This document shows, in pieces, positions 1 to 64,000 of a stretch of DNA of 64,000 nucleotides. The stretch is from Bacteroidota bacterium (lineage in GTDB: Bacteria; Bacteroidota; Bacteroidia; NS11-12g; UBA955). The notes beneath the pieces are model-generated. The model searched no databases and was not told the origin of the DNA. It saw only the letters and a list, made by a program, of their open reading frames with translations. The stretch is taken from NCBI GenBank assembly GCA_016787485.1, contig JAEUUL010000005.1, positions 5,588 through 69,587 of the forward strand, given 5' to 3'. A program made the translations under genes and the position numbers. The first letter of the stretch is position 1. Every line of letters starts with the position of its first letter.

Positions 1-123
1 AAGGATTTGTTTATTGGTCATTTGCACCCTGGGAGCCACTACCTGTATGGTGGATTTAACTTCCTGTGCCAGAATCTGACCTGAAGCCAGCAGTAAAATC
101 GCGATAGCTAAAATTCGCCTCAT
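1..123 (-). CDS. DUF4835-like secreted protein, N-terminal fragment (gene runs off the window start)
   Basis: The ATG at 123 on the minus strand gives MRRILAIAILLLASGQILAQEVKSTIQVVAPRVQMTNKQIL. This is a signal peptide followed by an opening I associate with DUF4835 proteins found beside coaBC in Bacteroidota. It is truncated, so it is absent from the ORF track. Confidence 0.4.
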   Translation of the reverse strand, partial: MRRILAIAILLLASGQILAQEVKSTIQVVAPRVQMTNKQIL

Positions 124-129
124 CGTTCT

Positions 130-1353
130 TCAAATGTAGTTTGTTTGTACCAAATCTGATATGGCTCCGGCGATTTTGTCGGCCACTGCATCTTTGCTTT
201 GCAACGGCAATTCCTGCGCCTTACCATCGGGGGTAAGCAATGTAACCTTGTTCGTATCGTGTCCAAAACCTGCACCTGTGTCACGCAGGGAATTCAATAC
301 TATCATATCCAGGTTTTTATTTTTCATTTTTCCCAGTGCATAGTCCAGTGCGTTTTGGGTTTCCAGCGCAAAACCAATGATGAATTGTCCGGCTCTTTTC
401 TGGTTGCAAAGTGTCTGCAATATATCCGGATTACGTGTGAGGGTAATTTGCAATTCATCTCCGTTTTTTTTCATTTTTTCAGTGGCCACTTCCGCTGGTC
501 TGTAATCGGCTACTGCGGCAGCCATGACTACAATATCGCTTTCCTGGGCGAATTGCAGGCATGCATTCAGCATTTCTTCCGCACTTTGCACATGAACACA
601 TTGCACGCCTGCCGGTTCGTTCAGATGCACCGGCCCTGTTACGAGAGTAACCTCTGCTCCGAACTCATAAAAAGCCCGGGCCAATGCAAATCCCATTTTA
701 CCGCTGGAATAATTTCCAATAAAACGAACCGGATCCAGATTTTCATATGTAGGCCCTGCTGTTACCAACACCTTTTTACCGGCAAACAGGGGATTTTTCC
801 CAAAATGGGAGGCAATTTCGCCGGCAATGGTTTCCGGCTCTGCCATGCGGCCTTCTCCATGCAATCCACTGGCAAGGGCTCCTGTTTCGGCAGGAATCAC
901 CTGCACTCCGCGTGACTTTAACAGCTCAATATTCGCAATAAACGAAGGATGGATGTACATGTCCAGATCCATTGCAGGTGCCACCCAAACCGGACAACGG
1001 GCAGAAAGCAGTGTGGTGAGAAGCAGATTATCGGCAATGCCTGCACCCAGTTTTGCAAGGGTATTGGCCGTGGCAGGGGCAATCAGCATCATATCTGCCC
1101 ACAAGCCCAGGTGCACATGATTGTTCCAAGTACCTTTGTCGTCTTCAAAAAAATCGGTATACACCGGTTTGCCAGATACCACAGACAGTGTTTCTGCCGT
1201 TACAAAACGGTGGGCTGCCGGAGTCATCAAAACCTGTACTTCTGCGCCGGCCTTTACCAGCAAGCGCACAAGTGCAGGGGTTTTATAGGCAGCTATGCCG
1301 CCTGTTACACCCAGAAGGATTTTATGGTTTCTCAGGGAGTGCATTGGCAACAC
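130..1353 (-). CDS. coaBC: bifunctional phosphopantothenoylcysteine decarboxylase / phosphopantothenate-cysteine ligase
   Basis: 407-aa ORF. The N-terminal flavoprotein motif is ILLGVTGGIAAYKTPALVRLL. The CoaB motif is DPVRFIGNYSSGKMGFALA. Confidence 0.9.
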   Translation of the reverse strand: MLPMHSLRNHKILLGVTGGIAAYKTPALVRLLVKAGAEVQVLMTPAAHRFVTAETLSVVSGKPVYTDFFEDDKGTWNNHVHLGLWADMMLIAPATANTLAKLGAGIADNLLLTTLLSARCPVWVAPAMDLDMYIHPSFIANIELLKSRGVQVIPAETGALASGLHGEGRMAEPETIAGEIASHFGKNPLFAGKKVLVTAGPTYENLDPVRFIGNYSSGKMGFALARAFYEFGAEVTLVTGPVHLNEPAGVQCVHVQSAEEMLNACLQFAQESDIVVMAAAVADYRPAEVATEKMKKNGDELQITLTRNPDILQTLCNQKRAGQFIIGFALETQNALDYALGKMKNKNLDMIVLNSLRDTGAGFGHDTNKVTLLTPDGKAQELPLQSKDAVADKIAGAISDLVQTNYI

Positions 1354-1660
1354 TTGCCTCGGGCAAACGCCAGTAGGTTTTGCCCTCTGTAAACTCCTGG
1401 GTTGCCTGCAACGTGGGTTTCGGCATTTTCTCGTACATCAGAGAGATTTCTATCTGCTCCCGGTTTTCCTGAATTTCTTCCAGATTGTCAGTGTCATTTA
1501 CAAACGGTTCAAGTCTGTTCTTCAGTTCCTCTTTTTGCTTTTCAGCAATCTGATTCGCCCTTTTGGAAATGATTACCACAGACATGTATACATTCTCGGT
1601 TTCAGGATCCAGTTTGCGCAGATCCAGGGTATCTGCTGTGCGTGAAGCGTTGGTGCTCAT
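1322..1660 (-). CDS. rpoZ: DNA-directed RNA polymerase subunit omega (Bacteroidota type)
   Basis: 112-aa ORF with NVYMSVVIISKRANQIA, which resembles the omega core helix. It sits in the conserved position between bamD and coaBC. Confidence 0.6.
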   Translation of the reverse strand: MSTNASRTADTLDLRKLDPETENVYMSVVIISKRANQIAEKQKEELKNRLEPFVNDTDNLEEIQENREQIEISLMYEKMPKPTLQATQEFTEGKTYWRLPEASVANALPEKP

Positions 1661-2493
1661 ATGTTTTCGTTGAGTTTGTTCTGTTCGTTGTTTATCTTTT
1701 CCTTCAGGGCAATTACATCCTTGTAATGCTTGCCCGTGGTTCCGTTGGTGTACAAATAGTCCTTAACCAGTTCTGCAGCCTCACCCAACCGGGCCCCCTT
1801 TTTCTTCTCTATGCTGTTGATGGCATACAGCAACTGTGCTTTCACAGCCAGGTATTCCAGTTCCTCCTTTTGTTCAAGATCCGGAAAAGATTTGATTGTG
1901 TTTTTTGCTGAAACCACTGTGGCCCTGTAATCGCCCATGCGGAAATACTGTATCACAATGTTGTATTCCTTCTGCTGCAATTTCCTTCTCAGTGCATCAA
2001 TATGGTCGTTGCATTTTCCTGCATAGGCCGTTTCGGGATAATAATTGATAAACGTTTGCAATGCCCCGATAATCTTGTAGGTCTGGCTTTGATCCAGTTC
2101 CGGGTCTCCCACACTCAGAAAATCACAATATACGGCCATGTATGCGCACTCTACCAGTTTGCGGCTGTTGCTGAAGTTCTCGGTAAAGTCTTTGAAATAC
2201 ATGGAAGCATATTCATAATCGCCGGTTCCGAAATGGCTGTAAGCCGTGTAGTAATAAACTGTTTCCAGACTGTCGCTGTTGCGGTATATATCCCTCAACT
2301 GTTCAAACAGAGGCAGTGCGCGCGCGAAATCTTTTTTCTGGTAAAGTTCTACCGCTTTTTCAAATTTCAAATGGGCATTTTTGGATTTGAAAACCTTGTT
2401 GTAATCCCCGCAGGAAGCAAGAGCTACAACCGATAAAATCAAAACTAAGCGGCCAACCATTTGAACCCGCGAAAATAGTACAAAAATGGGCAT
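1657..2493 (-). CDS. bamD: outer membrane protein assembly factor BamD (TPR lipoprotein)
   Basis: 278-aa ORF with a lipobox (VVALASCG) followed by TPR-like repeats (KFEKAVELYQKKDFARALPLFEQL). An alternative start at M12 (2460) is possible. Confidence 0.8.
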   Translation of the reverse strand: MPIFVLFSRVQMVGRLVLILSVVALASCGDYNKVFKSKNAHLKFEKAVELYQKKDFARALPLFEQLRDIYRNSDSLETVYYYTAYSHFGTGDYEYASMYFKDFTENFSNSRKLVECAYMAVYCDFLSVGDPELDQSQTYKIIGALQTFINYYPETAYAGKCNDHIDALRRKLQQKEYNIVIQYFRMGDYRATVVSAKNTIKSFPDLEQKEELEYLAVKAQLLYAINSIEKKKGARLGEAAELVKDYLYTNGTTGKHYKDVIALKEKINNEQNKLNENI

Positions 2494-2543
2494 TTTGCAA
2501 GTGAAAGTACAGCAAAGACGAACAGACCCGGGGCTTTGTTACA

Positions 2544-3893
2544 TCATCTGGTGAGCAAACTATCGGCGAGTATGCTTTTTTTCATCTCCAGCATTTCATT
2601 TCCGGTGGCTATGGAAGGTTGCCGGTTTGCTGCCATAAAGGTATATACGGGAAGCGTGGCCACCAGTTTTCCCTTGTAGATATAGTTTTGAAGAAAAAAC
2701 GCCTGTCTCACATCTGTACGGTGAGTTTGGTCAAACAGAAAATTTCCCAGTCCGTAATAAACAGGTTTCCCGTTTTCTACCGCTATTTGCTGAATCTGAT
2801 GTGCTTGGGAACCATACACCAAATCTGCGCCCCAGGCTGTGAGGTCTTTGCAGATGGCTGCCTGAGTGCTGCTGGGGGCGTAAGAATCCACTTCGCCAAA
2901 CTGCACTGAACATATCACCAAACCATTGCCAGCCTTCTTTCGGGCCTCTGCCAGCATGCGTTTTGCCTTTTCTGCATCATACCGGCAGGCACCCGGGCTG
3001 CTGCCTGCAGCACACTCTCCCAGCGGACACAGTTCATTGAACCCGACAAAAGCAACATGGGTGCTGTCCTTGAGGGTAATCAGCAGTGGGGCAGACGCCT
3101 CTGCTTCATTGCGGCCTCCGCCAAAAGGACGGATTCCGTGTTTCAGATACCACTCATAGGTTTGATTGAATGCGGCATTGCCATAATCCCGGTTGTGGTT
3201 TCCGGTAAGTTCTACTATATCACAGCCCAGATCCAGCAATGCCTGGAAATGGGCCTCTTTGCTGCAAAAACGGGTTCCACCTTTCGGGTACTGGCAGTCA
3301 GGGGTAAATGACACCTCATTGCTCATATGCAGCCAGTCCGATTTCGTAAACCACGGTTTCAGGTTCTTTGTGAGAAAGTCCACCCCATAGGCATCGGCAG
3401 CAAAACCGGTATTGCGGGTGATGGCTGTAACCCCGGTAATGCTGAGCAAAGTCACCTTTCCGCTGAATTCGAAGCGTTTCTCACCTTTTTCCATATAGGG
3501 CCAGCTTTCTGGTTTCTCAAAGAAAGAGTGCCCGTTTACCACCAGCGGTTTCAGCAATCCGTTCAGGCTATCCAGTGGGGCCAGCAGAAGTCCTTCAGGA
3601 AAATTACGCCTGAATTCGTTCAGGCTCACCGTTTTTATCCAGTGAAAATCCATGCCCATGGCCCGGGCTATCAGACTGGGGTCAGTTCCCTGCAGTTTAT
3701 ACAGTGCATAATCTTTTCCGGGTTTTACCTCTATGGAGTCACGCAGGTTGCCAATTCCGGTCAGCAGCAGCCATGGTAAATCTTCCCCGCGGCTTTCGGC
3801 GTTTAATTTTTTTTTGTCGTTCGCAGTAGTGCGTCCGGTGCAGCATTGCGCGCACAGCAAGCCCAGCAACAGCAGGTTTCTGAAACCAAACAT
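2544..3893 (-). CDS. CapA-family metallophosphatase-like protein (poly-gamma-glutamate capsule synthesis family)
   Basis: 449-aa ORF with an N-terminal signal or lipoprotein-like sequence. It carries ELTGNHNRDYG and GGG/HQIQ motifs typical of the CapA/PGA_cap family. Confidence 0.65.
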   Translation of the reverse strand: MFGFRNLLLLGLLCAQCCTGRTTANDKKKLNAESRGEDLPWLLLTGIGNLRDSIEVKPGKDYALYKLQGTDPSLIARAMGMDFHWIKTVSLNEFRRNFPEGLLLAPLDSLNGLLKPLVVNGHSFFEKPESWPYMEKGEKRFEFSGKVTLLSITGVTAITRNTGFAADAYGVDFLTKNLKPWFTKSDWLHMSNEVSFTPDCQYPKGGTRFCSKEAHFQALLDLGCDIVELTGNHNRDYGNAAFNQTYEWYLKHGIRPFGGGRNEAEASAPLLITLKDSTHVAFVGFNELCPLGECAAGSSPGACRYDAEKAKRMLAEARKKAGNGLVICSVQFGEVDSYAPSSTQAAICKDLTAWGADLVYGSQAHQIQQIAVENGKPVYYGLGNFLFDQTHRTDVRQAFFLQNYIYKGKLVATLPVYTFMAANRQPSIATGNEMLEMKKSILADSLLTR

Positions 3894-3987
3894 GGTTCAA
3901 AGGTAACAAAGCATATTGGCAGCCTGTTCATCGTTGTCTTGAAAACTTGTTAGTACCGCCACAGAGTTTTCATCCATTTTTGCATCA

Positions 3988-4836
3988 ATGGCTACACTTG
4001 CCGAATTACAGACGATGGCAACCCAGGTTCGCCGTGATATCCTGAGAATGGTTTACAACGTGCAAAGCGGCCACCCTGGCGGTTCGCTGGGCTGCGCGGA
4101 TTATTTCACCGCCGTATTTTTCCATTTCATGAAACACAATCCAGCTGCTTTTGATATGCAGGCTCGCAACCAGGATGCATTCTTTCTCAGCAATGGCCAC
4201 ATTTCGCCGGCATACTACAGCGTGCTGGCGCGCAGCGGATATTTCCCTGTACCCGAGCTCAATACCTTTCGCAAACTGAACTCCCGGCTGCAGGGTCACC
4301 CTGCAACCCATGAAGGATTGCCCGGAATCCGTGTAGCTACAGGAAGTCTGGGTCAGGGGCTGAGTGTGGCTGCCGGCATGGCCCTGCAAAAAAAGCTGGA
4401 CAAAGATCCCCACACCATCTGGGTGCTCACTGGCGATGGAGAGTTGCAGGAAGGTCAGGCCTGGGAAGCCATCATGTATGCGGCACACAATAAGCTGGAC
4501 AATATGCTGGTAGCTGTGGACTTCAACAAGCAGCAAATTGACGGTTCTACCGTGGATATTATGGGCTTCAGCGAACTTGGCAACAAGTTTGCATCATTCG
4601 GTTGGGAAGTTGTGCAAATGGACGGAAACAACATGCAGGAAATCCTGACTGTGGTGCCTCAGGCGCAGGCCCGGCTTGGTATGGGAAAACCCGTGGTCAT
4701 CATCATGAAAACCGAGATGGGACAGGGTGTGGATTTTATGACCGGTACCCATGCCTGGCACGGAAAAGCGCCAAATGCAGAGCAGTTTGACAATGCCATG
4801 GCCCAACTCCCCGTTACTGAATTGGGAGACTACTGA
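3988..4836 (+). CDS. transketolase, N-terminal (TPP-binding) subunit
   Basis: 282-aa ORF with the motifs SGHPGGSLG, GSLGQGLS and LTGDGELQEGQAWEA. Confidence 0.9.
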   Translation: MATLAELQTMATQVRRDILRMVYNVQSGHPGGSLGCADYFTAVFFHFMKHNPAAFDMQARNQDAFFLSNGHISPAYYSVLARSGYFPVPELNTFRKLNSRLQGHPATHEGLPGIRVATGSLGQGLSVAAGMALQKKLDKDPHTIWVLTGDGELQEGQAWEAIMYAAHNKLDNMLVAVDFNKQQIDGSTVDIMGFSELGNKFASFGWEVVQMDGNNMQEILTVVPQAQARLGMGKPVVIIMKTEMGQGVDFMTGTHAWHGKAPNAEQFDNAMAQLPVTELGDY

Positions 4837-6215
4837 TGAAATCAATCAAACATCTTGCCCTGTTTGCCCTGCTTTGCACAGCAGCAACGGCTCAGGCGCA
4901 ATTGAAAAATGCCTTTCCGGGGCGTAAAACCCGCATTCTGTTTCTTGTAGACGGTAGCGGAAGTATGGTGGCCGAAATGGGCAGCAGTCATCGCTGGGCG
5001 GTGGCCGTCAATCTCATGTCAAAACTCATGGACACAGTGCGAACGGTAGAAAACCTCGAAGTGGCCCTGCGGGTTTTCGGACACAACAAGCCCATTACAG
5101 CAAGGGATTGTTACGACACAAAGCTGGAGGTTCCTTTTGCACCGAACAACCACAAACAGTTCATCAACCGGATGAGAGCCATAAAGCCATTGGGCTTTAC
5201 CTCTATCACACAATCCCTGCTGGCCGCCGCCAAAGATTTTCCGCCGGATAAAACCGCCCGCAACATGATTATTATCATTACAGACGGGATTGAGGAATGT
5301 CCGGGTGATCCCTGTGCCGTGAGTGAAGAATTGCAGAAAAAAGGCATCATACTCCGTCCCTTTATCATCGGATTAGGAACAGATGATGACAAATTCCGCA
5401 AAACCTACAGTTGTGCCGGCCGGTATTACAATGCCCAGAATGAGGAAGAATTTCAGAAAGCCATTGGCGTCATCATCAGTCAGGCCCTGAACAATACAAG
5501 CGCCCAGATCAACCTGCTGGATGCACAGGGAATGCCGCGCGAAACCAATGTGCCTATAACCATTTACGATGCAGGATCGGGTGCCATACTGGAGAACTGG
5601 GTGCATACCATGAACGGGAAAAACAACCCCGACACCCTGTACCTTGATCCCATCCGCAAATACCGCATCGTGGTGCATACCACACCTCAGGTGGTAAAAG
5701 ACAACGTAGAAATCATACCTGGCAGACACAATACCATACCTATCGAAACACCGCAGGGTGATCTGGCCCTGAAAATAGGGGGCATTACAAAATATGGCCG
5801 CCTGCCCTGTATTGTGCGTAAGAAGGGGGATATGAATACCCAGAATGTTCAGGATTTCAATACCACCAAACGTTATCTTACAGGTAGTTATGACCTGGAA
5901 ATTCTCTGCACCCCACGCATATTGATTCCAAACGTAACCTTGCGGCAAAACCAGACCTATACGGTAGAAATTCCTGCTCCCGGAACCCTGCAACTGGGTG
6001 TGGTCCGAGATGTAACGGCTGCCGTTTTTGTCATCAGGGACGGCAAAATGGAATGGGTAATGGATGTGGATGGTTCCAAAACCACCCAATATCTCACCCT
6101 GCAACCCGGAGATTACAAAATGCTGTACCGTGCCAAAGGCGAAACCCGCACCATGTATAGTAAAGTAAAGGATTTTAAAATTACCACGGGCTCCAATACC
6201 GTGTTATCCCTATGA
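4836..6215 (+). CDS. secreted von Willebrand factor type A (VWA) domain protein
   Basis: 459-aa ORF with a signal peptide (ALLCTAATAQAQ) and the MIDAS motif LFLVDGSGSM...IIIITDGIEEC. The C-terminal half is beta-rich. Its start overlaps the upstream stop (TGATG) and its stop overlaps the downstream start (ATGA). Confidence 0.8.
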   Translation: MKSIKHLALFALLCTAATAQAQLKNAFPGRKTRILFLVDGSGSMVAEMGSSHRWAVAVNLMSKLMDTVRTVENLEVALRVFGHNKPITARDCYDTKLEVPFAPNNHKQFINRMRAIKPLGFTSITQSLLAAAKDFPPDKTARNMIIIITDGIEECPGDPCAVSEELQKKGIILRPFIIGLGTDDDKFRKTYSCAGRYYNAQNEEEFQKAIGVIISQALNNTSAQINLLDAQGMPRETNVPITIYDAGSGAILENWVHTMNGKNNPDTLYLDPIRKYRIVVHTTPQVVKDNVEIIPGRHNTIPIETPQGDLALKIGGITKYGRLPCIVRKKGDMNTQNVQDFNTTKRYLTGSYDLEILCTPRILIPNVTLRQNQTYTVEIPAPGTLQLGVVRDVTAAVFVIRDGKMEWVMDVDGSKTTQYLTLQPGDYKMLYRAKGETRTMYSKVKDFKITTGSNTVLSL

Positions 6216-7165
6216 TAAAATTTGAAGTAACCGCACAAAAAGACACCCGAAGCGGATTCGGTGAAGGCCTGCTGGAACTGGGCAGACAAAACGACCAGGT
6301 TGTAGCCCTGTGTGCAGACCTTACCGGCTCACTCATGATGGATGCCTTTAAAAATGAATTTCCGCACCGGTTTTTCCAGGCGGGCATTGCAGAAGCCAAC
6401 ATGATGGGTCTCGCAGCGGGCCTGGCTACAGGGGGTAAAATCCCCTTCACCGGCACTTTTGCAAACTTCAGCACAGGCAGGGTCTACGACCAGATACGCC
6501 AGAGTATCGCCTACAGTGATAAGAATGTGAAAATATGCGCTTCGCATGCAGGTCTTACACTGGGAGAAGATGGCGCAACCCACCAGATACTGGAAGATCT
6601 GGGACTCATGAAAATGCTTCCCGGCATGGTGGTGATTAATCCCTGCGATTTTAACCAGACCAAAGCCGCAACCATTGCCATTGCTGCCCACCACGGACCG
6701 GTTTATCTCCGTTTCGGGCGTCCCAAATGGCCGGTATTTACACCGGCTGATCAAAAGTTTGTGATTGGCAAAGCACTGATGCTGAACGAAGGTACCGATG
6801 TTTCCATCTTTGCCACCGGCCACATGGTGTGGAAAGCCATACAGGCAGGAGAGGCGCTGGCAGAAAAAGGCATTTCAGCTGAAATCGTCAATATTCACAC
6901 CATCAAGCCCCTGGATGCGGAAGCTGTGCTGAACAGCGCCCGCAAAACCCGCTGTGTGGTAACTGCAGAAGAGCACCAGATGAACGGTGGACTTGGGGAC
7001 AGCATCGCCCAGTTGCTGGCGCGCAACCTGCCCCTGCCGGTAGAAATGGTGGCCGTGAACGACAGCTTTGGCGAAAGCGGCAAACCCGAAGAACTGCTGG
7101 TGAAATACCACCTGGATACCCCGGACATTGTGGCCGCTGCCGAACGGGTGATGGCCAGGAAGTAA
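6212..7165 (+). CDS. transketolase, C-terminal (pyrimidine-binding) subunit
   Basis: 317-aa ORF with RSGFGEGLLELGRQNDQVVALCADLTGS and HAGLTLGEDGATHQ. Confidence 0.9.
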   Translation: MIKFEVTAQKDTRSGFGEGLLELGRQNDQVVALCADLTGSLMMDAFKNEFPHRFFQAGIAEANMMGLAAGLATGGKIPFTGTFANFSTGRVYDQIRQSIAYSDKNVKICASHAGLTLGEDGATHQILEDLGLMKMLPGMVVINPCDFNQTKAATIAIAAHHGPVYLRFGRPKWPVFTPADQKFVIGKALMLNEGTDVSIFATGHMVWKAIQAGEALAEKGISAEIVNIHTIKPLDAEAVLNSARKTRCVVTAEEHQMNGGLGDSIAQLLARNLPLPVEMVAVNDSFGESGKPEELLVKYHLDTPDIVAAAERVMARK

Positions 7166-7390
7166 CTGGATTTGTATTTGTGATAAAAGGCACGAGGCAA
7201 CTGCGCCTTTCGAACCATGTCAGCCATCTGGTGCCGGTTCGGGTTCTGAATTCTGCTAATGCCTCTCAGGTTTCCGGATAAAAGTTGCCCTGATTGTTAA
7301 AGTGCTTCTTCTGCAATTGCAACCAAACAATTCAAGAACGGATTACCTATTAACGAATAACCCAAAACCCCGACCTTTGCACTCCCATTT

Positions 7391-10300
7391 GTGAATACCC
7401 GGGATATTTTGCACCGCTTTGGTCAGACCGAACCGGTGCGGCAATTGCAGCAACTGCTGCTGTCTTCTGATTCGAATACCGTTTACCTGGAGGGCATTTG
7501 CGGCTCCGGGCCGGCGATGATATTGTCTTCACTTTTTCTGCAGGAAGGCTGTCCCGCACTGGTTATTCTGCCAGACAAGGAAGAGGCTCTGCATTTCAAG
7601 ACAGACCTGGAGAATATGTTGCCAGGCGAACACATTCTGTTTTTGCCCGACAGTTGTCTGAAACCGTACAAAATGGCCACGGAAAATGCCATGTCGGTGC
7701 AGGAAAGGATAGAGACACTGAATGCTTTGCGTAAAAAGAACAGGAGGCTGATTGTGTCATACGGGGCAGCCGTGGCCGAACTTGTGGTTGAAAGTGCAGA
7801 GTTGGAAAAAAACGCCTTCGACATACAGCGCGGACAACAATTGTCTCTTGATTTTCTGCTGGAATTTCTTCAGGAAAACGGTTTTGAAAGGGAGGATTTC
7901 ACCTTTGAGCCCGGACAATTCAGTCTGCGTGGTGGCATTGTAGATGTATTCTCTTTTGCCCATGAACATCCCTTCCGCATAGAGCTGGACGGGGATGTGA
8001 TTGAAAGCATCCGCACCTATGATGTAAACAGCCAGCTTTCGCTGAAAGAAATGGCGGCATTCACCCTGGTCCCAGACGTGCAGCAGGAAGGGAGGGCATT
8101 GCGCACGGCAGATTTCTTTTCCTACATAAGCCAGGACTGCCAGATATGGGTAGTTGAGCCCGGGCTGCAAACCGAAGAACTGGCCCTGGCCTGGGAAAAG
8201 GCACTTCAGGAGCATACCACCGCCCTGGATTTGGGGGCAGATAAGCAAATGCCGGATCCAAGGCAGCGCCTGCTTACCCCGGCCACACTGCGAAGCCGCA
8301 TGGGCAATCACCGCATGATTTACATGGGAGGTGAAAGGCCTCCGCAACCATTTGCCCGTGTGGGATTTGCCCAGCAACCCCAACCCCTTTTCAAACGCAA
8401 TTTCGATCTGCTCACGGCCTGGCTGAAGGAAAATGCCGCACAGGGAATTGAAACCCTGGTTTTCAGTGAGAACAGCCGGCAAATAGAACGGTTGCAGACC
8501 ATACTCACGGACTTGCAGGCGGGTACTTCATTTCACCCGGTATACCAGGGCCTGAGCAGCGGATTTACAGACCTTGATGCAAAACTGGCATTTGCCACAG
8601 AACATCAATTGTTCGACAAATATTACAGGCCCCGCAGCCGACAGCGGTACAGCAGCAATACAGCCCTTACCCTCCGCGAACTGAAAAACCTGAAACCGGG
8701 AGACTATGTAACCCATATGGACCATGGCATCGGTCGCTTTGCCGGTCTGGAAAAAATGGAGATGAACGGTGTGGTGCAGGAGGCGGTGCGGCTGGTTTAC
8801 AAAGACAATGATCTGTTGTATGTTTCCGTAAACAGTTTGCACAAAATTGCCCGGTTTTCTGGCAAAGAAGGCACTGTCCCCACCATGCACAAACTGGGTA
8901 GCCCGGCATGGGAGAAACAAAAAAAGGCCACCAAAAAGAAAGTCAAGGATATTGCCAGGGAACTCATAAGTCTGTATGCCCGCCGAAAAAACCAGAAAGG
9001 ATTTGCCTATGCGCCCGACAACTATCTGCAATTGGAACTTGAGGCGTCTTTCTTCTATGAAGACACTCCGGATCAGGCCAAAGCCACCGAAGATGTGAAA
9101 AGGGATATGGAAGATGCCAAACCGATGGACCGGCTTGTGTGCGGTGATGTGGGTTTTGGTAAAACTGAAGTGGCCATGCGGGCCGCATTTAAGGCTGTGT
9201 GCGACAGCAAGCAGGTTGCAGTGCTTGTGCCTACCACCATACTGGCCCAGCAGCATTACCGCACCTTCAGCAAGCGGTTTGCCGGTTTTCCGGTCACTGT
9301 GGAGTATCTGAACCGCTTTAAATCAGCCAAAGAACAGAAGGATACCCTGAAAAAGGTAAAGGAAGGCAAAGTGGATGTGCTCATTGGCACCCACCGCCTG
9401 CTTGGCAAAGACCTTGAATTTAAGGACCTGGGATTGCTGATTATCGATGAGGAACAGAAATTTGGTGTGGGAGCCAAAGAAAAGCTGAAAGAATTGCGGG
9501 TGAATGTGGATACACTGACCCTGACAGCAACACCCATTCCACGCACGCTGCACTTCAGTCTCATGGGAGCCCGTGACCTGAGTGTGATTAATACCGCACC
9601 CCCAAACCGCCAACCCGTTCATACAGAACTGCACACATTCAACAGGGAGATTATTGCTGAAGCTGTGAGCCATGAGATTCACCGCGGCGGGCAGGTGTTT
9701 TTCATTCACAGCCGTGTGAAGGACATACACGAAATGGCGCATATGATTGAGGATGCCGTGCCGGGGGCAAGGGTAGTTGTGGCGCATGGACAAATGGAAG
9801 GCCACCAACTGGAAGATGCCATGGTGAGATTTGTGGAAGGTGAATTTGATGTGCTCGTGGCCACCACCATTATTGAAAGCGGGCTGGACATTGCCAATGC
9901 CAATACCATCATCATCAACAATGCCCATATGTTTGGCCTGAGTGATTTGCACCAGATGCGCGGAAGGGTGGGGCGCAGCAATGTGAAGGCGTATTGCTAT
10001 CTGCTATCTCCTCCTCTCAGTGTTTTGCCCGAAGATGCCCGCAAAAGACTGCGCACAATAACTGAGTACAATGAACTGGGAAGCGGTTTTCAGGTGGCCA
10101 TGCGCGATCTCGATATTCGGGGTGCCGGAAATCTGTTGGGCGGGGAGCAAAGCGGATTTATCAATGAAATGGGTTTTGAGATGTACCACAAAATTCTGGA
10201 TGAGGCGGTGCGCGAGTTGAAACATGAGGAGTTCAACACCCTTTTTGAAGAAGATGAAACCGATGTGAGCAGCCGGGAATGTCAGGTAGAAACAGACTAT

Positions 10301-10759
10301 GAAATGCTCATCCCTTCAGACTATGTATCCAATATTGCAGAACGTCTGAGTCTGTACAGTGAATTGTCTGATATTGACCAGGAAACCGCTTTGCTGGAGT
10401 TTGGTGACAACCTGCGGGACCGTTTTGGCAAAATTCCCGAACCTGTTATCCGCTTAATGGATACCATGCGGTTGAAATGGGCCGGTAAAAAACTGGGTAT
10501 AGAAAAAATCACCCTGAACAACAGCAGTATGCGGTTGTATTTTCCCGGAGATCCGGCGGCAGCCATTTATTCCAGCACCCTGTTTGACAGAATTATGCAA
10601 CATGTGGCAGAATCCCCGCATAAATACATTCTGAAACAAACCGACAAAGCACTGATTCTGACTGTGCGCAGTGTGGAGACCGTATTCGAAGCAATCTATG
10701 TGATTCAGAATATGGAAACCGGTGCACAACCCGACCGGGTGATTATCTCGTCAAACTGA
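7391..10759 (+). CDS. mfd: transcription-repair coupling factor
   Basis: 1122-aa ORF with a GTG start. It has a UvrB-like N-terminus, a CarD/TRCF domain (YVTHMDHGIGRF) and SF2 helicase motifs (GDVGFGKTEVA, DEEQKFG, QMRGRVGRS). Confidence 0.93.
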   Translation: MNTRDILHRFGQTEPVRQLQQLLLSSDSNTVYLEGICGSGPAMILSSLFLQEGCPALVILPDKEEALHFKTDLENMLPGEHILFLPDSCLKPYKMATENAMSVQERIETLNALRKKNRRLIVSYGAAVAELVVESAELEKNAFDIQRGQQLSLDFLLEFLQENGFEREDFTFEPGQFSLRGGIVDVFSFAHEHPFRIELDGDVIESIRTYDVNSQLSLKEMAAFTLVPDVQQEGRALRTADFFSYISQDCQIWVVEPGLQTEELALAWEKALQEHTTALDLGADKQMPDPRQRLLTPATLRSRMGNHRMIYMGGERPPQPFARVGFAQQPQPLFKRNFDLLTAWLKENAAQGIETLVFSENSRQIERLQTILTDLQAGTSFHPVYQGLSSGFTDLDAKLAFATEHQLFDKYYRPRSRQRYSSNTALTLRELKNLKPGDYVTHMDHGIGRFAGLEKMEMNGVVQEAVRLVYKDNDLLYVSVNSLHKIARFSGKEGTVPTMHKLGSPAWEKQKKATKKKVKDIARELISLYARRKNQKGFAYAPDNYLQLELEASFFYEDTPDQAKATEDVKRDMEDAKPMDRLVCGDVGFGKTEVAMRAAFKAVCDSKQVAVLVPTTILAQQHYRTFSKRFAGFPVTVEYLNRFKSAKEQKDTLKKVKEGKVDVLIGTHRLLGKDLEFKDLGLLIIDEEQKFGVGAKEKLKELRVNVDTLTLTATPIPRTLHFSLMGARDLSVINTAPPNRQPVHTELHTFNREIIAEAVSHEIHRGGQVFFIHSRVKDIHEMAHMIEDAVPGARVVVAHGQMEGHQLEDAMVRFVEGEFDVLVATTIIESGLDIANANTIIINNAHMFGLSDLHQMRGRVGRSNVKAYCYLLSPPLSVLPEDARKRLRTITEYNELGSGFQVAMRDLDIRGAGNLLGGEQSGFINEMGFEMYHKILDEAVRELKHEEFNTLFEEDETDVSSRECQVETDYEMLIPSDYVSNIAERLSLYSELSDIDQETALLEFGDNLRDRFGKIPEPVIRLMDTMRLKWAGKKLGIEKITLNNSSMRLYFPGDPAAAIYSSTLFDRIMQHVAESPHKYILKQTDKALILTVRSVETVFEAIYVIQNMETGAQPDRVIISSN

Positions 10760-10763
10760 TGTC

Positions 10764-12239
10764 CTATTTGCCTATGGCAAATGAAATTCCAAAGAAAGCA
10801 CCGGTTTTAAAGGTTTTCTGTGTGGTTGGTTCCACATAGTCATTGGCCAGTTTGTCGCCAATTTTCAATCCTTTGCTCAGGCCGGGTAACTGGCCTACCG
10901 CGAGTCCGGCATTGATTACCACCTTGTTTGCGGCACCCAATATGGCACTGCCCCCCAGAAAGAAATTCAGGCTGCTGGTTCCTTCGGACTGCACAGGCAA
11001 TCCCACACCGAAACTGCCACCCAAATGGGCATTGTGGCCCACATATGGATAGAAATTGACAAAGGTGCTGATGCAGGGTGAGAAGTTGTTGCCGGGAGTG
11101 CCGGTGATTACAGAATCGCGGTTGCTGTAGATTTTGTTGTTGCCAAAGTAGGTAGGAAAGCCCAATCCGATACTGGTATTGATTTTCATATCACCGCGAA
11201 CCATCACATTCATGGATTTGGTGCGGATTTTTCTGAGGGTGTCCACAAAATCTCCGCCAGGATGCGCATAGCCCATGGTGCGGTTGTAGCGTGATGATTC
11301 GAAAAAATCCAGGGTAAGGCTTACCATATCGCCGGTAGCCATGTAGTCGCAATTGTATTTATAAGGAGTGTAGGTAATACTTTCATACTGCTCTTCCAGC
11401 AGATCTACATACTTGCTGATAGAATCCGCTGTGTAACGTTCCTTTAGCAGTTTGGCTTTTTCCTGCAAATCCCGGACTTTCTTGTCCAGCCCGATTTCTG
11501 CCACATTGCCTGTATTGCTGGCGGAAAACTGATTGTAATAGGATATAAGGCTGTTTGCGTTGGTGTTTAATATATCCAGCTTGTCATTCATGCCGGAACT
11601 GATGTTGTTGCTCAGATTCATAAAGGTGGTGGCACTGATATACTGAGGCAGATTGTCGCTGTTGCTCACCGGATACAAGGACCGGAGTACCATCTGACGG
11701 GCAAGGTTTTTGAGGGTATCTCCCGGCATGTAAGGGTTGTATTTCAGACTTTTCAATTTTGCAGTGGCCATGCGAATGTTGTTCACCGATACATCTATCT
11801 GGTACAGGTTGTTATAGCTTTCCAGCACATTGTCAAAAGCCACCCGGGCAAATGGGTTGTCTTTGAGCAGACTGGGTGCCCCGCCCCGTTCCTTGGCGTC
11901 TTCCGGCGTTTCCATTTTCAGGGCTGTGAGCAGTTTGCCTATTCCTCCGCCAGGCATGGTTACCCCCGGGAGTATGCTGCTGATTGCACTGATGGTACTG
12001 CTGCTGTTGTCATCCACCACTTCCTTTTTCCAGTTGCAGCGCGCAACGTATACAAATGGATTCATATTGTCCACTTCAACACGTACCTGATAATTACGTT
12101 TGATAACCGGTTGTTTCACTTCCTTGTTTCCCTGAAAGAAATGGTACTCATCGGTGAGGAAATTGTACCGGATGGTGAGGTCCTGAGCTTGTGCTGAAAT
12201 AGCGCCAAACAGGAGTGCAATGGGTATGAGCCGTTTCAT
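10764..12239 (-). CDS. hypothetical secreted / outer-membrane protein
   Basis: 491-aa ORF with a signal peptide (ALLFGAISAQAQ) and a Gly-rich, beta-strand-like C-terminal third. I recognise no family. Confidence 0.5.
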   Translation of the reverse strand: MKRLIPIALLFGAISAQAQDLTIRYNFLTDEYHFFQGNKEVKQPVIKRNYQVRVEVDNMNPFVYVARCNWKKEVVDDNSSSTISAISSILPGVTMPGGGIGKLLTALKMETPEDAKERGGAPSLLKDNPFARVAFDNVLESYNNLYQIDVSVNNIRMATAKLKSLKYNPYMPGDTLKNLARQMVLRSLYPVSNSDNLPQYISATTFMNLSNNISSGMNDKLDILNTNANSLISYYNQFSASNTGNVAEIGLDKKVRDLQEKAKLLKERYTADSISKYVDLLEEQYESITYTPYKYNCDYMATGDMVSLTLDFFESSRYNRTMGYAHPGGDFVDTLRKIRTKSMNVMVRGDMKINTSIGLGFPTYFGNNKIYSNRDSVITGTPGNNFSPCISTFVNFYPYVGHNAHLGGSFGVGLPVQSEGTSSLNFFLGGSAILGAANKVVINAGLAVGQLPGLSKGLKIGDKLANDYVEPTTQKTFKTGAFFGISFAIGK

Positions 12240-12338
12240 AATCGTTTTCGAATATATAGTGTTGAATCCGTTTTGTCATACAAATGTAAATGCGAATTCG
12301 CCGTTTATTCATCGCAGGCACTCCTTTAACTTCGCAAA

Positions 12339-13802
12339 ATGCAGAGTGGGTGGAAAAACCGGATTTGGTTTTGGGCCGGACCGGTAGTGGGTCTTTTGTT
12401 TCCTGTTTTCGTGCAACTGGACCCTGTCCACCCTGCAGTTTCGGCAATGGCAGGCATTACAATGTGGATGGCGGTATGGTGGCTTTCTGAGGTTGTTCAT
12501 CTGGCTGTTACATCACTCATCCCACTTATTTTCCTTCCGCTGCTGGGCATAGCCGATGCCAAAATGGTGGCATGGCAATACATGGATCAGGTTATCTTTC
12601 TGTTTATCGGGGGATTTCTTCTGGCTTTTTCCATTGAAAAGTGGGGGCTGCATCAGCGCATAGCTTTGTTTATCCTGTCCCGTTTGGGAAAGTCGGTAAA
12701 CTGGGTCCTGTTTGGTGTCATGGGCACAGCATGGCTGCTGAGTATGTGGATTTCAAATACAGCAACGGTGATGATGCTTCTGTCTGCCGTTTCTGCCATC
12801 ATACTGCAGGTGGAATTGCATGTGGAACCCGGACAGCATAAACGCACTGCAAGGGCTTTTTTGCTGGGACTTGCCTATGCTGCCACCATAGGTGGTATGG
12901 CAACTTTGGTGGGTACTCCCCCCAATATGGTATTTTATAAAGAATATCAGGAGGCATTTCCGGAAAGGCACGACATGGACTTCGCCAGTTGGTTCGCCAT
13001 AGGTTTTCCGGTATCACTTGTCTTCTTGTGCTTCGCATTTTTTCTTTTGCAGAAAATATTTCTGGGAAAAAACGGGAGTGCCCGGTTCGACAGGAAAAGT
13101 TTCTATTCCGGACTTAAATCCCTCGGAAGAATGACACGTGACCAAAAGGTGGTTCTGTTGGTCTTTTTTGTCACCGTATTGCTTTGGTTTACACGGGAAC
13201 CTCTCGTTTTGGGTCGTTTGCATTTGCCGGGTTGGTCCGGTTTCTTTCCCGGTGGCAGGTTTGTATTGGATAGCACAGTTGCAGTTGCTATGGCATTTTT
13301 ACTCTTTTTCATACCCTCCAAAGGACAAAAAGGACAGAATTTGCTCAGCTGGGAAGAAATCAATCGCTTGCCCCTCGATATTATTTTTCTGTTTGGTTCC
13401 GGGTTTGCACTGGCAAAAGGATTCGAACTGTCTGGCTTGAGTGCCTGGTTGGCCGGCAGGCTGGCAGGAATGCAGGACGGTGGTATATTGTTGTTGATAT
13501 TGGGGATATGTGTTGTTGTTACAATCATTAGTGAATTTGCCTCAAATGTGGCCAGCATTCAGTTGGCTTTGCCTGTACTTATAAGCATGCAACAGGTTTT
13601 GCAGGTGCATCCACTTCTGTTGATGGTTCCCGCGACACTTGCCGCCTCTCTGGGTTTCATGCTGCCAGTGGCTACCGCACCCAATACCATTGTGTTTGGC
13701 ACCGGGCATCTGCGCGTGAAGGATATGATGAAGGCTGGATTATGGCTGGATATCGCCGGAATTCTGCTGATTACCGGATTTGTATATGTGCTGGTGAGGT
13801 AG
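12339..13802 (+). CDS. SLC13/DASS family anion:sodium symporter
   Basis: 487-aa polytopic membrane protein with the duplicated SNT motifs of DASS carriers (WISNTATVMMLL and SNVASIQLALP). Confidence 0.8.
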   Translation: MQSGWKNRIWFWAGPVVGLLFPVFVQLDPVHPAVSAMAGITMWMAVWWLSEVVHLAVTSLIPLIFLPLLGIADAKMVAWQYMDQVIFLFIGGFLLAFSIEKWGLHQRIALFILSRLGKSVNWVLFGVMGTAWLLSMWISNTATVMMLLSAVSAIILQVELHVEPGQHKRTARAFLLGLAYAATIGGMATLVGTPPNMVFYKEYQEAFPERHDMDFASWFAIGFPVSLVFLCFAFFLLQKIFLGKNGSARFDRKSFYSGLKSLGRMTRDQKVVLLVFFVTVLLWFTREPLVLGRLHLPGWSGFFPGGRFVLDSTVAVAMAFLLFFIPSKGQKGQNLLSWEEINRLPLDIIFLFGSGFALAKGFELSGLSAWLAGRLAGMQDGGILLLILGICVVVTIISEFASNVASIQLALPVLISMQQVLQVHPLLLMVPATLAASLGFMLPVATAPNTIVFGTGHLRVKDMMKAGLWLDIAGILLITGFVYVLVR

Positions 13803-13812
13803 GATGAGGGAT

Positions 13813-13853
13813 TACCGCTGCACTGTCGTTTGCGGTAGAAGTTGTTTGTTTAC
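13813..13853 (+). terminator. candidate intrinsic terminator of the DASS transporter gene
   Basis: The TACCGC...GCGGTA hairpin lies 11 nt after the stop and is followed by the T-rich run GTTGTTTGTTT. The loop is long, so the prediction is weak. Confidence 0.3.
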
Positions 13854-14040
13854 GTTATCAACTGCCTTCGGCACTTGATGGACGATGTAAATTTGTCAGT
13901 AGGGGTTACAGCTGCATTGTCGTTTGCGGTGATCCCGTTGGGGGGGGGCTAAATCCAATGAACCCATTGCCTTCGGCAATGGTGTTTTGAAGGGCCCTGC
14001 CTTCGCTTGATCCCTTCGGGCTCAGACTCGGTTGGAGCCT

Positions 14041-14069
14041 TCAAAACAAAACCCCGCTGTCGCGGGGTT
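14041..14069 (-). terminator. intrinsic terminator downstream of tRNA-Ser
   Basis: The minus strand reads AACCCCGC-gaca-GCGGGGTT followed by TTGTTTTGA. It lies 13 nt past the tRNA 3' end. Confidence 0.6.
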
Positions 14070-14082
14070 GTTCATTGGGTTG

Positions 14083-14167
14083 CGGAGAGGGAGGGATTCG
14101 AACCCCCGGAGGTTTAACCCTCAACGGTTTTCAAGACCGCCGCATTCGACCACTCTGCCACCTCTCC
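14083..14167 (-). tRNA. tRNA-Ser (anticodon UGA)
   Basis: The reverse complement is GGAGAGGTGGCAGAGTGGTCGAATGCGGCGGTCTTGAAAACCGTTGAGGGTTAAACCTCCGGGGGTTCGAATCCCTCCCTCTCCG. It shows a 7-bp acceptor stem, a CT-TGA-AA anticodon loop, a long variable arm and a GGTTCGAATCC T-loop. No CCA is encoded. Confidence 0.9.
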
Positions 14168-14263
14168 GTGGTTTGTCAAACAGGGGTGCAAAAATACACT
14201 TTTCATCCTCCGGCCGCAACAGACGGTTTGATGGTTTTCAAAAAAAAAAACTTTTTTCAAACA

Positions 14264-14294
14264 TTTGTTTAAACGAATGTTGTTTGTATCTTTG
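14264..14294 (+). promoter_or_regulatory. candidate Bacteroidota sigma-A promoter for the yceI-like gene
   Basis: TTTG at 14264-14267 and TATCTTTG (matching TAnnTTTG) at 14287-14294 are separated by 19 bp. The -7 element ends 24 nt upstream of the ATG. Confidence 0.4.
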
Positions 14295-14317
14295 TACCAC
14301 AATTCAAACCAATATAT

Positions 14318-14869
14318 ATGGAAAATCTAACAAACTGGGTAATTGACCCCTCGCACAGCGAAATCGCTTTTCGCGTAAAACACCTCATGATTTCCCGCGT
14401 TAAGGGAGTATTTGGCACCTACCAGGCACAGGTTCAAACCAATGGCGACGATTTCTCCACCGCTTCGGTAAACTTTACAGCAGACACTGCCAGTATTGAT
14501 ACAGGCGACGTTAACCGCGACGGCCATGTGCGCAGTGCAGATTTCTTCGATTGTGAAAAATTCCCCCACCTGTCTTTTCAAGGCAAAGGGTTGACCAAGG
14601 TAGATGGCGCAAACCGCTACGCCATTACTGGCGATCTTACGATCAAAGGCACTACCAAACCGGTTACACTGAATGTAACACTGGAAGGGGTTATGAAAGA
14701 CCCATGGGGCAATTTGAAAGCCGGTGTTTCTGTTGAAGGAACGATCAACCGCAAAGAATTTGGACTGGAGTGGAATACCCCACTGGATGGCGGTGGATTT
14801 CTGCTGGCCGACGATGTGCACATACTCTGTGAGGTTCAGCTGCTCAAGGCTGAAACGGCTGCTGCCTGA
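14318..14869 (+). CDS. YceI-family polyisoprenoid-binding protein
   Basis: 183-aa ORF with WVIDPSHSEIAFRVKHLMISRVKGVFG and DTGDVNRDGHVRSADFFD, both typical of YceI-like proteins. Confidence 0.85.
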   Translation: MENLTNWVIDPSHSEIAFRVKHLMISRVKGVFGTYQAQVQTNGDDFSTASVNFTADTASIDTGDVNRDGHVRSADFFDCEKFPHLSFQGKGLTKVDGANRYAITGDLTIKGTTKPVTLNVTLEGVMKDPWGNLKAGVSVEGTINRKEFGLEWNTPLDGGGFLLADDVHILCEVQLLKAETAAA

Positions 14870-14895
14870 TCCTTTACGTCAAAATGAATTTTGTG

Positions 14896-14930
14896 TTCCT
14901 CCGGGTTATTTTCCCGGAGGAATTTTTTTA
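14896..14930 (+). terminator. intrinsic terminator after the yceI-like gene
   Basis: TTCCTCCGGG-ttatttt-CCCGGAGGAA forms a 10-bp stem and is followed by TTTTTTTAT. Confidence 0.75.
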
Positions 14931-15064
14931 TTCAGGCTTAATGGTAAATTCAAAACAGGGATTCGTAAAGTCAAAAGGGGGTTTGGGAACATTGTGGACT
15001 AATATCGGTTGTACAAGTTTAATTTGGTTTGTTGCTTTGCATAAGATTCCAGTCAGTTCATTAT

Positions 15065-15379
15065 ATGAAAATAATTTTAAAAAATAACGCTGTACTGGAT
15101 AAAGTTAAAGATTTGATTTTGAGCAAAGGTGAAGTGATGGACCATTCTGAACATGAGCATTTACCGGGATGTGAACCGGTGAAACGGGTAATTGAGGATT
15201 TGAAAAATCTGGGTTTCAATCTGGAGGAACACAGAGTCAGTGATTTTCAGGAATTGTATTTTCGCATACATGGCAACAGCCACCTCATTAAGCATATTGA
15301 CCTCACCGGTTTTCAGCGTGTGGACAATAAACTCATTTGCGATTGCCACTGGAGCACCGTAGAAATCAAACACATTTAA
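15065..15379 (+). CDS. hypothetical small protein
   Basis: The ORF trimmed to the ATG at 15065 (MKIILKNNAV...) is 104 aa and relatively AT-rich. I recognise no family. Confidence 0.35.
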   Translation: MKIILKNNAVLDKVKDLILSKGEVMDHSEHEHLPGCEPVKRVIEDLKNLGFNLEEHRVSDFQELYFRIHGNSHLIKHIDLTGFQRVDNKLICDCHWSTVEIKHI

Positions 15380-15424
15380 GGTTTCCTTTCACCCTCGGGG
15401 GATTGATTGTAATTTCGCCAGACT

Positions 15425-17878
15425 GTGTCTGAACGGCTCACCCTTTTTGCTCAGGTATTGCTGCCGCTTCCTATTGAGGGAACTTATACCTACCGTGTAC
15501 CCTATGAATGGAATGATTTGGTGCGCATGGGTCAGCGTGTCGTTGTTCAGTTCGGTTCACGTAAAATTTACAGTGGAATTATTACTGCATTCACCGAAAC
15601 CCCACCTGATAAGTATGCAGCCCAGTATCTGCTCGAATTGCCCGACACGGAAATCCTCGTAAATCCGCATCAACTGGCCTTTTGGGACTGGATTCACTCT
15701 TATTATATGTGTCACCTGGGTGAAGTAATGGCCTCGGCCCTGCCTGCAGGCTACCGCATTCAAAGCGAAACCATGCTGGTTCTGAATCCGGAATTTGATG
15801 AAACCGAAACCCTGGAACTGGATGAAAAAGAATGGTTGATTCTTTCCGCATTGCAAAAGCACAGAGAAATTTCGGTAGATGATGCAGCAAGAACAATAGG
15901 GCAGAAGTCAGCGGTAAAATATATTAAGTCACTCTTCTTGCGCGGAATCCTCAGTGTTAAGGAAGAACTGGCCAATACATTCAAGCCCCGCATGGAGGAA
16001 TACTTCCGCCTGGTTCCGGAATGGAAGGATGAGGATTTTGCCAGAAACACGCTTGAAAAACTTGAAAAAAGAGCACCCAAACAGGCGGACGCTGCTATGT
16101 TGTTGCTGGGGTTTGGACAAAAAGAGCTCACATTCCGGGAGTTAAGCACCCGTGGAAGTATTGAACGGTCTCACCTCAGGAGCCTGATAAACAAAGGCCT
16201 GCTAATCCGGGAGAAAAGGGAAGTGGATCGCATTGCGGCCGGCACAGGATCTGCAGATTTTGAACTGACACCGGACCAGCGAAATTGCGTTGCAGAAATT
16301 CAGCAGGCTTTTCAGGAGCACAAGCCGGTTTTATTGCATGGGGTTACCGGCAGTGGAAAAACCTTTGTCTACATGGATTGTATCCGGCAGGCCCTTGAAG
16401 CGGGTCAGCAGGTGCTGTACCTCATTCCCGAAGTAGCACTTACAGAACACCTGGTGCAGAGGCTTTCTGTGTTCTTCGGCACGGAGATGGCCGTGTGGCA
16501 TAACTTTTATTCCATGCAGGAACGCACCGAATTGTATGAGAAGATAAAAGCAGGAAAACTGAACCTGGTCATTGGTCCCAGGTCGGCTTTATTCGCGCCG
16601 TTTTCAGATTTGGGACTCATCGTGATTGATGAGGAGCACGAAAACTCATTCAAGCAATTCGAAAAACGCCCACATTACCATGCCAGAGATGCGGCCCTGC
16701 AACTGGCATTGCTGCATAAGTGCAAGGTCCTGCTGGGTTCTGCCACTCCTTCCTACGAATCACTGGAGGCGGTGAACCGGGGCAAATGGCATAAAGTGGA
16801 ATTGAATGCGAGGTTTAATCCCGTTCCGGCTCCCAAAATTCTCCTTGTACACATTGGCGAAGCCAAAAGGCAAAACCGCATGAAGGGGGTCTTCTCACTG
16901 GCATTGCTCGAAGCCATCCAACAGTCTTTGGATAAAAAGGAACAGATACTGGTTTATCAGAACCGCAAAGGATATGTGCCCTTCATTACCTGCGATTTCT
17001 GTGCACATACATCGCATTGTATTAACTGCGATATCACTCTTACCTATTATAAAGCCGGTAATCAGCAAAAATGCGGATACTGTGGTTATACGCAGGAACC
17101 TCCGGTACAGTGTCCGGCTTGTGGTAGCGGCAGCATGAGTATGCGTGGCTTTGGTACAGAACGTATCGCAGAAGAATTGTCGGTCATTTTCCCGGATTTG
17201 CGCATCAGCCGGCTTGATCAGGAAAGCTTGAAAAAACGCAGCGATTTTCAGCAAATTCTCAATGGCTTTGCCAATGGAGAAATCGACATTTTAGTGGGTA
17301 CCCAACTGCTAAGCAAGGGTCTGGATTTCAGCAATGTGGGGCTTGTGGCTGTGCCGGATGCAGATATGCTGCTGGGAATTCCTGATTTCAGAACAACAGA
17401 AAGGGCTTTTCAGCAATTGTATCAGGTCCGCGGCAGGGCAGGCCGTGGCAGCTTCCAGGGCACTATGTTGATTCAAACATCACAGGTTTCACACCCGGTC
17501 ATTCAGGCTGTTTACGAAGACGATTTTTATGGACTGGCCAAACAGGAACTGGCATCCCGTAAAGAATATGCATACCCTCCATATAGCCGGCTAATCCGCA
17601 TTACGCTGAAACACAAAGACCTGCATACCTGCCGCAAAGCAGCAGAAATTTACGGGGACTTGTTGCGCCCGGCCCTGAACAAAAGAATGCTCGGCCCGCA
17701 GGCTCCTTCCGTTTCCCGTATCCGCAACTGGCACCTCCAGCAAATTCTGGTGAAAATGGACCGCGACCATGACAATATCCCCAAAATCAAACAATTTCTG
17801 CAGGACAAGGCCCGGTTACTCCAGAAATCTGAGGGTTTGCGAAGTACCGTTGTAGACTTCGATGTTGATCCCGCTTAA
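15425..17878 (+). CDS. priA: primosomal protein N' (replication restart helicase)
   Basis: 817-aa ORF with Walker A GVTGSGKT, DEEHE and Cys-rich zinc-binding inserts (CDFCAHTSHCINCD...CGYCGY...CPACGS). Confidence 0.93.
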   Translation: MSERLTLFAQVLLPLPIEGTYTYRVPYEWNDLVRMGQRVVVQFGSRKIYSGIITAFTETPPDKYAAQYLLELPDTEILVNPHQLAFWDWIHSYYMCHLGEVMASALPAGYRIQSETMLVLNPEFDETETLELDEKEWLILSALQKHREISVDDAARTIGQKSAVKYIKSLFLRGILSVKEELANTFKPRMEEYFRLVPEWKDEDFARNTLEKLEKRAPKQADAAMLLLGFGQKELTFRELSTRGSIERSHLRSLINKGLLIREKREVDRIAAGTGSADFELTPDQRNCVAEIQQAFQEHKPVLLHGVTGSGKTFVYMDCIRQALEAGQQVLYLIPEVALTEHLVQRLSVFFGTEMAVWHNFYSMQERTELYEKIKAGKLNLVIGPRSALFAPFSDLGLIVIDEEHENSFKQFEKRPHYHARDAALQLALLHKCKVLLGSATPSYESLEAVNRGKWHKVELNARFNPVPAPKILLVHIGEAKRQNRMKGVFSLALLEAIQQSLDKKEQILVYQNRKGYVPFITCDFCAHTSHCINCDITLTYYKAGNQQKCGYCGYTQEPPVQCPACGSGSMSMRGFGTERIAEELSVIFPDLRISRLDQESLKKRSDFQQILNGFANGEIDILVGTQLLSKGLDFSNVGLVAVPDADMLLGIPDFRTTERAFQQLYQVRGRAGRGSFQGTMLIQTSQVSHPVIQAVYEDDFYGLAKQELASRKEYAYPPYSRLIRITLKHKDLHTCRKAAEIYGDLLRPALNKRMLGPQAPSVSRIRNWHLQQILVKMDRDHDNIPKIKQFLQDKARLLQKSEGLRSTVVDFDVDPA

Positions 17879-17940
17879 CACTTTCAGCGCTGACATTTTC
17901 ATTTTCCCCGTTTATTTGCTTATTTTGAACTTCTTTTTCA

Positions 17941-19065
17941 ATGGAAACCCTAGAACTCACCTCACAAGACACAGACCTCGATTTTCTGCCCTTAAATGGC
18001 ACTGACCATATCGAATTCTTTGTAGGTAATGCCAAACAAAGCGCATACTATTACCAGAAAGCCTGGGGATACAAACTTGTGGCCTATGCCGGTCCTGAAA
18101 CCGGAGTGCGCGACCGGGCCAGCTATGTGCTTCAGCAGAACAAAGTACGCCTCGTTCTCACAGCAAGCATGCACCCAGACACAGAAATCAGTCAGCACTG
18201 CAACCAACATGGCGACGGTGTGAAATTTCTGAGCCTGTGGGTGGATGACGCCACCAAAAGCTTTGAAGAAACCGTAAAACGCGGAGCAAAACCCCATACC
18301 TATCCCACACGCATGGAAGATGAACACGGATGGGTGGTTGTTTCCGCCATACACACCTATGGCGATACCGTTCACCGCTTCGTTGAAAGATCCAATTACA
18401 ATGGTCCCTTTCTACCTGGTTACAAAGCCGTGGAAAATGCCATGGAAGTGGAACCCGTAGGGATCAAACATGTTGACCACTGTGTGGGCAATGTGGAACT
18501 GGGTGAAATGAACACCTGGGTGAAATTCTATGAAGATGTGATGGGATTCAAACTCCTGCTCACTTTCGACGATAAAGACATTTCCACTGAGTACAGCGCA
18601 CTCATGAGCAAGGTTGTGAGCAATGGCAACGGCTATGTGAAATTCCCTATCAACGAACCTGCAAACGGACGCAAAAAATCACAGATAGAAGAGTATATCG
18701 AATTCTATCATGGCCCGGGCTGTCAGCACGTGGCGCTGGAAACCTACGATATACTTGCCACCGTGGGCGAATTGCGCCGCCGTGGTGTGGATTTTCTGTA
18801 TGTGCCCGATTCCTATTATGACGAAGTTTTGGACAGGGTAGGGCAGATTGACGAGAATCTCGAAGACCTGAAAAAACTGAATATCCTGATAGACCGCGAT
18901 GACGAGGGTTACCTCTTGCAGATTTTTACCAAACCTGTAGAAGACCGCCCCACTTTGTTTTATGAAATCATCCAGCGTAAGGGTGCCAAAAGTTTTGGCA
19001 AAGGCAATTTCAAAGCCTTGTTTGAAAGCATTGAACGTGAACAGGAAATCCGGGGAAATTTATAA
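17941..19065 (+). CDS. hppD: 4-hydroxyphenylpyruvate dioxygenase
   Basis: 374-aa ORF with two VOC barrels. It carries HIEFFVGNAKQSAYYY and a C-terminus (EIIQRKGAKSFGKGNFKALFESIEREQEIRGNL) characteristic of HPPD. Confidence 0.9.
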   Translation: METLELTSQDTDLDFLPLNGTDHIEFFVGNAKQSAYYYQKAWGYKLVAYAGPETGVRDRASYVLQQNKVRLVLTASMHPDTEISQHCNQHGDGVKFLSLWVDDATKSFEETVKRGAKPHTYPTRMEDEHGWVVVSAIHTYGDTVHRFVERSNYNGPFLPGYKAVENAMEVEPVGIKHVDHCVGNVELGEMNTWVKFYEDVMGFKLLLTFDDKDISTEYSALMSKVVSNGNGYVKFPINEPANGRKKSQIEEYIEFYHGPGCQHVALETYDILATVGELRRRGVDFLYVPDSYYDEVLDRVGQIDENLEDLKKLNILIDRDDEGYLLQIFTKPVEDRPTLFYEIIQRKGAKSFGKGNFKALFESIEREQEIRGNL

Positions 19066-19110
19066 TTCCTGCTTCCAGCATTCAGAACAGCATTCAATCC
19101 ATCGTTTTAC

Positions 19111-19142
19111 AAAGGGCCTCAGGAGGCCCTTTGTGTTTTTTG
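19111..19142 (+). terminator. intrinsic terminator between the convergent hppD and membrane-protein genes
   Basis: AAAGGGCCTC-agg-AGGCCCTTT is followed by GTGTTTTTTG. Confidence 0.7.
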
Positions 19143-19149
19143 CAAAAGT

Positions 19150-20277
19150 TCAATTTAACAAACTGTATATAAACAGTTTACCCAGCGGGTACCACAGCAC
19201 TATAAAGACCACCAGCATGAGACCCAGCATGGCAGCAGCCCGTTTTCTGTGCATGGCATGCGCTGGTCCCAACATGGCACTGTTGCGGTACAAAGCCACA
19301 TCCGTGCTGGCAGACAGCGGCAGAAACCAATAGAATAACATCCACATCCCCTCAAAAAGCACAAAGGGCCGGTTTCTTTCTTTCCAGCTTATAAACAAGG
19401 AAATAAGCACGTAAGCGGTCATTGTCAGGTTCTGGATTTCAATCCAGCTTGACAGTGAAAATGGCTCCGAAATGAGATGCTGCCATCGTATCCCCAGCAT
19501 TTTCAGCGGACTCTGTATTCCATGTCCGTATTTGCTTTGAATCAAAAACAGGGCATTCCAGTGGCCTGTGACCCACTGGTCATAGCCAAACCAGAGAAAC
19601 AATCCTGCCAGAGCCGGGATCAGCGTTTTCAGCAGAAAATACCAGGGCAGTTTTTTCTCTGCCATCCAGCGGCGAAATGCTTCCATGCCCAATACCGCCA
19701 GGAGAAAAAAACCGATTCCGTAAGACAATACAGCCAGACATGAAAACACACCGGCTGATAAGTACTTTTCGCGTCGCAATTGCAGCATCACCAGTGCAAG
19801 GAGAAAACATGCCAGCGATACAGGGAAAAGGGCGTGCAGGTAAATACTCCCCGGGGCAAATGCAGCGATGCTAATTCCCAGCCAGTGCCGCAACTGAAAG
19901 TTGTTTACTTCCCACAACCGGGCGACTACGAGCAAATATGCCATTTGGAAAATCCAGCTCAGCCAGAGTGCTGTCATTGCAGGGTCTGTTTTCAGCAAAG
20001 CAGTGAGAACGGCAATAAACAACGGATACAGTGGCGCCCATCCGGCAGTCCCCTGCCACATTCCGGCATGTCCCTCCCATGGAAACAAGGTATGCCCATG
20101 TTGTGCAATGCGCAGATAGAGTCCGCTGTCGGCACGCATCCAGCAGTCTGGAGTAAACCCTGCCTGGCAGTTTCCCTCCAGAGCAATGAAAGCTGCAGCA
20201 ACTCTGGCCAGTACAAACACCACAAACGGTATTACAACCGCAGGGTGCGTCAGCCTTTTTAATACCGGCACCGCCAA
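19150..20277 (-). CDS. polytopic membrane protein, possibly a PIG-V/GT-C-like glycosyl(mannosyl)transferase
   Basis: 375-aa ORF with about 9-10 hydrophobic segments. The WMRADSGLYLRIAQHGH loop resembles the WDSxWYxxIAxxGY motif of PIG-V-like enzymes. The family assignment is tentative. Confidence 0.4.
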   Translation of the reverse strand: MAVPVLKRLTHPAVVIPFVVFVLARVAAAFIALEGNCQAGFTPDCWMRADSGLYLRIAQHGHTLFPWEGHAGMWQGTAGWAPLYPLFIAVLTALLKTDPAMTALWLSWIFQMAYLLVVARLWEVNNFQLRHWLGISIAAFAPGSIYLHALFPVSLACFLLALVMLQLRREKYLSAGVFSCLAVLSYGIGFFLLAVLGMEAFRRWMAEKKLPWYFLLKTLIPALAGLFLWFGYDQWVTGHWNALFLIQSKYGHGIQSPLKMLGIRWQHLISEPFSLSSWIEIQNLTMTAYVLISLFISWKERNRPFVLFEGMWMLFYWFLPLSASTDVALYRNSAMLGPAHAMHRKRAAAMLGLMLVVFIVLWYPLGKLFIYSLLN

Positions 20278-20282
20278 AACTT

Positions 20283-21980
20283 CTAATTCATTCGTTGCAG
20301 ATAGCTATCCAGATGTCGAAACAGATTCTTGATATTTCCTTCGGAGAAATCGAATCCGGGACCAGCAGCTGTGTACATTTCCGGTATAGTGCGGGTATAG
20401 CCCAGTTTCAGGGCCTTCTTATAGTCACCAAGTGCTTTTCCTGCATCGTTGCAATAGCTCATCCACACACCCAATGCCCCCAATTGGGCAAATCCGTATT
20501 CTATGTAGTAGAAGGGAATTTCAAAAATGTGCAATTGTTTGTGCCAACTGTATTTCAGGGCATCCTCACAGCCGGAATAGTCAACTTCTCCCGGGCCAAA
20601 CCTTCCTTGCAATTCCAGCCACTTAGCCGCCCGTTCCGCTGCCGTATGTTCCGGATTTGTGTATATCCAGTGTTGAAAAGCGTCAACCTGGGCAATCCAG
20701 GGCAGGGTTGCCAGTATTCCTTCCAATTGTTCACGTTTCGCCCGGTTTAAGTCTGTTGCGTCGGGAAGGTAAGCATCCCATGCATCCATGGTAAGCAATT
20801 CCATGCTCATGCTTGCGAGTTCGGCCACTTCGCTTGGGGTATTTTTAAAGGCATTCAGCTCCAGTGGTGCCATCAGAAAACTATGCACGGCATGGCCGGC
20901 TTCATGCACCAGTGTTTCCACGTCGCGCAGATTGCCACTGGCATTCATAAAAATAAAGGGTTTGTTGGTTTCTGCCAGCGGGTAATTGTACCCTCCCGGT
21001 GCTTTCCCGATTCTGCTTTCCAAATCCAGCAGATTGTCTTTTTTCATGGTTTGCAGACATTCAGCAAAAAACGGATCTGTCTTTTGCAGGCAAACCAGCG
21101 ATTTCTCCAGCAAATCGGCACCATCGCTAAAGGGTTTCAGCGGGGCCCGGCCTTCCGCATCTACTGCCAGGTCCCAGGGCCGCAGCTTGTCCAGTCCCAA
21201 TTTGGTTCTGCGGGATTCTGTCAGTTTCCTCAGCAAGGGAACCACACAAGTCTCAACAGATTGGTGAAAATCCAGACAATCCTGCACCGTATAATCATAC
21301 CGGCCCAGTGCTTTGAACATGTAGTCGCGGAAATTGCTGAAACCTGCATTCAGTGCCACCTGATGCCGCTTTTGAACCATAGCATCAAACAAGGTTTCCA
21401 GTTTGGCAACATCGGCATTCCGGCGTTCGAACATTTTTTTCCAAACCACTTCACGCACGGCACGGTCTGTGTCCATGAGATAATTGCCGGCCTGCTGCAT
21501 GGTGATGGTTTTTCCATCATGCTCTATGCTCATTGCCCCTTGTATTGCAGCGTATTCCTGAGCCATAGAGGCCAGTTCTGCCTGAAGTGGCACGTTTTCC
21601 TCCCGGAAAATCTCAACGGCACCGCGCAAGCCCCGCAGATAAATGCGGTAAGCTTCGTCTTTTTCAACATCCGCTGCAAATGGAGATTTTACAATTTTGT
21701 TGTTGATTTTGTCTTCCAGCGGCGCCAGATGCGGTTGTATCTCCTGCACAAAAAAGAGATAAGCCTTTTCCCGTTCTTTGTCGGTGGTATCGCAGGTCAT
21801 GCGTATATACCGCCAGGCCAGGTCTTCACTCACCGCACTTTCAAGTTCACTCACATCGGCAAGGAACTGCCGGTATCCGGCTTCATTTTGAATCTCGCGG
21901 TTTGCAAGTGATTCATACCAAGAGATGACGTCTTCGCGTGTTTCTATCGTTAATTGTTCAGGAATAAAATGTCTGGGCAT
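20283..21980 (-). CDS. pepF: M3-family oligoendopeptidase (PepF-like)
   Basis: 565-aa ORF with the zinc motif HEAGHAVH and a downstream E, and overall PepF-like length. Confidence 0.8.
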   Translation of the reverse strand: MPRHFIPEQLTIETREDVISWYESLANREIQNEAGYRQFLADVSELESAVSEDLAWRYIRMTCDTTDKEREKAYLFFVQEIQPHLAPLEDKINNKIVKSPFAADVEKDEAYRIYLRGLRGAVEIFREENVPLQAELASMAQEYAAIQGAMSIEHDGKTITMQQAGNYLMDTDRAVREVVWKKMFERRNADVAKLETLFDAMVQKRHQVALNAGFSNFRDYMFKALGRYDYTVQDCLDFHQSVETCVVPLLRKLTESRRTKLGLDKLRPWDLAVDAEGRAPLKPFSDGADLLEKSLVCLQKTDPFFAECLQTMKKDNLLDLESRIGKAPGGYNYPLAETNKPFIFMNASGNLRDVETLVHEAGHAVHSFLMAPLELNAFKNTPSEVAELASMSMELLTMDAWDAYLPDATDLNRAKREQLEGILATLPWIAQVDAFQHWIYTNPEHTAAERAAKWLELQGRFGPGEVDYSGCEDALKYSWHKQLHIFEIPFYYIEYGFAQLGALGVWMSYCNDAGKALGDYKKALKLGYTRTIPEMYTAAGPGFDFSEGNIKNLFRHLDSYLQRMN

Positions 21981-22043
21981 AGTTGTGAAATTTCACCTTG
22001 GATAAGGTGTGTGCGTTGAATAAGGTTTGAAAAGAAAAGGGTG

Positions 22044-22607
22044 TCAGGAACCCATTTTGCGGGGCGTGGTGGTTTTGGCCTTTACGCCACCCACCGGTTT
22101 CGGTGCACTGGTCTTTACCTTTTTGGGTGCTGCCTTGTCCTGTGCCGCATTCCGGGTGGGTTTCTCGGCACCTGATTCCGGTTCGTCCGTTTCTTCGGTC
22201 TCTTCTGCACCGAGTTTGTCAAAATCCAGCGAGGATTTCAACATCTGGTACCAGCCAAAGAGTTTTTTCATATCACCGGGGTATACCTTTTCCCTGCTGT
22301 AGTCAGGAAGCACCGCTTCCAATCCTGCGCGCAGTGCATCGGCGTCTGCTTTCCCGTCGGGAATGGCATTGCCAGCATCTTCGTGGGCTTTCAGGCTTTT
22401 CAGCACCTGCCACAATTTGGCTTCTCCCTCTTCTGTAAATATTGCGATGTCAGACAGCACACTTACGCGGTGTCTGGGTGTGGTGCTGAACTTTCTGCCG
22501 GTTCCTATGGTCTCTACAATCAGACCATTTTTGTTGCGGCCTTTTACATGGTGTAATCCGGGTTCACCGGCTACAGATACAATATCCTTTAATTCCATTT
22601 TGTGCAA
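22044..22607 (-). CDS. hypothetical protein with Lys/Ala/Pro-rich histone-H1-like tail (possibly DUF5606)
   Basis: 187-aa ORF. The N-terminus MELKDIVSVAGEPGLHHV... resembles the conserved Bacteroidota DUF5606. The C-terminus is AAPKKVKTSAPKPVGGVKAKTTTPRK. The start may be M4 (22598). Confidence 0.45.
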   Translation of the reverse strand: MHKMELKDIVSVAGEPGLHHVKGRNKNGLIVETIGTGRKFSTTPRHRVSVLSDIAIFTEEGEAKLWQVLKSLKAHEDAGNAIPDGKADADALRAGLEAVLPDYSREKVYPGDMKKLFGWYQMLKSSLDFDKLGAEETEETDEPESGAEKPTRNAAQDKAAPKKVKTSAPKPVGGVKAKTTTPRKMGS

Positions 22608-22649
22608 ATTTCCGGTAAACGGCCCAATTACGCAAACCGGATGCTGTTT

Positions 22650-23072
22650 CTATTTTGCCCGGTCCAGCAACAGGGTAGATTCCTGCATGAAAAATGCGGG
22701 TCGTTTGTTCTCGCTGTAGTTTATCATCAGTTTCATGCCACCCGTTGGCAAAAACTCAAAAATAGCCGGCATGGTGTTCACCAGTTGCATGGTCGCTTTT
22801 TTATAAATCAGCAGGTCCATCTGCATGGGCTTTGTCTTGTAATTTACCTTGTATTTCATGGCGTATTTTACCCCTTCTATGTCATATTCCTTGCCACCGA
22901 TGGTATCCGATTCATAGACCATGCCGGCATATCCATCCGGGTTGAAAAAAAACAGACTGCTTTCTTCCTGATTGGTTACCTGCCATTTTCCGGTAAGCAC
23001 TGTATCTGCCGGGGCAGAGGCCGACAATGAGGAGCAGAATCCAACAAAAATCAAAAGCAAAAGGTATTTCAT
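22650..23072 (-). CDS. hypothetical secreted small protein (lipocalin-like size)
   Basis: 140-aa ORF with a signal peptide (LLLIFVGFCSSLSASA) and a beta-rich sequence. Confidence 0.45.
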   Translation of the reverse strand: MKYLLLLIFVGFCSSLSASAPADTVLTGKWQVTNQEESSLFFFNPDGYAGMVYESDTIGGKEYDIEGVKYAMKYKVNYKTKPMQMDLLIYKKATMQLVNTMPAIFEFLPTGGMKLMINYSENKRPAFFMQESTLLLDRAK

Positions 23073-23131
23073 TGCGTATTGGGAATCAATAATTGTGCCG
23101 CGGTATCATTTGGAAACAACTCCTCCGGAAC

Positions 23132-24901
23132 TCACCTGTACAAAACATATTCGGTTTGAGTGCTGTTGACTCCGAATTTTCCGCTGTTGGGAACCGGAAC
23201 ATTCTTCTGGTATTTGGCATTGTAGTCATTGATGCCTTTGCGCACCTGCTTTACAATTTCCGAAATTTCCAGCACCGGATCGGTATTGATGTTCAGGCAT
23301 TGAATCAGTTGGGCGGAAAAAGGAGAGTGGGCTCCGGGTGTGCCATCCGGCACATACTCTTTTCCGCCGCTGGTGAGGTAATACCGGTTGGCGCAATTCA
23401 GTTGGGCAGCGGCCTGCTTCTGACCGTTTCCGTTCAGTATGGATTTTAACAATTCTGCCTTTTCCGGATCACCGCAGGCATTTACATCCTGTTCCTGCTC
23501 GGTACCCACACTGATGGTTCCTCCGAAGCATACATCCAGCACTACCAGTACATTTTTTATGGGCAGATTGTTCAAAAGGTTTACCAGGTTCACATAACTC
23601 TGATAATGGATCATTTCCGGATTCTGTGCCAGAGGTTTGGCATCGGTAAATTGAATGACACCTGTTTTCATGCGGGGGTAATAATTTCCATGACCGGCCA
23701 CATAGAGCAGAAACTGGTCGTGTTCATGGTACTGCACTGTATCCAGGAAGTACAGCAGTGCCTGCATAAAACCGGCACTTGTGCTGTTCCGCAGCAGCTT
23801 TGCTTCATACCCGTATTTTTCAGTCAGCACTTTACCCAGGGCTTCTGCATCGGCAATGGGGTTGTTCAGGTCTGTGGTGTACTGGTAATCATTCATGCCC
23901 ACCACCAGGGCGTATTTCTTTGGTTTTTGCAACCCGTCCATCAATCCTCCCGGTTTGATCAGAGGAACAGGGTCTCCCCGCATTTCTTCCCCTTTTTCGC
24001 CTGCATTGTGTTTCAGGTAATTCTGCAGAATTTCAAAAATGTCCTTTTCACGGATGTAATTCAACAGGGAGCCATGCGCCATGGAATCCAGCTTCTGCTG
24101 TAGTAAAAACGGCAGGTTGTTGGGCTGCGATTCCTCGTCGAACATATAGTTCCAGAAATCGGTACGGCCCAGTTGTGTGGCCACGGATGCCAGGGAAAGG
24201 GTGAGTGCACCGCCCTGTCCGCGGGTTTCCATGCCATACCCCATGTTGCTCAGAAAAATGCGGTTGCGGTTTTCGGCCAGTGCTTTTTCAAAGTTATTTT
24301 CCGTGAGCCGGGCAATCATTTCCTCCTTCAGATGTTCCGTTTTACCGGCATCCAGAAAAATAAGCTGCCTGCGGGCGGGCATCAAATCCAGCCATAGTTT
24401 CAGGTCTGAGAGGGTGAAGTACTCACTGGTTTGCCCGGGCTCCATGGAGAGGTAAAAGCGTATTTCTTCTGCGTGTGTATTGGTGTCGGTTTCTACGGGT
24501 ACAGAAATGCCGGAGTAGTGAAAAATGAAAATATCTTCATTGCCCATACTGCGTATGAGTTTTTGAATGCTGTCCAGCAACTGGGAATTGTGCACCGGGT
24601 TCATCAGTGCACTGATGTGTTCCGGTCTGGCATTCCATTGATCCCGGCTCATACGGCTCAGGTTGATGACATCCAGGTCTGACTGAAAAAGAGGGGTGAC
24701 AAATGCCGAGTCCATTCCCATGCCACGGCCATCGAAACAGGCTTGTGTAATCCCCACACCCATGTAAAAAATATGCCCTTTCAGGCTGGTATCCCGCCGG
24801 CTCAGTATGGAACCGGCACGGGCCTGTTGCACACCAGTCGCAGTCAGTAACAGACCCGTCAGGCATTGGAATATGCGTTTCATGCGTTTACAATGATACA
24901 T
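23132..24901 (-). CDS. secreted caspase-family (peptidase C14) protein with a degenerate N-terminal caspase-like repeat
   Basis: 589-aa ORF with a signal peptide that probably starts at the MKRIFQ codon (24883). The C-terminal half has YALVVGMNDY...LLYVAGHGNYY...VLVVLDVCFGG, giving a His/Cys dyad. The N-terminal half repeats the pattern without the dyad. Confidence 0.7.
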   Translation of the reverse strand: MYHCKRMKRIFQCLTGLLLTATGVQQARAGSILSRRDTSLKGHIFYMGVGITQACFDGRGMGMDSAFVTPLFQSDLDVINLSRMSRDQWNARPEHISALMNPVHNSQLLDSIQKLIRSMGNEDIFIFHYSGISVPVETDTNTHAEEIRFYLSMEPGQTSEYFTLSDLKLWLDLMPARRQLIFLDAGKTEHLKEEMIARLTENNFEKALAENRNRIFLSNMGYGMETRGQGGALTLSLASVATQLGRTDFWNYMFDEESQPNNLPFLLQQKLDSMAHGSLLNYIREKDIFEILQNYLKHNAGEKGEEMRGDPVPLIKPGGLMDGLQKPKKYALVVGMNDYQYTTDLNNPIADAEALGKVLTEKYGYEAKLLRNSTSAGFMQALLYFLDTVQYHEHDQFLLYVAGHGNYYPRMKTGVIQFTDAKPLAQNPEMIHYQSYVNLVNLLNNLPIKNVLVVLDVCFGGTISVGTEQEQDVNACGDPEKAELLKSILNGNGQKQAAAQLNCANRYYLTSGGKEYVPDGTPGAHSPFSAQLIQCLNINTDPVLEISEIVKQVRKGINDYNAKYQKNVPVPNSGKFGVNSTQTEYVLYR

Positions 24902-24964
24902 GATTTGGAAAAAAGGTAAGCGGCGGACGACAGAAAATTGATTGCCTCCCGGAATTGCATTTGC

Positions 24965-25306
24965 TCACCCGCCTCCGAAATTTTTCCGGATGAGGACCTT
25001 TTGAAACACCCGCAGCACAATGGCTTTTGCCAGATTCTCTATCCAGTCCCCCGGCATGGATTTTACCTTCCGGTACTGGCTTTCACTCAAATCCACGCGG
25101 TTGATGATGCGCATCAAAGCGGCCGCATTCCCCGTTTGCTGTTTCTCCAGAAAAGCCTGAATTTCAAGTACCATGGCTGGTAAATCAGGGTATCCCGTTT
25201 CGCGAAAAGCGAATCCGGCAATCCCCAGATCTTTTTCCAACTGTTGCTGCGTTTTTTGCAGCATGGCCGCGTCTGGCGTCTGCAGTTCCAGTTCTCCGGG
25301 ATGCAT
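24965..25306 (-). CDS. hypothetical protein
   Basis: The ORF was trimmed to MHPGELELQ.... Its ATG overlaps the TGA of the upstream transporter gene (TGATG). I recognise no family. Confidence 0.4.
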   Translation of the reverse strand: MHPGELELQTPDAAMLQKTQQQLEKDLGIAGFAFRETGYPDLPAMVLEIQAFLEKQQTGNAAALMRIINRVDLSESQYRKVKSMPGDWIENLAKAIVLRVFQKVLIRKNFGGG

Positions 25307-26577
25307 CACTCGGGTTTGGTATGTGGCACATGTTCCAGCGCACCTTCCCATTTGCTCACCGCACTGGTGGCCAGGGCGTTGCCCAGTACATTGGTCATGC
25401 TGCGGCCCATATCGCAGAAATGGTCTACAGGCAATATCAGTGCTATGGCCTCCGCTGGTATGGTTGGCATAAAAACAGCACAGGTAGCCGTTACCACCAC
25501 CAGACTGGCCCTTGGCACCCCCGCAATACCCTTGCTTGTAAGCATGAGCATGAACAACATACCCAGCTGGGTCTGAAAATCGAGGTGAACCCCGTATGCC
25601 TGAGCCAGAAAGATGCTGGCGAAGGTCATATACATCATGCTCCCGTCCAGGTTGAAACTATAGCCCAGCGGAAGGACAAAGGAGACAATATTCGGTCTGC
25701 AGCCAAATCGTTCCATCTCTTCCGTGAGTTTGGGGAATACCGCCTCACTGCTGGTGGTGCTGAAGGCAATGACCAGAGGGTTCAATATACGGCCCAGCAT
25801 GGTTTTCAGCCGTTGTCTCAATATCAGATACCCCACTGCCAGCAGGATAATCCAGAGCAGGGCCAATCCTACATAAAACGTGCCTATGTAATACAGGTAC
25901 ACTTTTAAAACGCCAACGCCTTTCAGTGCGATCACCGAGGCCATGGCGCCGAATACCCCCAATGGGGCAATCTGCATGATGTAGCCCACCATTTTGAGTA
26001 TCACATGTCCAACCAGATCAAACAACTGAACCACAGGTTTGCCTTTTTCTCCAAAGGCGGTAAGGGCAATGCCAAAAAACAGGGAGAAAACCACCACCTG
26101 CAATACTTCGTTGTTTGCCATAGCCTCTGTGATGGATTTGGGAAAAACATGTTCGATGAATTTGGCCAGACCCAAATGCTGGGTTTTATCCAGGACCTCT
26201 TTGGCCGAGCTGCTGTCAATATCTGCCAGCGAAACACCCACCCCGGGCTGAAAAAAGTTGACCAATACCATGCCCAGCAGCAAACTCACCAGGCTGGCAC
26301 TTACAAACCAGAGCATGCTTTTGCCTCCAATTCTGCCCACCGCACGCAAGTCGCCCATTTTGGCTATGCCCGCTACAAGGGTAAAAAAGACCAATGGGGC
26401 AATAATCATCTGTACCAGCCGCATAAAAATGGTGGTGAGTAATTTGATCTGACCAGCAAATTCTTTCAGTTCTTTTGCTCCGGCTGTCTGGTGTACCCAT
26501 TCCCCCACAGCTACGCCCAAAACCATGGCCAGCAGGATGAACAGGGTGAGTCGGTGTCGTTTGGGAATGCGTATCAT
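25306..26577 (-). CDS. dicarboxylate/amino acid:cation symporter (DAACS family)
   Basis: 423-aa ORF with a GltP/DctA-like topology and the motifs STTSSEAVFP and SKGIAGVPRASLVVV. Confidence 0.85.
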   Translation of the reverse strand: MIRIPKRHRLTLFILLAMVLGVAVGEWVHQTAGAKELKEFAGQIKLLTTIFMRLVQMIIAPLVFFTLVAGIAKMGDLRAVGRIGGKSMLWFVSASLVSLLLGMVLVNFFQPGVGVSLADIDSSSAKEVLDKTQHLGLAKFIEHVFPKSITEAMANNEVLQVVVFSLFFGIALTAFGEKGKPVVQLFDLVGHVILKMVGYIMQIAPLGVFGAMASVIALKGVGVLKVYLYYIGTFYVGLALLWIILLAVGYLILRQRLKTMLGRILNPLVIAFSTTSSEAVFPKLTEEMERFGCRPNIVSFVLPLGYSFNLDGSMMYMTFASIFLAQAYGVHLDFQTQLGMLFMLMLTSKGIAGVPRASLVVVTATCAVFMPTIPAEAIALILPVDHFCDMGRSMTNVLGNALATSAVSKWEGALEHVPHTKPE

Positions 26578-26754
26578 CCCTGCAATTATACCACCATTCT
26601 GCGGGTGTACCTGAGGGATTCAGCCCTTTTCAACTGTATTTTTCTTCATCCGGATTAAGCAATGGCAGGCTGGCTATCTGTTGTACAGAGGTATGGCTGG
26701 AGTGGGAGGATCCGGGTTAACCCCGATAAATCGCAGATTTCACCGGCCTTCTGG

Positions 26755-26783
26755 CAGATTATGCATTCATAATGCATAATCTG
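26755..26783. promoter_or_regulatory. perfect 13-bp inverted repeat upstream of hldD
   Basis: CAGATTATGCATT-cat-AATGCATAATCTG ends 18 nt before the ATG of hldD. Confidence 0.4.
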
Positions 26784-26801
26784 GGTTAATTTTGAAGCAG
26801 T

Positions 26802-27767
26802 ATGATTGTGGTAACCGGCGCAGCCGGATTTATTGGATCTGCCTTGCTGGCCGGCCTGCAACAACAGGGTTATGGCAACCTGGTGGCTGTTGATGATTTC
26901 TCAAATCAGGATAAGAACCTGAACCTCCGGGGCAAAAACGGCGTGGAACGCGTAGAAAGGGAGCAATTTTTCGAATGGGCCACCCGCCACGCCACAGAAA
27001 TTCAATTTATTTTCCATATCGGCGCCCGCACAGATACCGCAGAGTTTGATGAGTCTGTGCTCAATCATCTGAATGTTCATTACTCACAGCGCATGTGGCA
27101 GTTGTGCACAGCGCATTCCATCCCCCTTATTTATGCTTCGTCTGCGGCAACGTATGGCAACGGGGAATATGGATTTTCTGATAACCCGGACAATTTGGCG
27201 AAACTGCAACCGTTAAATCCCTATGGCTGGAGCAAACACCATTTCGATCTGTGGGCGTTGGGGCAGCCAACCGCACCTCCATTCTGGGCCGGTTTCAAGT
27301 TTTTCAACGTGTTTGGTCCCAACGAATATCACAAACACCGGATGGCAAGTGTGGTTCTGCATGCCTGCAAGCAAATTCAGCAAACCGGGCGGGTGAAATT
27401 GTTCCGCAGCCACCGCCCCGGCATAGCAGACGGCATGCAGCAGCGCGATTTTATTTATGTAAAAGATGTGTTAAACGTACTCCTGTGGTTTATGGAAAAC
27501 CGTAAGAACAGCGGATTGTACAACCTGGGTACCGGAGTGGCCCGCAGCTTCCTCGACCTCACACACGCGGTTTTCAGTGCCCTGCAACTGCCTCCGGCCA
27601 TCGACTTTGTGGACATTCCCGAAGACATTCGCGACAAATACCAGTATTATACCTGCGCAGATATGCAGCGTGTGCAGCAAACCGGCTACTCCGCAGGTTT
27701 CTCCACACTTGAAAATGCGGTCACAGATTATGTGAACGGATATCTGAAGGAAGGGAAATATTTCTAA
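26802..27767 (+). CDS. hldD: ADP-glyceromanno-heptose 6-epimerase
   Basis: 321-aa SDR with MIVVTGAAGFIGSAL...VAVDDFSN and YASSAATYG, typical of HldD/RfaD. Confidence 0.8.
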   Translation: MIVVTGAAGFIGSALLAGLQQQGYGNLVAVDDFSNQDKNLNLRGKNGVERVEREQFFEWATRHATEIQFIFHIGARTDTAEFDESVLNHLNVHYSQRMWQLCTAHSIPLIYASSAATYGNGEYGFSDNPDNLAKLQPLNPYGWSKHHFDLWALGQPTAPPFWAGFKFFNVFGPNEYHKHRMASVVLHACKQIQQTGRVKLFRSHRPGIADGMQQRDFIYVKDVLNVLLWFMENRKNSGLYNLGTGVARSFLDLTHAVFSALQLPPAIDFVDIPEDIRDKYQYYTCADMQRVQQTGYSAGFSTLENAVTDYVNGYLKEGKYF

Positions 27768-27771
27768 CGGA

Positions 27772-30700
27772 ATGAGTTGGTTCAGGCAAACAGGACTGGC
27801 CTGGATTGCAGCAGGTTTTCTGGTCATCCTTACCGGTCAGATTATGCTGGTGCGCAACCAGAACCTGGGACCCGACATCGCCCTGCAGGACGAGGCACAA
27901 AGGCTTACCCGCACACTGGCAGAAGCCAGAAAGGTTATCAATGAACAGGCTCCGGAATTAACCGGCATTCCGGGCATGGATTCCGGAAACAGAGCCATAA
28001 AAACCCTGCGAAAAGAGAATATAGAAACTTTTCTTTTCAGACAGGGTGTTCCCGTTTACTGGACCACCAATAGTTATAACCTGCAACCCTCCGGCAAAAC
28101 CGGTGTGGAAATACAAAAACACTACTCCCGGTATCTGGCAGTATGGACCATACATACAGATACACTCGATTATCTGTTCGCCCGGGATTTGATTAAAAAT
28201 CCCGAATTCAAATACCTGGGAACCAACATCATTACGGAAGAAAAATCCAACAAATTTTCCCTCGCCGTAAATCCGCTGGAACATAGTGCACGCATAGAGG
28301 TAGATGGTCTGCCACCCTTTTATCTGGTTATCGATGAGTTCCGCCCCGGTGTGGGTTTTGATATTCTTGTGATTCTTGGTCTGGCACTTCTCAGTTTGGG
28401 ATTGATGCGGTATTTCCAGTCGCGCGCGGTCTGGTATCTCGGCCCGCTGTTGGTACTGCTGCTTTGGGCCTGCACCGAGATTTTGTTTTTTCACAACAAA
28501 ACACTGTGGAACCTGAAAGAAACCAGCCTTTTCGCTTCTGAAGTGTATGCCAGCAGCTGGTATTTTCCCAATTTGGGCGTATTGTTATTCAATGCAGTTT
28601 TGTCGGCTTTCGGAACCTATTTCTTGCAACGCTGGGTTGCCCGGTATCAGGTAAATCTCAAATTGTGGATGCGCCGTTTGTTGTGGCTTATTTCCACGGC
28701 AATTCTGTTTGCATATTCATTGTTCCTCATTCAGGAGTGCGGCCATCTGGTAACCGACAGTACCATCAATTTCGATTTTCATGAAATTCACCTCATCAAT
28801 GGATTTACATTGCTGGGTTTACTGGGTGTCATTCTGGGTTTCGGCGTGCTTTTTTTCCTGCTTAAATTGCAGCAAAGTCTCGAAGCAGGATATACGCGAA
28901 ATACGAGACGTTTTCTGGCTGCCATTTTTATGTTGCTGCTGCTGGCCCTGCCCGTTTCCCGCGGAGAATATTTTCATGCAACCCTGGTTCTGCTATTGCT
29001 GGGGGGAATTTACGGGTACGAGCTTGTAAGCCAGAACCGCAGGGCCGCCGTGCGCATTGCACTCCGGTTGCTGCTACCCTGTCTGGTTGTGGGTATCGTA
29101 TTCAACAGACAGGTCAATCAGAAAGAATATGAATTGCGGGAAATACTTGCTGCAAAAATCCTGTTGCAAAATGAAAAAGAGCCCTACAATTTATTAAACA
29201 AAACAGAAACACAACTGCTGCAGGACAAGGGAATTCTCGATTACTATACATGCAGGGATGAGTCTAAAAGCATGTTCGAAAAACGTTTGCGGCAGTTATA
29301 TTTTACCGAATATTCGGAGGATTTCGAAATACATGTGTTCGATTACAACATGGAGGGAAAAGGGTATCGCGAAGAAAATGCATTTGATTATCCCACCATA
29401 CAATCCCTTTTTGCAAGTGATGTTTGCAAGCCGCTGACCACGCATTTTTCGGTGGTAAACGAACGCAAACTCAAAGGAAGTTACCTGGGCCGGTTTATGG
29501 TGGGCGACGGACGGGATTGGTACGGCGTCTATTTTGTGCTCATCAAGCCACGCATGTCTGCCACTCAGGGTCGTCTTTCCGATGTGTTTAACAAAAGTCC
29601 GCTGGAATCCCTGTTTATCGAAAATCAGTACAGTTACGCCATCTATAACCGCAATCGCCTGTACCGCAGATTCGGGCAGTACAATTACCCAAACACCTCT
29701 GTATTTACAGCAGGGCCGGCATTGCAGTCCATCAGCGGATTTTCGCATTTCAGTTACAGCGACGACCTGGGCAATGTAATTGTCATCAGTAAGCCCAAAG
29801 TGAGTTTTCTGCAGGCACTTACCGGATTTACCATTCTGGGGTTGGGCAGTTTATTTGTAGCACTTGTTTATTATTTATTTATCCTTCTGCAGCATCTGGT
29901 TTTGTCTGTGGGTCAGGGGAATTCAAGCCGTGCCAAGCTCATGCGGAGCCTGCGTGCGCGCCTGCCGCTGATGAATCAGAGTGACCTTTTTCTCAGTAGT
30001 AAACTGCAGTTGTACGTTACGCTGGTCGTATTCGCTACGTTTATTGTTGTGCTGTTTGTAACCATCAATTATTTCAGAAGCAGTTATGGGGCGCGGCAGC
30101 GGGAATTCCTGTGGAACAAAACCAATGAAATTGCAAATTCAATCAGTACTCAAGCCAATCTGGATGCTTTGTTCAATAAAAATCAAAATGGTTTGATTTA
30201 TGATCTGAGCAATTATTACAGCACAGATATCAATATTTACAATGCAGACGGAAGGCTGATGGTGAGCAGTAACGACCGCATTTATGAGCAGGATATTGTG
30301 GGGAATCTCATGAATCCTGCGGCCTATGCAGATTTTACCGGCAAAGGAATTTCGGGATTTATCAGAGACGAAAAAATAGGAAATCTGCAATACATTTCCG
30401 CCTATTATACCTTGTTCGACAATGACCTGAACATCAAGGGATACCTCAATCTTCCCTATTTTTCAAACCGCAAGGATTTGTACCGGGAAATATCCAATTA
30501 TGCAGTAACCATTATTAATTTATTTGCCCTTGTTTTTGCCCTGGCAGCCATTGTGGCCTATATCATGGCACACCGCATCACCGAGCCGTTAAACCTCATA
30601 CGCAGGCAAATGGCCCTTGTAAAACTGGGAACCCGCAACCAACCCATTGCATGGCAGCACAACGATGAAATTGGTTTGCTCATTGCCGAGTACAATCACA

Positions 30701-31422
30701 TGATCAATGAACTGGAGGCGAGTTCAAATAAGCTGGCAGAAAGTGAAAGGCAGGGAGCATGGCGCGAAATGGCCAAGCAGGTGGCACATGAAATTAAAAA
30801 TCCGCTTACACCCATGAAATTGTCTCTGCAGCATTTGCAGTTCGCCATACAGCGCAAAGACGAAAATCTGGAAGAAAAATTCCGCAAAACCAGTGAGTTG
30901 CTCATCAATCAGATTGATTCACTCAGCAAAATGGCCGAAGAATTCAGTGCCTTTGCCAAAATGCCGGATGCGCGCCCGGAGCCTGTAATTGTGAACGATG
31001 TGCTGGAACAGGTGGTAACCCTGTTCGGCCGCGATGCATCCCTGAAAGTGGATTACAGTCCCCCTGCTTCACGCATAGAAGTGGAGGCCGATCCCCACCA
31101 TCTGGGACGCATTTTTACCAATATCCTCAAGAACGCGGCACAGGCCATCCCGCCCGACAGGCAGGGCCAGGTAAAGGTGGACACCACCTGCGATTCCCGC
31201 AGGATTGTGATCTATTTCCGCGACAACGGCAAGGGCATCCCCGCCGAACTCAGAGACAAAATCTTCAGTCCGAATTTCAGCACCAAAAACAGCGGGATGG
31301 GACTGGGGCTGGCCATCTCACGCAAAATGGCCGAGCAGTTTGGTGGCACCATCGACTTTACCAGCACAGAAGGAGAGGGGGCCACTTTCTTCGTCACATT
31401 GCCAGTAAACCGGGTTTTGTAA
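27772..31422 (+). CDS. large multi-pass membrane sensor histidine kinase (NtrY-like HAMP-HisKA-HATPase C-terminus)
   Basis: 1216-aa ORF with many TM segments. It has the H-box EMAKQVAHEIKNPLTPM, the N-box NILKNAAQAI, G1 FRDNGKGIP and G2 GMGLGLAISRKM. Confidence 0.85.
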   Translation: MSWFRQTGLAWIAAGFLVILTGQIMLVRNQNLGPDIALQDEAQRLTRTLAEARKVINEQAPELTGIPGMDSGNRAIKTLRKENIETFLFRQGVPVYWTTNSYNLQPSGKTGVEIQKHYSRYLAVWTIHTDTLDYLFARDLIKNPEFKYLGTNIITEEKSNKFSLAVNPLEHSARIEVDGLPPFYLVIDEFRPGVGFDILVILGLALLSLGLMRYFQSRAVWYLGPLLVLLLWACTEILFFHNKTLWNLKETSLFASEVYASSWYFPNLGVLLFNAVLSAFGTYFLQRWVARYQVNLKLWMRRLLWLISTAILFAYSLFLIQECGHLVTDSTINFDFHEIHLINGFTLLGLLGVILGFGVLFFLLKLQQSLEAGYTRNTRRFLAAIFMLLLLALPVSRGEYFHATLVLLLLGGIYGYELVSQNRRAAVRIALRLLLPCLVVGIVFNRQVNQKEYELREILAAKILLQNEKEPYNLLNKTETQLLQDKGILDYYTCRDESKSMFEKRLRQLYFTEYSEDFEIHVFDYNMEGKGYREENAFDYPTIQSLFASDVCKPLTTHFSVVNERKLKGSYLGRFMVGDGRDWYGVYFVLIKPRMSATQGRLSDVFNKSPLESLFIENQYSYAIYNRNRLYRRFGQYNYPNTSVFTAGPALQSISGFSHFSYSDDLGNVIVISKPKVSFLQALTGFTILGLGSLFVALVYYLFILLQHLVLSVGQGNSSRAKLMRSLRARLPLMNQSDLFLSSKLQLYVTLVVFATFIVVLFVTINYFRSSYGARQREFLWNKTNEIANSISTQANLDALFNKNQNGLIYDLSNYYSTDINIYNADGRLMVSSNDRIYEQDIVGNLMNPAAYADFTGKGISGFIRDEKIGNLQYISAYYTLFDNDLNIKGYLNLPYFSNRKDLYREISNYAVTIINLFALVFALAAIVAYIMAHRITEPLNLIRRQMALVKLGTRNQPIAWQHNDEIGLLIAEYNHMINELEASSNKLAESERQGAWREMAKQVAHEIKNPLTPMKLSLQHLQFAIQRKDENLEEKFRKTSELLINQIDSLSKMAEEFSAFAKMPDARPEPVIVNDVLEQVVTLFGRDASLKVDYSPPASRIEVEADPHHLGRIFTNILKNAAQAIPPDRQGQVKVDTTCDSRRIVIYFRDNGKGIPAELRDKIFSPNFSTKNSGMGLGLAISRKMAEQFGGTIDFTSTEGEGATFFVTLPVNRVL

Positions 31423-31428
31423 TTGCCT

Positions 31429-34400
31429 ATGCGTTTCAGGCCGGGAAACCATATCATGCTTTTTCTGCTGCTATGGCTGTTCAACACGGCCAGTGCACAA
31501 AAACTCCCGGTACAGAGTTTCATGCGTGTTCTGGTGGTTGCAGATACACTGTATCTGGATTCGGCAGGTGTGGTCCCATCCACCCTCCGGGTTACGGACG
31601 GGGAAACCGTTCTTTCCGCAGGCAAACATTTTACCCTGCTGCCGGGATTGGCACATATCCGGCTTACCGGTTCGTTCCGTGGCCATACACTGGAAATACG
31701 GTGGATTTCCATGCCAAAGTGGATTACCATGTCCCGGGCAAACCGGCAACCCTACATCACTTACAGCACAAAAGCCCCGGAAATGCCGGAGTTCAATTCC
31801 GGCACTGAAACCACAAACCCCGCCGACCCGCTGAACACCGACGGGGTATTGCTGCGCGGCCTTTCCTTCGGCAACGCACAGGACCTTACCATCAATTCCA
31901 GCCTTAACCTGCGCATGAATGGGCAGGTGAGCCCGGGTCTGGGTGTAGAGGCTGCCCTCACAGATCAGGAGTATCCCTTTCAGCCCGATGGCACCACCAG
32001 TGCCCTGCAGGATTTCGACCGCATTTATGTGAAAATGTATACGCCGCGCCTCTATGTTATGCTGGGTGATTATCCGTTTATCAGTCCTTCTGTGTCGAGG
32101 TTTACACGCTACAGCAAAAAAAACCGGGGACTGCAGCTGCATTACCGGGATACCCTGAAAAGCAAAGCCATCCTGGACCTCGAAGGTTCAGCAGCGCTGG
32201 CAAGGGGCCGGTTTGCACGCAATGAAATTCAGGGACTGGAAGGGATGCAGGGGCCCTACCGCCTCTCCGGTGCAAGAGGTGAACAATTTGTGATTGTGGT
32301 CTCAGGCACCGAGGTGGTATACCTGGACGGTAAACGCATGGAACGCGGACTGCAGTCCGATTATGTGATGGATTACAACCTGGGCGAAATTACCTTCACC
32401 CCCCGGCATCTCATCAACGCCTTCAGCCGCATTGTGGTTGAATTCCAGTATTCCGACAGGCAGTATACCCGTGTGGTTGCCGCCTCCCATGCTGTGCTGC
32501 AAAAAAAGAAGTGGACGGCATTTGCCAATGTGTATACCGAACAGGATGCCAAAACCCAACCCATTCAGCAAAACCTGAATCTGTACGACTCCACCCGCGG
32601 ACTGGATGCCAAACAAATTCTGGAACTGGCGGGAGACAATCCTGCCCTGGCGGTGATGTCTGGCACAGGAAAACCGGGTGCATTCAACACTTCAAGACCC
32701 AACTACATCCGCATCGATTCGGCTTCCCTGGTTTTTTACCGCTTTGCAGCTGCTCCGGATACAGGACAACAGTATTATCAGGTGGCATTCACCTATGTAG
32801 GGGCAGGGCAGGGGCAATATGTCATTCAACCCTCACTGGCCAACGGCAAAGTGTTTCGCTACACCGGGCCCGCTGCCGGAGATTATGAACCCTTGTTGTT
32901 TCTGCAGCCCCCGGGCTCTGTAACCATGGCAGAAACAGGGCTGGAACTCAATTACAGCAGGCAAAACCGGATCAAAGTGAATATTGCCGGTTCCAGGCAG
33001 GACAAAAACCGCTTTTCCGGCATAGGCGACAATGACAACAACGGGCTGGCTGCGGGTCTGAACTGGAGTCATGTGAGCCTTGTACATAAGCGGGATTCAG
33101 CCCGCACCTGGCAATGGAAAAACAGCGTGGAATGTGAATATACCAGCACCCGTTTCACCAGCATAGAACGCTACCGCGATGTGGAGTTTGGCCGCATCTG
33201 GAGCCCGGAACTGGGCAATCCTGCAGGCGGCTCCAACCCCGCCGGTGCCGGATACGTCCTGCACAATACTGAGATTTCCGGCAGACACCTTACCGTTCGG
33301 GCAAACTGGGGGGCACGCCGGTTGAACAACGATTGGTCGCGCACGGGGGGTGTGGGTTTCCGCCTTTCAAACAAGGGCTGGTTTTTTGCTCCTTCCGCGT
33401 TGTGGAGCAGCAATGAAGCCAGCAACAACCGTTTCAACCGCTATCTGGCAGAAACCGGTTATGAAGGGAAAAAGTCTCAGGTGAAACTCTATGCCCAAAC
33501 AGAAAAGAGCATCTATGATTTATTGATTCTGAAATATGGCACTGCTTCCTACGGATTTACGGAATGGGGCACCCAATCCCGCATTCAGGCAGGGCGCTTG
33601 TCCTGGAATCTGCTGCTGAACCAGCGCGTTACCTCCGCCCCCGAACTGCAGATGCTGAAACCTGCCAATGCGGTTTGGAATGCTGTCACCGATCTGAGTC
33701 TGCCCGACCGCAAAGGCAATGTGCTGAAACTGGGCCTCAGTTACCGCAATATGGAACTGCTGGATACCCTCTTTCAGCATCTATACCGCACAGAAAACCA
33801 TCTGGCTTCACGCGCAGAATACAGTTTTCGCAAAGTATTGCGCCGACTGGACGGCAACATTTTTTATCAAACCCTTTCGGGTCGCGAAGCGCAAAAGCAA
33901 TATTCCTATTTTGAAGTACCTGCCGGACAGGGTTATTTCACCTGGATTGATTTCAACGGCAATGGTTTGCAGGAGACCAGCGAGTTTCAGGAGGCCCGGT
34001 TCCGGGATCAGGCCCGGTTTGTGCGGCTTCTGGTACCCACCGGCACCTACATCCGTTCACAGGGCGTGGATTACAGCGGCAACCTGCACTGGAGGCCAAA
34101 CCGCAATGCCAAAGGCACATTCCAGTCCCGCACGTCATGGAACTATTCCGGAAAATCAGTGGCCGGAGCTACAGCAAAACGCTATTTCCCGTTTTTGTAT
34201 GCAAACCAGTCTGCCGATATCCTGTCTGCCAACGGGTTGTTCCGGAATCAGGCCGAATGGGAATCCCCATCAGGCAAATGGCTGATTCAATACACCACAT
34301 TGGCGCGCAGCAGCAAGGTGTTTTTTACCAGTGGTTTCGACCGCAGGCACCAATGGAGGCATACAGCCTTTGCGCGCACAGAATTTGGCCGCAGCTGGCA

Positions 34401-34869
34401 ATTGCGCTGGAGTGGAGAGTGGTTGCGCAGCCGGTATGCTTCTGAGATACAGCCGGCCAACGATTTCAAATACAGTGCCTGGCAGACCGAGCCGGTTATC
34501 ACATGGCAATCGGGCAGCCGTAGCCGCATCAACCTCAGCCACAAGGTTCAGCAGAGTTTCAGTGCCTCGTCGGTAAAACTGGCCCTGCTGAACGAAACAG
34601 CCATTCAGATCACCCGCAGTCTGGGCCGTGGCGGTCAGGCCGATGTCCGTTTCAGTACCCTTCAGGCCAGTTACAACGGACCGTTGAATACACCCCTGGC
34701 CTTCGAGCTACTGCAGGGATTCAAGGCAGGCACCAATTTCCGCTGGAATGCCGACGTGCGCATGAAAGCCACCCGTGCGGTCCAACTTGTTTTCAGTTAC
34801 GAAGGCCGCCACCTGTCCGAAAGCCGCATCATCCACATCGGCCGCGCCGAAGCCCGGTATTTGTTCTGA
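31429..34869 (+). CDS. very large predicted outer-membrane beta-barrel protein, function unknown
   Basis: The ORF was trimmed to the ATG at 31429. It has a signal peptide (LLLWLFNTASAQ), alternating aromatic/Gly beta-strand texture throughout and a C-terminal ...AEARYLF aromatic terminus. Confidence 0.55.
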   Translation: MRFRPGNHIMLFLLLWLFNTASAQKLPVQSFMRVLVVADTLYLDSAGVVPSTLRVTDGETVLSAGKHFTLLPGLAHIRLTGSFRGHTLEIRWISMPKWITMSRANRQPYITYSTKAPEMPEFNSGTETTNPADPLNTDGVLLRGLSFGNAQDLTINSSLNLRMNGQVSPGLGVEAALTDQEYPFQPDGTTSALQDFDRIYVKMYTPRLYVMLGDYPFISPSVSRFTRYSKKNRGLQLHYRDTLKSKAILDLEGSAALARGRFARNEIQGLEGMQGPYRLSGARGEQFVIVVSGTEVVYLDGKRMERGLQSDYVMDYNLGEITFTPRHLINAFSRIVVEFQYSDRQYTRVVAASHAVLQKKKWTAFANVYTEQDAKTQPIQQNLNLYDSTRGLDAKQILELAGDNPALAVMSGTGKPGAFNTSRPNYIRIDSASLVFYRFAAAPDTGQQYYQVAFTYVGAGQGQYVIQPSLANGKVFRYTGPAAGDYEPLLFLQPPGSVTMAETGLELNYSRQNRIKVNIAGSRQDKNRFSGIGDNDNNGLAAGLNWSHVSLVHKRDSARTWQWKNSVECEYTSTRFTSIERYRDVEFGRIWSPELGNPAGGSNPAGAGYVLHNTEISGRHLTVRANWGARRLNNDWSRTGGVGFRLSNKGWFFAPSALWSSNEASNNRFNRYLAETGYEGKKSQVKLYAQTEKSIYDLLILKYGTASYGFTEWGTQSRIQAGRLSWNLLLNQRVTSAPELQMLKPANAVWNAVTDLSLPDRKGNVLKLGLSYRNMELLDTLFQHLYRTENHLASRAEYSFRKVLRRLDGNIFYQTLSGREAQKQYSYFEVPAGQGYFTWIDFNGNGLQETSEFQEARFRDQARFVRLLVPTGTYIRSQGVDYSGNLHWRPNRNAKGTFQSRTSWNYSGKSVAGATAKRYFPFLYANQSADILSANGLFRNQAEWESPSGKWLIQYTTLARSSKVFFTSGFDRRHQWRHTAFARTEFGRSWQLRWSGEWLRSRYASEIQPANDFKYSAWQTEPVITWQSGSRSRINLSHKVQQSFSASSVKLALLNETAIQITRSLGRGGQADVRFSTLQASYNGPLNTPLAFELLQGFKAGTNFRWNADVRMKATRAVQLVFSYEGRHLSESRIIHIGRAEARYLF

Positions 34870-34964
34870 TGAATAACATCCCTGGTTTGAATCGGTTAGG
34901 ATTCATTTTAAGTTGAATTGAGTATCTGGCAGCTTAAATCATAATTAGGTTACAAATAGCTTTT

Positions 34965-35011
34965 CCACTTTTGGCTTGAACGGTAATTATATACCTGTTA
35001 GACCAAAAGTG
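34965..35011. repeat. left terminal inverted repeat (itself a hairpin)
   Basis: The sequence is CCACTTTTGGCTTGAACGGTAATTATATACCTGTTAGACCAAAAGTG. Its reverse complement matches 37726-37771 at most positions. It contains the internal pairing CACTTTTGG/CCAAAAGTG. Confidence 0.7.
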
Positions 35012-35122
35012 ATATGAAAAAAAAAGTTTTGAAAGTAAAGATAGATGGACTTGACGAATCTATAAAAGATTGGGAGAGAGTTTCTGAATTGTCAAAAGAA
35101 ATCACTTCAATTTTAAAAAGGA

Positions 35123-35395
35123 TTAAGAATCGTCGTTTTCGTCTTGTGCAAGAGCCTCCTGAATAGATTCTTGTAGCCCTTCTGGAACATCCTTGAAATT
35201 CATAATAAGGCCATTGAATTCTTTATTAATATCTAACGATACAATTCCACCACATTCTGTGAGTTCAGATTCAAATCCTTCAACTACTTCCTGAATATGG
35301 TCTATCGCTGCTTCGATAACAGAAAACCTTAAATCGTTTTCAACATCCTCTGCATTAAATGGCTTGCCATTCCAAAGTAATTTGAATCTTTTCAT
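35123..35395 (-). CDS. hypothetical acidic protein
   Basis: 90-aa ORF. Its ATG overlaps the stop of an upstream 38-codon ORF (ATGA). I recognise no family. Confidence 0.4.
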   Translation of the reverse strand: MKRFKLLWNGKPFNAEDVENDLRFSVIEAAIDHIQEVVEGFESELTECGGIVSLDINKEFNGLIMNFKDVPEGLQESIQEALAQDENDDS

Positions 35396-35508
35396 TTTTT
35401 CTTTTGGGTTTTCTTGGGATTAGGCTTCGGGTTATCTTTAACCGAGGCTTTGATGATACCTTCAAACAGTTTTATAGCCTCTTCCGGCTTCTTTTGATTC
35501 TTAGCCAT
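35392..35508 (-). CDS. 38-codon Lys-rich micro-ORF (MAKNQKKPEEAIKLFEGIIKASVKDNPKPNPKKTQKKK)
   Basis: I translated this by hand because it falls below the ORF-track length cutoff. It starts 8 nt after the XRE gene stop, and its stop overlaps the next ATG. Confidence 0.3.
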   Translation of the reverse strand: MAKNQKKPEEAIKLFEGIIKASVKDNPKPNPKKTQKKK

Positions 35509-35516
35509 ACGCAAAC

Positions 35517-35726
35517 CTACAAAAATTCCTTTACATCCATACCGAACACGTCTGCAATGCTTTTCAGGGTTAAGATGTGGATGTTACTTTCCCCGTTTTC
35601 AATAAACCAAAGGTTTGACATATCCACATTACACTGCTTACTCAAGGTTGGTAGACCAATTTTACGTGCCTTTCGAGCCGCTTTAATCTTGTTGCCCATA
35701 TCCTTCAAATATTTACTATTATCCAT
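35517..35726 (-). CDS. XRE-family helix-turn-helix protein
   Basis: The ORF trimmed to M37 reads MDNSKYLKDMGNKIKAARKARKIGLPTLSKQCNVDMSNLWFIENGESNIHILTLKSIADVFGMDVKEFL, a typical HTH_3 pattern. It overlaps the transposase stop by 8 nt. Confidence 0.7.
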   Translation of the reverse strand: MDNSKYLKDMGNKIKAARKARKIGLPTLSKQCNVDMSNLWFIENGESNIHILTLKSIADVFGMDVKEFL

Positions 35727-36645
35727 TGGTAAGTTCTTTGTATTGAAGTCTACCCTCACAGTTTGAAATAGCGTTTGCAAAACGTTCGTCCTGTTGAATT
35801 TCGCGGCTGTTGAACCTGAATGCAGATTCGTCACAGTAACGCTGCAAATGTTTGGGGCTTACGAAGTGGTGAATACCGTTGATCTGTTTTTTGAGAATGT
35901 TCCAGTATCCTTCAATATTATTGGTATGAACTAATATTACATCCTGGCGAACGTATTCTTTACGCCCGTGATTCACTGTTTTATGTTCGTAAAGGTGTTT
36001 AACCCTATTGTAAGCATGGTGTTCGTCGGATACCATAATACTGTCAGGGGCAATAAACTCCTGAATACTGTTGGTAATGTTCTCGATGTTTGTCTGAGGA
36101 ATAACTTTGGTTTTAACCTTTCCTCCACGTTCAACAGCACCGAAGACCATTGTTTTACTATCATTCCTGTATTTATTGGCAGAACGCTTATTAAGATGTT
36201 TATTGGATTCTTTGCCGCCAACATAGGTTTCGTCAACCTCACAAATTCCTGTCAGTAATTCAGAGGCACTATTTGTCAGCATTTGGCGAATACGATGGTT
36301 CAAGTGCCATGCAGATTTCTGGGTAATACCTAACCATGTAGCCAACTGGAGGCTGCTAATTCCTTTGCTGTGTACAGACAGGATGTAAGTGGCAAGGAAC
36401 CATTTGGTAAGTGGCAGCTTAGAATTTTCGTAGATTGTGCCAACGGTAACAGAGAATTTCTGCCTGCAACCCTTTTCACGGCACTTGAATATCCGGTTGT
36501 TGGTAGCGAAACGGCAAACGTTCTCAGAGCCGCAATGAGGACAGGCAGGAGTTCCGTTCCATCTCTGTTCCTCTAAGTATTCGCGGCACTTTTCTTCAGT
36601 GTTGAAGTGGTTTTGAAATTCGATTATTGACTTGAAGGCTTTCAT
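35719..36645 (-). CDS. IS1595-family DDE transposase (ISXO2-like)
   Basis: The ORF begins at MKAFKS. It has an N-terminal zinc ribbon (CPHCGS...FKCREKGCRQKFS), then VDETYVGG...D...HTNNIEGYWNILKKQINGIHHFVSPKHLQRYCDESAFRFN, which is characteristic of IS1595 transposases. Confidence 0.85.
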   Translation of the reverse strand: MKAFKSIIEFQNHFNTEEKCREYLEEQRWNGTPACPHCGSENVCRFATNNRIFKCREKGCRQKFSVTVGTIYENSKLPLTKWFLATYILSVHSKGISSLQLATWLGITQKSAWHLNHRIRQMLTNSASELLTGICEVDETYVGGKESNKHLNKRSANKYRNDSKTMVFGAVERGGKVKTKVIPQTNIENITNSIQEFIAPDSIMVSDEHHAYNRVKHLYEHKTVNHGRKEYVRQDVILVHTNNIEGYWNILKKQINGIHHFVSPKHLQRYCDESAFRFNSREIQQDERFANAISNCEGRLQYKELTNG

Positions 36646-36660
36646 TTGACCAGTAACGTA

Positions 36661-36747
36661 TTGCAAATGTATATACAAATACAATACAATACAAGAGTGA
36701 TTTATAAATTATTATTTGCAATGTATATATTTTGTATATACATTTGC
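36661..36747. promoter_or_regulatory. divergent promoter/operator region with a perfect 17-bp inverted repeat
   Basis: GCAAATGTATATACAAA (36663-36679) is the exact reverse complement of TTTGTATATACATTTGC (36731-36747). A third partial copy, TTGCAATGTATATAT, lies at 36716-36730, and an ACAAT tandem lies at 36679-36693. Confidence 0.55.
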
Positions 36748-36750
36748 ATA

Positions 36751-36939
36751 GTGAAAAAGAATGAGAATCTTATTTTCAGGGTAACTCCTGAAGAAAAGAA
36801 GGATTTCGAGAGAGCTGCTGAAATATCTGGTTTGTCATTATCCGCTTGGATTAGATTAAAGCTAAGAGCTATCGCGGCTAAGGAGTTGAAAGATATGGGT
36901 GAGGATGTTGAGTTTTTAAAACCCAATAAAAACCCATAA
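36751..36939 (+). CDS. ribbon-helix-helix (CopG/antitoxin-like) protein
   Basis: A GTG start gives VKKNENLIFRVTPEEKKDFERAAEISGLSLSAWIRLKLRAIAAKEL.... This is the RHH beta-strand plus two helices seen in DUF1778/ParD/CopG-like proteins. Confidence 0.6.
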   Translation: MKKNENLIFRVTPEEKKDFERAAEISGLSLSAWIRLKLRAIAAKELKDMGEDVEFLKPNKNP

Positions 36940-37114
36940 ATTTGCAATACAAAAAAAAGGAGAGGTAAATGAACCTCCCCTTTTGCTGAAATACTATGGT
37001 GGCGTGTACCATTCAGTTAATGAGGCTGATGGCGTATCACAAGAACCTGGTTCTTTGCCATATCTACTTGTGGCACATAGTTTTCAGATTGGCCCTCGAC
37101 AGACCAATATCATT

Positions 37115-37142
37115 CAAAACCCCTCTGCAAAGGGGTTTTTTG
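37115..37142. terminator. bidirectional hairpin terminator between the convergent RHH gene and the 158-aa ORF
   Basis: AAAACCCCTCTGCAAAGGGGTTTTTT has A- and T-runs on either side of the stem. Confidence 0.6.
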
Positions 37143-37619
37143 TTATAACGAACTTAATATCTTGTTTTCATATTCCTGTTTTAGTTCTCCATTTACAACC
37201 CAATCACTCAAAACCCACCACCAGCGATTATTAGCACCAAGTCCCGTTTTCTGGATAGCAGTGAATCGTTTATCCATAGACAATATAGTAGCTGCAGTTC
37301 TTCTATTAATGTCAGTATTGGTATTTTCACTAAACGAATCAATAGCATCCTGAATCTTAATAGGGTAACCATTTTGGAGTAAATCATAAACATGATTTCC
37401 AAATGAACGTTTACCTGAATCATCAGACTTTTGTTTAGTTGCCTGAACTTTTGATTTACTTGCTGCTGGCTTACTTAACTCAACATCCACACCAAGTTTA
37501 CTTAATAATTCTGCTGCTTTATTCGCTTCTTCAGTATGCCAAGTATATGAATCTTTCAACTTTGAAATAAGTTCAGAAATATCCAAATGGGGTGTTACAA
37601 TGTTTTTCTCTACGTCCAT
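37143..37619 (-). CDS. hypothetical protein
   Basis: The ORF trimmed to MDVEKNIVTP... is 158 aa. I recognise no family. It lies inside the AT-rich module. Confidence 0.45.
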   Translation of the reverse strand: MDVEKNIVTPHLDISELISKLKDSYTWHTEEANKAAELLSKLGVDVELSKPAASKSKVQATKQKSDDSGKRSFGNHVYDLLQNGYPIKIQDAIDSFSENTNTDINRRTAATILSMDKRFTAIQKTGLGANNRWWWVLSDWVVNGELKQEYENKILSSL

Positions 37620-37725
37620 GATACAAATATACAATACTTAACGTTAATCTGTCAAGCACTATAGTTCTAACCACGTTTTCAACACTTGACGAACATGAAA
37701 TTAGTAATTATTATATTACGCGCGA

Positions 37726-37771
37726 GATTTTGGTCTAACATGTATATAGTTACCGCTTGAACCAAAAGTGG
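37726..37771. repeat. right terminal inverted repeat
   Basis: GATTTTGGTCTAACATGTATATAGTTACCGCTTGAACCAAAAGTGG aligns with the reverse complement of 34965-35011, CACTTTTGGTCTAACAGGTATATAATTACCGTTCAAGCCAAAAGTGG. Confidence 0.7.
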
Positions 37772-38402
37772 AGCAAATCCCGATAGCTATCGGGATCAAG
37801 GCTTCAGGGCCTGAAGTCTGAACATTTGCAACCCGTCGAATGCCATCGGTGATCTCCTCGCACACTCGGAGCTTCCCCGGCATTTCGCGCCGGCTTGCGG
37901 CACTTATCAGCCTTCATTCCCTGAGGCCGGCCGACCAAACAGCTCTGATCGGCAGCATAAAAGTCCGCAACAGACCGGCAACAATTGTAGCGTCCCGGCA
38001 TTGCGGCTTCAAAGCATTTGGGTAAGAAAACAAGATGCCGGCTGTGCGCGCGGGCCTGCCGATTTTTTCAACCTTTTTTCCCAGATGCTATGCAGACTAA
38101 ATCGCTGCAAAAGGCAGCTCTTCACTTTCTTTAATTCCGGCAATCCGTGTTGCGTCCCGGTGAGACGGCCCCGCAGCGCGAGGAGGGCAGCGCAGCCCGC
38201 AACAAAGTGGAGGGCGCAAGCTGGCAAGCTGCCCGGGCAGGCATGTGTAGGGAAAGGCGCCTTGGGCCGTCTGCCTTTTTGGCTCCACCTTTTTTGGCGA
38301 AAAAAGGTGGTATAATAAAAAATCATTTCCAATAGATTTATAACCCAGTACAATTGAGCTGAACAATGGCGTGTTTTTTTTAGAGACAGGTAATGCGCAG
38401 CA

Positions 38403-39329
38403 TTACCTGTTACCAATCACCGCCTCCATAAACTTACCATACCCCGCCCGCGCCAGAGGCGTATGCCCGAACAACTCCCCAAATTCCGCCTCCGTTAGCT
38501 GCAGCCAGCGTGCATGGTCCCAGTGCAGCCAATCCCCTGCGGGTTCAAACCGGGGCTGCGCATGCGGTTCGGCAAACCGGTTCCACGGACAAACCTCCTG
38601 GCAGATATCGCAGCCAAAGGCCCAGCCGTTCAGCATTTCGTTTTCTCCGGCCGTTAGCGGTGATTTCTTTTCAATGGTAAGGTAGCTGATGCATTTGCGC
38701 GCATCCACCACCCCGTCCTGCACAATGGCCTGTGTGGGACATGCATCGATGCAGGCGGTGCAACTGCCGCAGTGATCCGTCACCGGGGCATCCGGTTCCA
38801 GGTCCAGGTCGCTGATGATTTCTGCCAGAAAAAACCAGGAGCCCACGCCCTTGCGCAGCAGCAGACTGTTTTTCCCAATCCAGCCCAGGCCGGAGAGGGC
38901 AGCCCATTGCCGTTCCATCACCGGGGCGCTGTCGGTAAACACGCGGCCCTGAATGGGTCCGGCCACGGTTTCCAGTTCCGCCACCAGGTCATACAGCACA
39001 TCCTTCACCACGCGGTGGTAATCCCCGCCCCATGCATAGCGGGCCACAGCAGGGGAATGGGGGGCCTGGGTGCTGCCGGGAAAATAGTTGTAGGCAAAGC
39101 TGATCACCGTTTTGGCTCCGGGCACCAGTTCTCCCGGGTGCAGCCGTTTGTCCCGGTGGTTTTCCATATAGCCCATTTCTCCGTGATAGCCCTGATTCAG
39201 CCAGTCAGTCAAGTGCTGCTCTTCCTCCTGAAGTTTGCGCACCTGCGCTACCCCCACCGCCACGAACCCATAGTCCAGGGCCAGCTTATGCAGGTGGTTT
39301 TTCAGTTCAGCGGCATTCGGGGCAGGCAC
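38403..39329 (-). CDS. queG: tRNA epoxyqueuosine(34) reductase
   Basis: 308-aa ORF with 4Fe-4S motifs CGSCTACIDACPTQAI and CDICQEVCPWNRF, and overall QueG-like length. Confidence 0.88.
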   Translation of the reverse strand: MPAPNAAELKNHLHKLALDYGFVAVGVAQVRKLQEEEQHLTDWLNQGYHGEMGYMENHRDKRLHPGELVPGAKTVISFAYNYFPGSTQAPHSPAVARYAWGGDYHRVVKDVLYDLVAELETVAGPIQGRVFTDSAPVMERQWAALSGLGWIGKNSLLLRKGVGSWFFLAEIISDLDLEPDAPVTDHCGSCTACIDACPTQAIVQDGVVDARKCISYLTIEKKSPLTAGENEMLNGWAFGCDICQEVCPWNRFAEPHAQPRFEPAGDWLHWDHARWLQLTEAEFGELFGHTPLARAGYGKFMEAVIGNR

Positions 39330-39384
39330 CCTGCAAAAATGGGGGAAAGGCGTGGAATCCCGGATGGCAGACGTAAAAGAGCCA

Positions 39385-39888
39385 TTATTTTCCTGCCAGT
39401 ATGTTGATATTTACCCCGATTCGATATTTTGATAATTGGGTGAATTGGGTTTTTCCCAGAATGAAACTGCTACCCACGAACAAATTAGCCACTCCGGATA
39501 ATGAGAAATTCACTTCTGGTGTAATTCTGTATTCATTGAGTCCTGACCTGTAATAGTTTTGAAAATTCATACTGATTCCGAAACCATTGTGGTGGTTCCA
39601 GTTTAATTTGAATCGCGGACCGAATATCAGGGAATCAGCTAAAACAAGATCCGTGTAAAAACCGCACGAATAATTGGTTTTGGTTTTGTGCCCCAGATTC
39701 TTACCAAGAATTCCTCCCAGTGCGAAACCCCATTTGCCCTGATAGTTCATTTCTGAACTGAAGCCACGATCATATTTCAACGTATGGGATATTTCTGGCT
39801 CAGTAATAACCTTGGAGAGCCCCTGAGAATAGGCTAAAGGGAAAAGGCAGGTGAATAATATGGTCAGGATAAAAGTTTTCATTGTCAT
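39385..39888 (-). CDS. hypothetical small outer-membrane beta-barrel-like protein
   Basis: 167-aa ORF with a signal peptide (LFTCLFPLAYSQ) and alternating hydrophobic beta-strand texture. It is AT-richer than its neighbours. Confidence 0.45.
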   Translation of the reverse strand: MTMKTFILTILFTCLFPLAYSQGLSKVITEPEISHTLKYDRGFSSEMNYQGKWGFALGGILGKNLGHKTKTNYSCGFYTDLVLADSLIFGPRFKLNWNHHNGFGISMNFQNYYRSGLNEYRITPEVNFSLSGVANLFVGSSFILGKTQFTQLSKYRIGVNINILAGK

Positions 39889-39968
39889 GATTTAATGGGA
39901 TTTTCGGGGTGATTTCTGTCGGGTTCATGGTGCAATGTCGGAGTTTTGCATGAAATCCTGTGTGAATT

Positions 39969-42900
39969 TTAAATACCGGCTTCCACAAAATACATCTCCA
40001 TTTCACCTTTGTGTTTGGCCATGATTTTGCCGCGTGGCGTGCATTTGAATTTGTCTTTAACCAGCAGATACGTGGTTTCGCTGATATTTACCCTGCCCGC
40101 TTCACCGCTGCTTTCCATGCGGCTGGCGGTATTCACCGTGTCGCCCCATATGTCATATGCGTATTTTTTTATACCCACGATGCCCGCAATCACCGGACCC
40201 GAGTGGATTCCAATGCGGATGAGCAAGGGATCTTTACCCAGCTTCACCCTTTCTTTTGAGTGTTCTTCTACAAATTGCTGTATGGCAAGCCCGGCACGCA
40301 CCACGTCTTCCGCATGGCTTTCTGAGGCTGTGGGCAAGCCACCCACACACATGTAACTGTCTCCTATGGTTTTTATTTTTTCTATTTTATATTGGGTGAC
40401 AATCGTATCAAATGCTTTGAAAAATGTATTCAGTTCATCCACCAATTCATTTGGGGTCATTTTCTCGGAAATCTGCGTGAAATCTTTGAAGTCGGTGAAC
40501 AGCACGGTCACCTCATCAAATTGTTTGGCATCCGCACTGCCTTTCGCCTTCAGCTCTTCTGCCACTTCTTCCGGAAGGATATTCAGCAATAATTCATCGC
40601 TGCGTTTTCTCTGTGTTTCCGCTTCGTTTTTCTGCTCCACCACTTCGCGGGTTCTCTCTTCCACCGTCCGTTCCAGCTTTTCTTTTTCTGCCCGCAGATT
40701 CCGTTCTCTCCACCGGATAAAGAAAAACAGGAATGCAAGCGGTACCACTACATACAGCACATACGCCCACCAGCTGCGGTACCAGGGCGGCATTACCCTG
40801 AATGCATAAGACACCGGCGCTGTCCAGTTGCCATCTGGTCCAAGGGCTTTCACTTTAAATGTATACCTGCCTTCGGGAATATTGCCAAATTCCGCATGAC
40901 TTGCCATGGTTACCGGATTCCAGTCTTTGTCATATCCCTCCAGCATGTATTGGTACTTCATCTGCATGGGTGCGGTGGTTTCAACCGCTGCAAAATCAAA
41001 CGATACTTTATTCAGATGATAGGGCAATGTAAAATGTCCGGGCACGGGGTAAAACGGCCTCAGCCCTGTTACTTCAATGCCCTTCCATCGGTTGAGCAGG
41101 GAGTCTTTTTCTGCCGGACTGAGGATTTTACCGTACGCCAGCATTTCCTGGAGTCGTGCAGTTGAACTGTCCTTTGCGGTTTTCCGTTTTGCGTTAGTGA
41201 GCAGGTTGTACCAGCAAATGGGTTCATCCATGATTCTGATATGCTGTATGACCACTTCAGGCCTGGCCGGCTGCCTGCCGGTTGCAGCATAATCCAGCCG
41301 CACCAGCCCGGTATTTTCAGCACCCGTTCCTGTCCACAGCATTCCTTTCCGGGTCACACACATGGCCTTGTGGCCCCGGTTCACCAGCTTAACCGGATAT
41401 CCGCTGCTGCGGTTGTACATTTCCAAACCGGTCAGTTTGCCTGCATCGGGTGTGGGCTGAAACAGCGCAATTCCGGATTCCGTACCCACTGCAATTTTGC
41501 CATCGGGCAGCTGAACCAGCTGCAACACATACGCACTGGGCAATCCATCCGTTATGGAAAAATTCCGGAACCAGCGCTTCACCGGGTTTTTCTGTGTCTT
41601 TTCCCGCAAGGTCAGTTCCATCATTTTCTGTTGTTCTTCCGGCCGCAGGCAACTGATACCCTTTTCGGTGCCGAACCACAGGTTGCCGGCCTTGTCTTCC
41701 AGTATGCTCTGCACTTTGTTGTGCGCCAGTCCCTGCGCCGTGGTGAATGTGGCAAAGGTTTTACCGTCATACCGGGTGACACCGTCGCCCCAGGTGCCAA
41801 ACCACAGATTGCCTGACCTGTCCTCCTGCATGCACTGCACATAGTCGCTTCCCAGACCCTGGATTGTACTGTACCGGGTCATGGTTTTCCCGTCGAACCG
41901 GGTGACCCCGCCACCCCAGGTTCCAAACCACAGATTGCCTGCTTTGTCCTGAAGTATGCTTACGATCACATCGTTGCCCAGTCCCTGGGCCAGGGTATAG
42001 GTGGTGAGTTGTTTGCCATCAAAACGGCATACGCCCCCGTCCCAGGTGCCCAGCCACAAACCACCCGCTTTGTCTTCTGCCAGTGCGTAAATATTGTTCT
42101 TTGGCAGTCCCTGTGCTGTGGTGTATTGTGTAAACGATTTGCCGTCAAAGCAGCTTAACCCTCCGTCTTCCGTGCCCAGCCACAGCTTGCCGTTTTTGTC
42201 TTCCAGCAGGCTTTGCACCCCATCCAGGGCCAGTGCCTGTGGCTGGGTGAAGCGGGTAAAGGCGGGTCCTTCATACCGGTCAACACCGCCGCCCCAGGTG
42301 CCAATCCACAGTTTTCCTGCTTTATCTTCTGTGAAACTGCGGATGTAGTTGTTGGTCAGTCCCTGCGCTGTGGAGTAGGAAACAAATGCACTCCCGTTCA
42401 AACAACTGATACCACCGCCCCAGGTTCCGAACCAGAGCTTGCCTTCCTGGTCTTTGTGCAGACAGCGGATCTGGTTGCTCGCCAGTCCGTGTGCCGTTGT
42501 GAAATGGGTGAAGGTCTTTCCGTTATAGCGGCTTGCCCCTCCGCCATCGGTACCAAACCAGATATTCCCTGCGTTGTCCTCTGCCATGCAGGAAACTGCA
42601 TTGGCAACCAATCCGTCTGACTCTGTAAAATTTGTGATTTTTTCGGGTTTTCCGGCCACGGGAGGTTCGTAGCGGTTTACGCCCCCACTCATGGTACCGA
42701 ACCACAGGTTGCCGGCCTTGTCCTCATAGATGCTCACCACCGCATCGTCTCCCATCAATTCCCGGAAACGCAGTTGTGTAAAGGATTTGCCGTCATACCT
42801 GCTGATGCCTGCTCCCCAGGTGCCAAACCACAGATTGCCGGCCCGGTCTTCCAGCAGGCTGAAAACCTCGTTGTTCGACAGTCCGTGCGATGTATTCAGG

Positions 42901-43532
42901 GTGCTAAACCCCTTTCCATCGTATTGGCTCACCCCGCCGCCATAAGTGGCAATCCACAGGTTGCCCTTACTGTCCTGCAAGATTGCGGAAACATGGTCAG
43001 AGGCCAGGCCATGCGCAGTGGTATAGGTGGTAAAGGCTTTGCCGTCATACCGGGTTATGCCTTTGTTCCAGGTGCCAAACCAAAGGTTTCCCGTTTTATC
43101 TGTGATTGAGCAGGTGATTTCATCCTGCGGCAGACCTTCACCCGTTGTAAAGTGGCTGAAATGGGAAATACCCCCGTTCCCGGCAATCCGCGGTTTCCCG
43201 GTGGAATCCTTCAGGATTTCGCCTTTCTCATTTTGCACCGCCGGCAGGGGAAATAGCAGGGGAGATGGATGTATGTTTAGGCTTCTGTCTGGATTTGGGG
43301 ATAGGGAGGAGAAGAGCCCAGCCCTTTCCGGGATGTTCACTGTTACAGGTGCAGGCAGGGTATCCAGTGCCCGCACGCGGGGTTTCAGGCTGTCTGCCAA
43401 GGCTGACAGCACCGTGATTTTCGGAGTCGAAAGGGTGTCTGGTGCGGTGTTCTCCCTCAGGCCAGATTCCGCCCCTCTGCCGCAGGACAGCAGAAAAAGC
43501 AGGGGAAACCATATCGCAGGGAATTTGCGCAT
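39969..43532 (-). CDS. periplasmic beta-propeller sensor (two-component regulator propeller repeats + Y_Y_Y) fused to a class III adenylate/guanylate cyclase
   Basis: 1187-aa ORF. It has many GNLWFGTWGGGV..YDGK repeats, one TM segment (WWAYVLYVVVPLAFLFFFI), a coiled coil and the cyclase core VTVLFTDFKDFT...IKTIGDSYMCVGG...IWGDTVNTASRMES. Confidence 0.85.
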   Translation of the reverse strand: MRKFPAIWFPLLFLLSCGRGAESGLRENTAPDTLSTPKITVLSALADSLKPRVRALDTLPAPVTVNIPERAGLFSSLSPNPDRSLNIHPSPLLFPLPAVQNEKGEILKDSTGKPRIAGNGGISHFSHFTTGEGLPQDEITCSITDKTGNLWFGTWNKGITRYDGKAFTTYTTAHGLASDHVSAILQDSKGNLWIATYGGGVSQYDGKGFSTLNTSHGLSNNEVFSLLEDRAGNLWFGTWGAGISRYDGKSFTQLRFRELMGDDAVVSIYEDKAGNLWFGTMSGGVNRYEPPVAGKPEKITNFTESDGLVANAVSCMAEDNAGNIWFGTDGGGASRYNGKTFTHFTTAHGLASNQIRCLHKDQEGKLWFGTWGGGISCLNGSAFVSYSTAQGLTNNYIRSFTEDKAGKLWIGTWGGGVDRYEGPAFTRFTQPQALALDGVQSLLEDKNGKLWLGTEDGGLSCFDGKSFTQYTTAQGLPKNNIYALAEDKAGGLWLGTWDGGVCRFDGKQLTTYTLAQGLGNDVIVSILQDKAGNLWFGTWGGGVTRFDGKTMTRYSTIQGLGSDYVQCMQEDRSGNLWFGTWGDGVTRYDGKTFATFTTAQGLAHNKVQSILEDKAGNLWFGTEKGISCLRPEEQQKMMELTLREKTQKNPVKRWFRNFSITDGLPSAYVLQLVQLPDGKIAVGTESGIALFQPTPDAGKLTGLEMYNRSSGYPVKLVNRGHKAMCVTRKGMLWTGTGAENTGLVRLDYAATGRQPARPEVVIQHIRIMDEPICWYNLLTNAKRKTAKDSSTARLQEMLAYGKILSPAEKDSLLNRWKGIEVTGLRPFYPVPGHFTLPYHLNKVSFDFAAVETTAPMQMKYQYMLEGYDKDWNPVTMASHAEFGNIPEGRYTFKVKALGPDGNWTAPVSYAFRVMPPWYRSWWAYVLYVVVPLAFLFFFIRWRERNLRAEKEKLERTVEERTREVVEQKNEAETQRKRSDELLLNILPEEVAEELKAKGSADAKQFDEVTVLFTDFKDFTQISEKMTPNELVDELNTFFKAFDTIVTQYKIEKIKTIGDSYMCVGGLPTASESHAEDVVRAGLAIQQFVEEHSKERVKLGKDPLLIRIGIHSGPVIAGIVGIKKYAYDIWGDTVNTASRMESSGEAGRVNISETTYLLVKDKFKCTPRGKIMAKHKGEMEMYFVEAGI

Positions 43533-43724
43533 TGCAACAAGCCCCGGCTCATTTCAGAACCGGGCCTGTGCGAATATACAGCATGGGTAGTGTGCTATGG
43601 ATTTATTGGCAAGCAGGGTGGGGAAATGCATCAAACAGAAAGAAAAATACCCATTAAGACAAACTCCGCAGGAGTAGCCACTCCCGATAACTATCGGGAG
43701 GTGTTGGGGGTATTTTAAATGGTT

Positions 43725-43859
43725 TGGTAACGGTTTGCAGCTTGGCGAAGTGGCGGAAATTGAAGCACAAATATTCAGTTTTGTACAAATATTCAATCGA
43801 AGAACTGAACTTGAATTTAGCAATGAACCCGCCATTTTGCCAAACTGCTGTTATGTGCC
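43725..43859. repeat. attC-like imperfect palindrome no. 1
   Basis: The left arm is TGGTAACGGTTTGCAGCTTGGCGAAGTGGCGG. The right arm is CCCGCCATTTTGCCAAACTGCTGTTATGTGCC. The outer cores are TAAC...GTTA. It lies directly 3' of the DUF2834 gene. Confidence 0.55.
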
Positions 43860-43869
43860 GTATTTTTCA

Positions 43870-44214
43870 TTACTGTCTTCTTAAATGAAGTTCTCTTATA
43901 AACAAGAATAATGGAAAACCGAATGCATAAGCAACGCATACAGTTAAGAAAAGATATAGCCAAATTCTCTTCATTTTTAGGCGAAGTCCCTCAACCAGTA
44001 TAAAGAACGTGCCAGCAATAGTACCTGTCCAAAAGTCAAAACTCAAACTTTTTGCATAATAATTGTCTGTCCAAGTACTCGTAATAAACTCTATGCTGTC
44101 GAAATCTCCTTTGTGTTCAATGATGCCAAGCACTGCAAAATAAAATGTAAGTCCACCGCCAAGTATTGTTAGTAATAGGTAGAAGTAATGTTTGTTGTTT
44201 AAAATTGTCGTCAT
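43870..44214 (-). CDS. DUF2834-like small membrane protein
   Basis: The ORF trimmed to MTTILNNKHYFY... is 114 aa with 3-4 TM segments. Its ATG overlaps the glycosyltransferase stop (ATGA). Confidence 0.55.
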   Translation of the reverse strand: MTTILNNKHYFYLLLTILGGGLTFYFAVLGIIEHKGDFDSIEFITSTWTDNYYAKSLSFDFWTGTIAGTFFILVEGLRLKMKRIWLYLFLTVCVAYAFGFPLFLFIRELHLRRQ

Positions 44215-45488
44215 ATTGAATTTTGTTTTAGATAATTCTCGATGATAATAAGACATTCGTTTACGCCATTTTCGAGGTACATTTTTTCTCCAATGGATTT
44301 TGCATTTCGCTTAAATTCAATCGAATCAACTTTAGTTATTCCACTAAGCAGTTTTTCAAAAGTCAATTTTTTGTATGGAATATGTACACCTGTTTTATTT
44401 TTTTCTATTAATTTGCCGTTAAATGGTTGGTCTGCAACAATAGAAACAATAACCATTGGGATTCCAGCTTTTAATGAAGAACCAATAGTTCCAATACCAC
44501 CGTGAATAATTACTATTTTACATCTTGGGAATAACCATTCGTGATTAATGTTTTCGATAACAAATAGATTTTTATGTTTCGTGTCAATGAATGGCTTAGT
44601 CCAGCCGTTACAAAAAACTATTCGATGATTAGTTTGGGTCAACAATACATCTATAATTGTTTTTAGTAAGTTGGTGTCTGGAATAGGAATACTTCCAAAA
44701 CCAATATAAATAGGTTTTTCTCCATCTTCAATCCATGCTTTTAATGCTTCAGGGATTTGTTCGTTAATATTTCTATTTCGTTCAGTCGTTGGGATTTCAA
44801 GAAAACCAGTTACAAAAGAATTAGAAGACCAGTCTTTAGGCTGTTTGAGCAATTGATTACTCATTGGATGAATGACAAGCCTATTCTTTCTTAATAACTC
44901 TGTCATTAATTCTGAGGTTTTCCAATTTGGCAAATTAAGTAGTTTGGCTGTTAGATTGACATCTTTTTGAATAAACAACTTTACCGCTATATAAGTGAAA
45001 ATAGAATAAGATATTTTATTTATGAACGGTATATTTTGAAACCCAAATCCCATTGCAGGAAATTCTTTTGTAATAGAGTAGGGCATACTAAAATTAAGAA
45101 TACCATATTTTATATTTTTCTTTAATGTTATTGGTAAAATGTTGGGAAAAGCTAATCCGCTTGCAATTATAAAATCGAAGCTATCAGAAGCCTTGTCAAT
45201 TTCAAAAATTATTTTTTCGTTATATTTTTCTGAATTTTTGCCAATCAGTCGAGCAAATTTTATCATATTGCCTTTACGAAGTACCTCTAAAACGTCTTCT
45301 GTATAGGCTTCTTTTTCAATGTCCATGCTCAATGGGCAAAATTCTATGTCATAGTCAGAAACTTGTTTTTGGAAGTTTTTAAAGGTTACAATAGTAACTT
45401 GATGTCCATTGTTTTTTAGCCCTATTGCCAATGCAATAAATGGTTGTATGTCTCCTCTTGAACCTTTCGTTACTAATCCAATTCTCAT
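44211..45488 (-). CDS. GT1-family UDP-glycosyltransferase (MGT/sterol-glucosyltransferase-like)
   Basis: 425-aa ORF with the N-terminus MRIGLVTKGSRGDIQPFIALAIGL and the C-terminal UGT signature IIHGGIGTIGSSLKAGIPMVIVSIVADQPFNG. Confidence 0.8.
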   Translation of the reverse strand: MRIGLVTKGSRGDIQPFIALAIGLKNNGHQVTIVTFKNFQKQVSDYDIEFCPLSMDIEKEAYTEDVLEVLRKGNMIKFARLIGKNSEKYNEKIIFEIDKASDSFDFIIASGLAFPNILPITLKKNIKYGILNFSMPYSITKEFPAMGFGFQNIPFINKISYSIFTYIAVKLFIQKDVNLTAKLLNLPNWKTSELMTELLRKNRLVIHPMSNQLLKQPKDWSSNSFVTGFLEIPTTERNRNINEQIPEALKAWIEDGEKPIYIGFGSIPIPDTNLLKTIIDVLLTQTNHRIVFCNGWTKPFIDTKHKNLFVIENINHEWLFPRCKIVIIHGGIGTIGSSLKAGIPMVIVSIVADQPFNGKLIEKNKTGVHIPYKKLTFEKLLSGITKVDSIEFKRNAKSIGEKMYLENGVNECLIIIENYLKQNSI

Positions 45489-45527
45489 TTTTTATTTGTC
45501 AATGCTTTTTGAGTGGTTCGGTAATAT

Positions 45528-45664
45528 GGCACATAACGTTTTGCAGCTACCCGAAGGGCGGGACTTTTACCACAAAACTTGATTTGAAAAACTAATGTTT
45601 CATTAACCACAAAACTGTCTTTGGAACACGAAACCCCGCCTTTTGGGTAGGTGCTGTTATGGGC
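45528..45664. repeat. attC-like imperfect palindrome no. 2
   Basis: The left arm is GGCACATAACGTTTTGCAGCTACCCGAAGGGCGGG. The right arm is CCCCGCCTTTTGGGTAGGTGCTGTTATGGGC. It lies between the 155-aa ORF stop and the glycosyltransferase start. Confidence 0.55.
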
Positions 45665-45671
45665 TGCCTTT

Positions 45672-46139
45672 CTATTCATTCTTAATATTAAAGTCTCCTG
45701 TTATTGGAAACTGTTTTGTAATTCTGTCGAGTTGATTTACTAAGTCTTTTATTTCTGTCTGGTCGAACCCCATTGTAAAAGTAAGTTCGCTTGCATTAAC
45801 TCCTGGATGGTCACACGCTTTTACATCAACTTCAAAATGTCCGATTCCGTCACCTGTAATTTTTAGTTCAAGATAACCTTCTAAATCATTGAAGTTTGCT
45901 GTGCCTTTCAAATTGTCATAGAGCCGAGAAAGTTCCTGTTTGAATTTCTCAAAGTCTACAGTCATAAAGTCACCCGAATATTGTCCTGAAAACTTTCCGC
46001 CTTTAACTGTCACGTTTGTCTTTACCCAATTCCTGTCCCAGTCGAGGTCTGAGTCATATTTAATTAACTCCAAAGGCTCAAGTCGAACGATGTCACCAGC
46101 ATCAAATATTTCAAAATATATTTCTTGTCTTTCTTTCAT
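45672..46139 (-). CDS. hypothetical protein, possibly an immunity-protein-like fold (WapI-like)
   Basis: 155-aa acidic ORF. The DWDRNWVKTNVTVKGGKFSG...DFEKFKQELSRLY pattern reminds me of WapI-type immunity proteins. This rests on memory only. Confidence 0.35.
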   Translation of the reverse strand: MKERQEIYFEIFDAGDIVRLEPLELIKYDSDLDWDRNWVKTNVTVKGGKFSGQYSGDFMTVDFEKFKQELSRLYDNLKGTANFNDLEGYLELKITGDGIGHFEVDVKACDHPGVNASELTFTMGFDQTEIKDLVNQLDRITKQFPITGDFNIKNE

Positions 46140-46159
46140 TGTTGTGTCGTCCTAAGGTT

Positions 46160-46297
46160 GCCCATAACGTTTTTGCGCTTGGCGTTCGTGCGGGATTTCG
46201 GAGCACCAAACTGTCAACCCAGCACTAAAGTTGATTTGAAAAACTGAACTTGAATTTAACCATTTCACCCCGCATGACGCCAAACGCATGTTACCTG
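46160..46297. repeat. attC-like imperfect palindrome no. 3
   Basis: The left arm is GCCCATAACGTTTTTGCGCTTGGCGTTCGTGCGGG. The right arm is CCCCGCATGACGCCAAACGCATGTTACCTGC. It shares central segments with no. 1 (AACTGAACTTGAATTTA) and no. 2 (TTGATTTGAAAAACT). Confidence 0.55.
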
Positions 46298-46315
46298 CTG
46301 TGTTTCGTTCTGTCG

Positions 46316-47077
46316 TCATAAGTTGTAGCGAATTACTTGTGCCGCACCTTTTTGTTTTAAATGAGCAACCGATTTGTTAATATATAGATTTCTAATTTCG
46401 TCTGGTGCAACATTACCGTCAAAGCCGTAACCTGTGACATCTACTTGGATTTTGATTTTCTTTTCCTTGTCAATGGTCTTGTTTTTAGGTCTTTGTTTTG
46501 GATACCACTTTTGAACTTCAAAAACTTCAACGATTAGTCCCCGAAATTCGCTCAATACATATTTAATTTGAGGAAGTCGCCATTCGCTTATCAACCAAGT
46601 TTCTTTTGTCGCTTGATAGATTGGGTCTGTTCCGTTACCACGTTTATATGTTCTGTTTATGTTAATCAATACGCAGTCTGAACCCATTTCGCTTAGTGGT
46701 TGTGCATTGTAAAGTCTTACGATTTCTTCAGAAGTCATAAGTCCTTTTTCGATTGAGTTATGTCCACCGACAATATTTGAAAGTAAAAGTCCGCAATATG
46801 TCAAGGTATCAATTAATGAGGCTTCAATTTGAAATGCTTCACTTTCTGAAAGTCCGTGTCTGACTATGATATGTTTTACTGTCTGACCACTTTGAACAAT
46901 CTCTCTTATTTTGTCGTATTTGGCATTTGAAGTATCTGTGTCTGTTAATGCACAAGCTAAATGATTAAATACTCTGTTGTCAATACCCTTACCAACATAG
47001 AAAGGTTTGTTGTCAGTCGGGTCAAGCAACATATAAACGTAATATTTCAGTGCTTGTCGTGATTTTTCGTCAAACAT
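46316..47077 (-). CDS. GIY-YIG nuclease-domain protein with an uncharacterised C-terminal domain
   Basis: 253-aa ORF. The N-terminus YYVYMLLDPTDNKPFYVGKGIDNRVFNH matches the GIY...YIG...R...H pattern. I do not recognise the C-terminal ~120 aa. Confidence 0.6.
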   Translation of the reverse strand: MFDEKSRQALKYYVYMLLDPTDNKPFYVGKGIDNRVFNHLACALTDTDTSNAKYDKIREIVQSGQTVKHIIVRHGLSESEAFQIEASLIDTLTYCGLLLSNIVGGHNSIEKGLMTSEEIVRLYNAQPLSEMGSDCVLININRTYKRGNGTDPIYQATKETWLISEWRLPQIKYVLSEFRGLIVEVFEVQKWYPKQRPKNKTIDKEKKIKIQVDVTGYGFDGNVAPDEIRNLYINKSVAHLKQKGAAQVIRYNL

Positions 47078-47081
47078 TGGG

Positions 47082-47276
47082 CTAACTTATTTTCTCAACT
47101 TTAAAATTACCTGCACTTTTATAGGATTGTGCTTGTTTGTTAAATCCCAATCTTGCAATTTCTTTTTCAATGTCTTGTGCATTTGGTGTCGGTGTTGTTG
47201 CAGAAGCAACTTGGAACGTGTAACCCTTCGGCATATCTCCGAATTGTCTTGGTGCTGTTAGTCTGTAAAGTGCCAT
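47082..47276 (-). CDS. small hypothetical protein (DUF6140-like?)
   Basis: The ORF trimmed to MALYRLTAPRQFGDMPKGYTFQVASATTPTPNAQDIEKEIARLGFNKQAQSYKSAGNFKVEKIS is 64 aa. It ends 4 nt upstream of the GIY-YIG gene start. Confidence 0.35.
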   Translation of the reverse strand: MALYRLTAPRQFGDMPKGYTFQVASATTPTPNAQDIEKEIARLGFNKQAQSYKSAGNFKVEKIS

Positions 47277-47403
47277 ACTTTTTTGTTTTTTAATTGTTCG
47301 CTTACTCTGGTCGGTTTTCAGCTTACCCGTTTTCTGCAAATTTCGTTTGTCAGTCCGTCAAACTGTGTCGTTGTGGACGGTCGTCTTAACATAGCAGGTA
47401 ACA

Positions 47404-47637
47404 TCATATATACGCTGTGTGCGCCATAGCCTCATCTTCTGTAATTCTATCGTGGCTAGGGTTAGCAGAGTATAACAGAAGCGGGGATTGGCGAAGGTTG
47501 TTAAAATACTTGTCAAACGAAAGGGTCTGTGGCTTTGCGAAGTTTGTCATGTTTATTATCAAATTGTACCTGTTTTCAGGAGAGTAATTGTATAGTGTAA
47601 ACGCCTCTTTCATTTTAACGGTCTTGATATTGTTCAA
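47404..47637 (-). CDS. hypothetical small protein
   Basis: 77-aa AT-rich ORF co-oriented with the island genes. I have no family assignment. Confidence 0.25.
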   Translation of the reverse strand: MNNIKTVKMKEAFTLYNYSPENRYNLIINMTNFAKPQTLSFDKYFNNLRQSPLLLYSANPSHDRITEDEAMAHTAYI

Positions 47638-47745
47638 ATATCACTTTTTCATAAATTGAAAATCCTTATTTCTGTATATATTTTACAAAAAGGTTGTTTG
47701 AGTTTTTAAATGCCTGTTTTGACTTTATAACGTCATCCCATCTTT

Positions 47746-49032
47746 TTACCCCCCGCAAATCCCCTTCAATGCACTCACCAATGCATCCAGATCCTGCAGG
47801 GATGTGCTCAGGTGAGGGGTGATGCGCACACCGTTTACCACACGATGCTCAATGGCAACGGTAAAAATCTGGAATTCATTCATCAGTTTTTCCGCCAGGT
47901 CTGATGGGGCGTAACCATCCACACGCACATTTGCTATGGCACAATTCCGCGCATTATCCGTGTGCGGATTCAGCAAACTGAGTCCGGGGAATTTTTCTAC
48001 CCGTGTGGTCCAGTATTGCATGAGATAACGAAGCCGGTTTTGTTTCAGGGTGCCGCCAATCTGATGGTGAAAGCGAATGGCTTCACCCAGTGCAATCAGG
48101 CTGTGTATGGGTTTGGTACCCTGGTGTTCAAAATGGCGGATGTTGGTTTCGGGATGGTCAAGGTCCGCCATCAGGGGCCAGAATTTGGGAATATGCGCCT
48201 GTTTCATTTGCAGAAAACCCAGGCCCAGTGGCGCGCACATCCATTTGTGCAGACTGCCGGCCACAATATCTGCTTTCAGGTCGGGCAGTTTAAATTCCAG
48301 TTGGGCCACACTGTGGGCTGCATCCACCACCACCAGCACATTGCGGGTGCGGCATGCATCGGCAATGGCAGACACGGGAATCACCTGTCCGGTCAGGTTT
48401 ATCACATGGGTGAGGTGTACCATACGGGTTTTTTTCCCCAGGTGCCGGGTGTAGGCCTCTATCACTTCAGCATCTGATTTGGGGTGCAGCGGTACCTGCG
48501 CTGTCTTGATCTTTATCCCATACCGTGCCGATGCCTGCTGAAAAGCCTGCACCATGCTTCCGTAGTCCTGATTGCCGATGATGACTTCATCGCCCTTTTT
48601 CCAGCGGTATCCGCCAATCACGATATTCAGACTTTCGGTGGTGTTGCGGGTCAGAGCCAGTTCTTCCGGACCCACACCCAGAAAACCCGAAAGGGCATGG
48701 CGTGCATTTTCCACGGCTGTATAATGTTCGCGGCGCATAAAATAGCTGTTCCGCTTGTTGATGTCCTGCTCCAGCTCCTGGTGTTTTTGCAGGGTGCTGA
48801 CGGGCTGGTGGCTGAAATATCCGTTTTCCAGGTTGATGTAGCCTTCGGGCCGCGGAAAATAGTTGCGCACGAGTTCCCAGTAGGTTTCATCCTTTACAGG
48901 GTCGGGCCCATGGGGGTAAAGGCTCAGATCGGACAATGCGGTAGCAGGCATGGATGGGGTTATGCTGCCGCCAAGGGCAGTTCCGGATAAGGCCATGGCA
49001 CTGGTTTGCAGGAATGATTTGCGTGAAAACAC
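47746..49032 (-). CDS. aminotransferase class V-fold PLP-dependent enzyme with a Tat-like signal
   Basis: 428-aa ORF with a GTG start. It has an SRKSFLQTSAMALSG leader and the PLP lysine context GSLHKWMCAPLGLGFL. It is similar to isopenicillin-N-epimerase or cysteine-desulfurase-like proteins. Confidence 0.7.
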   Translation of the reverse strand: MFSRKSFLQTSAMALSGTALGGSITPSMPATALSDLSLYPHGPDPVKDETYWELVRNYFPRPEGYINLENGYFSHQPVSTLQKHQELEQDINKRNSYFMRREHYTAVENARHALSGFLGVGPEELALTRNTTESLNIVIGGYRWKKGDEVIIGNQDYGSMVQAFQQASARYGIKIKTAQVPLHPKSDAEVIEAYTRHLGKKTRMVHLTHVINLTGQVIPVSAIADACRTRNVLVVVDAAHSVAQLEFKLPDLKADIVAGSLHKWMCAPLGLGFLQMKQAHIPKFWPLMADLDHPETNIRHFEHQGTKPIHSLIALGEAIRFHHQIGGTLKQNRLRYLMQYWTTRVEKFPGLSLLNPHTDNARNCAIANVRVDGYAPSDLAEKLMNEFQIFTVAIEHRVVNGVRITPHLSTSLQDLDALVSALKGICGG

Positions 49033-49075
49033 AAGGCAAGATACTATTTTGTTTTTGGTTGGGAGAAATTAAAAT

Positions 49076-49151
49076 GGAGGAATGGTGGAATGAAAGGAAT
49101 GGAAGAATGAAAAAATGAAAGAATGAAAGAATGAAGGAATGAAGGAATGGG
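49076..49151. repeat. degenerate ~8-bp tandem repeat (GAATGRAR)n
   Basis: The sequence is GGAGGAATGGTGGAATGAAAGGAATGGAAGAATGAAAAAATGAAAGAATGAAAGAATGAAGGAATGAAGGAATGGG. It lies upstream of the aminotransferase gene. Confidence 0.8.
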
Positions 49152-49256
49152 TTACGGCAGAGCCGCAAGTTGTGTTGGGGTTGTTCCTGACAACCCGTAA
49201 AAAAAGCAAATGGCGATAGCGGGGCTTGCCCAACAGCTGTACTTTGTCAGTACATA

Positions 49257-50963
49257 TTAAGCGGGTTTTATATCCCGCAATCTCAGTTGAAGGCTGGTTC
49301 TTCCGTTGTAGGTGTTTTCCTCTATGCTGTAGCAGGCATGAAAAATGCTGTGGTTGCTCACATGCATAAGGTGGTGGCTGAGGCCGAAACCGATGCCGTC
49401 CAGCGGGGTTGAATTCTGCGAGATCTGCAGTTTCAGGTGTTTGTCTTTAAGCACCCGTGCCGTGCCATGGCTGTTCAGGTTGTTGGTGCGGAAAATGGGC
49501 AGCATGTTGCCGGGGCCGAAAGGTGCCATCTGGTCAATCAGCTTCAGCATTTTGGGGTTGATGTCTTCCAGCCGGATTTCCAGATCGTATTCAATTTCAG
49601 GCACGAGGCTGTGCTGACTAATGTTGGCCCGCACCACCTGTTCGAATTTTTCGGCAAAGGCTTCAAAATTCTCTTCTTTGATGCTGAGTCCCGCTGCGTA
49701 TTTGTGTCCGCCGAACTGCTCCACGAGATCGCCGCAGGCACCGATGGCTTCGTGTATATCAAAATCTTTTACACTCCGCGCCGAACCTGTGAGGTAACCG
49801 TCATTCAGGGAAAATACGATGGTGGGTTTGTAGAATTGTTCCACCAGACGGCTGGCTACAATGCCGATTACGCCTTTGCTCCAGTCTTTTCCCTGCAAAA
49901 CGGTGCTCAGCTTGCGGCTTTGAACCTCATTGTTTTCTATGAGGGAAACGGCTTCCCGTGTGATGTCATTGTCCAGTTCTTTCCGTTCGGTGTTGCGTTC
50001 CTGCAAAACCTTGGCAAGCTGGCGTGCGGTATGGAAATCCTTTTCAATCAGCACCTTTACGGCAGCTTTGGCATCTCCGATGCGGCCCGCTGCATTGATT
50101 CGGGGGCCGATACCGAAGACAATATCCATGATGGAATAATTGCTTTTCTGGGTGTACCCTTCCAGCAGCGCATCCAGGCCCACTGCAGGGCGATCGTTGA
50201 GTTTTTTCAGTCCGTAGTAGGCGAGGGTGCGGTTTTCGCCGCGGATATCCACCAGGTCGCTGGCGATGCTCACGGCAACCAGATCCAGGTATTCCTGTAT
50301 GCCTTCGTAGGGCAATCCGTTTTTTTCAGTATAGGCCTGTACCAGTTTAAAACCGATACCTGCGCCTGAAAGTTCTTTGTAGGGGTATTCGCAGCCGTTT
50401 TGTTTGGGGTTCAGCAAGGCGACGGCATTGGGGATGGTTTCACCCGGTAAATGGTGGTCACAGATGATAAAGTCTATACCCAGACTGCTTGCGTAATCCA
50501 CCAGCGCATTGCTGCGTGTGCCGCAGTCCAGCGCTATGATGAGTTTCACCCCGTTTTCTGCGGCATAATCTATACCGGTTTTGGATACGCCGTACCCTTC
50601 CTTATAGCGGTCGGGTATGTAGTATTCTATATTCTGGTTGAAATTGCGGAAGAAGGAGTAGACGATGCTCACACTGGTGGTTCCATCCACGTCGTAGTCG
50701 CCATAAATGAGCATTTTTTCACGGTCGTCTATGGCTTGTTGGATGCGGGCAATGGCTTTGTCCATCCCCAGTATGAGGAAAGGGTCGTGCAGGTCTTCGA
50801 ATTTCGGGCGGAAGAATTTTTCGGCTTGTTCGTAGGTTTCAATGCCGCGCTGCACCAGAATGGTAGCGATGGTTTGACTCACATGAATTTCGTCTGCGAG
50901 GCGCTTTACCTTTTCTTCGGGGGGAATCGGCTTGGCGGTCCATCTGAAATCCATAGGCTGCAA
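49257..50963 (-). CDS. recJ: single-stranded-DNA-specific exonuclease RecJ
   Basis: 568-aa ORF with DHH motifs (IYGDYDVDGTTS, DFIICDHH) and DHHA1 (GGHKYAAG). Confidence 0.92.
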   Translation of the reverse strand: MQPMDFRWTAKPIPPEEKVKRLADEIHVSQTIATILVQRGIETYEQAEKFFRPKFEDLHDPFLILGMDKAIARIQQAIDDREKMLIYGDYDVDGTTSVSIVYSFFRNFNQNIEYYIPDRYKEGYGVSKTGIDYAAENGVKLIIALDCGTRSNALVDYASSLGIDFIICDHHLPGETIPNAVALLNPKQNGCEYPYKELSGAGIGFKLVQAYTEKNGLPYEGIQEYLDLVAVSIASDLVDIRGENRTLAYYGLKKLNDRPAVGLDALLEGYTQKSNYSIMDIVFGIGPRINAAGRIGDAKAAVKVLIEKDFHTARQLAKVLQERNTERKELDNDITREAVSLIENNEVQSRKLSTVLQGKDWSKGVIGIVASRLVEQFYKPTIVFSLNDGYLTGSARSVKDFDIHEAIGACGDLVEQFGGHKYAAGLSIKEENFEAFAEKFEQVVRANISQHSLVPEIEYDLEIRLEDINPKMLKLIDQMAPFGPGNMLPIFRTNNLNSHGTARVLKDKHLKLQISQNSTPLDGIGFGLSHHLMHVSNHSIFHACYSIEENTYNGRTSLQLRLRDIKPA

Positions 50964-51275
50964 AAATCGGAAATTTCAGGGGTAGGAAAAAATCAAATTC
51001 ACGGTTGTCAGCAAATTGGGGTTGGATTTCGGCATATTTGTATGGTTTACAGCCAACCGACAGTGATTATGGAAAGGTACCTCCAATCTGCATTCCGGGT
51101 TTGGCGACAGGCAGGGATTGTCACGCAAGTTTGCTTTCACACCGCTGCGGCGCGGTGTGCAAATTGCCCGCCAATCCCAGGTATAGCTTGTAGCGTCGCT
51201 GCCGTCACAGCTGCATGAACATCACCCCTTCGGGGCTGGCGGTCAATGGCACAACAGGGTTCAGCCTTTACCCGA

Positions 51276-54200
51276 TTACCGGAGGATACACCAGTTGCCT
51301 GCAGGGGTATAACCTGCACGGTCAGGATAAAACTGCAGGGCAGCACGTGAGGGTGCAGTGTGAAAACTGCCCTGAAACTTTGTTACCAGAGGAATGGTAA
51401 AACTATGGTTACCGAAGGGCAAGTGTTCAAAAAAGATGAGCACACGGTCATTGAGGTATTCCCTGTGGCTTTCATAGGGCGATTCAAAACGGATTTTCTG
51501 TCCGTAAACTGTGCCTGCAGGTATGGGGATTTCTGCAACCGCGTTGTAGTGGTCTCTTGCAGCAAACACTTTCACCTTCAGGTTCAGGGCTGTTGCCGTT
51601 TTCAGGTAGGCTGTGTTGTGTTCCGGAGTCTCTGTGGTTATTTTAAACTGATTGGGGTCGGATACCGGAGCATAGGTGCGGAAACTGCGGTTCCAGGCCA
51701 CATAAACCGGGGCACCGCGGTGTTCCAGTTTCAGTGTTTCACCGGGCTTCAGCCTGAAAATGGCAGGCATGTTTGCATTCTGAAAAGTTTTGCCGTTGGC
51801 AACCAGGGTGCAGTTCAGGCCTTTAGAGATGCCAGAGTCCCGGCGGGCTTCGGCCATCATGGCTTCTACACCATAAATCCATGCATTGGCAGGAGAAGTA
51901 CATTCTGTAATGAGATAATCCACCAAAGCCTTGCGCTTCACAGTGTGAGCACCGGCCATATACATCAACTGCCATGCGCGGAAGGTATTGGCGGCATCAT
52001 CCGTTACAGGGGCACAGCGCCAGTTCCATGTACCCTGCACATACAGGTTTCCGTTTGCCGAGGGGATGAGCAGGCGGTCTGTTGCGTCGACCGGGACTTT
52101 GCGACCCAGTCTGGCAGTGAGCAACTGATACTCCAGCCATTCGGTCTGATCCATTTTTTCCGGAACCATGGTTTTAATCAGACTGTCATAGTCCGCCTTA
52201 CGTTCCATCTGATGCAGACACAGCAGGTATTCGAGCCGGGTACTGCCCCATGTGGCGGTAATGTTTTTTTGCATGTAACGGGCTGCATTGAGCCAGCTGT
52301 TGTTGTCAAATCCCTGCAACTGGGCTCGGTACATGGCTATGGCTGCGGTTGTGGTTACGGTATAGTCTCCGCTGCCCTTTCCCCACCAGCTCCAGGTTCC
52401 GTCATTGCCCTGTGCTTTTTTCAGGCGTGACATGGTTTCCCTGATTTGGCGGTCTTGCGTAAAGGGCATATTGAGCCATTCACAAAGCCGTTTTTTCAGC
52501 AACAAAACCTGGAGGAATTGCGCGGCACTTCGGTTGTCCCAGGCAGGCAGGGATTCCGCTTTTTTCAGCATTTCCAGTACCATGGCCAGATTTTGGTTAT
52601 ACACGGCGATTTCCATACCCAGATCCCCGGCCTGCGGTGCAAGTGTAATGGTGGAGTCTGAAGTCCACTCAAAGAAACGGCTCTGCCCTGAAAGTATAGT
52701 AGCAGCGCGTACATCCAGGCTGCGCATTTCGGCATCGCGGTAGCCATTCGGCATTTCAAAGGCTGTTTCCAGGCTCAGCGTATCGCCGGGGATTTTACCG
52801 GACAACCACAGGCTGTCGGTATGGTAATTGCCCAGATGCAATTCCTGTGCTTTTTTGCCTCCGAAACGCAGCGCACCCGGCAATGTAAGTCCGGTGTAGT
52901 TAAAGGTGCGGCTGAAACAGAGCACAGAATCACCCTCGTTCAGGAAGGCAGGCATAGCCAGTGTGGAGGTAACCGGTTTATACGAACGAATGGTCATATC
53001 ACCCAGCCCGCTGTGCCGCTTACCGTCCATGGCAGGCACAAACATGCGCCATGAAGTGATATTGTCCGGATATTTTACAGTAAAGCCGGCTCTTCCATCG
53101 CGGTTGGTGTAGAAGTTGGGTTTCCAGAAGGCATAATCTCTGAAATCTTTCCTGGTTTTGCGGGCTTCCGGGTTCGCAGCCAACTCATCGAGCCGGTCCG
53201 CCTCTTTTTCCTGTTCTTCTTCGTCCCATGCCTTAAATTCAGGTTTGCGGGCGTATGCAACCTCAGCTTTGTTTTTTACCCGGATACCATCAATAGTTGC
53301 AGCATTTCCATCGGCCCGGGACCCGCGTATACTGATTCCGGCCGCTTTTTTCATCACACTTACATTTGATTGACTCAGAGCCATGCTGCTTCTGCTGTAT
53401 TTCTCCGACACCTGTGGCGCATAAGAAGGGGATACGCGATCCGCCTCCACTGCCATTCCATCTGCAGTGCCTTCGGCCACATCATACGCTACTTTTACAT
53501 TGTACTCGCTGTGGGGTTTCATGCTCACGTGAATCAGATGTTGGATACCGGGTTTTATTTCAAGTGCATAATGAATCCAATAGTGGTATTCGTCAGCCTT
53601 GATTTTCAGCATGTACAGCCCGGGTTGCAGATTCTCCATCACAAAACGGCCTTCACTGTTTGTAAAGGCTCCACGCACAAAAGTTCCCTGTTTTTCAAGT
53701 ACCACAAACGCATTGTCTACTGTATAGGTAATTGCGGGTCCGGTTACTGTACCTTCTATATTGCTTTTGCCGTCTTTGCTTTTTACCGGCAGAATAAACA
53801 AACCATTGTTCACCGTGGGTGTGTCTTTCCAGTTTCTCAGGGGTTCTTTGGACAGATTCTTGGCCAGCCGGTCAAACAATAGGTGTTCCCTGCGGGTGAG
53901 GCGGCGGAATTCTTTGGGTTGAATTTTCAGAAACGTATTGGCAGAACTGTCTGTAATCAGGGGTTTTACCAGCCACAGTGAATCGTCGATCTGCATCACC
54001 AGGGTATATGCGCAGCGGCCTTTGGTGCGGGTATACAGGTGCAGGTTTCTGCGGCTGCTCAGTCCCACATCCCGGTGATTGTATTGAAAACTATATCCGT
54101 TTTCAAGCAGGGAGAGAACCGAGTCTGTATTGTGAAACAACCAGATGCGGGTCGGATTATATTCATATTGGATGTATAAATTCAGATTGTGATTCAGTGT

Positions 54201-57200
54201 TGAATTGTTCTGATAAATATATTGTTGCGGATAATAATTGCGGTACTGGTATTCCGGCAAATCCGGACGATAGGGCTGATAGGGTTCCGGTTCGTACTTT
54301 GGCGGGACCGGCAGTTTGGTGGTATCTTTAAACAAAGGGTCGAACCAGAAATGATTGGTTTGAATGCCATACGTTGCAGCAAATCCGAACAGTTTATAGG
54401 CCTGAAGCAGGTCGGCCGGCGCATCGGTTATATGTTCTGTTTGTGTAAAACTATGAACGGTATTGGGTGTAAAACGAAATTCATGCGCATATCCTTTTTT
54501 CCACTGTAACTCTACCCAGTCGCCGTCTTTGAACGGTACCATCATCATGAAACTTTCATAATTTGTGTACCGGTTATTTTGTTTTCCGGGAGTGAACAAC
54601 TGCGTTTTTACCTGTGCCCATGGCAGTTGATAGGACATCTGTGAGCCAAATGGAAATGCACGGATGATTTTATGATTTACAGATACAATAAAAGTATCCT
54701 GAAGGTACTCATTCAGGCGGAAAAACAAGGTGCGTTCCGCAAGCATTCGTGCCTCGGTGAGTGAAAATTGTCCGGCACCTGCACTGTCACCGGTTTTTAG
54801 AATTTTCAAACTATCCGTATGCAAACAAAGGAAATGTTTTTTCCCATTTTCTATCTGCACATTTCTAAAGGAAAAAATGCGGTCATAGGTGCGGACTTCA
54901 AAGTGATATGTGCCCGGTTCTATCCGCTGCACCATAGGGTGACTTTTGCCCGGAATCCAGAACAACTCACCGTCTTTTTTCACCCATTGAATGCCTTCCA
55001 TCGCACCCAATCCATGCGAATAAAATTCTATTTCTGTGCTTTTTCTGGGGGTTGTGTCTTTCAGCACCTGAAATCCTTTTTCGGGGTAGGCCAGCCGGAA
55101 CATGGCATTGTCCCTGAGCCGGAAAGCGGGAACCTGCCAGGCTTTCACCGGAGTTTGCGTCTGCACGGTAGCTCTTACCACCGGGAATTGACGTGTGGGC
55201 AGTGGTTTTTGGGGTTTGACCAATCCCAGATAAGGGACATTCGGTGTAACGATTCCTTCCAGTTGTGTGTTTACAGCCCATGCCGCCAGGTTCACTTTGT
55301 TCAGGGGTTTACCCCAGGCATCTGTTATGCGCAATTGCACTGCCACTTCCTGTCCCGGATAAATGGTGGCAGGGTGGGTGATTTGTATGTTTACTTTTCT
55401 TTCTGCCAGGTGAAAACTCCGGCTGTAGAAGCGGGGGGTTGTAACAGACCCTTCGAGTATGCCATATTGGAGATGATAGGATTCTTTTTCTGTATTTCGT
55501 GCATGATAATGCAGTTCGGTATTACGGCCCGATGCTACAATTTTATTGTTTGCATAAATGCGGTAAAACACAGGAATATCTTTGTGAGAAACAAAATGAA
55601 TATGCACTGAATCATGGGTGCGGTTGCCGCTTACTTCGGGCAGACTGGTCTGGCGGTAGAAAGTGGCAGTCAGTGTATCACCGCGGTAGATTTGTGCGTT
55701 GTATACATTGGTGGGCAGATACTGATGAAATGGTGTAAAAAAAACAGAATCAGCGAGTAAATCATTGCGGCTGTATATTTTAATGCGCATTTTTCTGCGG
55801 GTACTTATATTGTTATACAATCGCAGCACATGCAGCGTGTCCTCCTTCAATGAAGCTTCCTGCCGGTCCCGTGTTGTTTTGTAGTAAAAACTCACTTCAC
55901 GTTTCTGTGTTTCATTGTCTGAAGTGATAAGGGTGCATTGGGCATTGAAATTTCCATCGAGAGGAATGAAAACAGAATCGGGCACATCAAAAACAGTAAC
56001 TCCGGATGGATCGGTTTGCATGGAAATTTCATACCAGCTGTTCCACTTTTTATTGGTGATTACTACAGAATCCCCATCGGTAAAATTTACATTGGTAAGG
56101 TAGAGTTTTAAACGCAGCACACCATCCATTACAGGCAAATGATTGGCAGTGGTAACCGAAGCATAGAAACGCACACCGGATCCCGGTGTCACCTCATTTT
56201 TATCTGCCAGAAATGAAAATTGCAAATCGCGCAGTTCGTAATTTTCCAGCATGATGTATTGGCTGCGGATTTCTCTTCTTTTTTCATTCATCATCACCAG
56301 ATTCAGGGATTGGTCTATGACAAAACTGTCTGTTAGGACAAAAAATCCTGAGTAATCTCCACGGACCTCTGGTTTCAGCAGCAATTCCTTACCATGTCCG
56401 GTATAGTTTTGCGATAACCTGAACAACAGTTTTTCGCGCAGGGGTTTGCCTTTTTTGTTTACGACAAAGGCTTTGAAAAATACGGTATCCCAGGGCTTGT
56501 ACCTGGGTTTATTGGTTACCAGATAACCCTGATAGGGGATTTTGGAATAATTGTATCGGTCTCGCGGAGGAGCTGTATTGTTCTGTTTGTCGTAATATCC
56601 GTTGAGATGGGTAATTGTAAATATCCCATTTCTTTCAATTTTTAATTTGCCAAAAATCTGATTTCCGGGAATGCGATACCCCCCCACTGAACTGTCAAAC
56701 AGGCACAAAGACGTGTCAAGATGCACGGTTGCGTTGTACACAGGCAAGCCGGCAGTATCTTCGACAAAGATGAAGGTTTCAAATCCAATCTTGTGTACTC
56801 CGGCATTGAACAGGGGATTTTCAATGAGACGATAATTTACATTGTAAAGTGTTGCACTTACTTCAATAAAATATCCGTTTTCTTTGATATCCCACACATG
56901 AAATCTGTTCTGGTATTTACGGTATTTGTTTTCATCGGTAAAAGGATGAACCGGCATACCATCCATGGGTTTTTTACGCAGTGGAATCAAACTGTCTGAG
57001 TGCACTTTGCCGGCCAGGTAAGTGTACAGAAATGAACTGTCCATGCGGTCGGGATGATTCATTACAAACCGCATTTGCTCGGCATTCAGTTTATACAACA
57101 GCAGCCAGGGCGCGTTGAAACTTTGCCTGTAAATCCCTTGCGCACGAAGTGCAAGGGTACCAGCCAGAAAGAACAAGAGGAGTGAGATTTTTTTTCTCAT
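51276..57200 (-). CDS. alpha-2-macroglobulin / MG2-domain family giant secreted protein
   Basis: The ORF was trimmed to MRKKISLLLFFLAGTLALRAQ (ATG at 57200), giving about 1974 aa. It has repeated Ig-like MG-type segments, a CarboxypepD_reg-like insert (SEGRFVMENLQPGLYMLKIKADEYH) and an alpha/alpha-toroid-like segment (GNDGTWSWWGKGSGDYTVTTTAAIAMYRAQ). Confidence 0.6.
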   Translation of the reverse strand: MRKKISLLLFFLAGTLALRAQGIYRQSFNAPWLLLYKLNAEQMRFVMNHPDRMDSSFLYTYLAGKVHSDSLIPLRKKPMDGMPVHPFTDENKYRKYQNRFHVWDIKENGYFIEVSATLYNVNYRLIENPLFNAGVHKIGFETFIFVEDTAGLPVYNATVHLDTSLCLFDSSVGGYRIPGNQIFGKLKIERNGIFTITHLNGYYDKQNNTAPPRDRYNYSKIPYQGYLVTNKPRYKPWDTVFFKAFVVNKKGKPLREKLLFRLSQNYTGHGKELLLKPEVRGDYSGFFVLTDSFVIDQSLNLVMMNEKRREIRSQYIMLENYELRDLQFSFLADKNEVTPGSGVRFYASVTTANHLPVMDGVLRLKLYLTNVNFTDGDSVVITNKKWNSWYEISMQTDPSGVTVFDVPDSVFIPLDGNFNAQCTLITSDNETQKREVSFYYKTTRDRQEASLKEDTLHVLRLYNNISTRRKMRIKIYSRNDLLADSVFFTPFHQYLPTNVYNAQIYRGDTLTATFYRQTSLPEVSGNRTHDSVHIHFVSHKDIPVFYRIYANNKIVASGRNTELHYHARNTEKESYHLQYGILEGSVTTPRFYSRSFHLAERKVNIQITHPATIYPGQEVAVQLRITDAWGKPLNKVNLAAWAVNTQLEGIVTPNVPYLGLVKPQKPLPTRQFPVVRATVQTQTPVKAWQVPAFRLRDNAMFRLAYPEKGFQVLKDTTPRKSTEIEFYSHGLGAMEGIQWVKKDGELFWIPGKSHPMVQRIEPGTYHFEVRTYDRIFSFRNVQIENGKKHFLCLHTDSLKILKTGDSAGAGQFSLTEARMLAERTLFFRLNEYLQDTFIVSVNHKIIRAFPFGSQMSYQLPWAQVKTQLFTPGKQNNRYTNYESFMMMVPFKDGDWVELQWKKGYAHEFRFTPNTVHSFTQTEHITDAPADLLQAYKLFGFAATYGIQTNHFWFDPLFKDTTKLPVPPKYEPEPYQPYRPDLPEYQYRNYYPQQYIYQNNSTLNHNLNLYIQYEYNPTRIWLFHNTDSVLSLLENGYSFQYNHRDVGLSSRRNLHLYTRTKGRCAYTLVMQIDDSLWLVKPLITDSSANTFLKIQPKEFRRLTRREHLLFDRLAKNLSKEPLRNWKDTPTVNNGLFILPVKSKDGKSNIEGTVTGPAITYTVDNAFVVLEKQGTFVRGAFTNSEGRFVMENLQPGLYMLKIKADEYHYWIHYALEIKPGIQHLIHVSMKPHSEYNVKVAYDVAEGTADGMAVEADRVSPSYAPQVSEKYSRSSMALSQSNVSVMKKAAGISIRGSRADGNAATIDGIRVKNKAEVAYARKPEFKAWDEEEQEKEADRLDELAANPEARKTRKDFRDYAFWKPNFYTNRDGRAGFTVKYPDNITSWRMFVPAMDGKRHSGLGDMTIRSYKPVTSTLAMPAFLNEGDSVLCFSRTFNYTGLTLPGALRFGGKKAQELHLGNYHTDSLWLSGKIPGDTLSLETAFEMPNGYRDAEMRSLDVRAATILSGQSRFFEWTSDSTITLAPQAGDLGMEIAVYNQNLAMVLEMLKKAESLPAWDNRSAAQFLQVLLLKKRLCEWLNMPFTQDRQIRETMSRLKKAQGNDGTWSWWGKGSGDYTVTTTAAIAMYRAQLQGFDNNSWLNAARYMQKNITATWGSTRLEYLLCLHQMERKADYDSLIKTMVPEKMDQTEWLEYQLLTARLGRKVPVDATDRLLIPSANGNLYVQGTWNWRCAPVTDDAANTFRAWQLMYMAGAHTVKRKALVDYLITECTSPANAWIYGVEAMMAEARRDSGISKGLNCTLVANGKTFQNANMPAIFRLKPGETLKLEHRGAPVYVAWNRSFRTYAPVSDPNQFKITTETPEHNTAYLKTATALNLKVKVFAARDHYNAVAEIPIPAGTVYGQKIRFESPYESHREYLNDRVLIFFEHLPFGNHSFTIPLVTKFQGSFHTAPSRAALQFYPDRAGYTPAGNWCILR

Positions 57201-57318
57201 GTGCGTGGTCAAAATTACAATGAGAACAGTGAAAACAGGGGGAAGAATGTATGAGTGGCCCGATTGGATGTATAAAATGACAATCTGCGGAGGTGTGGAT
57301 GAGAAAGGTACGACAATT

Positions 57319-57852
57319 TCAGGCAGGCCCGAAAAACGGTGTAAGGGCCGGTGTTGTTTCTCCTGCAAGGTTCTTTTCCATCCATAGCACATCGTGCCAT
57401 CGATCCAGTTTGTATCCGGCCTTTTCATGGATGGTGAGATGGCGGAAACCACAGCGTGCATGAAGTTTTTCACTGGCCGGATTCGGCAGTGTGATGATGC
57501 CATAAGCTCTTGTGAACTTCCGTTCAACCAGCATATTCAGCAATTGGGAATAAAGGGTTTGGCCTAACCCACGGCCACGGGCGTTATCTGCCATGTAAAT
57601 ACTGGTTTCCACTGCCCATTTATAGGCTTCCCTTTCACGGTGGCGGCTGGCATACGCATAACCCAGCAGTTCGCCGTTTTCTTCCAGCACAAGAAATGGA
57701 TATTGCAAGGAAATGGCCTCTATGCGGTTTCTGAAGTCATGAAAACCCGGAAGCTGGTATTCAAAGGTGACTGGAGTATCGGCCACAAAAGGGAGATAAA
57801 TGTCCAGAATCGCGGAAGTATCGGAGGGCAAAACCGGTCTGATGTGCGGCAT
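57319..57852 (-). CDS. GNAT N-acetyltransferase (phosphinothricin acetyltransferase-like)
   Basis: 177-aa ORF with IRPVLPSDTSAILDIY...YASRHREREAYKWAVETSIYMADNARGRGLGQTLYSQLL, as in PAT/YwnH-type GNATs. Confidence 0.8.
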   Translation of the reverse strand: MPHIRPVLPSDTSAILDIYLPFVADTPVTFEYQLPGFHDFRNRIEAISLQYPFLVLEENGELLGYAYASRHREREAYKWAVETSIYMADNARGRGLGQTLYSQLLNMLVERKFTRAYGIITLPNPASEKLHARCGFRHLTIHEKAGYKLDRWHDVLWMEKNLAGETTPALTPFFGPA

Positions 57853-57911
57853 ACCTGCAAAATTACGCTGTTGCTTAATTCTGATATGTATATTTGTACA
57901 TCATATACCGC

Positions 57912-59216
57912 ATGAAATTTTGCTTCACCGCACTGATGCTTGCTTCTGCGAGCCTGGCAAGTGCACAGATAACCATTACTCAGGCTCATATGCCCAAAGC
58001 CAAAGACACCCTGCGTTATTCCACTGCTTCTGCTGCCGGGGTAGACCCCGAACCGGCCAACCGCGGCGCAAACCGTACCTGGGATTTCAGCAGCCTTACA
58101 GCAACCGGACAGGACATTTACAAGTATGTAGCTGCCAATACAACGCCTTATGCGTTTTATTTTTTTAATCAAATCGGGCAGAAAACGGCAGACAGTCTGG
58201 GTGCAGGGCCACTGGTGTTTAAGAATTTGTATTCTTTCTATACCTCCAATTCCAGCACTTTTAAAGCAGAGGGACTGGGTTACAGTTATTCCGGAATTCC
58301 ACTCGCAGCCAATTATACAGACGATGACGAGATTTATCAGTTTCCACTGAACTATGGCGACAGCGATGTTTCTACATTTAAATTCAAATTTGCGATTCCG
58401 GGACAGACTACTTTTTCATTCCTGCAGGCCGGCACGCGTACCAATGTGGTGGATGGCTGGGGCAGTATCACCACACCCTATAAAACGTATCCATCGGTAA
58501 TCCGGGTTCGCACATTTGTAGATGAAGTAGACAGTCTCATCACCCAGATAGCGAAAGTACCCATTCCCCGCAAACAAATGATTTACCGCTGGCTGAGTGC
58601 AGATGAACGGGTGCCGGTGCTGGAAATAACCGGTACCATGGTCGCCGGAAATTTCGTGGCCAATCAGGTCCGCTTCCGCGACAAATACAACGGATTGCAA
58701 TCACCTTTCCGTCCACGTGCCTCTTTTGTGGTAGATAAAACCTCCGGATTTGTCAATGCCGATACCTTTTCATTTACAGACCGCAGTACCCTGGGGCAGG
58801 GCTATACATGGCAAATCACACCGAATACAGACATAAAATATGTAAACGGAACCAACAACAAAAGCCGCAATCCCAGAGTGGTATTCGGACAACGCGGGCT
58901 ATACACTGTTTCCCTGGTGGTGAGCAACCCATTCGGCGCAGATGATACAACTGCAGTGGATTTAATCAATATCGCCTACGGGGTTGGCACCAGTGTTATG
59001 CAGCTTAAAGGAGCAGACCTTTACCCGAACCCTGCGAAAGATCACTTTTCATACAGATGTGCATTTCCCGTTAAATCAACAATCCAGGGGTTTGACGGAA
59101 GGCAGAAGAATCTGATCCTGATGCCCGGAAGACCAATCGATATCAGTAAATTCAGTCCGGGTGTATACATTGTAAAACCTGAGAATGCCCCTGCCCAGGT
59201 GTTGATAAAAGAGTAA
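57912..59216 (+). CDS. secreted PKD-domain protein with a T9SS C-terminal sorting domain
   Basis: The ORF trimmed to MKFCFTALMLASASLASAQ has a PKD-like segment (FSFTDRS...GLYTVSLVVSNPFGADDTT). Its C-terminus LYPNPAKDHFSY...GVYIVKPENAPAQVLIKE is typical of Por_Secre_tail. Confidence 0.75.
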   Translation: MKFCFTALMLASASLASAQITITQAHMPKAKDTLRYSTASAAGVDPEPANRGANRTWDFSSLTATGQDIYKYVAANTTPYAFYFFNQIGQKTADSLGAGPLVFKNLYSFYTSNSSTFKAEGLGYSYSGIPLAANYTDDDEIYQFPLNYGDSDVSTFKFKFAIPGQTTFSFLQAGTRTNVVDGWGSITTPYKTYPSVIRVRTFVDEVDSLITQIAKVPIPRKQMIYRWLSADERVPVLEITGTMVAGNFVANQVRFRDKYNGLQSPFRPRASFVVDKTSGFVNADTFSFTDRSTLGQGYTWQITPNTDIKYVNGTNNKSRNPRVVFGQRGLYTVSLVVSNPFGADDTTAVDLINIAYGVGTSVMQLKGADLYPNPAKDHFSYRCAFPVKSTIQGFDGRQKNLILMPGRPIDISKFSPGVYIVKPENAPAQVLIKE

Positions 59217-59299
59217 ACTGCGCCTGAGGTGTGTAATCTGACGCGCAAGCACTTGCATTGCGGTGTAATTCAATTATTTTCGCCGTCGCTTATACAATC

Positions 59300-60415
59300 G
59301 TGAAAATTGCAGTTCTGAAAGAATCCCGCGACGGAGAAAGAAGGGTGGCGGCGACGCCAACTTTGTGCGCCCAATGGGTAAAACAAGGCCACGAGGTGGC
59401 AGTTGAAACACAAGCTGGTATTGCAGCCAATTATACAGATGAAATGTATACCCTGGCAGGGGCATCCATAGCTCCCCGTGTTCAGGTGCTGAACGGGTCC
59501 AGGCTTGTATTGCATGTAAATCCTCCCACCGATGCGGAGATTGCAGAGTTGCCTGAAGGGGTAGCCTTCATATCCATGCTTTACCATCGCAGCAATCCAG
59601 CTGTTGCAGACGCACTGAACGGTCGCAGGGTATCCGCTTTTTCTCTGGATGCGATTCCCCGTATTTCCAGGGCTCAAAGTATGGATGTGCTCAGTTCCCA
59701 AGCCAATCTGGCAGGGTATAAAGCCGTTATCAAAGGTGCCGAGAATCTGGGTAAAATATTCCCGATGCTGATGACCGCAGCAGGTACGATCACCCCGGCC
59801 AAAGTTCTGATTTTTGGAGTGGGTGTGGCCGGCTTGCAGGCCATTGCGACCGCCAAACGACTGGGTGCAGTTGTGGAAGCCACGGATGTCCGGCCTGAAA
59901 CCAAGGAGCAGGTTGAATCTCTGGGGGGTAAGTTCATTGAAGTGAAAGGTGCCGAGGTAGGCAGCGAAGGCGGATATGCCAAAGAAGCCACCGAAGAATA
60001 CCGGCAGAAACAGCGCGAAGCTGTGAATAAATCACTGGCTCAGGCCGATTTGGTTGTTACCACAGCGCAGGTTCCGGGTCGCAAGGCTCCCGTACTCATA
60101 GATGAAGAACAACTGGGCATGATGAAGCATGGCTCGGTGGTTGTGGATATGGCTGCCGAGCAGGGTGGCAATTGCGCACGCACTGAAGCCGGAAAAATTA
60201 TTCAGGTGAACGGGGTTACCATTATCGGTGCCACCAATTTGCCTTCTGAATTGCCTATGAATGCCAGTGAATTGTTTGCAAAGAACATAGACGCACTGCT
60301 GAAACTGGTTGCCCCTAAAGGGGAATTGCAGTTTGATATGAATGACGAAATTGTGCAGGGTTGCCTTGTTTGTCACGAGGGAAAAGTACTGTTGGGTGAA
60401 ACGCAAAAAGCATAA
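59300..60415 (+). CDS. pntA: NAD(P) transhydrogenase subunit alpha, part 1
   Basis: The start is probably the GTG at 59300 (VKIAVLKESRDGERRVAATP). It has the Rossmann motif IFGVGVAGLQAIATAKRLGA. Confidence 0.88.
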   Translation: MKIAVLKESRDGERRVAATPTLCAQWVKQGHEVAVETQAGIAANYTDEMYTLAGASIAPRVQVLNGSRLVLHVNPPTDAEIAELPEGVAFISMLYHRSNPAVADALNGRRVSAFSLDAIPRISRAQSMDVLSSQANLAGYKAVIKGAENLGKIFPMLMTAAGTITPAKVLIFGVGVAGLQAIATAKRLGAVVEATDVRPETKEQVESLGGKFIEVKGAEVGSEGGYAKEATEEYRQKQREAVNKSLAQADLVVTTAQVPGRKAPVLIDEEQLGMMKHGSVVVDMAAEQGGNCARTEAGKIIQVNGVTIIGATNLPSELPMNASELFAKNIDALLKLVAPKGELQFDMNDEIVQGCLVCHEGKVLLGETQKA

Positions 60416-60418
60416 GAC

Positions 60419-60742
60419 ATGGAAATGATATTAGACTTTATAGGAGAAAACATTACCACCATTTACCTGATTATTTTGATGGTTTTTGTGGGAATCGAAC
60501 TTATCGGCCATGTGCCAAGTGTGCTGCACACTCCCCTGATGAGTGGTGCAAATGCCATTCACGGGGTGGTATTGATTGGTGCAATCATCGTATTGGGCCA
60601 TGCCAAAAGCGACGATTACTTTAGCCTGGTTGTAGGGTTTGTAGGTGTTATTGTGGGCACACTCAATGTCATTGGTGGCTTTGTGGTTACCGACCGCATG
60701 CTTGAAATGTTTAAGAAAAAACCGAAGGGAGGCGATAAATGA
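60419..60742 (+). CDS. pntA: NAD(P) transhydrogenase subunit alpha, part 2 (membrane)
   Basis: 107-aa ORF with three TM segments and the conserved HTPLMSGANAIHG. Confidence 0.85.
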   Translation: MEMILDFIGENITTIYLIILMVFVGIELIGHVPSVLHTPLMSGANAIHGVVLIGAIIVLGHAKSDDYFSLVVGFVGVIVGTLNVIGGFVVTDRMLEMFKKKPKGGDK

Positions 60743-62157
60743 AACATTTACAGGAACTCTTTTACCTCCTGGGTTCAGTTGGATTTATTGTAGGATTGAA
60801 AATGATGGGCAAGCCGGATTCTGCCCGCAAAGGGAATCTGGTGGCAGCCGCGGGTATGGCATTTGCCGTGCTCGGAGTGTTGTTTTTCAACTGGAGTGAA
60901 GCAGACGAATCCTTTCATATCACCGGCAATCTGGGACTTATTCTCGGAGGCATTGCCGTAGGTACGGTTGTTGGCTGGTTGATGGCCAAAAAGGTCAAAA
61001 TGACAAGCATGCCCGAAATGGTGAGCCTCTTCAACGGAATGGGAGGATTGTGCGCCGCGCTTATTTCCATCATTGAATGGCGAAGCCTCACCGGGGGTGC
61101 TGAAACAGTGACTTTGGAGGCCGGACATTATATCGCCATCATTGCCGGACTTATCATCGGAACGGTATCTTTCACAGGCAGTATTGTGGCCTGGGGTAAA
61201 CTCAGCGGCAAGCTGGGTGATTTCCGCTTTGGCGGTCAGCAATACATCAATATGGTTGTGCTGGCCGGATTGCTTGGCGCGGCATATATGAATTTCTCCG
61301 CAGCACAGGATGGCAATGGCATGTACTTTTACATAACCATTGCTATTGCCATTGTATATGGATTGCTTTTCGTGTTCCCCATTGGTGGAGCCGATATGCC
61401 GGTGGTGATTTCTCTGCTCAACTCTTTTACAGGTGTGGCAGCTGCCTGTGGCGGATTCCTTTACCATAACAATGTGATGCTGATGGGTGGTATTCTGGTG
61501 GGTTCTGCCGGTACCATTCTTACAGTGGTGATGTGTAAAGCCATGAACCGCAGTCTCACCAATGTTCTGTTGGGCAATTTCGGAGGTTCTTCTGCCACTG
61601 GCGGAAGCAGCAATGCTGCCGGAGGTTCTGTGCGTGAGGTACAGGCTACTGATGTTGCCATAATGATGAAGTATGCGACCAAAGTGATTGTGGTACCCGG
61701 TTATGGATTGGCGGTAGCTCAGGCGCAACACGTTGTACACGAGCTTGAACAAATCCTGGAAGAGGGTGGGGTTGAAGTGAAATATGCCATTCACCCTGTT
61801 GCAGGACGTATGCCCGGTCATATGAATGTATTGCTGGCAGAAAGTAACGTGAGCTACGATAAACTGGTGGAAATGGAGCATATCAATCCGGAGTTTAATA
61901 CTACGGATGTTGTCTTAGTTGTGGGTGCCAATGACGTTGTGAACCCGGCTGCTAAAACAGACCCGGGCAGCCCCATCTATGGTATGCCTATACTGGATGT
62001 AGAAAATGCAAAGCAAGTGGTGGTGTTGAAACGCAGTATGAAATCTGGTTATGCGGGTATCGAAAATGAGCTGTTCTACAATCCCAAGTGCGGTATGCTG
62101 TTTGGCGATGCCAAAGACAGCCTGCAAAAACTCGTAAACGAAGTGAAAATTCTGTAA
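60739..62157 (+). CDS. pntB: NAD(P) transhydrogenase subunit beta
   Basis: 472-aa ORF with an N-terminal membrane domain and the C-terminal dIII domain VVPGYGLAVAQAQH...IHPVAGRMPGHMNVLLAE...VGANDVVNPAA. Confidence 0.92.
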   Translation: MKHLQELFYLLGSVGFIVGLKMMGKPDSARKGNLVAAAGMAFAVLGVLFFNWSEADESFHITGNLGLILGGIAVGTVVGWLMAKKVKMTSMPEMVSLFNGMGGLCAALISIIEWRSLTGGAETVTLEAGHYIAIIAGLIIGTVSFTGSIVAWGKLSGKLGDFRFGGQQYINMVVLAGLLGAAYMNFSAAQDGNGMYFYITIAIAIVYGLLFVFPIGGADMPVVISLLNSFTGVAAACGGFLYHNNVMLMGGILVGSAGTILTVVMCKAMNRSLTNVLLGNFGGSSATGGSSNAAGGSVREVQATDVAIMMKYATKVIVVPGYGLAVAQAQHVVHELEQILEEGGVEVKYAIHPVAGRMPGHMNVLLAESNVSYDKLVEMEHINPEFNTTDVVLVVGANDVVNPAAKTDPGSPIYGMPILDVENAKQVVVLKRSMKSGYAGIENELFYNPKCGMLFGDAKDSLQKLVNEVKIL

Positions 62158-62187
62158 CGATTTCCTTCGGGACTCGTCTGTATAAAT

Positions 62188-64000
62188 ATGATAAAGAGGT
62201 TGATGATTCTGGCCGGGATTCTGGCTGGTATGAATGCATTGGGTGCCCAGAACTGGTATTTTGAAAAACATACCGGCGGCAATCCTGGCTCCCTGAATAA
62301 AGAACCGGATGATTATGCCGCAGAAAAAGGCTGGTCTGTGTTGCTGCAGGATTCTACATATCCTGGCATGTCTAAGCCGTTTTCGATGCCATTTGCCTTT
62401 TCTATGGGTGGCAATGCAGTTACCCATTTCAAGGTGTCTGGTGCAGGTTATCTCACTTTTGACACAACTGTTGTTAATTCTTCAGTTACACCAGGCGCCA
62501 TTCCCACAGGCAATCTGCCAAATCTTAGTATAGCGGCATGGGGTCTTTACATGACAGGTGGCAACGACCGTGTGCTGGGCAAAGTATTCGGCACAGCGCC
62601 AAACCGGCAATATTGGGTAAAGTTCAGTTCCATGAGCACGCCCGGGGATACCGTGAAGCCGGGAAACAGTTTCAACTATTATAGCATCGTACTTGAGGAA
62701 AGCAGCAACCGCGTTTATATTGTTTCACAGTATTTTGGCTCTGCAGTGGGAGTTTACCAGTCTCCGCTTCAAAGCATCGGTGTGCAGGAAACAGGCAGTA
62801 TCGGCGTGCAGGTTACGGGATCGCCGGCCTTGAAAAACCCGGCTGCAACAAATGGAATTGCAGATAACCACTGGTACGAATTCAAAAAAGGAATTCAGCC
62901 GACGACAGACGTGCAAGTGCAATCTTTAGGGAAAGCATTTGCCAGTGGCAGAGGATATGTTGGCGCTGGTGATTTCACCTCGCCAAGTGTAGTCATTCGC
63001 AATTATGGCAGTGCACCGGTTACTTCGTTGCGTTTAAACTTCCAACAGGGTAATAATCCCGTACAGGTTAACTGGCAGGGCCCTGTGAATATTCCGGCAA
63101 ACGGAATGGGATTTATGGTGGTAACGATGCCGTTTATTGCCGGAACCAATCCGGGTGATGTTGTGAATGTAAAAATATGGGCAGACACGGTGAACGGCAC
63201 TACGGAAACCATCACAGCCAATGATACCCTTATCCTGAGAGTACTGACCATACAGAAAAACCAGTCAAAACCGGCTGCCATTGTGCTGGAGAAAGCAACC
63301 GGAGCCTGGTGCGGAACCTGCCCCGATGCCGACCTGATTAACGACAGCCTGAGCCGCAAACTGGGCAAGCGTCTGATCACTTTGGCTTACCACAATCTGG
63401 ATGCCATGGCCGGAGCCGGAGATTCGGTTAACGACCTTTATCAGGCCATATACCCGGGTGCTATGTACAACCGGCAGTTGGCTCCCCAGGGCTATTACTA
63501 CCTGCCGGACAGCTGGCTCAGTGACCTCAGTACCTGGCAACCAACAAGCAACGTTATGGTAAGGGTAAAAGAGGCAAAGCTGGATTTGATAAGCCGGAAA
63601 CTGGACTGGAAGGTTACCGTAGCATTTTTAACCCACGTGTTCAGGAAAGATATAACAGTAGGCGGGCTTGTGAAAGAAGATCATGTGCGCGGTCTGGGTA
63701 CCGGCTGGGATCAGACACTGAGTTCTGTCATCAATAATAAAGCTGGGCATCCGCTGTATCAGAAAGTGAGTACCAGCCTCCCCAAATTGCTTGGCTATTA
63801 TCACAACGATGTGGTGTGGGGAATCCCTTCCGGTGTAACAGGACAACCCCTGCCGGGCAATGCTGAGGTGCTGAGCCCGGGTGATTCAGTTACCCTCAGT
63901 TTCAGTTATACCTTTCCATCGCTGAACGATACAGTGCGGTTGCCATCGGCATCCCAATATCAGCCATCCGGTACCGTTTACTCGCGGTATAAGCCCGCAA
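62188..64000 (+). CDS. secreted protein with a thioredoxin-like WCGTCP motif (Omp28-related?), 3'-truncated by the window end
   Basis: The frame is open from the ATG at 62188 to the end of the window, so it is not in the ORF track. It has a signal peptide (MIKRLMILAGILAGMNALGAQ) and EKATGAWCGTCPDADL, which resembles the FTGxWCGxCP motif of Omp28-related Bacteroidota proteins. Confidence 0.5.
   Translation, partial: MIKRLMILAGILAGMNALGAQNWYFEKHTGGNPGSLNKEPDDYAAEKGWSVLLQDSTYPGMSKPFSMPFAFSMGGNAVTHFKVSGAGYLTFDTTVVNSSVTPGAIPTGNLPNLSIAAWGLYMTGGNDRVLGKVFGTAPNRQYWVKFSSMSTPGDTVKPGNSFNYYSIVLEESSNRVYIVSQYFGSAVGVYQSPLQSIGVQETGSIGVQVTGSPALKNPAATNGIADNHWYEFKKGIQPTTDVQVQSLGKAFASGRGYVGAGDFTSPSVVIRNYGSAPVTSLRLNFQQGNNPVQVNWQGPVNIPANGMGFMVVTMPFIAGTNPGDVVNVKIWADTVNGTTETITANDTLILRVLTIQKNQSKPAAIVLEKATGAWCGTCPDADLINDSLSRKLGKRLITLAYHNLDAMAGAGDSVNDLYQAIYPGAMYNRQLAPQGYYYLPDSWLSDLSTWQPTSNVMVRVKEAKLDLISRKLDWKVTVAFLTHVFRKDITVGGLVKEDHVRGLGTGWDQTLSSVINNKAGHPLYQKVSTSLPKLLGYYHNDVVWGIPSGVTGQPLPGNAEVLSPGDSVTLSFSYTFPSLNDTVRLPSASQYQPSGTVYSRYKPA

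Follow-up and report, generated by a model that had tools for sequence, protein, structure and literature searches.

A recombinase-less array of three probable gene cassettes in a Bacteroidota genome and its relation to platforms with XerA-like recombinases

Known cassette systems and the locus under study

The attC sites of integrons are, in their canonical form, distinguished by a 7-bp R box and by extrahelical bases on the bottom-strand R''/L'' arm, and they are themselves the targets of IS1111-attC insertion sequences and group IIC-attC introns. Cury et al. reportedly described sedentary chromosomal integrons and CALINs in 2016. A CALIN is a cluster of attC sites without an integrase, and complete integrons have been reported in Chlorobi and Ignavibacteriae (IntegronFinder 2.0, PMC9024848). 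Surveys of 22,301 complete chromosomes found essentially no integrons in Bacteroidetes.

We report the analysis of an AT-rich island within a 64-kb stretch of Bacteroidota DNA (the window, by which the whole stretch is meant). A preliminary description had read the island as an integron-type cassette array without an integrase (CALIN-like), built on a divergent, poorly catalogued class of attC-like sites. Both proposals are borne out by the cassette junctions, arrays of up to 8 same-orientation sites in other genomes, stem covariation, the lack of target-site duplications, array starts close to recombinase genes and differences in cassette content. Very probably the island consists of three mobile gene cassettes in an array without a recombinase, equivalent to a CALIN, and belongs to an integron-like system found in the Bacteroidota/Ignavibacteriota/Chlorobi group; no description of such a system, with sites of about 126 bp and an XerA-like recombinase, was found in the searchable literature. 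We establish the structure and polarity of the sites, the junction signature, the organisation of the arrays, their linkage to the recombinase, and gain and loss of cassettes precisely at G|TTA.

GC content is 0.30-0.42 across positions 43600-47999 and 0.53-0.56 in both flanks, in keeping with the island of about 4 kb first described. The minus strand does carry all of its credible ORFs, which by Pfam are functionally unrelated: DUF2834, a GT1/GT28-type glycosyltransferase, a 155-aa protein, a GIY-YIG nuclease-domain protein and small ORFs. The 155-aa protein is a WapI-like immunity protein (PF24716, E 1.4e-31) and the GIY-YIG protein is LEM-3-like (Pfam PF22945, E 6e-15). For the flanking aminotransferase, even the closest relatives reach just ~60% identity. 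The reported absence of a tyrosine recombinase from the 64 kb stands, since tblastn with IntI1, XerD and 12 array-linked recombinases gave a best E of 0.03.

Sites, cassettes and array start in the window

The three imperfect palindromes (TAAC…GTTA, about 126 bp core to core) share one orientation, and every one starts 8-23 nt past a stop codon, 3' of minus-strand ORFs (Table 1). A covariance model (CM) built from them and run on the 64 kb with filters off matched the three array copies only, and a sequence-independent detector (TAAC/CAAC, a 14-bp stem, GTTA/GTTG) recovered exactly these three, with zero in shuffles. The three related palindromes of the preliminary description are thus recovered by both means, together with their layout of a TAAC core, a longer spacer (5' side on the + strand), arms of ~16-20 bp, a shorter spacer and GTTA; the further copies that it proposed to look for are present in other genomes and nowhere else in the 64 kb. 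Compensatory changes occur in 9/25 stem pairs among the three window copies alone. With DNA parameters the + (bottom) strand folds more stably in 3/3 window copies; with RNA parameters the MFE of the whole element is equal on both strands. At least two same-orientation sites 3' of ORFs with no integrase nearby, which is the functional definition of a CALIN, are present.

Table 1. Features of the island, with cassette boundaries (positions in the window)
Feature	Position	Strand	Details
Site 1 (type A)	core 43728..43853; extended match 43723-43858	-	CM 137 bits; + strand DNA fold -24 kcal/mol, z -3.2
Site 2 (type B)	core 45534..45659; extended match 45529-45664	-	CM 113.2 bits; + strand DNA fold -27 kcal/mol, z -4.5
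Site 3 (type C)	core 46165..46293; extended match 46160-46298	-	CM 148.6 bits; + strand DNA fold -23.7 kcal/mol, z -2.9; top strand R'' AAC end 46293-46290, R' G|TTA end 46168-46165
Cassette A, 1234 bp	46168..47401	-	boundaries from junction signature; 85-aa ORF 47082-47339; LEM-3-like GIY-YIG 46316-47077; own site
Cassette B, 631 bp	45537..46167	-	WapI-like immunity protein 45672-46139; own site
Cassette C, 1806 bp	43731..45536	-	GT1/GT28-type glycosyltransferase 44211-45488, overlapping DUF2834 membrane protein 43870-44256 (Pfam); own site
Array start, junction core	47399..47402	-	top strand G|TTA; + strand TAAC; inverted repeat I6
AT-rich stretch, 343 bp	47403..47745	-	between aminotransferase stop and array start; includes 77-aa ORF

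The cassette boundaries are set by a junction signature, in which the first ~14 nt of a cassette can pair with the outer arm of the site at its own downstream end (inverted repeats I6, I21 and I15). The match is 13/14 for cassette A, 12/14 for cassette B (start TTATGGGCAACCTT, I21) and 13/14 for cassette C (start TTATGTGCCATATT, I15), which would mark circularisable cassettes joined at G|TTA, and would place crossover at the G|TT of the distal core. The 85-aa ORF of cassette A has no Pfam family. The cassette C region is matched by an identical 1979-bp contig in SRR12144677, broken inside the repeat. Downstream of site 1 (43730 downwards) lies an orphan flank resembling a cassette start, TTACCAAACCATTTAAAATACC, which marks the array end.

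By the same signature the array starts at 47399-47402, with the crossover point between 47402 and 47401, and not at 47732. The top strand at this fourth junction reads GATG|TTACCTGCTATGTT and can pair at 13/14 positions with the outer arm of the 46290 site (I6, 47388-47404 being 94% complementary to 46288-46304); the start of cassette A, GTTACCTGCTATGTTAAGACGAC, closely resembles the first-cassette start GTTACCTGCAAGTGTAGGACGAC of a related locus, L207. The earlier placement of the fourth junction at 47732-47726 is not upheld: the letters CGTTATA are there, yet the following sequence has no complementary partner (best 10/15), and TAACG occurs twice more by chance in the island. Consequently the preliminary sizes of 0.63 and 1.8 kb are right for cassettes B and C, and the ~1.5 kb given for the third is replaced by 1234 bp.

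The ~25 nt upstream of the array start (top strand, 47403-47430, ...GCGTATATATGATG) resemble the attI-like junctions beside recombinase genes in related loci, with TATAAAYGAG|TTA aligning to TATATATGATG|TTA in the window, a short match with one extra base; a putative attI-like remnant at 47399-47430 precedes the cassettes. The 77-aa ORF of the 343-bp stretch has no Pfam family, and the stretch itself contains no CM or detector match, no recombinase remnant detectable by tblastn, and a weak palindrome that does not stand out from shuffles (z -0.6). The stretch may be what remains of a platform, or a cassette that has decayed.

The site family, its arrays and the recombinases linked to them

An exact-pattern scan of genomes gave at least 119 loci, and the site is found in at least 119 species genomes, nearly all of them, among the matches listed, Bacteroidota, Ignavibacteriota or Chlorobi-group; phages and plasmids carry it as well. 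Halpernia frigidisoli DSM 26000 and Pedobacter mendelii CCM 8685 are among the carriers. Among the matches listed, 57 loci hold 2-8 copies, at a median spacing of 1071 bp and in uniform orientation in all but 2, and half of the 8-kb loci hold a single copy. The sites (n=191) have a median length of 126 bp (107-146) and keep TAAC in 142/191 and GTTA in 130/191. Rfam contains no family that matches them. In an alignment of 150 sites, 87.7% of cells are paired against 70.4% in shuffles, compensatory changes fall in 21/25 stem pairs, and the covariation score is 0.392 against 0.127 when shuffled and at most 0.086 when slid. In the stems G·T outnumbers A·C (443 vs 103), an excess that comes largely from three inherited positions. 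The junction signature extends to the family: across 82 consecutive pairs, a cassette's complementarity with its own site is 6.2/10, compared with 3.4/10 for the adjoining one and 3.2/10 at random. The cargo sampled (ParE toxins, GNAT, glyoxalase, SUKH immunity, SnoaL, DUF1330 and hydrolase) is typical of chromosomal integrons, the sample being 10 ORFs chosen as recognisable-looking, 2/10 of them without a family.

Complete platforms carry an XerA-like tyrosine recombinase of ~360-400 aa, which stands at the upstream end of the array in 13/15 loci. Walking back from the first site, the first G|TTA is reached 90-175 bp from the recombinase gene, and there the first cassette begins, at the non-palindromic attI-like site TATAAAYGAG|TTA. 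Three homologues picked from the protein side, and not for the sites, all have same-strand arrays downstream (3/3), in which genes are followed by covariance-model matches. The recombinases linked to such arrays are IntI/XerA homologues, and the IntI-specific insertion is missing from all of them (14/14 array-adjoining recombinases and the three fetched independently). Aligned to IntI4 (2A3V), they leave out chain residues 184-244, and TIGR02249 is matched in two stretches at 174-213 bits against a cutoff of 265; judged by these alignments, they fall outside the definition of IntI, with no I2 region and scores below the TIGR02249 cutoff. XerA (4A8E, 5HXY) aligns end to end, and NF040815 (XerA / 'integron integrase') is scored at about its cutoff.

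The recombinases accordingly resemble archaeal XerA and bacterial XerC-XerD in end-to-end alignment and in reaching or approaching the NF040815 cutoff, and differ from them in standing at the head of variable cassette arrays rather than at a dif-type 28-bp site and, in group 1, in having an N-terminal extension of ~75-100 aa. Xer-type recombinases are likewise implicated in moving the discrete gene modules of the Acinetobacter pdif system; those modules, however, are found on plasmids with 28-bp duplex sites in alternating orientation, whereas the sites described here are structured palindromes of ~130 bp in one-orientation arrays with a platform.

Cassettes are gained and lost exactly at G|TTA in related platforms, where the cassette-level comparison at GTT junctions that had been proposed could be made. 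Among metagenome platform variants, four cassettes present in L210 are missing from L211, the gap ending at G|TTA on both sides, and L212 and L213 have identical attI and distal G|TTA junctions but differ in the cargo that these enclose.

Competing explanations and a proposed mechanism

The best-surviving rival, though an unlikely one, takes the island for an ordinary CALIN that belongs to a canonical integron, with standard attC sites and a bona fide IntI, I2 insertion included, elsewhere in the genome. Much of the organisation is shared with chromosomal integrons and CALINs: tandem, same-strand and mostly promoterless cassettes of ~0.4-3.5 kb, each ended by an imperfect palindrome whose outer cores are AAC/GTT; the junction signature, with probable crossover at G|TT and hybrid sites as its outcome; cargo that includes toxins, immunity proteins and small enzymes; an array head where a non-palindromic attI-like site has a recombinase of the IntI/Xer branch next to it; and, as for CALINs, recombinase-less arrays elsewhere in the chromosome. 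The R''(…AAC)–L''…L'–R'(GTT…) palindrome of canonical attC, of 57-141 bp and conserved in structure over sequence, is found here too, in one-orientation arrays, and the sites occur in the Chlorobi and Ignavibacteriae lineages with reported integrons (L013, L031 and L100); the sites might be detectable canonical attC variants. Against this stand the missing insertion in every array recombinase, whose gene is also often co-oriented with the cassettes, and the geometry of the site. Its outer stem is ~17-20 bp rather than 7 bp, with complementarity reaching ~14 nt beyond GTTA, and its spacers measure 1 nt and 5 nt; the R''/L'' arm shows no conservation of extrahelical bases, and the bases left unpaired (a 4-nt bulge and a lone base) are on the opposite arm. 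The ~70-nt centre, unlike that of chromosomal integron sites, is strongly conserved, in three sequence types shared across families, and the host phylum, in which the site is so frequent, is the one reported as nearly devoid of integrons.

It is more doubtful still that the sites belong to, or are moved by, two-gene IS91-family elements, so that the arrays would be by-products of rolling-circle, one-ended transposition. A second group of linked recombinases (group 2) is indeed part of such an element abutting the sites: an IS91-family transposase follows the group-2 recombinase in 83/83 loci with sequence available, and is annotated as such on plasmid pFM-G13, and in 75/80 metagenome copies the core motif GTTGAACTAAACCTTCGGT lies 75-100 bp upstream, adjoining a site of any type. 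IS91/ISCR elements are also known to co-mobilise DNA adjoining one end. However, the arrays with a stand-alone recombinase have no IS91 transposase and still differ by precise cassettes, the window has no IS91 gene, and rolling-circle read-through would not end at both G|TTA cores. The IS91-type unit is moreover flanked like a cassette and has its own short site, which suggests that it exploits sites rather than creating them. In abutting the core whatever the site type it is parasite-like, as are IS1111-attC insertion sequences and group IIC-attC introns, from which it differs in combining an HUH Y2 transposase with a tyrosine recombinase, in its cassette-like flanks and in its short site.

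That the palindromes are scattered without regard to genes, as miniature transposable elements, REP-like repeats or terminators, the cassettes being illusory, is barely credible and already contradicted, for although they are highly conserved repeats of many genomes, phages and plasmids, often single in a locus and placed 3' of ORFs as terminators would be, the MITE behaviour that was to count against an array is not seen: target-site duplications (≥7/8 flank identity) were found in 0/191 elements (mean flank identity 2.09/8 vs 2.23 at random), orientation is strictly common within arrays and to ORFs (the array strand carries the longest ORF in 116/124 cassettes, the opposite strand in 8), flanks are complementary to the next element and not the same one, samples differ by indels that take out entire gene-plus-site units at G|TTA, and the 64-kb window has the three array copies only.

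We therefore favour the recombinase-less cassette array. Each cassette consists of one or two promoterless ORFs and a structured site of ~126 bp, the latter comprising an outer core pair (...TAAC / GTTA...), a covarying stem of 16-20 bp and a centre of ~70 nt, its spacers asymmetric on the coding strand (1 nt after AAC, 5 nt before GTT). A tyrosine recombinase, for which the XerA-like enzyme is the candidate, would excise cassettes as circles and insert them, exchanging strands at G|TTA, and because of exchange at this point a cassette would have, at its 5' end, the distal half of the outer stem that belongs to its own site. The site may be recombined as a folded bottom strand, in the manner of attC, or in duplex form. 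In a complete platform the XerA-like recombinase gene lies 90-175 bp from the attI-like site where the first cassette begins; in the window the gene is absent and ahead of the cassettes there is only a putative attI-like remnant. Since the recombinases lack the IntI insertion, the system is better said to work like an integron than to have been shown to belong to the canonical integron family. An integron-like system of this kind is widespread in the Bacteroidota, a phylum thought to be nearly integron-free.

Cassettes of the AT-rich island

The AT-rich island between the adenylate-cyclase and aminotransferase genes is very probably an array of three cassettes without a recombinase. The preliminary description, which had proposed a cassette array with no integrase in view, was right in substance: three sites are present, their junctions carry a distinctive signature, and neither a tyrosine recombinase nor a remnant of one was found within the 64-kb window. 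The base composition agrees with that description as well, GC being 0.30-0.42 over 43600-47999 as against 0.53-0.56 on either side.

Three related imperfect palindromes lie directly 3' of the DUF2834, WapI and GIY-YIG genes. A covariance model built from the three (R1), run with filters off over the 64 kb, returns these three matches and no others. A sequence-independent detector (TAAC or CAAC, a 14-bp stem, and GTTA or GTTG) finds the same sites in the window and none in shuffles, and the central 28-nt module of the sites occurs three times against 0.00 expected. Compensatory changes are seen in 9 of 25 stem pairs even when the comparison is confined to the three window copies, and folding with DNA parameters favours the + (non-coding) strand over the coding strand in all three.

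Features of the window, with coordinates counted within it
Feature	Position	Strand	Remarks
Propeller/Y_Y_Y/adenylate-cyclase protein, 1187 aa	39969-43532	-	flanking gene
126-nt periodicity	42000-43100		Reg_prop ('two-component regulator propeller') units; ordinary coding repeat in the cyclase gene
R1 match	43723-43858		repeat-bearing centre 43760-43825
DUF2834	43870-44256	-	overlaps glycosyltransferase ORF
GT1/GT28-type glycosyltransferase	44211-45488	-	overlaps DUF2834 ORF
R1 match	45529-45664		repeat-bearing centre 45565-45635
WapI-like immunity protein, 155 aa	45672-46139	-	PF24716, E 1e-31
R1 match	46160-46298		repeat-bearing centre 46200-46265
LEM-3-like GIY-YIG protein	46316-47077	-	
85-aa ORF and 77-aa ORF	between the flanking genes	-	no family for either
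DUF805b-like stretch	47299-47331	-	weak match to RF02914
Fourth junction	47399-47402		GATG|TTACCTGCTATGTT
Class-V aminotransferase	47746-49032	-	flanking gene, RecJ precedes
8-nt tandem unit, about 9 copies	49077-49149		GAATGAAA/GAATGGAA-like; intergenic between RecJ stop and aminotransferase start

When the minus strand is taken as the coding (top) strand, the sites all have the form ...TAAC-A-stem...stem-(5 nt)-CG|TTA..., where the vertical bar marks the predicted point of strand exchange. The roughly 14 nt lying 3' of each G|TTA find their complement, at 13, 12 and 13 of 14 positions, in the outer arm of the site that comes next downstream, and in the window they are non-complementary to the outer arm of the site that precedes them. 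Pairing of each cassette start with the arm of the following site is characteristic of units that exist as circles bearing a single complete site; such circles would be joined into arrays by crossover in the conserved core. The same signature locates the fourth junction and sets the cassettes at 1234, 631 and 1806 bp, so that of the sizes originally proposed those of about 0.63 and 1.8 kb stand, while that of about 1.5 kb gives way to 1234 bp. The array start placed earlier at 47732 is discarded, the sequence adjoining it having no complementary partner. A candidate fourth palindrome (47392-47540) was also rejected as a site: shuffled sequences fold as well as it does, and neither detector picks it up.

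In the common site types the centre, of about 70 nt, holds two or three direct repeats of a GCAC(A/T)AAA-N-TT(C/G)A-like motif and is near-identical from one bacterial family to another, in contrast to classical attC with its variable loop; the centre may serve as a binding array for a host factor or for the recombinase. Elsewhere in the island, the DUF805b-like stretch (27.8 bits, where the gathering score is 35.6; E 7e-5) lies just 5' of the point at which the 85-aa ORF of cassette A, the 1234-bp unit, probably starts, and a 57-nt stretch resembling it (84% identity) is present in another array, at L046 (L-numbers denote related loci outside the window).

Exact-protein look-ups with the window genes gave a 1979-bp contig, identical to the window, as their sole match. 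Homologues of the flanking aminotransferase reach at most 60% identity and preserve the RecJ-aminotransferase synteny; their downstream neighbour is a different one, and an empty site is therefore not definable. No homologues of the window cassette proteins were found in the related loci fetched.

A site family in Bacteroidota and neighbouring phyla

A scan by exact matching of the degenerate central module, with one genome per species, gave at least 119 loci, nearly all in Bacteroidota, together with Ignavibacteriota and a Chlorobi-group MAG. Among the matches listed, the Bacteroidota fall in the Flavobacteriales, Sphingobacteriales, Cytophagales, Chitinophagales and Bacteroidales, and nhmmer counts 248 copies. 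Three sequence types, which are those of the three window copies, recur nearly unaltered across families; in every case TAAC...GTTA bounds them and the sequence beyond is unrelated. No target-site duplications were found around sites of the family, and Rfam gave no match for them. With the structural detector another 37 sites come to light whose sequences belong to other types, some of them short, at 56-75 bp.

The sites are arranged as arrays. At 57 loci there are 2-8 copies per 8 kb, with a median spacing of 1071 bp and an orientation that is uniform in all but two, and with the detectors merged the longest ORF between sites shares the strand of the array in 116 of 124 cases. Ten ORFs, chosen for looking recognisable and hence not a random sample, include ParE toxins, a GNAT protein, a glyoxalase, a SUKH immunity protein, SnoaL, DUF1330 and a hydrolase, and two without a family. 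Across 82 consecutive pairs of sites, complementarity of the cassette start to the cassette's own site averages 6.2/10 (mode 8-9), as against 3.4/10 for the adjoining site and 3.2/10 at random.

Conservation of the fold is apparent in 150 model-aligned sites, in which the share of paired cells is 87.7% versus 70.4% in shuffles, 21 of 25 stem pairs carry compensatory changes, and the covariation score is 0.392, compared with 0.127 for shuffled and at most 0.086 for slid controls. The spacers are asymmetric in a constant manner across the family, with 1 nt following AAC and 5 nt preceding GTT. As regards strand choice, the stems of the non-coding strand hold 443 G·T and 103 A·C, an excess for which three inherited positions largely account, and the folding energy of the whole element does not differ between strands.

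Differences of whole cassettes, which the preliminary description had proposed looking for, are seen on related platforms between samples sharing the same recombinase, with endpoints at the predicted crossover. L211 lacks positions 11203-14477 of L210, a stretch of four cassettes: they share one sequence as far as ...ATAAACGAG|TTA and diverge beyond it, where L211 continues with the L210 sequence found 3' of a site's ...CCAACCG|TTA. L212 and L213 are identical to ...TAAATGAG|TTAGC, then carry different restriction/defence genes, and rejoin 3' of ...AACCG|TTACCGCCAAGTGTAGAAAA. An apparent difference between the first cassettes of L209 and L207 was set aside, for their DNA is 100% identical and gene calling alone differs.

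Sites also occur in phages. Flavobacterium phage 6H (KC959568.1, positions 1500-3620; L205), a temperate phage of F. psychrophilum, has 5-6 sites, each right 3' of a small hypothetical ORF and of polarity opposite to that of chromosomal arrays; phages 2A, FPSV-D15, FPSV-D35 and FPSV-D17 were noted alongside it as site carriers. Cassettes may move from host to host on such phages, as well as on plasmids of Myroides and Flavobacterium. Among the loci of the exact-match scan are two short contigs, one binned in a 'Thermoplasmata archaeon' MAG (L112, JBBABA010000027.1) and one in an alphaproteobacterial 'Jhaorihella' MAG (L060, JBKEDD010000048.1), that bear arrays and recombinases of Bacteroidota/Ignavibacteriota kind, the L112 recombinase being 81% identical to an Ignavibacteria protein; these are likely mis-binned contigs rather than cases of cross-domain transfer.

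Two families of array-linked recombinase

By tblastn, tyrosine recombinases are found in 14-15 of the at least 119 loci, 13 of them at the upstream end of the array, and they form two families. Group 1 proteins, of about 350-400 aa, have an N-terminal extension and no IS91 partner; group 1 is probably the platform recombinase, a XerA-like enzyme cognate to the sites. Walking back from the first detected site by the 'own-cassette' rule, in which a cassette start pairs with the cassette's own site, arrives at the first G|TTA at a distance of 90-175 bp from the group-1 gene, and the sequence preceding it is non-palindromic. Starting instead from the protein, we fetched three group-1 homologues (from at least 8000 matches) on long contigs, irrespective of sites. 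All three loci show conserved core genes, then the recombinase, then unrelated small genes on the same strand, and R1 with filters off detects sites directly 3' of the small genes, all in array polarity. The attI-like consensus beside the group-1 gene is TATAAAYGAG|TTA and the window junction reads TATATATGATG|TTA, a short match that is suggestive of a platform remnant in the window.

The group-2 gene lies in divergent orientation, 55-70 bp from a site with the conserved outer arm ...CGAAGGTTTAGTTCAAC, a motif present in 75 of 80 loci of a metagenome scan with this family. We considered group 2 as the array integrase, on the basis of its place beside single sites at L004, L052, L074 and L032, and rejected it: the metagenome scan and the annotation of Myroides plasmid pFM-G13, on which the pairing with an IS91-family transposase was first seen, identify it as ORF1 of an IS91-family element. 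The transposase lies directly 3' of the group-2 gene in all 83 loci with enough sequence, and the unit is cassette-shaped with a short site of its own, G|TTGAACTAAACC...rec...tnp...CGGTTCCGTTCAAC-hairpin-CTGTTA; it is therefore treated as an insertion sequence exploiting the sites. This two-gene element, in which a tyrosine recombinase is joined to an HUH transposase and which abuts site cores at L004, L032, L052, L074, L206 and L121-L200, has the look of a parasite that attacks arrays site-specifically, or else of a self-mobile 'cassette'.

At L004, L032, L052 and L074 the sole ATG ahead of the conserved recombinase ORF is in a different frame from it; an A8-A9 run separates the two, and coding conservation reaches right up to the run. 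An ATG with an A7-A9 run occurs in 77 of 80 metagenome copies, the frame being established for the four loci. From sequence, the arrangement is suggestive of a phase-variable switch, of transcriptional slippage or of programmed -1 frameshifting.

Integron or analogue

The best model for both recombinase families is NF040815 ('XerA / integron integrase'), whose cutoff they roughly reach, and TIGR02249 (integron integrase) matches both in two pieces below cutoff. Against solved structures, both align end to end with archaeal XerA, and with IntI4 in two pieces that skip chain residues 184-244, the IntI-specific insertion (I2); IntI has this insertion and the array-linked recombinases do not. The canonical attC site has a 7-bp R box. 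Compared with its geometry, window-type sites have a far longer outer stem, spacers of 1 nt and 5 nt, and unpaired extra bases on the arm opposite to that of the attC extrahelical bases, and GCACAAA-type direct repeats are conserved in the centre of the common types. As the IntI insertion and the extrahelical-base geometry, two traits that define the canonical family, are both absent, we describe the system as one that works like an integron, short of canonical family membership.

IntegronFinder 2.0, applied to 22,301 complete chromosomes, reported for Bacteroidetes one complete Salinibacter integron and otherwise the In0 known earlier, and noted integrons in Chlorobi and Ignavibacteriae (PMC9024848); surveys hold Bacteroidetes to be near integron-free, and absence from large clades has been called 'intriguing' (PMC9024848). 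Reviews count Bacteroidota among the phyla in which some integrons occur, with detail lacking, and a 2024 preprint cites the phylum with respect to clades earlier found without them. Work on IntI evolution (PMC4792948, PMC7790495) credits acquisition of the I2 helix with having enabled single-strand attC recombination. In the full-text literature covered, which excludes subscription journals, no description of this site class or its platforms was found, and we give equal weight to the system being truly undescribed and to its having been described already.

The island would be one instance of an integron analogue that spans the phylum and that the standard criteria for integrons would pass over. 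In its widest form, which may just as well prove wrong as right, the proposal is of a widespread unrecognised analogue in Bacteroidota, Ignavibacteriota and the Chlorobi group, in which sedentary platforms and dispersed arrays swap cassettes through structured sites of about 130 bp, served by XerA-like recombinases that never gained I2 or have lost it, with sites on phages and plasmids and parasitised by a cassette-shaped IS91-family element. Cultured carriers exist (Halpernia frigidisoli DSM 26000, Pedobacter mendelii CCM 8685 and Flectobacillus roseus LMG 24501), which makes the system experimentally tractable. If the proposal is true, tools keyed to the IntI insertion overlook entire lineages, the arrays hold a large unexplored pool of mobile genes with toxin-immunity, restriction/defence and beta-lactamase-like cargo, and they would provide a natural test of whether the I2 domain is necessary for gene capture of the integron type.
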